Assembly: GCA_000708835.1 (NCBI GenBank)
Contig: DF237104.1
Coordinates: 1 to 64,000, forward strand
Source: Klebsormidium nitens
Lineage: Eukaryota > Plantae > Klebsormidiophyceae
DNA length: 64,000 nt
Reading direction: 5' to 3'
The notes beneath the pieces are model-generated. The model saw only the letters and a list, made by a program, of their open reading frames with translations. It was not told the origin of the DNA and did no database searches. This document shows, piece by piece, positions 1-64,000 of the stretch. Position 1 is the stretch's first letter. Each line of letters opens with the position of its first letter. Position numbers and translations under genes: made by a program.

Positions 1-1400
1 TTCGAACGTTCCCGCCGGACATAACCCAGCTCCGAGCTGGTTGTGTCACCGTCAGTCACCAGCTTATGTCACCAACCGTCGCGTACCCTGAAGCATGCGC
101 CGCAGCCAGCTGCAGCATGCTTCTGGACATCCAAAGTTACTTGGACGAATCCACGGGTACATAAGCAAAATGGCTCATCCATTTCCAACTTGACTTTCAT
201 TCAAGTTAACAAAATCGCCACCGGACACTCGTGTCCACCCAGCATCCGAGCGCCTTGAGCGTTCACCCCAGCACCCGAGTACCTCGAGTACTCACCACCA
301 GCGCCAGCAGTACCGGCGAAGACAGGAGACAACATCAACAACAGTACGTACCAGTACGACAACACCACCGGCGTAGGAGAACGACAACATCAACGACAGC
401 AGTACCAACACGACAGTAACTTAATCGGCCTTATAGCCTTCAGCGTTACCTTCTTGTTTCACATCACCATGTCCCACGCCTCCGGCGATGCCATCATTCA
501 ATCAGTAAGTGTCATTTGCCTGTACTTGTCTTGTGCCCATGCTTGAATGCCCTTTGGACATCCAAAGTCCCAAAGTGCGAGCCACCGCCAAACTGGGTAG
601 TGAACCTCTCGGACGGACAATGTGGATGCTGTGGGGATTGCCTTGAATGTTAGCACAAGCCACCTCCAATGCAACTTGTTTAGAACATGCCATATACCAG
701 CCATACTTTTCTGAGCGTCGGCTTAGGATCCATCGTGTCCTTTCAATCAATCCTTAACCAAGGGAAGGGGCCCGACCCCGATAATGAATGACTATGAATT
801 CCATACATGCAACTCAGTTATAACCAAGCATACTACGAATTGCCCGTACCATGTATTTTTAACGCTTAGCCGATCCACATGTCTCTTCACGGCACATGAC
901 CGACGTCAATCAGACGCCGACGCTGTGTTCCGTGACACTCTCAACAAAGGGATCGATCATAGCCTGATTGTTTGTCTTCAATATGATTGCATGGTTCGTC
1001 GAACATGAATACATAGCTCGTGAATGCCATTGATTGGAATGGTCATCAAAAGCCAATTCACGATATATTGGAAGTCCAGTTCTTAGGATCTATACTTGGA
1101 GCCTGCAATCATGCAAACAACAATCCCAGATATCAATGACGCGGTATATTATCTCCTCGAGTCCATCAGGCCTTTTTTCCAATACCAAAATGATGGGTAA
1201 ATCTTGCACAAAGAAATTTTAAACCTGATCGTAGGTGCTCATGGTGCAGTCCTTGTTCTGCGTTATCAGATGCTTTGAACAAATGTGGTTTTCAACCAGC
1301 TAGAGCTAGGAGTTCGGACCAATTCTCAAGTTCAAGGCGAGCTTGTAGGCTACATATGACATGTAACTAAAGTGCAGTTCCCTACATCTAGCTCGTGAAG
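1..1400. other. 3' flank of the NERD-like gene containing degenerate, unidentified coding-like or repeat sequence
   Basis: Short internal repeats (gacaacatcaac at about 333 and 388), a W-rich short ORF at 498-704 (-), a purine run (AAGGGAAGGGG) near 760-770 and CATG clusters. No recognisable domain. Confidence 0.25.
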
Positions 1401-1492
1401 GCTGCCCTGATGTGGAATGCAATTTTGGGCTAGTCCAAGGTCCTCAACAACATTCGTGTCTTTCTCAAAAACGGATTCCTAAAGCAATTGAT

Positions 1493-4400
1493 TCATCTTT
1501 GGTGCAAGAAATCGCACGTGTCGCCTTTCACGCAATACCCTTTCGCAAAGTACATGCACGCCCTGTTTTGCTTTGGCCGGTGCATACTGCCGGGTGGGCC
1601 CTGGGCCCCATACGGTCTCTCTGCGCGCTCTTCATAACCATCACGGGAAGACCCTCCAGCTGGGGGCTGCCCCCTATACTGCGGTGCGACATTTCCACCA
1701 GGACCAGTCTCTAAGTTTCTCCTCGGCGCTGCGTCGAACTGACCGCGAGTCACGTCGCCACGTGGCAGCGGGTTGCCCTTCCACCTGTCGCCCTCGTCCT
1801 GCGCCCTTGCAAAGTTCGCGGGCGGGCCGCGCCCGCCATTCGCCCGACCAAAGCTGCTTTGCACGCGGTCACCTTCCGATGGACGGGGCGCATAGTCTCT
1901 ACTAACGAAAGTGCTTTCGCTCGGTCCACGCACTTCTCCTTGGTAGCCTTGCACGCCTGAAGCAGTCTCGTTTGGCCGAGCCGAAGCACCATAACTAGGC
2001 TGAGGATTATTTCTTGGCCCACCCGGAGCAGGCTCCCAGCGTGACGTGCCTCCAAAGCGCGTCGCTTCAGGCCTCTCGTGGGACACGGGCGGCGTTGCGG
2101 TTCTTGCCGGCTCAGCCGGCGTTCGGCTCTGGAACGTTCCGCCGACCTGAGCGGCCGGAGCTTGAGATGGCGCAGGCTGGCTTGGTCGCCCTGCTTCGGT
2201 CGCCAAAATCGAGGTCAACAAAACGGCACTGGACTCGGGCCGGTTTTCCATCCAGACTTTGAGCTCCGACGGGAATGCGCCAGTCGCCTGCCACTTTTTC
2301 AACTGCGCGAGTGTGAACGGGCCCTGCTGGACGCCCTGCGGATCTCTGTAGTGCCACTTAGGATCCGGCGGAGGTACGTACGGCGGAACGGGAACGGCCG
2401 CCGGGGCGGGAGCCGCCGGCGGGAGCGCTGCGGGGATTGGGAGGGGCGCGATCGGGGGCGGTTGACCGGACCGGAACGGCGGACGTACCCCCGAGCGGTC
2501 TCCAAAGCCTCGATATCCAGCTGTGTCCGTGTGCAGCGGGGGCGTTCGAGTAGGCGGGGCGCCCTGCTGCTGCTGAGTCACTGCCGGCGGCGGCTCGAAG
2601 CTGCGCTGGGGCTCGAAAGTGCGCGGCGGGTCCAAAGCGCGTGGCGCGTCATACTTACCGTACTCGGGCCGGTTGCCCGACGGCCTATTGTCAAACGGCC
2701 CTGCAAAAGGCTGCCGGTTCTTGCTTGGGTCGCGCACATGCAACGCCCCTAGATCCATGGGGGGTCGGACGGGCGCTGCGAAAGTCGGCGGCGTCTGAAG
2801 CAACGGCAGGTCGCGAGCGTCTCTCACAACGCTCCTTCCGGGACCCTCCCTCGGGGGCGGCCCGCCCCGCCCCCCCCCTCCAGAAGGCGCCATGAATCCT
2901 GAACCCCGGCCCCCGTTTCCGGGAGGTCCCAAAAACCCGGGTCCAAACGGCGGCGTTCTCTCCTTCCGTTCGAACCCGTTCCCTGGGCGGTCGTTCGACG
3001 GGCCCCTCTCCCGGTCACGAGGCCTGTCCCCCCCAAACCGAGGCGAGATTCCCGGGCGTGAAGAGTCCCCCCCTCTTGGCGGAGGCTCGTCGAACCTACT
3101 GGCACGTGGCGGCCTCTCGTTGAACCGCTCCCCCCCGCCCCGCCTGTCCGGCCCCGACTCTTTCCGCCGATCATCGTCCCGGGGGGACACTATGTCCCGG
3201 TCTCTTGGGCCTCCCCGCCCTCCTTGGTACGGAGACCGCCGTCCCCGCTCCCGTTCCCTCTCCCGACTGCGTTCCCGGGATCGCTCCGGCGCCCGCTCGA
3301 TCGGCCGCCGCTTGTCGAGGCCAGAATCTGCTCCCTTTCTCCGGTCATCTTTTCCCGGGGGGTCGGAACCCCGGCCAGCGGGACCCCACCGGCTGGTGCG
3401 GTCGTCACGGCGATTGCGGGGGCTCTTGACCGGGGCCGCGGTCGCCTTCTTTTGCTCGGCGGCGCGCTGCTGGGCCTCTGTGGAAGAACAAGACTTGCGT
3501 CAGAGGGTATCTTTCTGCAACGCATCCGAATGTCAGCAGGAATGTGATGGAGCACAGGCTCTCTGTATCTCATTGCCTGCCCAGCAGGGATACCACTCAG
3601 TCGATAGCCCTTCGATCTTCCTGACTACTTCCGCTTTCACTGTCCGGCCGTTTTTGGCTTCCACGTCACGCTAAGCACAGCTGTGACGACGTAATTGCAA
3701 GTCCGACAAAGCTCCGACTCCCACTGACGCCCCAGAGAAGGCGACCAACATCCAACGAAGACTCTCCAGGACAATCCGCAAAAGCTGGCGCACCTTTCTC
3801 CTTCTTCTCCCGCTCCTCCGCCTCCGGATCGTACGGCACGGCAGGGTCCATCTTGGGATCGGCCTCGATGCCGAGCGGCGCGCTCAGGCGGCCGGCACGC
3901 GTTTCTGGCCGCTCTACTTCCTTGAGCTGCTCCACGATGCGCTTCAGCTCCTTCATCTCGCCCAGCTCGCTCGCACGGTCGCGCAGGTTGATCAGCTTCT
4001 GCTTCTCCGCCTCCATTGCCTGGAGGGATGAGCAAAATGAGGCATTCAGTTCTGGCGAAGAGAAAGTGCGAGATTTGTCATTTCTCCATGGCTATTGGGT
4101 CAGGGACAAGACTGTACGTGCTTGATTGCTAAACGGGTAAGCTGACTTTTCAAGAGTGGGATAATGAGAACCTTTGAACTAAGGATTATTTTGCATGTAA
4201 TCCAGGCTGAGCATGTCCCTGTGTAAAGCTATGAGTGAGCTTAAGGGACATTCAGAACCTCTACGTCGACGAGGTTTTCTTCACAGTGGAAACAGTTCCG
4301 ACACAGTGCTTCCGTAACGCAACAGGTCGTGTCCGCCCTGACGGACACCAGCTGGGAAACGAACGGTCAATCGTCTTGCCAGGATGAAAAAACTCTTAGC

Positions 4401-7400
4401 TTACGAAAGGCCTTGCGAGGCCTCCATTTCATAGGTCCACCGGCATGGTCGAGGCACCACTTTGGGTCCTTGAACAATCACAATCTTGGATGCTTGAACG
4501 ACAAGTATCTTCACGGACTGCCTTAGGAATCGATGAAACGGCTTTCGAATCTGACAGATTGGGCAGGAAGGCGTGCGGCTCGCTGACCTCATCCACCCGG
4601 AAGGGCAGGATCTCCCGGGCCTTCGCCTCCACGTGGCCCACCGTCATTGGCTGAAACACCTCCGCCACCTTCGTGGCCCTCCACAGGCGCGCCATCTCGT
4701 CCTGCGCAATAACCAGCACAGGTCAGCTTAACCTTGCGGGCTGGGTTAGGGCTAATATGGCTGGGCTTGTTGAGGGAAACCTGGTAGGCTGCGTAACCAA
4801 GACTTGCACGAAACCGAGTTAGAACAAGGAAACGGACCAGACTGCAACCAAGCACAAATTCCGATCGCCACCAAACCGAAACCAGGTTAAAGATCACAGC
4901 GGATCGAAGCTTCCAGTACAAAACGAAACGGCTTTCCACCAGAACGAAGAATTTCTGACCGAGACAAGAAGCAGTTCTCCGCCCACACCCTCGCAAATCT
5001 CCTCAACTTCAAAAGTCAGTTTGACCATTCCCAAATAGTTGCTCATAAGCGGACTTTCGACAAATGAATGTCTTTCCAGACCGCACCTCGTCAAAGCCCT
5101 GGCTAGAGAGCTTGTCAAGGTATCTCAGCTCTTTCAGTCAGAATTGCTGCTTAGTTCGAAAACGATGCGGAAATCTCAAAGCGCACCTCGTCGAAGTCCT
5201 GGCTGAAGACCTTGTCAACAGATTTCAGCTCTGAGAAGCGGATATTGCTGTACAAGCATGCTGCACATGGCCGAGATGGGACGGAACGGAACGAAACGGA
5301 ATGGAAAGCGGAATGGAAGCCCCGAGCGCACCTCGTCGAAGTCCTGGCTAAAGAGCTTGTCAGTGAATTCCGGTTCTGAGTAGAAAAGTTTGCTGCACAA
5401 GCATGCTGCACAAGGTCGAGACGGAACGGTACGGACCGAAACAAGACGGAAAACGGAACGGAAGCCCGGGGTGCGCCTCGTCGAAGTCCTGGCTGGAGAG
5501 CGTGTCGTTCTTCGAGCTTTGAGTAGTGTATATAGTTGCTGCACAAGCATGCTGCCAAACTTGAGATGGAACGGAACGGAACGGAATGGAAAGCGGAACG
5601 GAAGCCCGGAGCTCACCTCGTCGAAGTCCTGGCTGGAGAGCGTGTCCATAAGCGTGTCCTCCACCTTGCTCAAGTTCTGCACTTTCAGCAGCCGCTTCGT
5701 CGGCTTGCGCCCAAACGTGTACTCCGTGCCCTCCGCAAAACCTGCAGAATGACTTGACACGTCAGCAAGAGTAGTTTGCGACGTCAGCAACGGTCGAGGA
5801 GACCGAGGACAGTACTTGGAAGCGCGCCTTTGCCCTGCCAACCACGGAACCCTGGGCCCGAACGTGTACTCCGTGCCCTCCGCAAAAATGCGAGTATGAT
5901 TCGACACGTCAGCAAAAGCGAGTCAACATGTCAGCAGCAATCGAGGACACTAAATTCAGGTTTTCAGTTGCACGTTTTCGCCCTTAAAATCCCCAGACTC
6001 TGAACCCGAGCGTGTGTTCCGGGCCCTCCACGCATCCTGCACGTCAGCGACAGAAGATGAACCAGAGGAAGATGCAGAAGTTGATTCCTGAAGGCCTGTT
6101 GTTGGCTTGCGCAATGAGAGACGTTGCAGTTCTTCAAAAACTGCATGGATGGTGTTCGCTGGCCTCAATAGTACATGAGAAGAGGTACAGAGATCGCTCT
6201 TTGGGAGGCGCCTTTTTGGTGTCGGCTCGAGTGAACATAAGCACGAAAAGTAGAGCAGACTTTGGGTGGATCATTGTAAGAAGAGTCGATAGTGCACGTG
6301 GGTGACATCGCGAAATCAACGTCCAACAACGTTAAACGTGGACATCAAGAACACCTGCGGGAATCAGAAACGTTATGAGATGCTTGAGGAGCTCTTCCAG
6401 AAATGGGAACAGGAGTTGCCGACCGTTCTCTTCTCTTGCCCCTCTCGTAAAAGACGGTCCTTCTCATCAGAGAATCCTTAAGCCGCAGGGTCATCCTTAC
6501 CAATCACTGGCACGAGACGGTACGCCGCTTTGGTGGGGTTGTCGATCGCGATGGTCTTGATGCGCACGAAAGCCCCCAGCACAACGCGCTCGAAGTCAGG
6601 GGACTCCACGAGCGACTCGAGCAGGCTGCGGCGGATGTATAAGAGCTCAATGTTCTTGCGGCTGATGGCCGCGTATTGCTCCTTCGTGGCGCCGTCTTCG
6701 GCGTCCTGCAAAAGAGGAAGACATCTCAAAATCGGAGTACAACGGAGAGAATATCTCAAGAAGACACGGAGTAAAACAAAGAGGATGTCTCCAAGGAAGA
6801 CACGGAGTAAAGGAAGCGGATGTTTCCAAGAGGACACGGAGTAGAACGAAGAGGATGTCTCCGAGAAGAAGTCACAAATGCACTTTTGCAACACGCTCGC
6901 TGGACTCCCGCGAACCAAGTTGGGGGCACGATAGTAGTGAAGAGGAGATCAAAAACGGAGGCACAGTCTTAGTGAAGAGGAAAGGGAACAGCAACCAAAG
7001 GAGACGGAAAGACAAAGAGGAAAGCGCAGGATAGACAAGAATGAAAACTATTTCCACCTCCGTCGGGGCCAACAACGGGAACGCCTCTTCAAGAATCGTC
7101 TGCGTACTTCAACTAGCAGGACGCAGTCCTTACTTTGCTTGTGGCTGCCGCTGATTTCTTCTTCTTGGAGTCGGTGCGCGTCAGTCGTTTCGTGACCTTC
7201 CTGCCCTTGCCAGCGGACGGGCCCTTCTGGAGCCGCCGCCCCGACACGCCCCGCTGCGTGAGGGAGCCGCTGAACTGCTCCTGGAGAATCCTGGAAGACA
7301 GAGAGGACCAGTAAGTTAGTCGTGCTGGTTCGTGAAACGAGAAGGGAGGGTTCGTAGGTCCAATCTCTGAATAAAATGCTTTGAGGAGCTACAAACAGTT

Positions 7401-10400
7401 CAGCATCCGCTTACAGCTTCGCAGGGAATCTTCCGAAGTTGGAAAGCACAAGTACCGGTATCTGAGTTCGGCAATAAATATCTTCGCCCGGCCGATAGTT
7501 TTGGACTTCATCGACAGGCGATACTGGTTCGATATTGGTTGATTTAGCTGGTAAGTCTAGGTCTGCCGGAAGGATCAAAAGCTTTAGGATTGACTCTTCG
7601 GCTTCAAAGGTGCCGAAACGAAAGGCCTCCGGCCTTGCTTCAGAATCATCTGGTCGTACAAAGGGCGGCGACTTCAAAGCAATCGCAGTCCGCTTCGGAG
7701 CAGATCAAGGACTTCCTTTTCGGTAGTCTATCAAAACACACGTGCCCAGATAGAGCTCTGATGAGCGCTGGGGCTTCTGACAAAGACATTCACAGTTGGT
7801 TGTGCAAGGATCGGGAGAATGGGACGAGAAAAGGAGGGCAACCGAGCCTAAAAGCTTCAGTATCCTGTGGTTGGTTGACCACAAGGAGAAAAGGAGGACG
7901 AAACAGGAGAGCGGGATGGAGCAAGCGCGTAAGTGATAAGGTTTTGGGTGGAAAACCTACTAAGTAGGATATGTTCGAAAGAAAAGACACACAAGAAGGA
8001 ACAGAACGAAGCCAGAACACTGTTGCTTAAACGTTCAACCGAACGAAAACCCAGCAAACTTCATGTTTCCTCATCGACAATGGTTTGCATCCAGCCCACA
8101 AAGTCCAAGTCGTTTTCAACTTCCACTCGGTTTTCGAGGAACGAAGAAAACAGAATCACGACAGCATTTCAGGCACGGTACCTGAGCATCGCGAGCCGCC
8201 CGACCGTTTTCCGCCGGAGCAGCTTCTCGAGTGCCTCGTCGCAGCGGATCTCGGCCGGCTTGTCCGGCGCCTGCAAACCCTTCTCTCTGACGTGGTCCCA
8301 CACCGCCTTCTCCACGTCATCCCGCGGCAGGGCCTTGCTGACGTCATGCCCACGTCCGCCGAGGAACGCGAGCAGCTCGGGGGACGCCCAGCTGTCGAAC
8401 TTGCGCCGCTCGGCAGGGGCGGGCGCCGCGGCAGTAGCGTCGTCGTCCGCGCCTAGATCGTCGGTGGCTGCGGGAAGACGCGAGTCTCCTGTTCTGTTCG
8501 TTCTTTTCCTTGCCCAATCAGCATTTATTTCCGGTGCGAGCAGAAGACTCTCATCCCAAGCTGAGACAGGCGGTGTAACAGGCGACGAAGGGATCGTGAT
8601 AGAGGGATGAGGAGCGACATTCAAATCAAACGGAGGTAACGACCAGTAAAAGCTGATACTGGTTCGTCGCTTTCGAGTCCGACTGATGAAAGCGAAGGGA
8701 CGGGAATCTTCAAGCGACTTTCCCCTTCAAAGTTTCAAAGCCTTTCGTGTGACCGATTGGCCCGGATCTTGAAACTGAGAACCATATGCCGTCTAATTGG
8801 CAAATGGTCGACCAGGCCAGAGTTAGACCGCTCCGACAACCGTTCACAGACATAACTCATTATGCGTGACAAACTCGGGCAAGTCCTGGCTCGACACAAA
8901 GATGGTAAACGGTTTCCATACTCCTTCGTAGAATTCCAAGAGAACGAGACCCATATCACTCCTCATTCGGCTTCTACTCTCCCTCGAAGGTGAGAACAGC
9001 TAGAGCAGATTCACAAGAACAAAGAAAGAAACACACGCGCTTAAGATCGCTTTCACACCTGCGGACCCTTCCTCGTCCCCCTCGGCTTGCTCGCCCTCGG
9101 CCGCGGCCGGTGCTTGAGCGGACGAGCGCAGCTGTCGGGCCCCCTCTGTCTTGGGCAGCGAAAGGCCCAGCTTGGACCGCTGGTTGAGCCAGTAGTCCCG
9201 GAAGAGGATCTCTTTCACTTCGATCTCCGAGTCCCCAGTCTGCGGAAAGCGGTCATCGAAGTTGGCAACAAAGTGAATGGCACGCCAAAGTTTTGCAGAA
9301 CAGGCGGGGCCGCTGTGAGCTGGGCGGAACTCGAAAGGGCGAAACTTGATGATACTATCACTTCAACAGAAATATGAACGAACAAGCTTCTTGCAGCACC
9401 CTCTTTGACCAAGTAGCACAGAAACATGGAAAACGACTTGAACAAGTTTTGTCGAAAAGAAGAGTAAAAGAACCGACGAGGCAGCGCTCCCGCTCATCCG
9501 TCAACCAAATGCAAGCCTTCTTCTTTTCTGCATTGACAGTCACAGTGCATACTGCAGGCTCACTTCGCTGACATCTCCTCCCTCGATCAGCCTGACTTGT
9601 GGCAGGCACATGAAGCAGAGCCCCAGCTTCTTCTTGAGCACAGTGAAGTCGGCAGTCCGGAAGTGGGCGGGACAGTAGGCCCTGTAGCAGGTGACGCAAT
9701 GGTACGCCGCTGGCTTGTTGCACTCCTCGCAGTAGTGCCGTCCTGAGCAAAAGCCGGAGTTGCGGTTTCAGAAAGACTCGTATGCATAAACCTATCATCC
9801 TCCGAGGTTGACTATTGACTGGAAGTACTGGTGTGACAGGGAGTTGCTGCCCAGGTGTTTTGTGGCTTGGTCACCAGCTGTGATTCGTCGAAGACTTCTG
9901 GTGAACCTTAGGGATGCCAGAGATTTCCCTTTTTGCGGCTAGGTTCCGTGTGTAAAGGCAGCCTCTGCTTAAGCGACGGCCGAGGACAAGGTAAAGGAAA
10001 GAACTGGGTAGGCTTTGTGTGTAGGAAGCTTAATGAAGGGCTGTGGGAAAAGTCCGTTTGAGAGATTGAGCATACTTCGAACTCGGACAATGACTTTTGT
10101 CAATTATTGGCACGATGCTATGCCTCCCTGATTGGATCTTGGTCAACAAACAAGGAACTGTGACTTTCTTCCTAGTCCAGATCGACGAATTCGTTGAACC
10201 TCAGAATCTGTCCCAAATGAAATGCTCTAAGTGGAGTTTCATATGGATCGTCATGGATCACTAAAGCTGGTTGAGTAGCAGACAGCAATCGATTGTACTT
10301 TTCAACGAATTGAACGGTTGAAAGTTTCTTAAGCAACTGAACAAAAACCCACATAAGTTGGAAGTCGTAGGCACAAGTGCCAAATAAACTGCTAAGGTTT

Positions 10401-12274
10401 TCACTAAAACAGACTTCATTGCTGTGCTTTCAAAAGTAGGATTAATACGGCGCCGGTGAGAAGTGTACTGGTCGTCATGTACTTGTGTAAGGGATTCGTA
10501 AATGTTTCGGAGTGTAGGGCTCTGATGCTCAGCAGGGGGCTGAAGTCGTGGGATATACAACTAATGATTATGAAGCTGATTTGACGATTTAGGAAGTGAT
10601 TGGACAGGCAGAGTCCAGTGAAAGCTGTTCAAAGCTGTGATGGGACAAGGAGAGCTCTGGTTGCTAAGCTGTGGGGTAACATCGGGCTTTCAATGAGCAT
10701 TAAGTGCGTCAGGTCCTAGCCTTCTCTACCTAACACTAAACTAAAGTACGTAGAAATTTCAGGATTGACTCGAGTACGGACAAGGTGTAGGTAACCTCCC
10801 TGGATATCTGGCTCGCACTTACCACAGTACCAGGTCTTGTTCTCCTCGACAACGTCCACACCGATGCATTCTGTATGGTACACCTTGGGGCAATCGCTGT
10901 AGCATGAGAATGAGAGAGCGTTTCAGAGGAGTCTATTTTCAGCAGACTGCTGCTGGCTTCCCTTGTGGGACAGACCCCATGAAGGTTCTCTCTCATGTTG
11001 TGTGCTTCCCAGTAGAAGCCACGCAGAGTGCTGGCCCTTCAACCTTTGCAGGCTTATCTGAAGGATGGGCAACCGCTGACAGGCTTGGAAGTTGAAAACT
11101 TGACATTGCACCTGTCTCTCAGACTTCTCTCATGCTAGTTCCCTGCTTGAAGCACTCGCTCCTGGACTTTGAATGAGCAGTACCTGTCCACTGATCTTTG
11201 TTTTGCTGTTGTTTCCCTTCTTCCATCCAGTAGAACTTTTCCAAAGTGGGATGCTAAACCAGAGGTATGGTCTGCAGACATGCGCAACTGTGGATGCATA
11301 ATCCGCGCATAGCTTTCAAAACTGCATATCTGGGACCACCAAGTGCGCTTTCTTCAACATTTTCTGAATACAGCCATGTAGTGGTGCTGTTCAAAAGTGA
11401 AAAGGCCCTCCACGCTGTTGCTAGAGCTTACTTTTTATGGTGACAAGTCTCCCAATAAAGTCCCAGTGTAGGCATTGAGTTTTGACAGCTTTGACGTGTA
11501 AGTGCAAAAAGAAACATGCAACACCAAACACTTGGGCGAGGCGCTAAATAACATCCTGATAACATGAGAAGTCTCCCAATCCAAAGGTTTGTCGATGCAG
11601 TATCCTGAATCACAGACCGCTGAGAAAGCCCCAGCCAGTCATGCATCAAAGTAGTGTAGCGTGAGGCTGCGAAGAGTCTGCTGAAGGCTTTGAACCAAGT
11701 GATCCCAATGCTGCTTCCAAAAAGGCGATGACTGCACTCCCGACAGACATTCCGGCTTCCATTCTTTGGTAATGGTCGGTCGGTGGCGCTTTCCGTCCTT
11801 TCTCACACAATCCGCACATCAACTTGATTGAAGCTTTGAGCAGGTGAGCCAAGCACTTGCAGGTCTGTGCCCACTTGTCTGCGTTGGCAACCACCCACAG
11901 TAAATCAGTTTTTGCTGACACAAGTTAAGATGGATTTGAAGAATTAATCCAAGGATTATCCAGGAGTCACTTCTCACTAACCGCTTGTCACAAGCCACCA
12001 GCGCCCCTCCATCATGGCATACAAAGCAAACGTCCTCCGTGACCTTTTCCTCAACTTCCACTTTAGCCTTCTTGCCCTCAGTGGGATACTCCTCTGGCGG
12101 TCGCTTTCTGCTGAAAGCAGACTTGACACCATCATCCTGCTCTTCTATCTCTTCCTGCAGGTCTGTGTGCGTCGTCTCAGTGTCGGACCCCTTGCCTTCA
12201 TCCGGATCTGCCAGGAACTCATCCCCACGCAAACTGGTCTCCTCGACATCGTCAGCTTTAACGTTTTCAGCCAT
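1493..12274 (-). CDS. NERD: NERD / zinc finger CCCH domain protein 19/44-like (PHD, SWIB, Plus3, GYF, C-terminal CCCH). Exons approx. 12274-11982, 10896-10823, 9742-9564, 9239-9059, 8560-8182, 7290-7134, 6705-6501, 5741-5617, 4701-4588, 4019-3794, 3477-1493
   Basis: The spliced frame gives a PHD finger (VCFVCHDGGALVACDKRDCPKVYHTECIG...WYCGRHYCEEC), SWIB (KFDSWASPELLAFL...DVEKAVWDHVREKGL...IRCDEALEKLL), Plus3 (YAAISRKNIELLYIRRSLLESLVESPDFERVVLGAFVRI...LINLRDRASELG), GYF (WHYRDPQGVQQGPFTLAQLKKW) and CCCH (CMYFAKGYCVKGDTCDFLH). All joins are GT-AG and phase-consistent. The start ATG at 12274 is inferred because an in-frame stop lies upstream. Confidence 0.92.
5080..5616 (-). repeat. Array of four decayed copies (about 100-145 bp period) of the 3' end and donor of NERD exon 5741-5617, with (GTTCC)n/(GGAAC)n microsatellite
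   Basis: The motif CCAGGACTTCGACGAG|GT(GC)G recurs with exon-end positions at 5617 (true exon), 5477, 5332, 5187 and 5087. cggaacggaac tracts and ctgcacaagcatgctgc recur in the units. Confidence 0.92.
5742..6050 (-). repeat. Two decayed copies (about 146 bp period) of the acceptor and 5' end of NERD exon 5741-5617
   Basis: True exon aacgtgtactccgtgccctccgcaaaa (5715-5740) is repeated almost exactly at about 5860-5888 and more loosely at about 6008-6040. gacacgtcagcaa recurs at about 5757 and 5903. Confidence 0.85.
6715..6870. repeat. Intronic minisatellite, about 33 bp unit, 3-4 copies
   Basis: gaagacacggagtaaa...gaggatgtctcc repeated in tandem. Confidence 0.8.
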
Positions 12275-12975
12275 CACAAGTGCTTTCCTTCCTCCAAACT
12301 TCAGAGTCTTCGCTTTCACCAATTCACATGCAGCTCGGCGGTGTCAAATGCATTCTCCCAGACTCTCATCTATCTGTGTCCGTAGCAGGGAGTCATGTTG
12401 TCAAAGGGAACAGTCAATGCCAGAAGCATGCGCGGTTCACAGGTGGACTCCTGAAGTAGCGGCCATGCCGGCTCCTGCGCGAATGAGCAAGATTTCTCTG
12501 CAAATTGCAATCTGATCCGCTGGCACGAGGGCCTTCGCAAGGAATAGCTTTAGGTGTGAATTTGCTCTTTCCTGGCTAGGGGATCAAATGCTAGCATGCA
12601 GTGGAGTCCACTGTGGACTGTCAGTGTAGAGATTCAGCAGTTCAATACGCGACCTTCAGTGTGAATACGTTGCACTTGAACCGTAGAATCGCGCGTACGC
12701 GCGCAATTGTCGAAATTCGATCATGCATGCTGGTGCCTGCTGGTGACGTGCAGTCAAAGCGCCCCTTCCGAGGGTATTGCGCTGGATCACGGCAAGCCTG
12801 TTGCTCAACGTACGTGGCCTGTCTCACACTACCTATCTGTACCTTTTGCTCATGCAACCGCGCCTGTACGCCTGAGTCTGTTGAGTGTAAGCTATGAGTG
12901 CTTGACAGGTCGTTGAACCTATGTTGAACCAAATAGGTCTGTATATTCATGCAACTTTGAGATTCACCATTGCAG

Positions 12976-13015
12976 GTCCAGCCAGGTCCAGCCAGGTCAC
13001 GTCCAGCCAGGTCCA
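12976..13015. repeat. (GTCCAGCCAG)n short tandem repeat
   Basis: gtccagccag gtccagccag gtcac gtccagccag gtcca is read directly from the sequence. Confidence 0.85.
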
Positions 13016-13576
13016 ATGGCAACCAAAAGCTAAAACTTTGTGTGTTACCGTGCACTTTCATCATGGTCACACTGAAGGTGTCAGAATTTACGAGTGTTGT
13101 CCGACTGATGTCATCGTTGAATGCTTGCCAACTCAGCTCGAGAAGAGCCGCAAGCGAGTTACTTTCACAGTCGGGAGTTCACTGGACTCAAAGTTTCAAG
13201 CTCTAGCCCTTGAAATGCGGCCCTTGAGTGGGGGTCCTGAGGAGCCGGGACGGAGGTTCCACCCAATTTAGTACGAGACCTTGACAGGGCGCCACGTGCA
13301 AGGAGCGCTACATGGAGCCCCTTTGATGGCTGATGCGACGGCTTGAGTTACGGTGACCCGTTGTGCTCAAACCTTGTGCCCAAGGTTGCTTTCGTGCTAG
13401 TTGAACTTGCACAGGGGGTCAAGAAACCGTGGGCCAGTACCCACACCAAAGATCTGGATTCCAACGTAACTTCATTGACGCATCCCCAGCTGCAAGCATC
13501 ATCGGGTTACACGTACACTTTACAGGCCTATTACCCTGGCTTGGAAAAGCCAACAGGTACTGACTAATGCGCATCT

Positions 13577-16500
13577 TCATTTGGCTTTTGGTTTCCGGCC
13601 ATACTGGACGATCAACGGCTTCCCCTTCAGAAGGTAACCATGTGTGTAACCCTGCACAAGACGAACGCCAAACTTGCTGAACCTGAGCTCTTCAGCTGTC
13701 GATGTTTTGATGATTAGAAAGCCGTTTGAGGAACACTGCAGTAAGACACCCCACAAAGTCGGTGGAACTCTACGATTGACTTGCTTTGACAATTGATCAA
13801 TGCATCCGTGCTTACCATGGCTTCCTCTGCAAGTAACGCGTCAGGCAATGTAACGAATGCTTGTCCTTTCATTCGCCCTTCCTGCAAAGCGTGGAAGGAA
13901 AGGGATCAGTCTCTTGTAATAACACTCTTATCGTTGTCGCCTTTGCAACCCCCTAAGCGAGGTACCAAAGACCCAACAAAACCGATGCAGGTGCTCAATG
14001 TAAAATCAAAGCTCGTTTATTCCCCCAAGCAACGCTTGGACGGTCGAATCGAGATCGGAACGGGGTGCAACTTTTTGTTGGACGGCACGGGCAAGGCAAA
14101 CTACGCTGTCACAAGCCAAGACATACGTGCGGAAGATAGCGCTTGAAACAGGACCTCGTGTCTAGCTCTCGAGATAACGTGCGTCTTTCCTGCAATACCG
14201 CCGAATTTGCCAAGAGTAACCCTGGTCAAACGGCACGACTGGACCCGAACGGGCGGACAATCGAACGTGTTACAAGGGTTCGACGGCTGATGCCTAAAAG
14301 CAACGTTGGCTACTCACAAATCATAAATACCTGTAGCGCAGTACCAACTCTGACAGGCTCGCAACATACCATGGGATCGCGCCTACGCGCACAAATGTGT
14401 CTATGGAAGCTACAAGAGAGTACCCACCTGCATCAGGCGGATCGCGCCTGCCGCGGTGTCGCCAGCGCTCAAGAAACCACCTGCAAAAAGTGAGCCTGGT
14501 TATCCCAACTCCTCACTCATAATGAAGAAGCATGGTTGCGAATGTGCATGCAAGGTGCGGGCAACAGCCAGGAGGAGACACGAGGGGCCTGACCTAATAA
14601 CGTCGGTGCAGAAGCCTTCGATCTTGCTCTACATACGTTCCGTTCCGTGAAACTCGGTCCCGAGCCAACAGAGAGACAGCAACAACCACTCTCTGGCTGG
14701 ATGGCGATCCTCCACCAAACCGCCCAGATTGCAGAACCACTCCCCGGCCAATCTCCCCTTGGATCATCGAAGACCGAGCGAACAGCGCCCATGGTCGTTT
14801 GCTGGGTCTGCTGTGGCTTAAAACGATATGGCTTCTTTCGTCCAAACCCGCGGATAAGGTCGTGAATGAAGTATGTACACAGATGAAAAGCAAACAAGAG
14901 AGTAACCAGAGACGAGTTGCCGAAGGCTCCTTTGACAACTTGGCAATGATTCCTTCAAGACAGAGGAGTCGAAGCCCCGACAAACGACTCACCGAAGACG
15001 TGCTGCATGTCGGTGACTGTGACGTCTTTCGCAATATTTTTGACGTACAGCACCGGAGTCGCCTCCCCGGGCGCGTAGTTCTGGAGAGATGAAAGGGCGA
15101 CGTTAGCTGACCATCGCCACAGTTGAGCTCCTCGAGCATGTCATAGAATGTATTCACCATAATATGGGTGTTCTTCACATACGGATGTAGGTATAAGACG
15201 CTCTTCTGTGGACGTACAGCAGCCTCTGGCAAAGCCCGAGAGACGTTTGCTCTCCTTGTGGATCCCTGTCGTAATCGAGCACCTGATTTCGGAAAATCGG
15301 CACTTATTTGATGTAGAAATTGACCCTTCTGATGTTCGTTCAGACGCACCTTGAACGCCGGATTGGCTAGGAGATCCTCCTGAGGCGCCTGGCCGGCTTT
15401 CAACTCTTCTCTCCTTGCGGGCGCCGGCTGTGCTGCTTCTATAGAGTCAGGGGCGGCCGATATGGAACTTGGTGGATTCGCGGAGGGCTTGACAACTCGG
15501 GGTACCGGCAGCTTGGCTGTGCGGGCTTTGATGGACGAAACGTCCAACTTGATCTGGACGTAAACAAAAGAGGTCTTTCAGAGATCCGTCTCTGCTTCTT
15601 TCATTTCAATTTCAGGACTCAAGAAGATGCCAAGCGAAGCGAAGACAGAACAGCGCACTACAAGATGGTAATTCTACGTGTAGGTACTTCTGGCGGTGTG
15701 TTTTGGCACTCGAAGAGGGATTTGTGTAGCGACCCTCGTGTAAGGGATGGAAAGAACATCGACGGAAGGAAGCAAAGGCTGTACAAGATTGATTTCTGAA
15801 GAATGGTGCACCATGGATCTTCACTCTCGTTCTTTCTTCAACCTCCAGTAGCGTGCAAGACTCGGTTTTCTGCAATTTAATGACCGACTACACTGCAAGT
15901 TCGGCATAATTTTTACATCACATTATGCAGATCTATCTAATAGGAGTACTCGGAATGCGGTTACCTGCATGGTCGCCTTCTTGACCTGCGGTCGCACCTC
16001 CCGTGGCCCAGCCGCTTCAAGTGGAACATCCCGCACCCCGGCCGTCTCAAAGGTCCCCGTCGCTCCGCTACTCCTTCGCCGCTTCTTCCGGTGCTCAACA
16101 GGCCGGTCCTTCTTACGCTTCCCTAATGCTGTCTGCGGGACCTCGCCGTCTTCTTCCGACTCTAGTTCCGACTCCGACTCCGATTTTGACTCCCCGCTCC
16201 CGCTGACATTAGCAGGGCGCTCATTTGGTGGCAAGTGGGCAGTTTCAGTTGATGGTGGGACTGGAGCGGCAGCTAGGTACTGTGGGGGCATGGCTACGGC
16301 CGCTGGCCCAGAAGGGATCCCTTTGCTGACGTCCGCATGGATGGATGTGGGGGGGGCAGGTACGACTGGTTTGGGAGCGGGGGCTGGGGTTGGCTGCGAT
16401 GGCGGAGGGGGAAAGACGGAGGCGAAGGGCGGGGGGAGGTTCATCTTGTTCATAAGGTGGAGAACCTGGGTGTAGAAGCGGGGGACCGAGATCAGGGCGG

Positions 16501-17740
16501 CTTGGATGTTACCGAGCACGCCAGCATCAGGAGGGGGGTACCGGTACCTGTGGAGTGGAACAAAAGTGTGAGAGCGTGGTAACGCACCTCATCGTGTGCT
16601 TCAATCTCAGGCCCTTCTTTGGTCCCCAAAGTTTTGTCCACCAGTCTGCCAACCGACTGACCTGGGGCATCGACCTGCCAGTCTTGAGATGATGCCAATT
16701 CTTTCTTGCCGCCAAGGCCTTGCCTGGGCCCTCAGGCAATTGCTCTGAGAGATCGGCCAAGTTCATCCAAAGTCCTAACGACTTATACCCAAGTACCCTT
16801 TGTCCTTCGAACTTTTAATCGAACTCCTAAAGCCTATCCAGTTCAGCCTCTTCCGGCGACCCTCACCTGAGATGAGGAGGAAAGGGGTAGTCCAGATTGA
16901 GGGCTGAAGCGATGCTCTCAGGCGGAGGGGCTCTGACTGATGGACCATGTGGGGGCGCCATTTGTGTTCCACTAATTGACCCAGACGGCAGCTTTGAGAG
17001 AGATTCTGCTGGCGCCCGCGCTCCTGAAGTAGCGGGGTCAGGTGGCGGCTTCGGAGGTGGGGGCTGTGGCACTGATTGGGGCCGGGCAAAGTCTGCTGCC
17101 AACGTCTTGTTGAGAATCTTCAACCTGCGGGGATTGGCGGACTGGGTGAGCCCCCGTGTCGGCTAATCAATATGTAGAAGCGACCAGGAAAATGAGCCAC
17201 GCTTGACCGACGATGCACCTCCGGGCCGGTTTTTCAGGCGACAAATGGTCCGATTGAAGATTTAAAGAGTCTGAACAGTCCATGACCTGCTGATTTTGAA
17301 ATCAGGACAGAGCGTGGATGAAATCTCAACTGGAGGAGCTTCTGATGTCACTTCCTCTTCCAAGCCCAAAATCCGAGACAGTCCCAGGAATGGGGGAATC
17401 AACTTTCGGAGCTTTCCGCTTACCCATGCAACTGATCCTTCGCCCTTGCCGCAACGCCCGCGTCTCGAAAGTCCACAAAGACCACCCCCCTCAGCTTCCC
17501 CTCCACATTGCTCGCACGCACAGCGACTGCCCCAACGCATCTGAAAACCTCTTCCATTGTGCTGGGCTCAACATTCGTCGGCACATGCTTCACAATAAGA
17601 GTGATGACGTTGCTAGCTGGCTGAGGATACACCTGTGGTGCATAAGAAGCGGCAGTTACATTTTGCAGCCTTGGGGATGGATATGCGAGAACACCCGGAG
17701 GTGGTGGCTCCTGGTGGCTGTCTGCCATGGGAGCCTGCAT
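13577..17740 (-). CDS. RNPC3: U11/U12 snRNP 65 kDa protein (RNPC3/RBM40), two RRMs. Exons approx. 17740-17424, 17124-16867, 16547-15965, 15553-15350, 15080-14993, 14480-14428, 13881-13816, 13651-13577
   Basis: RRM1 (TLIVKHVP...VVFVDFRDAGVAARAKDQLHGLKILNKTLAADFA), the family motif YPPPDAGVLGNIQAALISVPRFYTQVLHLMNKMNLPPPF, and RRM2 (NYAPGEATPVLYVKNIAKDV...IRLMQEGRMKGQAFVTLP...GYTHGYLLKGKPLIVQYGR). Splice phases are consistent. Confidence 0.93.
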
Positions 17741-18434
17741 TCTTTGTCACAGTCTTCACTGCATTATATTGTAGCTACCGAGCATGGCTCCCATGTATAC
17801 CCGGAAGCTTTTGTACAATTCTCTACATTACACCATCCTTATATAAGTGCTAGCGAGCGCTGTGCCAGCTTGTGGTATTTCTTGATGAGCAGCCAATATG
17901 TGATTCGTGAAGGCTGGTGCCAGTGGAGACTGAGAAGCTCAGATTTCTGGAAGCTGGCCTGGCGAAGCTGATTGCAGGGTTTTAGGGTTCTCGTTTGAAC
18001 CGGTTGTTCGTTCTAGGCCTAGACTAGGGTTCTTATAAAACGGGGGACGGTTGCTAAGAGATTCTTGCCTGAGGCTGGTCGAATGACTTCATCGCTTATC
18101 GGGTAGAGGTTCCTGCCTATCCCAAAGGCGACCACCGCAGTTTCTCGAGCAGATAAGCAGAACAGGCAAGGCGCAGGGGCAGAGGCACAAAGAGGGACGC
18201 CTCCAGAATCAGGGCGTCTGCAAAGGTTCGCGGCACAGTACAACGTAGATGCTAGCAACAAGTTCTAAGGAGCTGGTGTATTGGCAGCAGCTAAATTTTG
18301 ACAGCCGATTTGCGCATGCTAAGAGCTGCTGCAGATTTGATCACAAGAGGAGACAATTCAGGTTCAAAAACAGGCGGCATAAGCGATGCAGCCAGTCATT
18401 GGTAAACCCCAGCATTGCTAACTAAGACTGCACG
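17741..18434. promoter_or_regulatory. Putative bidirectional promoter between RNPC3 (-) and TWD40-2 (+)
   Basis: About 0.7 kb head-to-head gap. Palindromic CTTATATAAG at 17838-17847, TATAAAA at 18034-18040, and telo-box-like TAGGGTTC near 17983 and 18025. Confidence 0.55.
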
Positions 18435-21400
18435 ATGGCCACGAGATTGAAGGCATTCCTTGCGGGACATGAGAAGATCCATATCTTAGATGTGCACCCA
18501 ACGCAGCCGTGGGTTGTCACAGCAGATGAAGCTGACAGTGTGGTGGTATGGAATTGGGAGCACCGCCAGGTGAGCTTCCACACCTCGTTTTTCAATCCAA
18601 AAATGAGGCTTGGCGTTGATGGAGCGCTTCCTTCATGATCCACTAGCTGTTGTCCCGCCTTCTTAAGCAGATGTTTCTATCTCTGCACAAACGAACCAGC
18701 TGTGAGCAGTTTAGATGATTCTTTCTGCAAAGATGATCATGATACTCCTGCACACATGTTCCACTTCTTTGCAGCGGTTACATTACTGATATAGTTAAGC
18801 TTTCAGAGAGCCAAACATGGCTTTTAAAGAGACTGCTTCCTTCCACGCGTGAAAGCTCCAATTGGTCAGATCATGCACCATAGGCAATATACTCTTTGTT
18901 CCTCTGAGTTTACCCCCCAGCCAATTGAGGAATGTATTGATGTGCAGATCTTGTACCAAGTGAATGCTGCCGGTGTCGATGTGCGCCGTGTAATTGATAC
19001 ACAACTACAGAAGCTTGCTGGTGAATCAGATGCTGCTTTGGGAGCTGAAGGCCTCAAGGGTGGCAGGTAAGCACCTCAATCGTCAGGCTCTCGTGAGGAT
19101 GCAGATAGGATACACGGTTGAGAATGTCTAGATCTGTGTGTGCAAGTAGCCCCATCCGATCCCATTCAAGTTTCTAAGACAATCGCTCGGTCATTCCAGT
19201 CAGCTTGAAACGAGTGGAGGCCTGCTCGGATCATTGAAGCACACGTGTTTACATGCCCAAGCACCTCATTCACCAGACTTGGCGCAATGCAGTACGTTCA
19301 TGGACCTTGACAGTAGTCTGCAAGGTTACCCCTCTGCACGCACCCATTCAACCTTTGTCATCTTCTGGTTCGTGCAGTGTGACACATGTCAAGTTCTACG
19401 ACGATGACGTCCGCTTCTGGACGGCCTGGAAGAACCGGGCGGCTGCAAGCGAACTGTCCATCACCGAGTCTGCCCCGCAGCCTCCCATCACCCCCTGTCC
19501 TCCTGCGCTGAGGGGCCGCCGGTTCCTGGTCACATGTAGTCTGAACAAGGCCGTCTTCTTGGACCTTGTCACGATGAAGGCTCGGGATGTGCCAAAGGCT
19601 GCTCTGGACAACAAGGCACCGCTTTGGTGAGTACTGCTCTGTCTGGTTGCTCTTGGAGTAAGGAAGATGGGTTTGGCCCATCATACTTGTCTGCATCAGG
19701 GTCAAAGATGGCTGTTCTGCACGTGCTTTGCCTGGAGGTTTTAGTACATGTTGCAGACCCTCTTCCCCTTTGCCACGCTGGCTAAGTACCTGTTCAAGTA
19801 GAGACCGTCTGTGGCTCACAGAATTGCAGACTGGAATTTCCTGTTCCTTGTGGCCCACTCGTAAACTGTTCAAATAGCCGGAAGCAATGGAAGCGCCTTT
19901 TTTCAATACGCCTCAGTGCGCATTTTGTCTCTTATACATTCGCAATCTGCGGGGTTTGACCTTTCGAAGGATCCTAAGTAAGGCCTGAAAGATGACAGAA
20001 GCTCCCTTTACTTCCAGTGTGGAGTTCCTCCCAAAGACAACTGGCTCGGAGGGGCCCTTCGCTGCTTTTGGAGGACCGGATGGAGCCATCCGTGTGCTGT
20101 CCATGGCGACATGGCAGCCGTTCAAGCGGCTGACTGGTGGTCATAAGAATGCGGTGTCATGTATGCTGACATATGCGACAAGCCAAGGGGAGGTACGTTT
20201 CAGCTCACAGATCAGAAGACTGGCATGCACAACAGGTTGAAAGTTGCACGGTTTTTTGGTCCTTGTACGTTTGGGACTTGCTTTTGGGCAAACCGCTTCA
20301 ATGAACATGCCAGGTATTCAAGCCGTGTGGGATATTCTTGTGTATTCAAGCCTTGTGGGATATTCTTGTGCACTCCCGTCGCTTGACCCGTCTTGGTACG
20401 TTTTCTTCAGATGACCAGTCCGCAAGAGGAGTGGATGCATAGATCACGCTTCAAAGTTCCCCTCTGCAACGTAGACCATCGCGAAAGCTGTAGTTTGTAT
20501 CAGAAAATTCAACAGCTTCGCGATCGGTTCTCAAAGTTGTGAACTAACAGTTCTGAGTTGCTACAACATTGAATTCGCTCGCTGAAGCTCTGCTTGCAGA
20601 CTCAACTGGTGACGGGCGGCTCGGATGGTTCCTTGGTGTTCTGGAACCTCGACAGCGGGGTTTCGACCGTGAAAGACGGAGGCCCAAGACTGGCGCTAAA
20701 CAAGGTCCGTAAGTCCACGGTGCCTGCCAGATACGCCAAGTGTGCTCGAGTGTCGCTTCGGGTGCAAGCGAAATTGTGCCACGAGTTACTTATGCAGTAT
20801 GCTCGAAACCCGCCTTGTCCATTTGTTCGAGCGTCTTTGAGTCTAAGGACTTGAATACAAAATCAGGCACGAAACAAATCTGTGGTAGCCGGTGGCCGAT
20901 CGAGCTCGTAAGAAGCTCTGCTGAAACGCATACCCATTGGCCAGGTCGCTCGGAACCCCCTCTGTCCAGCGCCTCGAGCATCCGTAGAAACTTCTTTGAA
21001 AATTCAGCTTCGCTCAGTATCTGCTCCTGATACCGCTTCTTGGGAAGTCATTCTCGCACGAGCGTTTGGCCGCAACACAAAGCGCGCTGCTGACCACCAA
21101 ACGCGCTGTTGAGAACGACCTGCTCTGTGGAACCCAGAACGCTCTGCGGAAACTCAAAACGCTCTGCTAAACACCCCGCATCGGCCAGGTCCACGACGGC
21201 GGCGTCCTGAGCATCTCCCTCGCGCGGATGGTCGGCGCGGCGCCGCAGCTCATCACGACGGGCGTGGACAAGTCGCTGGCCATCTTCGACACGATGACGC
21301 TCAAGGAGATGCGCCGCATCAAGCAGACGATTGGCAAGCTGGCTTGCCACAGCGTGTGTGCGTGGTCGCACCCCCGGGCGCCCACGTTCGAGAGCCTGGT

Positions 21401-24400
21401 AGCGGGGAAGGACCCCAACCTGTGGTGAGTGTGTAAAACTAGGACTTGGTTAGGGACTAAAGTAGCGTCTTGTCTCCTGGTCAGGGCAATGTGTAGGCCT
21501 GAGGGCGAGACTTTGGGATTGGCTCGAGGGTCAGATGCTGTACCCTAAGGGGAGTCGCGTCTGCTTCGCTTCTTGTACGAGCACAGCACATAACATGGAC
21601 ATGAGTCTAGTGTCAGAAAATGCTTACCGAAAATTGACAGGGCAATTTTTTTGTCGCATTCTGTATTCGTCAACATTGGTCGAATCGATAAGTCATTTGG
21701 GTGTGTGCAGGGGAGTGGACCGAGGGACAGGCGCTCGGCCGCTCGTAGACTTGAACAAGTTTGTTCCTCCCTCGGCCGTTCCTCAGGGCAAGAAACTGAA
21801 GGTGAGGCTCGGTCAAGTCGTCCTAGCTTGGTCACGAACGTACTACTCAAGAGAGCAGCGTAAACGTTTACCAGCTTTGCTAGACGTTCTTCGAGTGTCT
21901 GCCTAAAGCGTTCCCCCCTTGGGATGCCTGTCTTCCACATTTGTCCATCAATTATTCTCATCGCAAAGGCTGGTTTGTTTTGCACTCTCTTAGGTCTCCG
22001 CTCCGTCAAACGTTCGTCTATGTTACCTCCTCTAATGTTTTTTTCCTTCCTTTTTTGACGACTCTACTTTTTAAAGTTAACCTCCCTCCTCCGGTTTCGC
22101 ATTGTCTTTCAATCCATTATTTCCAAGGCTTTCGTGATTCATTGTCTTGCTTCTGGATATCGCTGCTCCCTTCCTTGCGATCGACGTCTTCAACTTCCCC
22201 CCTCGCTGCAGATCTACTCCATGCTAGTTCACCCTCTCCAGCCCCAGCTAGTGATTCTAGGCACCAACGCCGGCATTGCCCTTCTCGAGTTCGACAGCAA
22301 GGCCATCCCCGCCGCGGCCGCGCTGCCGACCCCTTCCGGCGGCAAAGAGCACACCGTCGTCTACTCTGCGCAGCGCGAGATGCGCGCTCTGACGTTTTCC
22401 CTGGGGAGCGCCGCACGGAGATCCGACGACCCGAATTCGCCCACCAAAGCGATGGCAGGCGGCGCCGCGGAAGCGTCTGCGGTGCGGCAGAGTAGGAAAA
22501 GGCTGGCCTCGGCGCTGTACGAGGAGAACGCCAAGCTGGCGGCCAGCCCGTCGGGAAAGTGAGTGTCGGGCGTGTTTGGGAGCTGTTAGCATTTGCAGTA
22601 CGGCACTGAGTCGAGCAGAGTTCGGGAAGTGAGAGTCGGGCTAAGTTTGAAGCGGGTCCGATTCGTAGCATGGCATATCATACATCGGAGTCGGTTGAAG
22701 TACGCAGAAAGTTTGCCGTTTGCGAGGCTGATTCACAAGCAGTGTCTCATGGCGACCTCCACTCGAGGAACTGGTACTCTGCGTTTTCGCCCCGTCCGTA
22801 GCCGACCTGTTTTTGTTGGAGGTCATACCAAAGTGCTTTTGCTGACGTGTCTTTGTCTCTGTGCACAGCTACGTCTCGGTTCGATGGCCTGGCCAAAACT
22901 CGTACGCCATCTACAACTGTCGAAACTGGTCGGTGGTGGACTCGGGCGCTGCTCGGTTCTTTGCCTGGGACACCGTTCGAGACCGCTACTCCATCCTTCC
23001 AGCCGTCGCTGTACAAGTACGTGCACATCTCTTCAATACCGTGTTTCCAGTTCGTGGAAAGTCGGCAAGCCAGGACCCTGCTATGGGCCCTTGTAGCGAC
23101 AGTTAGAGATGAGAGTAGTTACGACATATGTGGACGTGTTCTTTTGAAAGCATCCTTTTGAGAGCCTTTTTGACGTCTTTCACTCGAGCCACTTGATTGC
23201 AACGGGGACTCTCCTCAATCCGTATACCAGATCAATCAGCACTTTAAATTGGTTTGACGAAGAGCGAATTCGTCGCTTGGTTCGCCTTCGTACCCTGTCG
23301 CAACCCACAGTATTCTTTCGGCATGCCCTTCTTTGCTCCAGATACATTCTGCTTTAATCTGCAAATCGATTCAAGCCTTGGCAAAAACATGAATTTCAAT
23401 ACTTCCCAGAAACAACAATCCTTGATCAAAATTCCCACTTGCAACTGAGAACACTGTTTCCAACCTTTTCAGAGACCTCAACTGCCCACCAAGGGCTCCT
23501 CTAAAAAGAAGGCCGAGGCCGCTGCTGCGGCCCAAGCGGCCGCCGCTGCCGCCGCTGCAGCTGCTGCGTCCGCGACCGTGGAGGTGCGCGAGATTTTGGC
23601 GGACGGGAGCGCGGTCCTCCTCTGCAAGGCGATTGACGGCCGCAAGGAGTCCGTCGTTGGGCTACATGTACGTTTTCTGCCTCTCCTTTGTTGAGATAGG
23701 TATACTTACAAAGCGGTGGTTGGGGAGGTCGAGCCGTTCTGTTTGGGTGCTTATCTGTAGGATTGAAATGGCTTGTTGACTACGATCCGGCTTCTGGAGT
23801 CACCGGAGTCACTGCAATCCTTACGGATTTGAGACGACCAAACAAAGACTAAGAAACACGTGCCCTAACTAAGTCAAAAGTCTTAAGTGTAGCCTTCACT
23901 GTAGCTGTCATGTCTACAGTCGTCCTTTCACAAGGGTAGTAAGTACGATTGTTTGCATGAGCTGCTCATTGTCAGAAGTCTTCCACTAAAAAGAGGTCTC
24001 ACGAGTTCCTTGCGTTGCAGGGGGGCGCCCTCCTTGGTGTTGCGTTTCGCATCACGGTCGCCCGGGAGCGGGTAACGTCGGCTGCGGCGCTTATCAGCAG
24101 CGCGCAAGGCGCGTACCAGGCCGCCGCTGCCGGGGGAGGCGTTGCGCCTAGTTCCGTCGGCGCGGGCCCGGACGACAACGCCGTTTTCGCTGAGTCGCCC
24201 CCTAACTTCCAGCTGTATAGTTGGGAGACGTTCAAGCCGGTGAGCGGGCTCCTGCCGCAGCCCGAATGGTCGGCGTGGGACGCGGGCGTGGAGTACTGCG
24301 CGCTCGTGTACAAGGCGTATGTCGTCATCTGCGCCGCAAGGTGAGCGTCGGTTGTTAGTTCCGCGACTTTACGTTGATGAGCCTCCTCACCTGGCTTTCA

Positions 24401-27400
24401 TGAGCTACTTGGTGATTTGTGTCGTATAAACGCGAGGACGCTTTACTCTCAGCCGGGACGCAGAAAAGCTCTGCTCCTACGTAGAATTGAGCTCAGGGAC
24501 AATGATTAGTTGTACTCCGACTGGGTCTGGCACTAAGTCGATTGCTCTGCAGACGGCTTTGACCAGCTGAAAAGGTGTTGATTCGAGCATTGTCACCAGC
24601 TATCAGGCAGTGGTCTCTCACAAGAAGCCTTCTTGCCTTCTCGTGAAAGCTGCAAACAAACACCTCTTTCATCCTACTAATGATGTGGTTGATGGTCAAA
24701 CCTTTACGAGACATTCTATCAGCTTGTACTGTCGTTGGTGGTCACATCCTTAACAACACATTCCTAGCTGCGATGGTTTCTCACTGACTGTCTTCTCTCA
24801 CTGATCCACAAGGCTAGGGATTTTCGAGACCCCTATAAGGACGTTTCCAATTCATCAAGCCTGGTCTCCGACAAACCCGTATTCTACCTTTGCAGGCCTA
24901 GCTTCCGGTCCCTAGGCAGTGTGGCCATTTCGGGTGCTGTGAGCGGGGTGTGGCACCGGCGCCAGTTCTTCGTCGCGACGCCGACGACCATTGAGGTCGT
25001 CTTTGTGGATAGCGGGATTGACCCTGAACTGGAGGAGAAGAGGCTGAAGAAAAAGCAAGAAGAGGAGGTGCGGCGGAGCTTCATGTGAAGTGTTTCTTTG
25101 TTGCTGAACTGTTTCTGCCTCGTTTGCTTCTGCATTTTGTGTGACGCTTGGGGTATCGCTTGTGGTATTGCGAGTCCCTCGGGAATGATGGTACGATTCC
25201 GTTTGAAGGCTTCGCTTTGTGTATGGTCGGTCTTTGCACGTCAGAAACAACATACGAGCTTTATCACTCGGCCAGCGCGTGATAAATAAAATTTTATCAC
25301 TTCCTTAAACGTTTCTCTTTGTCGGCTTCTTTTGGAGCTAGGTGCGAGCTTGTCGAGGTTGACAGGGAGAGTGAATGCACACTGCAGGTCTGGTTGGAAA
25401 CTGCCTCCCTACTGAACGTTTGACGTCACGGAAGGAACTTGGGTCTTACTTAACCCGAGTGTAATCAAAATAGGTGGAATTATTTAATCATCACTGAGGC
25501 AGCCAGATATGACGCTAATTGATGAGAACCAACTAAGTCCAACGGAGTCTCGCTGCTGCAGGATAAGAAGTCACGGGAGAAGGCTGACCCGAACACGCTG
25601 GCTCTTGCGGTGCTGACGGTTGACGCCCCTCAGACGGCGACTCCAAAGTCCACGCTCAAAGCCCGGCCGCCACTGCTTCAGGTAAGCACTGCTCTTTCTG
25701 GTTAAGCGAAAAGAACGTTGGGGCCCTCCCTGTTTCAGACACAACAAGCAGAAGATGCATGTGGTTGCGTATTCCACTTATTCCGCGACTCTCAACCACT
25801 CTGAGTGAGTTGCTCAAGACAGGACGTCTATGCACACGGTCCTCAGTCTGCACAATGAGGGGCTTCTTGATGGTCTTTCCTTCTCTTCAAGATTCCTTAT
25901 CAGGTCAATAGTGAGTGCGAAACGTGAGGCCTCCGCTCAATGGAGGCTTGCTGACGGCACGGCTTCCGGACGCTCAAGAGCAGCTGGACACGCTCTCTTT
26001 GTCACACCACGATTCGGACGCTTTTTGACCGTACGGACACACCTTTGGACGGTCTCGAACGCACCCTTCGTCCGCAGGTCGTCCGCCTCGCGTCCTTCGC
26101 CACTCCCCCAGCCGCGCCCGCCGTCGCCCGGCCCAAAACGGAGGAGATCGCTCGCAGCCCGCTCGCCGAGCTTGATGGCTCAGAGCGCAAGATGGAGGTC
26201 GCCATCGCAGGGGGCGGGCAGTCCGCGGCCGCGTCGCGGCTGCCCCCGGAGCAGCGGCGGCCGGTGGGGCCGCTCGTCGTGGTGGGGGTCCGGGAAGGGG
26301 TGCTGTGGCTGGTGGACAGGTGGGCGCCAGAATAAAGAGTGTTTCTCTCGTCTACGTGACTGTTGGACTCGGCTTGTAAGTGTTGGTTGGTGTTTTGCCC
26401 GAGTATGGCGTTCCAATACCCGTTCACATTGAAGGGGATGGCCCGAATGTCATCTCATTGTAGAGACGGATTTGAGTACCGTTCTCCTCAGCGGCTGCTC
26501 GTTTACATGGATTCGCGGAAACTTGAAACGAGCGAGGAACAAGTACGAGCTTCATTTTTTATTGTTTTCTTGCGCCTATCTGGATCGTCTTGATTGGAAT
26601 ACGCAGGGACTCGTTCGTCCATCCGGATTCTCTAGATTGGAACATGAAACGACTTCTCCGAAACTCCGAGCCGTATGGCTCCAGTCAAAGCTTCAGGGCT
26701 TGCTGTCGGCAGGAATAGAATTTGATACAACACGTCTTCACCTCCTTTTGTCTCCGTTCAGGTACTTCACAGCCCACGCCCTTGCGCTGAGCCACCCGGG
26801 CATCCGGTGCCGGTGCCTAGCAGCTTATGGTGACGCAGTCAGCGCTGTCAAGTGGTGAGCTCGTGTTCCTGACGTCGTTATTTTTAAACTTTTGAATTCT
26901 AGTTCATCCAGTAGTGCAATCATCCTGTCAGATATCCGAAGCTTGGCAATCACACAAGCTTGCCAAGCTTGTGTGATTTCCATTTGATTTTTCTCAGCCA
27001 TCTTCTGCCTCTGTCGCCGGAAATTGCAGCCGTACTCAGTGGTGTATGTCACTGTCCTCCACACTGAGCGGTCTATTTGAAGGGCTTACAAGATCAAGGT
27101 CTTTCCATAGGTGCCCCGTCCACTGGCGCTGAACCCACGCACATGTGCAATCAACCCAGCTTAGGGTGTCCGTCGTTGACTATGTAGCACGAAACGTCAC
27201 TTCGCTGTGGCCTTGTTTTCAGGGACCCCTGCCTGATGGAGATTGACCCAAAGCCCCAGGCAATGTCTGTCGGGCTCAGCTTTTCGGTCGGTCGCTATGA
27301 TGGGTTCGAATATCTTGAGCGCCAGCTGACATCGGCAAGTTGGAGTTTGCAGGGCTGCCCGACTGGGACGGGAGCATCACGACGACTTGGCGACGTTCAT

Positions 27401-29553
27401 GGTCGGCATGGGCTACGCAAAGGAAGCGCTCCACCTTCCGGGCCTCTCCAAGAGGTGCGCGTACAAGATTTTAAAGCAGTGCCGTAAACTTCCTATTGCT
27501 CTTCCAGGGCCCTGCTTCTCACTCCCGGTGGCTCTCTGAAGACCGACTCCAAAATCCGCTGATGCAGGCTCCACTACAAGCCAGAACCTGTTTTGAGTGC
27601 TCTCACTCCTACCACGAAATCGTCCGTGCACTCGAATCGACTCGGTTTCTTTAGCTGTTCGTCATCGGATCTGGTAACTCCTCTGCTTCCTGGACTTGAA
27701 GTTCCGTTCCAGATCCCTTGCCTATTCGCTTATTATCTCTCGCGATGCAGTGCGCGAAATATAGATTATTATTCATCCATCCATTTATTCTCTCTGTATT
27801 CAATATGTATTCTCGTCCTTGGCCTGGAACCCTCAAAACTGCTGCCTACTCTATTCCAGGTTGGAGTTCGATCTCGCGATGCAGTGCAACGAGCTGCAAC
27901 GCGCGCTGCGCGTCCTTCTGGAGCTGAGCAACAGCAAGGAGGCGCCCCCCGAGCCGCTGGCCCAGACCGCCGGGCTCGACGTCGGTCTCACCCTACTGGC
28001 GCTAGAACAGAAGCAGGCTTCCCTGACGGAGGCGGTTGCCGGGACCGCCCGGTTCGCGTCTGAGTTCCTGGCGATCATCGATGCTGCTGATGCTACAGGT
28101 GGGCCTCGTCTCTAAGATGCACAGATCGAAGGCCAAGTCCCGGTGCGTGATGATGTTGTTCTCTCGCCTGGTGCCTAATCGCAAGCCTGTTTGAGCCGCC
28201 CAGAAGTTCCGGCCTCGTTCAACCACCCGGGTCTCGTCATGTGCATGTGTTGGAGCGGCGGTGATGACATGCTAGCAGCGAGAGCGAAAACGGGTTGACG
28301 AAAACGTCCGTGCGCTAAGCTGCGGTCGGGGCCGAGCTTGGAAAACCCTCAGAACGAGATAAAGTCAGAGACGGGGCCCCCTGTGCGCAAAACCTACTTT
28401 CATGACAGCTGTCCTTCCTCTTACGGTTGTCTTTTTACACGGCCAGGCCAGAAGGACATTACGCTTGCAGCTTTGAAGCGCTTTGCATCGCTATCAAACT
28501 CTGGATTATGCTCTTTGTTTAACAGCTGTTTGTCGACCGTTCGCAGGCCAAAAAGACATCGCGCTTGCGGCACTGAAGCGCCTCGCGGTTGCTGGGGAAG
28601 TCGAGGGGGCGCTGAAGGCGAAGGAGCACCGGGCGCTCTCCCTCCGGCTGGCGTCCCACGGGGAGCGTGCGCGACTCGCGGTGCAGAGCAACGCGCTCAT
28701 CTCCGCCGGGCAAGGGCGCGAGGCCGCGCTCGCAGCCGCACTGCTCGGGGTGAGAATCGTGCATCGTAAAACCTGGATTATCACATCTGAATTTTGATTG
28801 CACGTTGCCTGACATGGTCAAAACGTGCACGCTTGTGTCGAGCCAGGTTCACAGTACGTACTCTTAAAGGCGGATAGGGAGTCATGCTCCACATTTAAGT
28901 TCCTAGGAAGAGGGTGTTAACAGAAAGGTCTGGAGCCGTTCATTTTATTCTTCTGTGTCGCCACATGGTTGTGGGCCTATTCGCCCTTTAAAGACCTAGA
29001 GGACCGCAAAGTTGAGAATCGCAATTGCAGGCGGAACGTTTCCTCGGGCTATGTTCGCTGCAGATGGTCAGTTCGCACTGAAAAGCCTGCCCGGAGGGAT
29101 ATTGAGGATCATCTGCTCCAATAAAACTTGTTTGCGGGCGACTAAGACCCCCCAGGAGCATGCTACACCAAGCAAAGTCTGCAGCCTGAGTCGGCGCCTC
29201 CCATAAGCTATCCCTCGGTCGTAGAGTGCCGTTGAGAGAGCATGTTTGGCCCTTTCTTGCCCCTAGAAAGCGAGCCGTGACGAAAGTTTTGTATTTTGCA
29301 GGACCCCAATCTGATAGAAAAGGCATTTGCGGACACCGGGCTCTTCCCCGAAGCAGCCTTGCACGCTCACCAGCACGGCCGAGTCAGCAGCCTTCAGCTT
29401 ATCCAAGACTGGAACAAGACGTTGCAAAAGCAGCTTCCCGGAAAGCCGGGCAAACTGCAAACACCGGGCGGGGGCATATTGAGTGCCAAGAAGAGCCCGT
29501 CTTTGCGACCCCCTTCTGCAACGGCTCCTCTAGTTGAAGTTGTAGCTCCTTGA
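18435..29553 (+). CDS. TWD40-2: TPLATE/TSET complex WD40 subunit TWD40-2. 18 exons approx. 18435-18569, 18948-19066, 19378-19626, 20018-20192, 20600-20704, 21189-21424, 21711-21801, 22212-22558, 22869-23016, 23473-23667, 24021-24340, 24896-25067, 26078-26319, 26762-26854, 27352-27454, 27860-28098, 28547-28749, 29302-29553
   Basis: Collinear with Arabidopsis TWD40-2 as recalled: LKAF...DVHPTQPWVVTADEADSVVVWNWEHRQ, VKFYDDDVRFW, NKAVFLDLVTM, LACHSV.AWSHPRAP, HPLQPQLV.LGTNAGI, poly-Ala linker, GLHGGALLGVAF, LSHPGIRCRCLAAYGDAVSAVKWA.RLGREHHDDLA.FM.GMGYA.EALHLPGLSKRLEFDLAMQ.N.L.RAL. Confidence 0.93.
20314..20369. repeat. 28-bp near-perfect tandem duplication in TWD40-2 intron
   Basis: gtattcaagccgtgtgggatattcttgt followed by gtattcaagccttgtgggatattcttgt. 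Confidence 0.9.
28447..28495 (+). repeat. Decayed upstream copy of the acceptor and 5' end of TWD40-2 exon 28547-28749
   Basis: cag|GCCAGAAGGACATTACGCTTGCAGCTTTGAAGCGC (GQKDITLAALKR) versus true cag|GCCAAAAAGACATCGCGCTTGCGGCACTGAAGCGC (GQKDIALAALKR), 100 bp apart. Confidence 0.85.
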
Positions 29554-31952
29554 CCTGACCTTGTTTGACGGACTGGCCTCCCAACTCTTGAGCCGTCGTT
29601 TGCAAACATTGGCAGGAACCCTCTAGATTACCTCCGTTCTTGAATCTGGGATGAGATCCTCTTCGTGACTTGCTGATTGGCGTCTCTGAGATGTAAGCCC
29701 GATCTTGGTGGCGGCTGAAATTGCAAGCCTACGACACGTGTATGCAGGCAGGCTGCTCGACCATTTGTACGTTATATTTCGCTGTCATCCAAGCTGATGG
29801 TACTGATTTCATGCACTTCTTTATTTCGAAGATTGGCTCTGATTACCAACTTGTCATGAGCAAGCCTTGAAGTTCTAGGTCTGCAGCAACTCTACTGAAA
29901 GTCGCGGCAGGCTCAGTGCATGATATGAACACAGTGCGTTGGTCCCGGCCCCAATCCCATGCACACCAACAGCCCAAAAGGTTACTAATTGCACACCGAC
30001 AGCCCAATGGTTACTTGCGGAAGGGCATGCATGCAGGAATTGCATTTACAAACATAGCTAGCTGGCGGCCTATAGTTGTGCATCAGGTTGTGGCTTTTAC
30101 ATCTATGTTGAATGCTGATTGCAATGATTCTCGACCTAGCAAATGTGGTCTAGCTTGCATCTGCACACCTTCTCACATATATGAGCAGGCTGCAACGTCA
30201 GGACTGGCTCTTTGAAAGATATTGCTTGCGCAAAGATATAATCCGATCGGCCTTGACATGTCCCGGCCATGCATGGGTATACTTAGTATCTATATATGCT
30301 ACTAAGCAATGATGCACGTCATATATTTGGTAGGCCGTAAATCTGGAAGGTCATGACCGCCGGACCGTTCATGAATCTGGAAGAGGGATGATTTACGATC
30401 AAGATGGCAGCCACGGCTTTAATATAAACATTTTGACGGTCATCAGGACCGCCCAATTTCCTCATATAATTAACAGAGGAAAGCCTGGAAAGCTCACGAG
30501 ACTGCGCTGCATATTGATATTATCACAGAGGGAACTCCCTCTAGCTGGCCCTTTGTTGGCTTCGCTCTCCATTACGCGCTCAAGCCCGTCGGAAGGTCAC
30601 CGTCACCAAAAGCAGCCATGACTCACCATAAACCGGGCTCGGTGCTTTAAAGACCGAGTCAAGTGACGCCGTCGATTCTAAAAAATCTGGCACACGCGGC
30701 AGACTGGGTCCATCCAACGGTGCAGAAGCCCCTTTTGACAGAGACCAGGCACGCCACATCAGCAGGCACCACGGTCTTCTGGAAGCTTGTGCCAATTCGA
30801 CGGCTCGGATGACCTCATTTCACGCTTATCTTTGAGTATTGGGCGCTATCACCGTCGATGGTTTGTATCTCCGCGGCGGTCCCGATGACGTCACAAACGA
30901 TATGTATCAGGGATGCACCCTCTGAATTAGGACTCCAGCAGCATGAACATGCCTTGTTTCCTGCGAGTGACGCTGTCCAACTGCATCGGACGGTAGAGAC
31001 GGGAGTACTCCTCTGTTCGGCGGCTGAAAAGGTTCCTCAGATGGTCAACCAAGTCCTCTTTCTTCAGTGTAACCGCAGAGAGGGGGAACCCTAATCACAA
31101 AGCCGTAGAGCAGCAACCCACTAAAAGCGTTGACCTTGTTCACACTGGGTCTCTGAAAGCAGTCAACCTTCGATGGGCTACCATGGTAACCAAAGGCTGT
31201 TGTTCCTTAACCGCACTAGAAATGCGGGTTCGGGGTGTGACAATCTTATAACCCGTGTACGGAGAGGTAAAATGAAACCTAGGTGTGAACTGAAGCCTGA
31301 AGGGTAGGATCCTGATTGACTTCGAGAGAGGAGAGGATGGACGCGCCGCTTGTCACGGTCACGAACCCCATTGACTGCGGCACCGAAAAGCAGGGAGGGC
31401 AACAGGGCGTCCCTTTCCTGTCCTGGTCACCAGGGGGGCTGACTCTCGAGTAAAGTCCAAAGAGACGTTGGGCAAGCCAGAAAGGCCTTATCGAAAGGTC
31501 TTCCTCTTTTGCAGCAACCTATTGCGGCCGCTCCAGTGAACCTGCGTAGAGGTTTTAGCGCCCTTCGTACAAAGGTTTCTGTGGGTTGCTTGACGTCTTC
31601 ACAATGTGAGCAGGAGTTTTGCGCTTAAATATGTAGTTAGGGCAGAAAGCGTAGTATAGTTTTGTGCCGCAAACCCCCTCCAGCCAATTTGTTGCCTGCA
31701 AATGCTGCGAAGTCCCCATGTCGTCCTTAGTAGTAGGTCGGTGTTTTTCTTCAGCAGCATCAAGGGAGGGCCTGTACAAGATTGGTGTCACAGGCAATTG
31801 GGATACTCCTCAGGGCCTTCCCTTCTGAGCTGCTCAGCTGTTGCAAGGAATTTGCAGCTCCTGGTCAAGTTTCTGCTCAAAGAAACTGAAGGAACTAGCG
31901 TAGCACAGCAGCCACCACGGCTCTCTCCTCCATCTCAACCCAACCTCTTGCA

Positions 31953-34900
31953 ATGGCTGGGAGCACGCTTGTGCTGTCCCCTAGCCTGACGCGCGCACCT
32001 CATGAGGAGAGCAGAGCCCTTTCCATCAGCAGAGGCATCGGTCCGGCCGACGATGAGATCCAGATACTTCTGGCGACGCCGTCTGTGGACAGGCCCTATG
32101 TTCCTTTGAGGGTCTTCACGAGTGATTCAATCCAGTCTGTCAAGATGCAGATTGCACGGTCTCATGGCTTTACTCTCAGCAGCCAGGTCTCTGGAATTAG
32201 GTTGGTATCAGGTGGGAGGGAGCTCCGAGCTAGAGAGCATGCTGACCTGGCAGGGTATGGCATCAACAAGTCAGGGGAGGTGTTGCACTTAGCTCTGCGC
32301 CTGTCTGACCTCGTTGATGTGCGAGTGAAGACACGAGAGGGGGTGGAGAAGACCTTCACTCTTGAGAAAGGCGCTCGGGTGTGGGATCTCAAGCAGAAGA
32401 TTGCGAAGGACGAGCAAGCGTTGGATGCTGATGATGCGCAGCTGGTGCTTCGGGGCCAACCCCTGCAGGAGGGCCTTCTCGTGGAAGATTTGGCACTGTC
32501 TGAGGACATAGTCGTCCACCTCCTTGTCCGAAAGTCATCCAAAGTCCGGGTCAAGCAGGGCAAGGGTCAGCACGTTGAGTTGTCAATCGAGTCAAGCAGG
32601 ACGCTTCCCAGGGAGGTCAGCCAAAAGAAGCGCCTGCCGTCAGCAAAGCCTAGTCTGTGCATAACCCCTCTAGGCTTGTTGGAAAGCAGCAGGGATAGGA
32701 CGAGTTTGCTAGAGCTCATGGTCAAAGCCACGGCGGGCCTGCCAGTGCACCCCCCGGTGCTTTCCCTAGGTGGAATGGGGGCTGCCTACTTCTTGGCAGA
32801 CAGGTCCGGCGAGACTGTTGCGGTAAGTACAGATTCTTGTGCAGCTGAGAACTCACATTCCGTTGAACCGACATATCTGAAAAGCGGGTCAGAATGCTGC
32901 ATCACTGCAACCCCCTTGCAATTGGCTGCTTGCCTTGCTTGCTCGAGCATGCGCACACCCTCCTCTGCATGAAGAACACGGTATGTTTTTTCCTTGACCT
33001 GATCAGTCCTGAGCTGACTATCCTTGACCAATTGTAGTTGATCTTATGTTCCCTGATCTGGTTATTGTTTGAGCTGAGTGTATCTGACCTGGTTCCTGCT
33101 AACCTTGCCTGATTGTTACTGAGCTTGGCTGTATCAATCTGCAGGTCTTCAAGCCAGTGGATGAGGAGCCACTTGCAGTCAACAATCCTCGCGGTTTGCC
33201 AGTGTCAAAGACTGGGGAGGGCTTGAAGAGGGGCACCAGGGTTGGTGAAGGGGCTGCCAGAGAGGTAGGCCATTGCCTTTCGATTCTCCTCTCTCACGTG
33301 GTGCTGCAGTCTGAGAAAGGAAGAAACTAGCATCATTATGCGGCAACCAGCCAAACTCAATAATCGAGATCCAAGGAGGTTTATTGCCATTCGACAAATT
33401 GGACAAAGTAGCTTGTTGATCACCGAGGGACCTGTTGTCTCTCTGAAGTACAATTGGTCTCAATCCTTCAAGCTTGGACTGGTTAGAGAATGAGCTGGAA
33501 GTTAACTTTCAATCTTGGACTGGTCAGATAGTGAGCTGGATTCATTTCCATCTCCTGCCCCTCCCCTTCTCTGCCCCTCCCCTATTGATTGTATTCTTAT
33601 TGCCAATATCCTCCATTCCTCAGGTGGCTGCATTCCTGCTCGACAAAGATGGGTTTGCCTCGGTCCCTCCCACCGCCATGGTCTCGTGCATGCACCCCTC
33701 CTTCCACTACAGCCATAAGCAGACCTCCGTCCTTTGCGAGAAGGGGGCCTGCAATCGGAAGATTGGGTCTCTGCAGCAGTTTGTGCCATGTGTGAGCAAC
33801 TGCGAGGATACAGGGCCCCAGAGCCTGCCTGTGGCCGAAGTGCACAAAATCTCGGTCCTGGACATTCGGCTGGCCAATGCAGACAGGTAAGCAAACAACA
33901 TCTGTGTTCCTCCTGAGCTGAGATTCAATGGGTGTTGTGTTTGTCCTTCAAATGCTTTACAGAGGATAAGTTAAGCTGAGCGATCTGGGCTCTTGGAGCC
34001 ATCTTGTTGGCTTTTGGAGGCCATGGCTGCTGGTATTCTCGTGCATTTGTCTGTCAATCAAGGGAACTAACCAGTTTTTAGAACGTGCATTGCGTTGATT
34101 CAGATTTTTGAGTCTCGATCTTGAGAGGGTGCGATTGCACAGATTCGTTCGAGGAGCATGCGAGGAAGCATTGAAGAAGCTTTTGTCTAATGACCCTCTT
34201 TTCCATGTTGCAGGAGTGGTGAAAACATCCTCATCTGCCGCAACAAAGATGGGAGTACCAAGCTGGTCCCCATTGATCATGGCTACTGCCTGCCTGAGTC
34301 GGTGAGTCGTGTTCCCCTCAGAAAGAAAATGTGTTCCCCTCAAAAAGAGAATGTGAGTGTACTTGTTGCTGAGCCAATCTGGGATGTAAAAGCTGGATGT
34401 GAACGAACTGGCTTCCTTTGTGTATCTGTGGAAGTCCGTCCGTGTCTAAAGAGACTCATCTTGGGGTTGCACTTGAAGCTTTCGAACCTCGTAGAAACAC
34501 TTGCAGGGGGTGCATTTCCACATGATGCTGCTACGAACAAGAGCTAGAAGGACCCTTTGATTGCTTGCACGTTCTGAAGTTGCCTGGTTTGGGATGCAGA
34601 TGGAGGACGTATGGTTCGACTGGATCTACTGGCCACAGGCGAAAGTCCCCTACTCCAGGGAAGTCAGGGCATACGTTGCTAACCTCAACGTGGTAAGTGT
34701 TACGTCCGACCATCTTTTTCCAGCTTGCTCGATCTGCTGTCTATCATTGGAACACAAGATCCTTCGCCTGCCTTTCTGCTGCTTGTAGCCTGCTTCGTAC
34801 TGTTGGCATGTTTCTTGTTGACTGAATCCAATATCGCTGAGAAGTTGTTCATACGACTTGTAACAGCCCTTAGTAACACGAGCTTAACCAATCTGCGCTG

Positions 34901-35200
34901 TTTCAGGAGGAGGACCTGTCGTTGCTGGCGGCAAACGGGATCCACCTCAGCGAGAAGGCGGAGCGGGTGCTACAGGCCTCCACTCTGCTGCTCAAGAAGG
35001 GGGTGGCACGGGGTCTTACGGCACACGACATCGCATCGCTCATGTGCCGGATGGACCTCAACAAGGAGTCTGCGCTTGAGGGCATGCTCTCTCAAGCGGA
35101 GGAAGCGTTGCTGCCAGGGTGCTCCCTTGAAGCATTTGTAGAGACGCTAGGTAGCATAGTGGATGAGGACCTCAAGGCGTTTGAGGACAGGTCTGTCTAG
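31953..35200 (+). CDS. PI4KG: Type II phosphatidylinositol 4-kinase gamma family protein with N-terminal ubiquitin-like domains (PI4Kgamma4-like). Exons approx. 31953-32822, 33145-33264, 33624-33886, 34214-34301, 34600-34692, 34907-35200
   Basis: UBL-like repeats (LRVFTSDSIQSVKMQI; TFTLEKGARVWDLKQKI...QLVLRGQPL; VVHLLVRKSSKVR) followed by kinase motifs GGMGAAYF, AVFKPVDEEPLAVNNPRGLP, GEGAAREVAAFLLD, KIGSLQQFV, VHKISVLDIRLANADRSGENIL, LVPIDHGYCLPE and WFDWIYWPQAKVPYS. Confidence 0.93.
33473..33540. repeat. 41-bp-spaced imperfect direct repeat in PI4Kgamma intron
   Basis: cttggactggttagagaatgagctgga and cttggactggtcagatagtgagctgga. Confidence 0.75.
34309..34354. repeat. 22-bp tandem duplication just after a donor site in PI4Kgamma
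   Basis: gtgttcccctcagaaagaaaat followed by gtgttcccctcaaaaagagaat. Confidence 0.8.
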
Positions 35201-35382
35201 AGTCAAAAGTTTGTCGAAAGACTTGCTAGGCTGTACGCTATTCTAGAGCAGGCAGCCAGCAGGTCTAGTCCTGGAGTAGCTGTTGTCTAGTATGTCAGCG
35301 AGCGTTAATCTATTAGAGCGTTAATCTAATAGGCTACGGGAGTCACTGAGAATACTGTAATTAACACTGTTCATATGTATGA

Positions 35383-35434
35383 TGGAAATCGAAACGGAGA
35401 TGAAGATGTGGAAATTGAAACGGAGATGAAGATG
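35383..35434. repeat. 26-bp tandem duplication in the PI4Kgamma 3' flank
   Basis: tggaaatcgaaacggagatgaagatg followed by tggaaattgaaacggagatgaagatg. Confidence 0.88.
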
Positions 35435-36338
35435 TGATACAGAATTTTCACTGTTGTAATTGCGATCTGATTGAAAACAGTGAGCAATTGCAAACATCAT
35501 AACCTGAAGTAAGGAGGACATGCAGATACGCACTCCAATGTTTGAGCTAGCGACTATCAAAGCTTGCCAGATATAAGACGGTGGGAAGCACAACCATCAT
35601 AAGCTTTATGCACAGGCGACTCGAGCAGCCGCCTGTAGTGCCAGTGACTACATAATGTTGAATGTCTGTTGAAACTCAGCATGGCCAAATGCAGGCATGC
35701 CGGCGGAGCACTAACACTGAGTCGAGCTTATCGTACATGCATAATTCTTGAACCTCAATCATGTAGAATAGTATACTACTGTTTGAATCGAGAAGATCTG
35801 ACTCACAGCTTAGTATAGAAGTTGGTATATGAATCACGTGCTGCGCGCATATGCTCTGACGACCGGTGACACCGTATGACGATGCACCACATGCAGATAA
35901 TACATGCATGCCAGCAATTTGAGACGTCTACATAATCATGCAGCGCTATAGTAGCTCTATATAGACATCGTGGCCATACAGTCTACATGCAGGACCCATT
36001 TGTACCATGCAATACTCGTGGATCTCCCATGTAGCTACAAATACAGCATTTTGAAAAGAGAACAGATCTGATGTTCATGCATGCACGACTTCATGCAAGT
36101 AGCTTTGATATACGCCGCGCTGCACTGGTCACGGTATACACGTACGGCATATACACCTTAGAACATAGGTGACCGCGGATGCACGCCTATCACATGTGCG
36201 CAATAAGCATCTCTGTCGTATACTCTTTTGTGGCATTGCATGGAACAAAGACAGAATGGTGGCCGACCGGCACATACACATACCATGTGTATGGTACAAG
36301 CATCCAATCCCTTTTCATGTGTAAGATCATGTAGGAAG

Positions 36339-39300
36339 TCAAGCCGCTACTTGAAAGTCTCCAAAGTCATCGTCCGGCGGAACCTCCTCTTCTTTTCCCT
36401 GTTCTCGCGCTTCTCTTGACGTTTCTCCGACTACGCCGGCACCTGACTGGCCTTGCTCGACTTTAGTGTTAGTGTCAGTGGGCAGGGAGCCCTGTACTCC
36501 TGAGGGCCTTCTTACAGAGAGGGGCTCGGCAGCCTTGGGAGGAGGTTTCAACACTAGACCCTTTTCTGTCGCCTCAACCAGGTTGCCGCTGAAGTTCTTG
36601 AACAATGTCCCGGGCCCCCCTAGCGATTGCTGCTGCGACGAAAATGAGAGGCGCTTCAGATACTTGCAAGCTGAGCTGATTCTAGTTTTCCTAGGTCCCT
36701 TTCAAAATTTTGACGAATTTGAGTCCGGTGCCTGCCGCCCTATGTACGCTGGAGAATATAAACCCTGGAATGGTTGAACAACAACCTTCCAGTACATAAA
36801 CATCCTTCGACCGTCCACCAAAGAAGGTACACAAGACTCGTCAAAAGCTGAATCCTCAAGACCCGGCATAATAGGTACTGACCCATTCAAGGTAGCCTCA
36901 AGAGATTGTTGCCGAGCTGAGAGACGCGGTGGAAGGTCAAGCGCTCCATTAGTGCAAGTTTTTAGGATGAAACACGGGCCGTTCTGGTCTACGAGATGGA
37001 AACCGATGCTTCTCATCTGTCTCGATATCAAGCGCCGAAACTTCGCAACGACATCGACTTCGACTAAGCCGCCTCGAAATTGATAAGATGGTGCCAAATT
37101 GATTCTAAGAATTCGAAAGACGTCTTCGGACGCCACTTCGCAGGCCTCACCTTTTTGGGTATGTCCAGCTTGATGGTGATCTTCTCGCCGGGCTTCAGGC
37201 TGTAGTCCTTGGTCGGCTGCTTCGCATACTCCTCGGCGACCTCCTCAGCTTCCTTTGCGCGCTTCACAAACCTGTGGTTGAGATGGTTAGTGAGACGGCG
37301 AGAAAGACGTCACCCGACCGGATTGACTGCAACGGCACACGGTGTAAGGCGAAGCACGGCCTCCGCAATAGGTGACGATTGGTTGTCTAAGTGCGTACTT
37401 GTGGCGAGCACAGTGCGAAGTCGCGTGCTCAATCTGACTCTGCTTCTTCCTTAGTCTACTTCGAACGGAGAGCGATGCCTTGCCGATTTACCAACCAAGA
37501 CTCCGCTTATTTGTCTGCTAGCCTGCTCACGGAAAGGAACGAGATGCAGCAAAGAGGCGAGCAGCGCGAGAATGTGGGTCCGCCGAGTCAAATACGAGGT
37601 TGGAGCATACTTGACATGGTCGTGCAGCGCCGCCTGAAAGTCGTATGCCTCTGTCCGTTCTCGGAAACCGATGCCGAGAAACGCGTGCCGCTCCTGCTTG
37701 CTCGACGTGTCCTCCACTCTCAACACGAAGAACCTGCACAGCACAGAGCCGCTTTCTCACCTTCCTCAGAAATTGCGGTGCCCAAGTTTCAGCTTCCATG
37801 TGTTTAAGGGAGAGCTCAAAGCTAAAAAACTTTCAGATGAAGCGCGAAAGCTTGAAAATGTCTCTGCCAAGTGCCCAAAATAGAGTCATGCCGGGTAAGA
37901 TAACCTAACTTTGACTCGAGAGCACTGTCTCTGTTTGATTCATGGCTTTGCGCACCCGTCAAGCTTGCCAGGTTAGGTCTGCCAAGTTGTATCCAAAAGT
38001 GCGCCATATGAAGCCGCTGAGCGGACTTGATCCAACCTTTGAACCTTTGCGCAGGGACAAAGCCTGGGACTTGGCGCAGAGGTCAGAATGTACACCAAAG
38101 CTAACTTTGAGAAAGTAGTCCTTATAACTGTATCCAACGCAATGGAAAAAAGTTCGACTCTTCAAAAACGTTGTTATGTTCAGCCGCTCCAAAATTTGTC
38201 GCACAGTGCAGGCGGCAACCAAGAAGCGTCCCCCTAGCACACTGCCATGGACGCCTCTGTTTACATGTTAGCGACTTAAGCACCACCAAAGACGTCGCAC
38301 GAGAATCGAATTTTACTGCAGATACCGATTGTTACTAAGTCGCAACATCGTTGTGCATCAAATCCTTGTCTTTTAGAAATCGAAGCCACGAACGATAGGC
38401 TCACCTGCTGCTGTCAATGACAGCCTCGATCGGCAGTGGCTGGTCCTGTTTCACTGATGCTTGCGCAAACAACTCGCCTGAAGACAGAGTAAAAGACAAT
38501 ATCAGCTGAAGCCAGTTTCGCCTATGTTGAGCGGCTACGTTCGCTGTCAAGCCATGTGAGCTGAAAAGGCTCACTGAAAGCTCAAACTGGCCTTTCTCAC
38601 CTGCTGCAGTAAGGGACCCATTGCAAGTAATGCACAAATAGCGCCTAAAGTTCCAGCATATCTATACTTCTGAATGTCAATTGGACTGAAAGGGGCCAAA
38701 AGCAGAATCCTTGCAGCATAAGCGTAAAACAAGTAAAAAGTTCTGCGGATCACATGCCATCAGAGGCGAGGGTGAAGATCCAATTGGGTGCTTAGAGTCC
38801 GTCATGTTGTGATTCTTCATGCTTCCAGCTAACAAGGTATTGCAAAAGAGTCACCCCACTCGGGTTCTGTTTTCCAATAGAGGCAAGGGCTCAGCTAGAA
38901 ACTTCTGTAAGTTGGCCTTGCGTGACTGTGCTTTACTCACCTGACTTAGAATCTTCCAGCCGGATGGTACATTCAGTTCCTACTGAGAGCAGCTTGAGCG
39001 TCCCTTCCCAGGCCCACTTGTTAATGTTCCAATCATCAGCCCTGGAAGCAAGAGACACGATGAGTAAGGTTCAGATGTTGCGCGCAGCAGGGTCTAATCA
39101 CAAGTAGCTGCACATTGTGGATTGTAAGCCTTTGTTTTGATTCTTGAGCTACAACTCTAGTTAGGCTCAATAAGCAGGACTCTTTTCTTGCATTCCAAGC
39201 GCGAAATGCAGTCGCCCCAAAGAGGAACAAGGCCAGAAAGTATGCATGGCAGAAGACGAAAATGAATGGTTTGCCAACTGATGGACAAGAAAAACCCACA

Positions 39301-39975
39301 CAGCTCCAATAACCTATTAAGGGAAGAAGGATGGGCAGAGACATCACAATCTGCCGTCAAGCTACAAGATGAAGAACTCTAGTTGACTTGCACTGAACTC
39401 CTGGACAGAGTGTTGCTTGGTACATGGTAAGAGCTTGGTTCTGAATTGAAGCCGCAATGGAGAGTCTGAGTCTCTTCAAAATATGTCTGCCAGCATCTTT
39501 GCATGGAGCTGAACCGGATGTTCATGAATCACGTACCTGTATGAGAGGTTGCTCATTCTGGGGGGGATCTGAAAGGAAGGGCTAAAAGTTAGTTCTTGAT
39601 TGCTGCTGCATGTCGGAGGCCCTTCAAGAGAGTTTCTGAAGCTTGCTAAGAGCTGCACCACGTCAAAGCTCACTAACCTCGAGCAAGCGGTCTTGCTTTC
39701 AGGTTCAAAGATGGTCTCAAGATGTTGATGTGAGTGGTATGCCATGTCAAACTCCGCAGAACAGCACCATCTGCACCACAAGAAACCTGTGTATACCAGA
39801 CCCACAAATCCCACACCTAACTCAGGCATATTAAACAGGTGCCCCACCAAACCCTAAAATTGTATGTCAGCTAGCCTACCTTGTAGACATACATTTCAGG
39901 CGCTTTGAAGAGTGTTTGCTCAACTGCAGGGACTCCATCCTCGTCCTCATTCTTGTGGACTTCGGCGGCACTCAT
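36339..39975 (-). CDS. NECAP: NECAP (adaptin ear-binding coat-associated protein). Exons approx. 39975-39880, 39568-39537, 39041-38941, 38477-38405, 37733-37611, 37271-37151, 36632-36339
   Basis: PHear domain: [32 protein letters not shown]...[15 protein letters not shown]...[17 protein letters not shown]...[26 protein letters not shown]. Also [13 protein letters not shown] and the C-terminal acidic motif DDDFGDFQ. Confidence 0.93.
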
Positions 39976-40630
39976 ACTTGAAGCAAAGCAAGAGGAGGAA
40001 AGTGCATGCAGAATGAACAGCTGACTCCTCAGCTCCACGCGCTTCTACTCTAAGCTGTTTGTACGATGCCCCTTTGTACGATGCCCCTATGTACGATGCC
40101 CCTCTCTGGCGACTCTACACAATGCGCCAGCGCCCAGTGCTAACAATCTCTGCTGAGATGCTGTTCAATTTCAAATGTGCTGCCACTGCTTCTTCAGAGT
40201 GGACATGAGAAAGCCACTCACCCAGCTACGCCTCTGAGTCTAGCTTGCAGGTTGACCAAAAAGACCCTATTCTAGGGTTTCAAACACAGGGCCCATTCTC
40301 TGGCCCTTAATTATGCTGATTTAGAGGCCTCGTCAGAAAGCATTTTGCATATCTGAGCGGATTAGTAGAAACCTACCTTCCAGGGTTTCGGGTTTGCAGA
40401 TTTCTTGCACAGTCAACTCATTGAATTGTGTTCTTTGCCCCAATGTGAGAGAAGAAACGCATTGCTCGATGGCAGATATCAAATTTTGCCTTCCTGTCCG
40501 TCCCCACTGGAACTTGAAGTGAAGAGCCATTTCTTCTCCGAAGGAGGGAGGCTCGTCTGGCAGATGGCAAGGTGGTGAAGCAGAAAACAATGGGTCCCTA
40601 AAAGTTTGTCACAGACGGGCTTCATCTGCG
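39976..40630. promoter_or_regulatory. Putative bidirectional promoter between NECAP (-) and glycerol kinase (+)
   Basis: Head-to-head gap of about 0.65 kb. Perfect telo-box TAGGGTTT at 40273-40280 next to site-II-like GGCCCA at 40290-40295. A second AAACCCTA lies in NECAP intron 1 at 39849-39856. Confidence 0.55.
40059..40103. repeat. 15-bp triple tandem repeat (T/A)TGTACGATGCCCCT
   Basis: Three consecutive copies read directly, about 85-130 bp upstream of the NECAP ATG. Confidence 0.92.
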
Positions 40631-40846
40631 ATGTTCATGCGTGCTAAAAGGCTGTTTTCTGGCATCAACTCCGTGCTATGTGAGAGCCTTCGAACCCGCG
40701 TACTGAGTGCCAATTGCCAAAACCTGCTGAGTGGTCAGATTGCCCCCATTCAATGCAGCTTAAGTAGTTCTCAGTCATCAGCATTTGCTCAGCAGATTGA
40801 AGCAGCCATTTCTCAGTTGAGAGCAATCTCCTTTAAGTCTGGGGCC

Positions 40847-46344
<5,498 letters not shown>

Positions 46345-47930
46345 GGTCGACTTGGGTGATCCCCGAGTGCTGAGCAAAAACTTAGTTCGAGCACGAGACG
46401 GCGATGATCGTTGAGAGGTCATAAGTGATTTCCTAACAACCCGTAGATTGAGGTGCTGGTCGCTTTCGAGATCTTGGCGGCTGGAATAGAATCCTACCTT
46501 ATAACGTACAACCCAATTCTCATCACACTTGTATGAGGCTGTCCTGATTTACAAAGCATGCACGATCAGCTTGGCAACATGCATGTACTTCAATCATGAT
46601 GGAACCTGGAACCATGACACGTTTGAACGTAAATCGAATCAACTCTCAATTGCCTGGACATGCATGCCGCCCCTATAGCGAGCACTACTAATCAGACCTC
46701 AGCTAATTAAGGGGAATCCTAGTGTCTTGAGTCAGTCTTCATTATCTTACATGGTATGACATGCATGAGATTTACGGACTGATAGCTACAGTCTCTCATG
46801 TGCATGCTTCAGACAGTTACAGCATGTTCCGCTGAAGCTGATTCGATGGGAGATATAATGCGAGGCGCCTGCCCTGATCGAAAGCTGGCTCAGTGCTCCG
46901 ACGCACCGTCGCGGCATGCGGGTCGATAAACATGCAATCGACGCCGCACGTCATGGCAAAACTCGCTCCGTGGCTGCATGTTTAGCTGAACTTAGGACAA
47001 TCAACGCCATATTCTTCACCTACAATGAGCTTTCAAGCCGCGGCGGCATGCAGGTCGATCGGGAATGATCGCAGCTAGCTCTCGTACCACGGCCAGATTG
47101 AATCAGAGAGAGCGACGAGCATATGCGTGCGCAGACCAGCTATAGTAGAGGGGGGACCATGCTCTCTTTGATTTCACGAATGATGTCAAGGCCACGATCC
47201 TACGATCACAGTCGAATTCAGTGGAAGGGCTTCTGTAGCAAGTACAGATGCCATGAACCACTGTACTTACTCACTTGTTTATCCGTCAAACAAAAGTGGT
47301 TTACATACACTGCGCCAAAGTCCCAAAAGCTTTCAGTGTCCTTTGTTCGCAACTCAGTACGGGCCTAGCCTAACATTGACTCGCCCTGCGGACTCACGGG
47401 GGCGTCTTGACCCTTTTAAAGGCGCGCGCACTGCCATCACCCGCGACCTTGCCTCTGCCGACTAAGCTTGAGATGCACGTGGCAAGCTTCCTGATACTTC
47501 ACTGGTTCCGGCATAATACCTGAAGGACTGAAGGGGCGAAAACGGAACCTGTTTGCCTACGTTCTTACTCACAGCTGATTTTGGCAGATGCGGTCTTCGC
47601 TCCCTTCTAGATACTAAGTCACCGGCTGCATAGATCTCTTTGCAGCTTCTATTCAGTGGTCACAAAAGAAATATCAAACTCTCGTCGCGGATCCGCTCAC
47701 GCTTCTAGTTGAATTCACTAAGTATATCTCACGATTCTCTCAACTCCCGTGTCAAACTTGCTTTCTCCTCCTTCGGAAGGCTCGGCTAAATATCGACGTG
47801 CTATTACTTCTCGAAGAGCTCATTTCTTCGCGTGGTTGGGCCGCCGTTGTCGGAGTCAGCGCCGTCCGAACCCTCTGCACGACGCGTCGCAAAGCATCAG
47901 CCAGCATCAAGATAGAAGGCTGCGACTAAC

Positions 47931-50900
47931 TCAAGATGAGTGGTTACGACCCCGGAGATTGTAGGGACCTAAAATTCCTATACATTCAAAGAGACACAGA
48001 GGCTTGAAGCACCTTCAGGTGCACGGCTCAACCTCCATTCTGCTTCAAGCGAAGCTCCACCTCTGCAGAATCCTGGACTAGGCGCCAATTCGATGCGTAA
48101 GCAGAACTTTGTGTTCATAAAGTCCAAATCCTGCACATCCAGAATCCTCTGAAAGTCCCGGACCCTGACCCTCACCGTCCCCGTCATCCATGCCGAAGTT
48201 TTCTTCCTCCTCGCGTCCCTCGACTTCGTGAATCTAAAGATTCCAACTTCAGAAGTGGAGTCTTGGGATTCTTGCCAGACTTCGACACCCCAAATCTCCA
48301 AGATCCTGAAACCCCGGAAGTCAGAGACTCACCGTCTCCGTCATCCATGCCGTCATCTTCCTCGTCCTCACGTCCCTCCGGGATGACGCTCCGCGCGAGA
48401 CCGCCGGCGGCCAGATCGCTGTGAATGGCATCCAGCCGGCCGTGCAGCAGGTCCCCGATGTCGCGCATGCGCAGCTCCAGGTTGCGGACGGCGTCCTGTC
48501 CGGAAAGGGGGTAACATTTTGTCCCAAAAGCGGTCGAGTTCTGTCCGAAAAGCAGTAACGTTCTTTCCGGAAGGCAGAAACTTACTGTCCGGAAACAAGA
48601 TCGCGCTCTCACAAAAGCGAAAACGTCTTTCCGAAAGGCTAGAGGACTCTGTCCGAAAAGCAAGAGGAACTGTGTCCGAAAAGGAGTACTCTGTCCGCGA
48701 CGCAAAAACGTTATGTCCGAAAAGCAGGAACACTCTGTCGAAAAGCAGTAAGCTCCCTTCTGATGGACTTCGGACGCTGTTTGATGGCACTCTGCTCAAT
48801 TGTGTGACACCGTCCTCTTCGGAAAGCAGAACCATTCTGTCCGAAATGCAAAAAGAACTCCTGGGTGGACTATGGACGGTCGGTGACAAGTGCTACGTGC
48901 CAACCCGTTGTGAAGCTCACCTTGAGTTCCAAGAGCTCCGCGTTCTTTTTGGGCTTCTTGGGCTGCTTGAACTGCTTCTTCACGTGCTCGCCGTACTCGA
49001 CCAGGATCTGCTTCGCGATCCGCTCCGGCCGGTCCGCCGAGCCGTCGCGGTCCTGCAAAAAAGCGCGTGACGTCAGCGGTGCGGGGGTTTCGGAGTTGCT
49101 TCTCGGTACGTACCCGGGTCACGGCGCTTTCGCCTCTTCTGGTACGGCATTTATACGCAGTTGACAAGAGAGACTCTGGTCCTGGGGACCCTTAAAACGC
49201 AGGGGATGCTTTCGACGGGGTGCTGGAAGCGTCCAAACGCGGGCAGTACAGGGTTCTGACGAAATCCGGAAAGTCCGGACCTGATGTATTGCAAACTGGC
49301 GCTGCAACATGTTGTCCCTTCATTTTAAGGGCCCTAGCTAGATACCGACGACTCTCTTTGTCGACCGACCATGTGCCATCTCGTGCCTTTACTACGAATG
49401 GATACCGCACGGTCCGGTACGTACCATTTGTAGATACTCGAGACCAAATACCAGCCCACTTCATTATTCTTGATCGCCAACCTGTCGTGAAAAACGTGCC
49501 TCTATCTGGCCACCGGTCTAACCGGCTCCTGCGATGGACACTCGGCCGAAATCGACCAATCAATAGGGAGCCAGCTTTGACTTTCTCGACACTATATCAT
49601 TTCGAGAGGCGCACCTCGAACGGGTCCTGCGTGTAGGCACTGTACCCGGATTCGACCAATCAAATGCCATTCCGAACTCATACAACTCTGTAAAAAACGC
49701 ACCTCCATCTGGCAGCGCCTCTCGAAGATACTCTGCAGCGACTCGCCGTCGATGTTCTTGCCGTCCAGCTTCAGCACCAGCTCGCTCTCCTCCTCCGCCT
49801 CCTCCTCGTCGTGAGTGTCAAGCTCCTTACACTGCGAGCAGTCAGCGAAGAATTGACACCAGAGGAGCAAAAGGCCGTCGGGGCTTTCGTCCTGCTGGCT
49901 AGTTGAGATGGCCTTTGTTGTCCGGTGATGCAGCGAAAATGGATACGGACCACAAACGAAGTGTGGAACGGTACGAGGACGAACGTCCAAAAACGAATTG
50001 ATATCTGTACGGAAGGGACCAACATCCTTTTGATGGACTCTGCGCAAAACGAAAGAGGATATGCCATAAGGCAGGATGAGTAACATCGCCTTTTGAGGAC
50101 GTCCTGAATCAGTAGCTCCAAGCAGGAAACCTGCTAAAGTTCAACCGAAAGCTATGTGAAAGACGCGAAAGTTTTAAATTGAAACTCGACACGACGAAAA
50201 TTACCTCAAGGAGTTCCGGCTGCTGTGAACTCAGTCCACTCTGGCCAAGATGTTCGGAACAACTCGTACTGGTGCATCCAGTCGTTTGGTCACACGTTCG
50301 CAGGGATCGAGGGCGACCGCACAGGCGGTCCGCTCACCTTCGCGTCGCCGGCTTTGGTCGCGCCGCAGCGCGCCTTTCGCCGCCAGACCTTGAGCTGCTT
50401 GAGCAACTTCCTCTGCGAGAGCCGCTTGTTGACGACGGATTGGATGTACCAGTACGCGTACTCCGCGATTTCTTCCGGCATTGTGGGGGCGGTTTCGGTC
50501 TTCTCCTGCAGGCAGAATCAACCCCCCGAAAATTTTCAGTAGGCGGAAGCAAGCCCCCCAAAACGTTGAAGAATGTGGACCCAACCCCCCGGAATGCTTC
50601 ATTCAAACGATGCCTTATACGTTCGCGGGATAGTTACGACCTACATTGAGGGGTTTAGGGTTGTGTAAAAGTAAGGAAAGCCTCAGGGCGCCCTAGCAGT
50701 AAGGGCTGTACTGCAACCAGCGCACTACTATATTTTAGACTTGTTCCGAAAGATATGTAGATACTCCAATTGACAATGTGTGTTTGTTGAGGTCTCCGGT
50801 CCAATCTCGACCACAATATTGAGTCAGAAAACAGGTGAAGAGCCGGAGACATGTGGAAGAAGGCCGTTTGGTCGACTGCCGGAACCGCTTCTTGTAACGA

Positions 50901-53900
50901 GCGCAGCAGAGCGAAGCCGTGAGTGTCTTGCCCTCATTGTTTCCCGGTCAATGCCGTGTAGGTTCGAGAGGCGTACTGACCTTGACATCCACAAAGGCGT
51001 CGACTGCAATCGCAATCCTGCAAGATAAAAAGCAGTGTTTCAGGGCCTGCAGTAAAAGCCAACCGGTGATATAGGTAAGTGTGCCAGACTTGCCCTCAGG
51101 TTTCCCGAACGGATTGGCTCTGTCTCTGGGATTGCCTGCGTCGCGACCATGGATCCAAAAGCGGAAGAAGGGCAAATGTAACTGAAGGGTCCGGTTCTCA
51201 GTAAGTAACATGGATCGTTCGACAGCTTTTGTCGAGACGAGACAAATGAGGACAGCGCTTTGATGACGGTAGCTCTTAGGATGCTCCCATCGATATGCGA
51301 AAAGACCACAAGGTAGGGTGTGAATCACTCACAGGAAGTTCATAATGATGAAAACGATGAACCAGTTGAAGGTCCAGAAGAAGAATTGGCCGGCACCGAA
51401 CTCCCAACCTTGAAGCGTCATCAAGTTATATTCAAACTGCAATACAGAAGAGCTAGTGAGTCAGGATCGTTCTTCAGCACTTGTCGTTACCAATCAAGCA
51501 CTAGCGCTGAACTTGGCTGGATGCAGGGTAGACCGGAAGTGATCTACATTACATCTCCGGAAGGAGGACACGTGTGAAAGTCTTCTGAGAAGGAAGGGCA
51601 ATAAACCTGATTGCGGTATCTCGGAAATTTGCTTCCTGGCTCACTCGAAGATCGAAAAAGTGCTTCCATGGCTCACTCGAAGAGCGCAAAGTATATCGGT
51701 GGCAGCTAGAAAGGGCGACGACCTACCGATGTGTCTCCGAGGATCAAGAGGAAACAACTCGTGATGGACCACCCCAAGCTGCGGAACTGCGAGGGAAGAA
51801 ACGTGAAAGCTCAGGGACAAAATGTCGTTTTCCTCCTGAATAGGCCTCCAAAAGTCTTTGGCAATCTTGCGAAAGGAAGAGCAGAACGCACGGGGTTGGA
51901 GGCCATGTCAAATGACTGTTGGACTCACAAGCAGCCGCTTCCTGAGTCAGTGAAGGCATGAAAAGATCACGGAAACGAAGTACGCAGACGGAATATATGC
52001 AGGAAGGGCGGTCCAGCCTGCTTTTCCACTCAGGAAAGAGTTTGCAGGCCAAAAGCGAACGATTCCGGTTTTCCTCAGATCCGTCACGTTCTAGGCGCAC
52101 GACACCTTTCAGAAGCAGTGGATGCCTTTAGTCAGTCGCTTCTGACGAAGTCGGTCCTCTTCTCCGAGCTTATGAAAACCCTCCAGTTATCTCAATCAAA
52201 GATTTTTTACGAGCTCTTTGTAGCAATACTCCTTGCCGAAAAACACGTCGTTTCTCGAAAACAATTCGCCCACAGAGCAGATTCAGATCTCTGACACCCA
52301 TTGTTGATTCCAATGCGGCTAGGAGAATTTAGGATAGGATGTGAGGCGACGGGCGGGCGCTCACGAAGTCGACGGAGCGTCCGAAGACGATGTGGCCCAT
52401 GAAGGAGTAGCCCAGGAAGACGATGGTCCACAGGATGAAGAAGTTGAGGATGTCGGGGCCCGCCTCCACCAGCGTCCGCGTCAGAACGCCCATGCGCGGC
52501 TGGAAGTGCATGTGCTTCAGGATGCGCAGGATCATGAAGAAGATGCTGCGAGAAAATGAAGAAAGAGATTGTTTTATGGCTCCGTTGACAATGAAAAGGG
52601 AGTTTGGGAGTTTGAGAATAGGTGGGTATGTGCTTCAAAGTGCGCAGAATCATGAAGAAGATGCTGCAGGAAAGCGGGGCAAGAGCTTGTTTCACGGTTC
52701 TGTTGACACATTAAAAAGGACTGTTGAGTTTGAGAACAGGCATTCGCTCTTCTGCGCATGATCATGAAGACGATACTGCTGCGGGGGTGGGAGGACAGCT
52801 GTTATAGGGCGTGATTGGTTTAGCCTCTCCTGTTTTAAATCAGATAATGACATGTGCAAACCTCAGGATGTGCGGCTTACAAGAGATAATGTGTGGAACA
52901 GGGAGAGGGCTTTATGCTCGGCTCCGTTGAAAGCAAAACAGAAAGGTTTGGAGGTCAAGAATGGGTGGGAAATATGCTTCAGGATGGCGCAATGAAGAAG
53001 GTGCTGCGCGCGGGAGCAAGGAAAGCGCTCATCTGACGGCTCGAAAGGATGGCAACAATTTCCAGTCAGCATGGCGCTCACTTGATCCCGTTGATGCCCG
53101 CGTACACGGCGTCATACGAGATGAGGTAGTGGACCTTCTCGAGGAGGTGCGTGAAGTCGTGCAGCTCGGAGCCGTCCTTCTTGAGCTGGAAGAAGCGCGC
53201 CGGCTGCGTCAGGCTCTCGTAGATCTCGTAGCGCGCGCGCGCGTGGAACGTGGGCGCCAAATATGCCACGAAGACGATCCTGCGAAGGTGGATTGTAGAT
53301 TAGATGACGTCAAATGGCCTCTGATTATAGTATTAATATGGAAAGAGATGCAGCTCAGGCGGTCGTAGACCTCGTAGCGCCCGTTTGCGTGGGATGTCGG
53401 CGCCAGATATGCGAAGAAGGGGACTCTGTGAGGGCGGAAGGGATGCGGAAGTTTCGTTGAGAAAGAAAAGAAGAGCGGAAACGTTGGCGGTTGAAGTTGG
53501 CAAAGGGCTGTTCAGATGATCACATTCTACCGCGAGGCCCGCAGAACGATGTGCCGGAACTCAGAAGGCTGTTTGTTGGGGAGAACAGCGCGTAGTTAAA
53601 GGGAAAGTCGCACAAAAGAGAAGGACTGGTTCTACGATGATGGCAGAAAACGGAGGAAGTACCACGCATGCCGGCGTAAAGAAGGCGAGAGACTGGAAGA
53701 AGGGCAAATTATCCGCGCTCGAAACTCTGAAAGGGGTTTCAGATTGTTGCGAACAGCACTCCGTGGCACTACTTCACACTGATGTTGGACCGGCTGCTCG
53801 CAGAAGTTGCTGAGGTCATCCCTTGTTTTGCTCCTTCATCAAAAATCGTCGCAGAAATTGCAAGGCACCGCAGGAAGTTGCTGACAAGTAGCAATACTAA

Positions 53901-56900
53901 TCCGAATGAAGTCAACGGATGTCCTCTCCAAAAGAACGCAAAGATACTCATGGGCGCACAACCAGCGCAGGCTTCCGACAAGCTCGTCAGCCGCGCGACA
54001 ACAAATCCTCCGAATCGTGAAGATGCAAGACGGCAGTCAAGCGCGGAAAGACAAGCCTCACCTCATAACGACGGCCGTCACGAGCAGCGTGAGCGACGCG
54101 AGGTCGATGTAGTTCCATGCCTGCGCGAAGTAGGGCCAGAAGGTGCCCTTCTTCCGCCGGATCGAGATCGCTTCCGCGATCTCCTTGTAGGCCCCGAAAA
54201 AGATGGAGCACGCCACGATGATCTCCAAACACGCCAGCAAGTAGTCAATCGGCCGCCGGTAGGGCTGCACGTCAGTAGTATCGTTTTTCGGTTAGAATAC
54301 GGCGCATTTGAGATACATGGTTTACTGCCAGGGGGATGGGTGAGGTTAATCTAGGGGTTTAGGGTACTGGGTGCGGATAAGGAGCGGGTGGGTTTGTTTC
54401 CAGATTTTTGGTTTAGTGCGTCGTCCCGGTTTCCGTTTTGCATCTCAACCCGGTTTCTCCTTTGTACCTCAACCTGGCTCATGAACCCGACCTGAACTCC
54501 AAAACTGACCTGCACGTCCACCGCGTTGATGTTGGTGTTGACCGCGATCTTGCCCGCGCGCTGGAAGGTCAGCCGGACCTCCGTGCTCACGAAGAAGTGG
54601 CTCTCGCCTGGAAGAGGGGACGGAGTGAGAAGGGGTCCAAGGTCTTGTTATCGCGAGAGGCGGGGAACCAATACGAAGGGAGATTTTAGGATCAGCGGCT
54701 CTTGCCTGTTGGGGTGCAGGTAAAATCAGGGGGAAGACCACATGCGATGAATCTTTTGGGGGAGTGGAAGGCAGATGAGGATTGCACATTTCTGGACAAT
54801 ATGTCAAACACAGAGAAGCATCTTTTTGGACCTTGCTCTGCTTGAATCTTGCTTGGAAGAAAGCTGAGAAGTACTTCTCATGATACTAGCGCCTGCGGCT
54901 GAAGCAGAGAGCATGAATGACCCACTGGAAAAGAGGGTCGGCGCAATGAATGCTGGTTTGCGTGACAGATCGTATCGCATCGGGGCATACCTCTTTCACA
55001 GATACCACCGATATATTTGGGCAAGAGACGGTTGGGCGGTAGGCAGCGGTGCCACGACGATAGCTACGCGTCGGGACTTCGTCCAGGGAGCAGAACGCTC
55101 GAGTGTACTTCCGAATGAGCGACAAAGGTATAAGTCGGCGGATTTTCAAGCTACTACAGGGACTGAAATTTATGGTACAGTAGTGTGCCAGCTCACCGTT
55201 GTACGTGACCAAGTGCAGCAGTAGGCTGTCGGTAGCGTTGTCCAGGAACAGCCCGTCGGCCAGCGTTTGCAACCGGGCCTGCGCCCCGGCCTGGTCTAAG
55301 TTGATGTCGAAGACTATAGGGAAGCCCGGGTCGCCCTTCCCCGAGTCCTCGCTGTAAAAGCCCATGGGGACCCCGAGGAATGTGATCTCTTCCGGGGAGT
55401 AATAGTCACCGATGTTGGCGACCTGGTCCGGGTTGAACAGAGATGACGTCGGCACGAAGACGGGGTCCACGCCGAAGGGCGCGATGGACTCTCCGTCGAT
55501 GCAGTACTGGAAGAGGCTCAGGAATCTGCGTCGGGACAAGGGAGTGGGGACAGTGGGTACGGGTCAGGCAGTTTCAGAGAATGTATAATACTGGTGGAAG
55601 TAACCAACTGGGGCCCGAAGGGGCTCGAAACAGATTAAAGGGGCGGTGGGGGTCCAGGCAGGGATGAGCAGCACGCAGAGAAGCAAGTGTGAAGGTGGGG
55701 CCTCTTCGAGCAACTCAAACAGGTGCGGAGTCTGTGACAACGGAAGAAAAGCAGGTACGGCAGGGTCAGAGCGAAACAAGGGAAAAATTTGATTACAAGC
55801 CAGTGAGGGGCTTACCGTTTGTCTTTGCAAAGCTCTCCTCCGTATCTCTTCTGCCTCATGTACAGGCCCCCAATAATTCTGCAGAAAGATTCAGAGCACA
55901 TTTCATGCAAGTGAATCAGGACGCGATCGCTAATAAGACGAACTGCGAGATTGTCGATCAAGCCTTCGTTGAGCGTGAAAGAAACAGGACCCTTGCGTTC
56001 AGGGAAAGAAGCTGCAAACTATTTCGTACCTGTTGTGATTGGTCGCGTAGCGGGTCCTTGTGCAGTTGCTGGGGTCGAAAAGGGACTCCTGGTTGTTCAC
56101 AATCACCACTTCAAAGGTCGCACGGTAATCCTGGCCGATCGGTTCTGCTTGGCAGCACGCTGCAGAATATGAAAGAGGCAATTTCGATCGCGCAATCTGA
56201 AGGAGAGGAGAGGATAGAAGAAACGAAGTCTTTCCACAAACCCGTGAAGGACTAATTTGGATCCTCGGGGATGCTTCAATCGGATAGACTGCGCTACAAA
56301 AGTATCACGGTAAAGGTGGCGAATATACGATCTTGACCTATCAATTATGGTCAAGATCGGGAAAATCCAGGATCAAAAGAAGATGGAAAATAGAATTAAT
56401 TGGAAACAAGGTAAGGTGGGTCGCTTTAAGGCAACACCTTGAGACGGCATGAGCCTTGCAGCGTCAGAGTTTTGTGAAACTTTTGCCGTATCCCTTTCGA
56501 TACTAATCAGAAACTCGCTTACGAGCACGTCAGCAAAGACTCTACAGGCTGACAAGGCAGACGTACCGCCGTCGTCGCTCCTGATCTGTCCCGGGGGGCA
56601 CTTGCACAGGTTGTTGGTTCCGCTTCCGCCGGAGGTGGTCGCCAGCACGGTCGCCGGATCCGGGCAGGAGCAGTCCCCGCCGTCGAAAGCGCACTCCACG
56701 GAATTGCAGCCGAAGCTGGCGCCGCAGCGACCGTTGGCCAGCAAGCGGATGGGACACCCGGGCGCGCACTCGCGCTGGTCCTCAGTTGTCACCGTTTCTG
56801 CGCGCCAACGTCTTCTGAATCGTGACTGTCGTTCGCAAATCATATTTTCCTGTTCAATCGCTCAGCTCCCAACACAAATCCTCTCAAATACTGCATTTGC

Positions 56901-59900
56901 TTATCAGAGATTATCACAGAAGTATATACTCGGAAAGCCATTGGAGAAGAAGCTTGCAGCCATGCCAGTGGAAGTCGCTAGAAGCAGCGCAGATCGGTCT
57001 TGGATCCAGACACACAGGCGCCGCTGAGCATGGATTGACATCAGTCGCCCTTACTTTCCATGACAAGACCTGTTGTATCACCAAACAATTTGTTCAAGAT
57101 ATGAGCCCTGTAGGCAAAGGGAGAGTCTCCAAGGGACAAAAGCACTACCATTTGCATCTTGCAAATGTCGGACAGACGATTGGCACGGAAGATCGAAACA
57201 AAAGCTGTGGTCGAATAAGTTTTGCGCCTCTGCAAGGAAGGAGCTACTCACGAGGAAGGCCTTTGTCCTTGGGCGACACGTACACTGTCCCAGTCATCGA
57301 TGATCCAAAGCGGGAGTCCAGGTATTCGTATACACCAGGCTGAGTGAATACTTGTGTGAAAGAGAAGGCTGATGTTGCGGTTTGAGCTGCAAAAAAAACA
57401 GTTCGTGAGTCTGGTGCTCAAATAGAGCAAATGATCTCCACTTCGAGGTTGGCGAATCCTCAGCCTAATCTTCAAATTCATAGCTGAAAGTCAGTGAAGC
57501 AACTTGAAGAAAGGTCCGCTGCAGGTTTCCACGACGAGAGTCCGCCAATCGAAACCTGGTAATGAAGAATACCGAAGCCAATTTGATCTCATGCTGAGGA
57601 GCGGCTGCTTGACGTCAGACTATTCGCAGGCGAAAGCGGAACAACAGGTCCATTCACCAAGTTGCGTAAAGCACCGCAAAAAGCAACCGACAAACCCCTG
57701 TATCTTTTCAAGAAGGAGAAGATATTATCGAGGCTGTCGGTGGCTCTCACTCTAGCATTTGATTGATCCAAACCGAGCTGCTTCTGACCATACAAACTGT
57801 CAAGCGCAGGTTGAACAAGCTGTCCACCAAAAGCCCCTTCTGGGATCGTAACATAGGTTTCGTCCAGATACCTTCGAGTCCTCACCTGCTTTGAGAACGT
57901 TATCGGACCGAACGACACATGGCACAGGGTCCGTTAAGAAGCTGCCATTTTCCCCAGCTCCAACGTTTTCGGGGCTGCATAAGCTGCCAGTCGAGATGAC
58001 TCGCCGGCCAGTTCCGAATCCGTTGAAGATGTCAGCGGAATCTTGCATGTTTTGGCCTGCAGAAGCGGAGGCTCTCGTGAGCGACCAAATCCGCAGCGTT
58101 CAAGACATAAGCTGTTGAAACAGCTTGCGAGTGGTCTTTTACAATCGAAAAAGGTTCCGGACAAAGCGCAACCGTCAGCCTTAACAAACCTTTCCTAGAT
58201 GGATCTTATGTCAGCCAAGCAATCTGGCAATTAAGGTGGATCTGATTGTCGAAGCAAACGCTAGTCTAGAATGCTTTAAAGCACGCAGGACTATAAGGCC
58301 TGGACGTCCCTTTTAAATGCAACCTGAAAGCAGATCAACCTTGCAGCAACTAAACAAGGATCTAGATCTGGCCTGCATACCTGCAGTTGAAGACGAAGGA
58401 TAGGCATATAGCTTGCCTTTGACAGCGTGTGGAAAGTCATCCGCCCAGACAAACTGGATGGAGTCTCCCGCGGTGATATTTGTGACGTAGTGCACGTCCA
58501 GCTTCCACGGAAGCACAACGTTGACTGCGAGTACAGATGATATGAATATTGCTGCCCTCAGTTTAGGTGCTTCCGTGCTTCGAAGGAGAACAGAATAAAT
58601 TGCGAGGGGCTAGGGTTTCAGCGACTTGCGCATGCAGCAGATCCTCGCAGCCGTTCATTCAGCCGCTAAGAAGCATCAGAAACGTTGTTGCTGCTAAAAG
58701 GATCAGCTTAGTACACATGGACGGGTTGAGTCTGCAGGTGTAACAAGGCCGTAAAATGAGCCCCGTGCGAGGTCGACTCGAAAACGCCGGTCAGAGATGC
58801 AGTCCCAGTGTTCATCAACCCAGCACTGGCACCCTACATCCAATCTGGTATGCAGTCTAAAGCTTGTTCTCAACCACCAGGATAGACCATGCAATTCGGA
58901 CCTCCAGTGCGCCCAAGCTGGCACGCGCTCACCGAGATTGCAGTTGTTGACTTCCTGCTGAACAACCTGAGCGTCCGTGTCGTGCAGGTGATTGCCAACA
59001 TTGACGAGGTCCGCGTCGCTGAGCGTGAAACCGATGGTTTCGTAGAGCGCGTTTTCTAGGATAGTGATGAAGCGATTCTGCTCTGGCTGGGAGATGTTGT
59101 ACGGACTGCCTGCGCCATACTTTCTCTCCAGAACAGCCTGCACAAGTTCGAAAAACTCTGAGCAGAGAGAAAGGGCCTAGGTAAAAGATCAGGAAGTGGC
59201 ACGCTTTGGCCAGGTTCTCAATCCAAGATCGTCAAGTTCCCAGCCCATTCAATTCACCGATATCTCAACCGCAATCAGGCTTGTCCAGGTGAAATCGATT
59301 CTGCCAGTCCAGTTGGGACTTCACCAGGGATTCTCAGGCCGCTGAGGCTGTGAGAATACACAGCGCGGACGATTCTGAAAAGTGTTGTTAAGAGGTTCTC
59401 ATTTTACTCTTGAACAAGAAGTAAAGGCATTTGGATTATCAAGCTCAAGCAGACAATGATCTAAGCTTAACTGATCTCACAAAGACCCGGGGGAAAGCTT
59501 GAAATGCAGAGATAATCTTATGCTTTCTTGGAAACGAGCAAGCTAGGTGAGTACACGATCCTCACATGCAGAGCGTCCACGTCAGCAGACGTCAGCGTCG
59601 TGCTGGTCGTCGCGTCCGTGTAGGAGCACCCCGGCAGCGTAGCAGGGCCCCCAAAATAAGCACAGAAGAAGCCGAGCATCTTAGGCCCCGTTGTGGTTGG
59701 GGGCATATAATACTTAGCCAGGCAGGAGTCGATGATCCAAGTGTTGAGGGCTCTCGACACGGCCGTGGCCAGATTGCGAAAGCGTTGGACGTCCGTGTTC
59801 CCAAACTGCTGCCAGTAGAGCTCGGTTCCGGTTCCGGCCTGGGAGAGGCGCCGGCCGGAAGACGCGAGGCGGCGACGCCCTCCTGTGAGGTCGGAGCCCT

Positions 59901-62900
59901 TGACGGGTGCTTGTGCGCGCGCGGTGAGAGTAGCCGCCTGGTCAGGGTGTTCGGACACGTAGATGGGGTCGACTGCAGGCGAAAGGAATCAACAGAACGC
60001 ATGCTACTCTTTGTTCTGAGTATGATCCAGGGTGTTTTCAGGTTCACAGCAACGCTGATCTAATGTAAAGACTTGGATTTAGGATTAAGCAGATTGTTGA
60101 GGTTTAAGCTTCTCGCTGCAGGAAAGTTTCTATCATACTGGTCCATACCTTCTGAGTCGCCTTTTCTGAGAGACAGAGTCGTCTATTTTCAGCTGCGGAG
60201 GTCACGCACCGAACGTGCAAGATAAAGATTTGCCCCTTTTTGTAAAGTCGCTTCTAGTCAGGCAAATCCGACTCAAGGGATAAGGCCAAAGCAGGACAGC
60301 CATTATACATAGCGCCGATTCTCAGAAGAGGGATCATCCAACTTCAATCTGCCTGATAGCTAGGGTAAAGCAAAAGTGTTTCGTGATCCATTCGAGTGGC
60401 GAGTCCGCATCGAAAGATCGGAATCTTGTGCACTCAGGAACGGAATTGCACCATTCATGAGGAGTCGGTGGCCAAAACTTACGGGTGCAGACCCTGCCGC
60501 TGGCCGTGAAAAAGGAGTCGTGCTTGCTACTGTTGGCAAGGGACACAATCTGAATAGAAACGCGCACGGGGCTTTTGTCACGCTTTCACACGGCAATACA
60601 GTGGTAGGAGCTAGGGCACATGAGCAATTTTGCAAAGCCTTGTCCGAATGCAGCCGCACTGGATGAAAGCCCGAAAGCGAAGGCACTTGGGATGCATCTA
60701 ACCCAGGAGAATATCGTACAGCCTACAACTTAGGAAAGGAACATATCAAGTGCGTAAGCAGATCTTGATGAAACTGCATGATGCCTTGTATAACGACACG
60801 AAGACGCGAGTTGACAAGAATCTGATGTATCCACCGACTAAACAGCTACAACGACAGGTTTTTGGAAGACCCGATGCTTCGTAGTAGGGATGCGGTGCGG
60901 AAAGGAGGCGCCCTCGACAACTAGGGGCGTATACGTAACCAACATCGCAAAGGGTTAAAGGGAGGGTTCAGACGTCGCGCTTCTCACTTGGAGACAGTTC
61001 AGGTTCTGGTAAGGGTCCAAGGCCGTGACATTCGCATTGCAAAGCCCAATGCAGTCGACGAAGAGGCCGGCCAAGGTGCGGTCGTTGACGTTCGAACAGG
61101 CGTCCACAGCACATCCGACGCTCTTTGCGCAGATCTGCGGTCGGAAGCAGGAGACGGACTGAGGAAGCGTTCGCGGGGGAACTCGGAATAGGACGTCTTT
61201 TAGCTCTGAGGTTGGACTAGCACATTCGAAGGCTCGATCTGAGGACGTACATAACCGCTTTGCGCTGAAAACGCTCATGGAGGCGCAAGGACGAAGACAT
61301 TCAAAAGTTGGATATACAAATCGCCGACGACTTGCACTCGGAGCCCCACAGACCACGGGTCGCCCCCACGCTCCCGCCCGCTTCATGCCGAGCGCCCATG
61401 AAGTGCAGAAACCATCCTGTAATTATTCCACGAAAGGAGCCAAGCAAGACAGGTGAAGAAAGCCTAGCCGGGCACAAAAGGTAGACAATCAGCTCACCGA
61501 GCGGCAGCGGACCAGATCCGACTCCGCGTCCGGCTTGCAGGTGCCCCAGCTCGACAGTTTGATGTCTTCAGCCGCGCCCAAAGGATCTACAATCTGTGTG
61601 GTCGCCTTTCCTGACACACCGTCACCGGGGGACGTCAGGCGGACCTCCCAGGTGCCGTTGGGGAGGTTCAAGGTCGTCTCGTACGCGCCCGACTGGTCGG
61701 CAAACCTCTGATTGGTGTCAAACCTGCAGGGTTGGATATCCGGAGTGAACATCTGCGTTCTAATCGTCTCTGGTTGGAACAATGGTCGTCGCTTTCAACC
61801 AGAATCACGTTCCTAATGGCGGGGGTGTGCAGAGGGGGGAGCGGGGAGAAGCAGGCATGCGCACTGGTTCTTGTTGAAGTGGGCCTCGGTGTGAGTCCTT
61901 CTTTGCAGCTTCTTAGGTACGCTCCGCAACAGCAGGATGTACTTCAAGAAACGAGTTCGTCCTCGCACTTGGATCAGGCCCCCGGGATAGGCCGCTTCTT
62001 GGCGTGCTTTCAAACACGTTGACCGCCCTTCGAACACTGCAAACGGTCATCCCCTGCAAAGCCCGTCTTCCCTCGAATATCTCTGTCAAGGGGAAAAGCA
62101 TTATCGAAGGGGCAAATACTCATCACGTGCTCGACCAGAATGCACGCAAAAACAGCTTGTTTCCCCCTCTTAAGGGTCCAAAAACTGTATGCCGACGTTA
62201 CAAGACAAGCTGGGACTTCAACCAGCTTCGTCGCCCTAACATAAACCGGATCGTTTTGTATGCAAGCCAACTCACCAGCACAGATTGTCCGGATACGTCA
62301 TGCACACGTTCCATTCCGCGTCGGCCTGATCCTGCGCGGTCTTGAAGTCGGTCTCAAACGAGACCGCTACCGGGACTGTGTCCATTGCCCCGCAGTCGGG
62401 GGTACACCCAAAGCGCCCAAATCCGTTGAACTCGATGGGGCGGTCGCAGACTCCATCGCCGCACACTGGGTCCGCCCAGATGGTATTCACAAACGTATCG
62501 TTGATGTACGCGTAAATGTCGTTGGCGTACGTGAAGCTGCTGCCCTGAAAATAAAGAAGAGGGGAAATGTCACTTAAGCTACAGCACCCACGGTTGACAA
62601 GCACAGTAGCAAAATTTAAGAGAGCAGTCTCAGCAATGTCCAACCATGGGGGAAAATGTCCTCAGCTACAGCCCCCATGGTTAGTCCTGCAGTCTCTTCC
62701 ACAAAAAGCACGCAATACAAAAAAGCGGCCCAGTCATTCACAGGTCTTTATCATCATCACTGGATTGATGGAGCTCGAATAAAACATCCCGAACCCATCC
62801 GAAACATTGACACCTTCCAATGGCAAAAACATTTATCACTACCCGGAAGCCATGGCATTAACAGTTCTAACAGAAGGATCCTCGGGCCCCTTGACCTCGC

Positions 62901-63493
62901 ACCCAAGATGTCGTTTTTGACAGAGACTTCGGTAGCTTCCACAAAGGCGAAGAGAGTGGTATATCGTCGACTTCTGCAAACTTCGCACCTAATGACTTGC
63001 AGAGTGGCAGTGCAACATCTTGGGTGCGAGTTTAAGGTGCCCGAGGTGTGATTTTAGAGTACAAGCTGTGAACTGTTTGAAACACAAACAAGCGTGGCTC
63101 CAGCGCACCTCTGGCAGAATTGCAGAGTTGGCCGTGGTCAGCTGGTACACGAGCGCACTGTTCTGCTGCATGTACAGGACAGTCATGTACAGGCCCGTAA
63201 AGATAAGGAACGACAGCAGGTTGCAGTATTGCGTCTGCCGGTACTTGGTCTCCTTGATGATGTCATAGACGCGGGAGACAATTGTGCGATCCTGTCTGCG
63301 AGCACAAAGGAGGGAGACTCAATCGGGGCTGGTTAGCCAAAATAGAGAAGCATGATAAGAAGCTTGAATTGGGTCAGAGGGGGAGTGGCCTTGTGGACTG
63401 TTTCTGAAATATTCGACCTTCAAACGCCCATGCAGTAGCGAGAATTACTCACCCTCCACAAAGGGTCTGGTAGGGTGCACTGGCCTGCGGCAT
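47931..63493 (-). CDS. PKD2: Polycystin-2 / PKD2-type TRPP cation channel with a very large extracellular S1-S2 loop (Chlamydomonas PKD2-like). Exons approx. 63493?-63453, 63295-63109, 62544-62276, 61723-61498, 61134-60988, 60549-60483, 59972-59566, 59137-58933, 58524-58417, 58056-57886, 57386-57252, 56797-56567, 56159-56030, 55878-55816, 55525-55197, 54607-54510, 54264-54062, 53279-53082, 52545-52365, 51786-51727, 51436-51333, 51017-50981, 50505-50338, 49831-49703, 49052-48921, 48495-48333, about 47982?-47931
   Basis: S1 (NLLSFLIFTGLYMTVLYMQ), WADPVCGDGVCDRPIEFNGFGRFGCTPDCG, TOP-domain motifs (NRIIGGLYMRQKR...C; LADGLFLDNATDSLLLHLVTYN), S2-S3 (FAQAWNYIDLASL), S4-S5 (MILRILKHMHFQPRMGVLTRTL...DILNFFILWTIVFLGYSFMGHIVFG), pore (SITSCFLLILGD), S6 (FFWTFNWFIVFIIMNFLIAIAVDAFVDVK) and a C-terminal coiled coil. 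Internal joins are phase-consistent; the first and last exons are uncertain. Confidence 0.9.
48140..48332 (-). repeat. Decayed downstream copy of the 3' end and donor of PKD2 exon 48495-48333
   Basis: True GGCATGGATGACGGAGACG|gtgagt versus copy GGCATGGATGACGGGGACG|gtgagg ending at 48176 (157 bp spacing). The intron starts are also similar. Confidence 0.85.
48496..48850 (-). repeat. Array of about 10 short units resembling the 3' splice site (TTTCGGACAG)
   Basis: + strand (c)tgtccgaaa(a) variants recur roughly every 20-45 bp upstream of the true acceptor tttccggacag|GAC. Confidence 0.8.
51630..51692. repeat. 31-bp imperfect tandem duplication in PKD2 intron
   Basis: tgcttcctggctcactcgaagatcgaaaaag followed by tgcttccatggctcactcgaagagcgcaaag. 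Confidence 0.78.
52546..53040 (-). repeat. About 114-bp array of 3-4 decayed copies of the acceptor and 5' end of PKD2 S4 exon 52545-52365
   Basis: cag|CATCTTCTTCATGATCCTGCGC (true, 52545) is echoed at 52663, 52775, about 52890 (very degenerate) and 53003. A ggctccgttga-like motif recurs in the units. Confidence 0.88.
53350..53440 (-). repeat. Decayed upstream copy of the acceptor and 5' end of PKD2 exon 53279-53082
   Basis: The copy from 53425 translates VPFFAYLAPTSHANGRYEVYDRLS versus true IVFVAYLAPTFHARARYEIYESLT. Confidence 0.85.
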
Positions 63494-64000
63494 TTCTTTC
63501 CTGTCATGTGCACCCAAAGCTTGACCGCCCTGGATTTTAGAAGTGCTGCATCATGCTTTTGTGAGGGTCCCATCTTCGGCACGCTTACGAGATGCTGATG
63601 TTTGAACCTTTACTTTCTTGGCCGCGGCCGCAGAACAAGTTATATTATAGGGGCACATAACGCTGAAGCTCTATATCTGCAAATGCTTCCAAGATGTGTA
63701 ACCCACATCTTCTGTTTTTCTTCGATGTAACGCAGAACTTTGCAAGAGTGGCATACTGGGTTTGTAGACAGCAAAAGCCAAGCCTCGTTTAGCAGATTCC
63801 CACAGCCTACTGCTTCCGAGATAGCGGAAAGACTCCTGCTTGGAAGAAGGACAGGCCAAAGGGAAGAGCAACTAAGGAAAAAACTAGGATGCAAATGAAG
63901 GGAGGGGTTTATGCTTTGGTATTTTGACAGGAGCGGCATGCCCTGTTTCCTGTCTGATCACGTCTAAGATGCTTCGGCAAGTTTAGCCCACACCAAACAT

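Follow-up and report, generated by a model that had tools for sequence, protein, structure and literature searches.

What does a PKD2-type channel do with an S1-S2 extracellular loop of roughly 880 residues, when the loop of animal PKD2 comprises only about 200 (PMC2064795)? The question is raised by a window of 64,000 nt, the whole stretch of DNA analysed here, at the start of contig DF237104.1 of Klebsormidium nitens. A first-pass annotation had assigned positions 55816-62544 to a PKD2 channel whose loop combines putative cleavage motifs, Cys-rich segments, a cupredoxin-like module and a Notch-type LNR repeat, and had read it as a cleavable, possibly force-gated sensor. That observation is confirmed, and the interpretation as a whole is partly supported.

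On the minus strand, positions 55816-62544 form 12 in-frame exons corresponding to the S1-S2 loop of a PKD2/TRPP-type channel gene (Table 1). The channel identity proposed earlier holds: the PKD_channel family (PF08016) matches an exon of the S4-S6 region at 52329-52535 (E 1.1e-10, 41.7 bits against a cut-off of 22.4; 82-96 bits in homologues), and tblastn matches of the homologues P0004, P0164 and P0006 are colinear from S1 through the C-terminus. The Polycystin_dom match of exon EM alone is weak (Pfam, E 0.03); EM has 301 relatives and shares 48-50% identity with that segment of P0004 and P0164 which scores above the Polycystin_dom cut-off (29.6 bits). The protein resembles animal polycystin-2 (PKD2/TRPP2) in its S1-TOP-S2 layout, its PKD_channel and Polycystin_dom matches and the succession of a first helix and a beta core, whereas the animal loop carries no inserted cassette and is not known to be processed.

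The loop exons are spliced, as the first-pass annotation had assumed. RNA contigs of four runs from three studies (X1, X2, X5 and X7), placed on 55500-61499, make nine exon joints directly visible. Eight of these read CT..AC on the plus strand, equivalent to GT..AG on the minus strand, and the ninth is a GC-AG intron, allowing for a 2-base ambiguity. The tenth joint, between EC and EB, is given by a loose contig end at 61135 which runs into the 3' end of EB. A contig gap at 56059-56756 limits RNA coverage of the LNR exon EJ to 42 nt, which all four runs show joined to EI, and that of EK to 30 nt. The EJ-EK junction is predicted from frame, GT-AG signals, the continuous DDG|xCC of homologues and, in a related genome contig (L002), conservation confined to the exons, while the EA-EB and S1-EA junctions, which lie outside the RNA-covered stretch, are predicted from frame, splice signals and homology. 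Phases are consistent across all refined exons from EA to EM, and the spliced transcripts occur in ordinary RNA runs of the three studies. The gene is expressed and of PKD2/TRPP type, and the six transmembrane helices, pore loop and tetrameric cation conductance of that class are predicted for it from the colinear S1-to-C-terminus matches.

Table 1. Exons and sequence features of the channel gene within the window.
Feature	Position	Strand	Evidence
S1 exon, transmembrane helix (LLSFLIFTGLYMTVLYM); phase 0 end, predicted join to EA	63109-63295	-	tblastn P0004, P0164, P0006; splice signals
EA: first TOP helix (DIYAYINDTFVNTIW), CGDGVC..DCG cysteine knot, start of beta-sandwich	62276-62544	-	profile without window rows, E 3.2e-40
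EB: remainder of beta-sandwich	61498-61723	-	loose RNA contig end; profile
EC: Cys-rich helical module	60988-61134	-	RNA joints; profile
ED: 67 nt, first part of variable linker	60483-60549	-	RNA joints on both sides
EE, whole exon	59566-59972	-	RNA joints
Two RR-x-L basic motifs (GGRRRLASSGRRL) in EE linker; candidate subtilase (S1P/kexin-type) site	59845-59877	-	sequence
EE 3' part: N-terminal two thirds of truncated-haemoglobin-like domain (W..FG.TD..R, RAL., GFFCAYFGGP)	59566-59832	-	RNA joints; profile without window rows, E 2.7e-28
Candidate proximal His, last EE codon	59566-59568	-	
EF: C-terminal third of globin-like domain (G and H helices)	58933-59137	-	RNA joints; profile, E 1.7e-10
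EG: first strands of plastocyanin-like cupredoxin (ITAGDSIQFVWADDFPHAV); GC donor (GC-AG intron)	58417-58524	-	RNA joint; profile
EH: middle, loop-rich cupredoxin-like part	57886-58056	-	RNA; profile
EI: C-terminal cupredoxin-like strands (FTQPGVYEYLDSRFGSSMTGTVYV); copper Cys and second His replaced	57252-57386	-	RNA; profile; dN/dS 0.13 vs L002
EJ, whole exon: LNR, then small Cys-rich tail	56567-56797	-	RNA, 42 nt
LNR proper (CAPGCPIRLLANGRCGASFGCNSVECAFDGGDC) within EJ	56670-56768	-	Pfam PF00066, 29.6 bits; 88% identity, dN/dS 0.14 vs L002
EK: CC..YRATFEVVIVNN.., return into TOP domain	56030-56159	-	30 nt RNA-joined to EL; acceptor predicted (frame, AG, homology)
EL: IIGGLYMRQKR.., first TOP beta strand	55816-55878	-	RNA joints on both sides
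EM: TOP (polycystin) domain core	55197-55525	-	RNA joint; Polycystin_dom weak; 301 relatives
Rest of channel gene, approximate boundaries	50374-54608	-	tblastn P0004, P0164, P0006; PKD_channel E 1.1e-10; Ion_trans
End of TOP	about 54492-54608	-	tblastn
S2-S3	54064-54270	-	tblastn, approximate
Channel gene piece	53084-53248	-	tblastn, approximate
S4-S5	52368-52547	-	tblastn, approximate
Pore and S6	51323-51433	-	tblastn, approximate
C-terminal piece	50374-50508	-	tblastn, approximate

Between the first TOP (polycystin) helix and the TOP beta core lies a cassette of about 800 residues. It begins with a cysteine knot and beta-sandwich, followed by a Cys-rich helical module and a linker bearing the RRRL and GRRL motifs, and continues with a truncated-haemoglobin-like domain, a plastocyanin-like cupredoxin and a single LNR, to which a small Cys-rich tail is attached, after which the TOP core resumes. 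The Cys-rich character noted before is borne out by 35 Cys in 820 translated residues, which also contain 9 N-glycosylation sequons.

The cupredoxin-like module is upheld by a fold model and a sequence profile. Both fold models used here are those of the homologue P0004, which is 24-50% identical to the window exons, and not of the window protein; the first has a mean pLDDT of 59, with its LNR part poorly modelled. In Foldseek searches with the P0004 model the top matches, including all 38 at E <=0.001, were cupredoxin-fold copper proteins (prob 1.0), and the P0004 domain superposes on plastocyanin with a Z of 9.1 and an rmsd of 2.2 A over 87 of the 99 plastocyanin residues (VIA-align). The family profile matches amicyanin and plastocyanin (E 1.5e-4), the PH(S/N) and M.G.V.V motifs being aligned, and exons EG, EH and EI match a profile built without them at E 1e-12 to 1e-15. 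The closest known proteins are plastocyanin, amicyanin and copper-less phytocyanin-like proteins, the fold being common over the whole plastocyanin chain. Unlike plastocyanin, the algal domain carries a long loop-rich insert (EH). It retains the first His and the Met of the type-1 copper ligands, but other residues stand in place of the Cys and the second His, both in the window protein and in all relatives. By model and profile, EG, EH and EI are confirmed as a plastocyanin-type cupredoxin fold with an incomplete copper site.

New here, and unseen in the first-pass annotation, is the content of the two exons after the linker: the 3' part of EE together with EF encodes, as judged by fold model and profile, a truncated-haemoglobin-like domain. 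In P0004 this domain (residues 449-596) superposes on 1dlw with an rmsd of 1.7 A over 114 of 116 residues (Z 15.5-14), and its best 40 Foldseek matches are truncated haemoglobins (TM-score by target 0.7-0.82). A family profile from which the window rows were excluded still matches both EE and EF, and the best PDB sequence match of the globin-like profile is again 1dlw (E 0.003), with an AF(L/F)C..LGGP motif in common. The domain shares the whole-chain 2-on-2 fold with group I truncated haemoglobins (Paramecium 1dlw, Chlamydomonas THBs), along with AFLC..LGGP and, in relatives, a His at the F8 place. It differs from them in its location in an extracellular, disulfide-bearing channel loop and in an insert of 15-20 residues with two conserved Cys after GGP.

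Such a domain invites the reading of a haem-based sensor channel, in which haem b would be bound via the conserved His and surface O2, NO, CO or redox state would change the conformation, gating the TRPP pore via the adjacent plastocyanin-like and LNR modules. The match spans the full-length truncated-haemoglobin fold, a His occupies the F8-equivalent place in 11 of 11 aligned homologues and is matched in alignment to the proximal His of 1hlb, and RAL(Y/F) offers a Tyr or Phe at a B10-like place. In the window protein, however, the candidate His comes 5 residues too soon, and the F-helix stretch fails to align with the family profile. The distal residues of P0004 and the window protein also seem to differ from those of 1dlw at the places that we take to be E7 and E11 in a hand alignment. 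Pfam Bac_globin (PF01152) stays below its cut-off, reaching at best 19.1 bits against 21, with sub-threshold matches in 4 of 13 members and no match in the window exons. Moreover, the neighbouring cupredoxin is clearly without its metal site, and an oxidising, disulfide-rich ectodomain would be an unusual place for a haem sensor. Globin folds that bind no haem are known (PMC8717448). A haem-gated channel is accordingly considered unlikely, and retention of haem by the globin-like domain itself is likewise judged improbable.

The LNR repeat is recovered by Pfam (PF00066, E 9.5e-7, 29.6 bits against a cut-off of 21.2) and has the spacing C-x3-C-x9-C-x5-C-x4-C-x6-C, with NG and FDGGDC. At the positions that we take to be Ca2+-ligating, DGGDC is kept, while the Asp that follows the third Cys in Notch is replaced by Gly in the window protein, present in L002 and variable in relatives. 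Family membership, six Cys and DGGDC are common to the algal repeat and the Notch negative regulatory region. The latter comprises three tandem LNRs and an HD domain, whereas the algal loop holds a single LNR, and Pfam detected no HD/NOD-type domain (NOD/NODP or other HD-type family) in the window exons or homologues.

The RRRL and GRRL motifs reported earlier between S1 and the TOP core lie in exon EE (59845-59877), and similar RR-x-L motifs recur in the otherwise unalignable linkers of related proteins; several Closterium paralogues have none in the linker. Across the relatives, 11 RR-type motifs fall within 1771 linker residues and 7 within the 7904 residues outside the linkers, an approximately 7-fold enrichment. 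The equivalent linker of the P0004 model has a pLDDT below 50 and is predicted to be disordered, and therefore exposed rather than shielded. In plants, RRXL is the site of SBT6.1/S1P, a protease of the Golgi (PMC11371470), and RRRL and GRRL are motifs of this type in a predicted accessible segment of a secretory protein, which makes them a candidate S1P/SBT6.1-type site. As in the substrates RALF23 and pectin methylesterases, a dibasic RRXL is placed between two folded parts of a secretory protein (PMC11371470); the algal candidate differs in being a polytopic channel with a site predicted from sequence.

These features bear on the model drawn from the first-pass annotation, in which the LNR would shield a protease site until a mechanical pull, so that the channel would serve zoospore flagella as a cleavable sensor triggered by force. 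In its favour are a genuine LNR that evolves under purifying selection, the loop cleavage of Chlamydomonas PKD2 and the link of that channel with mastigonemes (PMC2064795, PMC7265326), and the formation of zoospores by Klebsormidiophyceae (PMC11341676). Nevertheless, some 330 residues and two folded domains separate the single LNR from the sole basic motifs, which are located upstream of it in a linker predicted to be exposed, and Pfam revealed no counterpart of the HD domain of Notch. Chlamydomonas PKD2, although a precedent for loop cleavage, is processed while still in the cell body, ahead of its entry into cilia, and not on pulling (PMC2064795, PMC10846610). Together with a Chlamydomonas-type relative without LNR and the persistence of the cassette in algae without flagella, this makes a Notch-like shield highly improbable.

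The distribution of the cassette is informative in this respect. The same colinear arrangement is found in Mesotaenium, in Closterium and in three transcriptome or metagenome proteins, which form one clade with the window protein (SH-aLRT 100); LNR-like modules on their own occur more widely, in Mesostigma, Chlorokybus, Pyramimonas and a labyrinthulid. The EA module is common to all algal PKD2-like relatives including Edaphochlamys, a close relative through which CrPKD2 was judged: likeness covers the N-terminal TOP helix, the cysteine knot, the beta-sandwich and the TOP core, whereas the LNR and the cupredoxin-like, globin-like and N2 helical modules are all missing from the Edaphochlamys orthologue. 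In the tree, Chlamydomonas-type PKD2 belongs to a separate clade. The objection foreseen in the first-pass annotation, that such an architecture might already be general among algal PKD2s, is partly borne out: it is general in the streptophyte-algal clade, though the Chlamydomonas-type PKD2 of Edaphochlamys lacks it. No paper on these loop modules was found in the literature. Zygnematophyceae have neither flagellated stages nor basal bodies (PMC11341676). Because Mesotaenium and Closterium keep the cassette nonetheless, the earlier suggestion of a function in flagellated zoospores is weakened as an exclusive reading, as it is by transcripts in ordinary runs.

Alternatively, the modules might be passive, cofactor-free structural spacers that enlarge or stabilize the TOP domain or aid folding and trafficking, without sensing and with RR-x-L uncut. 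The loss of copper ligands, the uncertain haem ligation in the window protein and the absence of RR-x-L from some relatives would fit such a role. Against it, the exons for the cupredoxin and the LNR, like EK, have dN/dS values of 0.13-0.14, a level as low as that of the TOP core. Module order is also kept across Klebsormidium, Mesotaenium and Closterium, and the motif is enriched in linkers that otherwise defy alignment. A merely structural crown is thus also judged rather unlikely.

The best overall explanation, which we hold to be somewhat better than even, is a cassette-bearing TRPP loop with precursor cleavage at RR-x-L and a crown that couples an outer event to gating, mainly at the plasma membrane. 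For cleavage, cofactor, partner and localisation of the channel protein we infer the following course. The protein would be made as a precursor, and a subtilisin-type convertase (S1P/SBT6.1-like or kexin-like) would cut one or more RR-x-L sites in the exposed linker within the secretory pathway, the S1-bearing half and the channel half staying together as in Chlamydomonas PKD2. A disulfide-rich, glycosylated crown of globin-like, plastocyanin-like and Ca-stabilised LNR modules would sit on the TOP domain and relay an extracellular event to gating, for example when a small ligand or a partner in the wall or matrix binds.

The cassette is not peculiar to the Klebsormidium genome and defines one clade of streptophyte-algal PKD2-like channels. 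Since the flagella-less Zygnematophyceae keep it, the main site of action would be the plasma membrane, and a ciliary role in Klebsormidium zoospores may exist in addition.

The channel gene, which the first-pass annotation had assigned to the PKD2 type, is borne out by a PKD_channel match among single exon-like ORFs (Pfam) and by tblastn with three homologues, which map it colinearly from the S1 exon to a C-terminal piece and therefore give it a span of at least 13 kb. The same Pfam search of single exons returned the LNR repeat, a weak Polycystin_dom match and no further family, an Rfam scan of the window gave no match, and a protein atlas search returned LNR clusters alone, every score being below 0.9. 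All searches used single exons or database homologues. Between 12 and 28% of the words of 55500-61499 are present in public runs, the level expected for spliced RNA, and contigs from four runs of three studies supply nine joints on this interval. Eight of these are GT..AG on the minus strand, and the ninth is a GC-AG intron once a 2-base ambiguity is resolved. Exon EC is linked to the 3' end of EB by a contig loose end, and exons EA to EM, which encode the S1-S2 loop, are mutually in phase. Contigs lying unspliced within introns may represent pre-mRNA or retained introns.

Features of the channel locus and of L002, a genomic contig of a related alga
Feature	Position	Strand	Evidence or remark
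S1 exon	63295-63109	minus	tblastn with homologues, sequence
EA, first loop exon	62544-62276	minus
Unspliced contigs within introns	58611-58868, 59943-60355, 60520-61017		depth 2-5 vs 10-36 spliced
GC-AG intron	58057-58416		donor AAAG/GCAAGC; contigs of all four runs
LNR (PF00066)	56373-56843		E 9.5e-7, 29.6 bits vs cut-off 21.2
Stretch without placed contigs	56059-56756
EM, TOP core	55525-55197	minus
Polycystin_dom	54886-55539		weak match
TOP-end exon	54530-54619
Tandem duplication	53209-53292 / 53355-53438		76% identity, channel exon 5' end
Tandem duplication	52510-52590 / 52628-52708		80% identity, channel exon 5' end
PKD_channel	52329-52535		E 1.1e-10
C-terminal piece	~50374		tblastn
Glycerol-kinase-like ORFs	44700-46350	plus	downstream of channel gene
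Three tandem TOP-end exon copies	L002 3491-3575, 3734-3818, 3961-4065		89-93% identity to window

In one stretch of the loop no contig was placed from any of the four runs, and the flanking contigs (≥99% identity) stop exactly at its two ends in all runs. Strains may differ here, the assembly may be at fault, or contigs may have been filtered silently. RNA support for the two exons around the EJ-EK junction is therefore limited to 42 nt at the start of the LNR exon EJ, spliced to EI, and 30 nt at the end of EK, spliced to EL. Despite this gap the EJ-EK junction is well supported, because it is in frame with GT-AG borders, because the window reads ..DDG/xCCQ.. across it like the family consensus DDGxCC, and because similarity to L002 (~85% nucleotide identity) is largely confined to predicted exons, running some 60-70 nt beyond the EJ donor and the EK acceptor, with one further short intronic match. 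Of the exons compared with L002, the LNR exon shows the strongest conservation (88% amino-acid identity). A fourth line of support is dN/dS, at 0.13-0.14 for EI, EJ and EK vs 0.10 for the TOP core.

Tandem duplications were seen in both sequences. The triple TOP-end exon of L002 suggests that in that species the exon was duplicated in tandem or that its copies are mutually exclusive. The two local duplications of the window could be alternative exons or decayed remnants of duplicated ones; in one of them the start of S4 (SIFFMILR.LKH) recurs as a broken second copy. Beyond the channel gene, the ORF translations on the opposite strand (..EAIAFQVR..) resemble, by eye, exons of a glycerol kinase (FGGY).

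The LNR repeat of the first-pass annotation lies above its Pfam cut-off, and its cupredoxin-like module (EG, EH and EI) is upheld by the fold model of a relative as well as by profile. The module of 16 relatives was aligned with EG, EH, EI and EJ as separate rows, and the relative P0004 was folded (residues 596-800). The model has a mean pLDDT of 59, with sandwich strands at 77-83 and a poor LNR part. Its top Foldseek matches in the PDB are cupredoxin-fold copper proteins, including all 38 with E ≤0.001 (probability 1.0), among them amicyanin, plastocyanin, multicopper oxidases and nitrite reductases, and VIA-align superposes it on plastocyanin with Z 9.1 and an rmsd of 2.2 A over 87/99 residues. 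The module profile likewise matches amicyanin and plastocyanin sequences (E 1.5e-4), aligning VGD.ItWvW.D..PHS over VGDTVTWINREAMPHN and PGtYkYed...lMtGtVtV over AGTYDYHCTPHPFMRGKVVV, and Copper-bind appears below threshold in 3 of 13 members (Pfam). A functional blue-copper site was considered and rejected: the type-1 site retains its first His and its Met, and other residues stand in place of its Cys and second His in all members, window included. From these residues the module is a plastocyanin-type domain predicted to be unable to bind type-1 copper.

Folding residues 118-600 of P0004 with an alignment of 11 relatives and the window exons (mean pLDDT 72.8) revealed a domain that the first-pass annotation had missed. 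From its N-terminus the model shows the TOP helix, then a cysteine knot of low confidence, a beta-sandwich (pLDDT 83-87) and a helical module; model residues 282-334 are disordered (pLDDT <50), and model residues 338-472 form a helical domain at a pLDDT of ~90. By several measures this modelled domain is a truncated haemoglobin. Its top 40 Foldseek matches are 2-on-2 globins (TM-score by target 0.7-0.82), and VIA-align gives Z values of 15.5 to 14, above the level given for chance helical matches, with a match that spans the whole chain and an rmsd of 1.7 A over 114/116 residues of Paramecium trHb 1dlw. The same 1dlw is the best PDB match of the family profile (E 0.003, via an AF(L/F)C..LGGP motif), and Bac_globin is found below threshold in 4 of 13 members, at best with 19.1 bits vs 21 (Pfam). 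In the window the domain consists of EE from about residue 47 and EF, matched at E 2.7e-28 and 1.7e-10 by profiles built without the window rows. Haem-based sensing by this domain is a minority reading. The conserved His of the family aligns with the proximal His of holothurian haemoglobin 1hlb, but the F-helix stretch of the window does not align and its His, the last codon of EE, stands five residues earlier than in the 11 relatives. Haem ligation is therefore a possibility for the family and doubtful for the window's protein.

Searching 1.84 billion representatives with the TOP exon (phmmer) gave 301 matches, among which the window's own full-length protein is absent, the best being a 172-aa fragment of 87% identity. 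A word search of protein collections with P0004 returned six relatives and not the window's protein, and one with the LNR exon no match. The whole loop (EA, EB, EC, EE, EG, EH, EI, EJ and EM) is colinear in full-length relatives from Logan assemblies (P0004, P0164), from EukProt (the Trinity transcript P0020) and from Mesotaenium endlicherianum (P0005, P0006), as well as in many Closterium proteins. P0004 is an uninterrupted 4,518-nt ORF on a 5,065-nt transcript contig, so the whole architecture lies on a single mRNA in at least one organism. Two variants were observed: the knot module is duplicated in Mesotaenium P0006, and P0156, a Trinity isoform of P0020 (1,057 aa), contains S1 and the whole crown of loop modules and ends before the channel helices, recalling the single-pass SIP partner of Chlamydomonas PKD2.

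The modules differ in their distribution. Local profiles find the TOP helix, cysteine knot and beta-sandwich throughout the subfamily, including Edaphochlamys. Further LNR-like modules, placed 100-150 residues ahead of the TOP core, turn up in Chlorokybus, several Mesostigma paralogues, Pyramimonas and the labyrinthulid Hondaea. In Pfam, LNR exceeds its cut-off in P0004, P0006, P0020 and P0036 and was not found in Edaphochlamys P0139, a Chlamydomonas-type PKD2. The helical N2, globin-like and cupredoxin-like modules are restricted to Klebsormidium, Mesotaenium, Closterium, P0004, P0164 and P0020, a set that forms one clade (SH-aLRT 100) in a quick IQ-TREE of the TOP-plus-channel part, built from 70 rows without isoforms, cluster-mates, proteins of <380 residues past the TOP start or the window itself. 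The cassette is a family trait and is not particular to the window.

The RRRL/GRRL motifs reported in the loop are present in its variable linker, where GGRRRLASSGRRL precedes the globin-like domain by 11 to 21 residues. The linker of relatives, otherwise unalignable, repeatedly contains RR-x-L or RR(R/K) motifs: QRRL and RRRKL in P0004, ARRL and HRRKL in P0164, RRKLL and RRMTL in P0020, GRRLL in P0005, RRKVL in P0006, RRKAL in P0165 and RKRL in P0012; several Closterium paralogues have no such motif in the linker. The motifs number 11 in 1,771 linker residues vs 7 in 7,904 residues of the remaining ectodomain, and shuffled linkers contain one with a probability of 0.004-0.39 per sequence (0.011-0.26 for motif-carrying sequences). 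The linker motif fits, as judged from sequence, the RRXL site of SBT6.1/S1P, which in plants is a Golgi enzyme (PMC11371470). In Chlamydomonas, PKD2 undergoes cleavage within this loop in the cell body, through a mechanism not yet known, and its halves stay associated (PMC2064795, PMC10846610). Taken together, this fit and the Chlamydomonas cleavage make it reasonable to infer that the loop is processed at the linker motif.

A Notch-like, force-sensitive shielding of the protease site, as envisaged earlier, was rejected: the loop has one LNR, Pfam found no HD domain in it, and the candidate site lies ~330 residues away in a linker predicted to be exposed. The proposed role in flagellated zoospores is weakened because the cassette is kept in Zygnematophyceae, which are without flagellated stages and basal bodies (PMC11341676), and because spliced transcripts occur in ordinary runs of three studies. 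With the first analogy failing and the second reading weakened, we read the protein as a putative processed TRPP channel that would act mainly at the plasma membrane, its conserved extracellular crown coupling an outside event to the TOP domain.

Land plants are regarded as lacking TRP channels (PMC12806904, PMC7312350). A literature search found no paper that describes an algal PKD2-type channel with LNR, globin or cupredoxin modules. The LNR is already marked on database relatives by automated Pfam annotation; the globin-like and plastocyanin-like modules fall below Pfam cut-offs, so routine annotation would probably miss them. To our knowledge, the only algal PKD2 described so far is the ciliary protein of Chlamydomonas. 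The present proteins constitute a distinct PKD2-like clade with a conserved extracellular cassette of haemoglobin fold, plastocyanin fold and LNR, and because it persists in Zygnematophyceae, the sister group of land plants, which have no flagella, this channel type is separated from cilia. The linker motif offers a concrete candidate for where algal PKD2-type loops undergo their still unexplained cleavage, and the cassette is a testable example of a channel ectodomain that has recruited metalloprotein folds. Since both Closterium and Klebsormidium can be cultured, tests of localisation, cleavage and haem are within reach.
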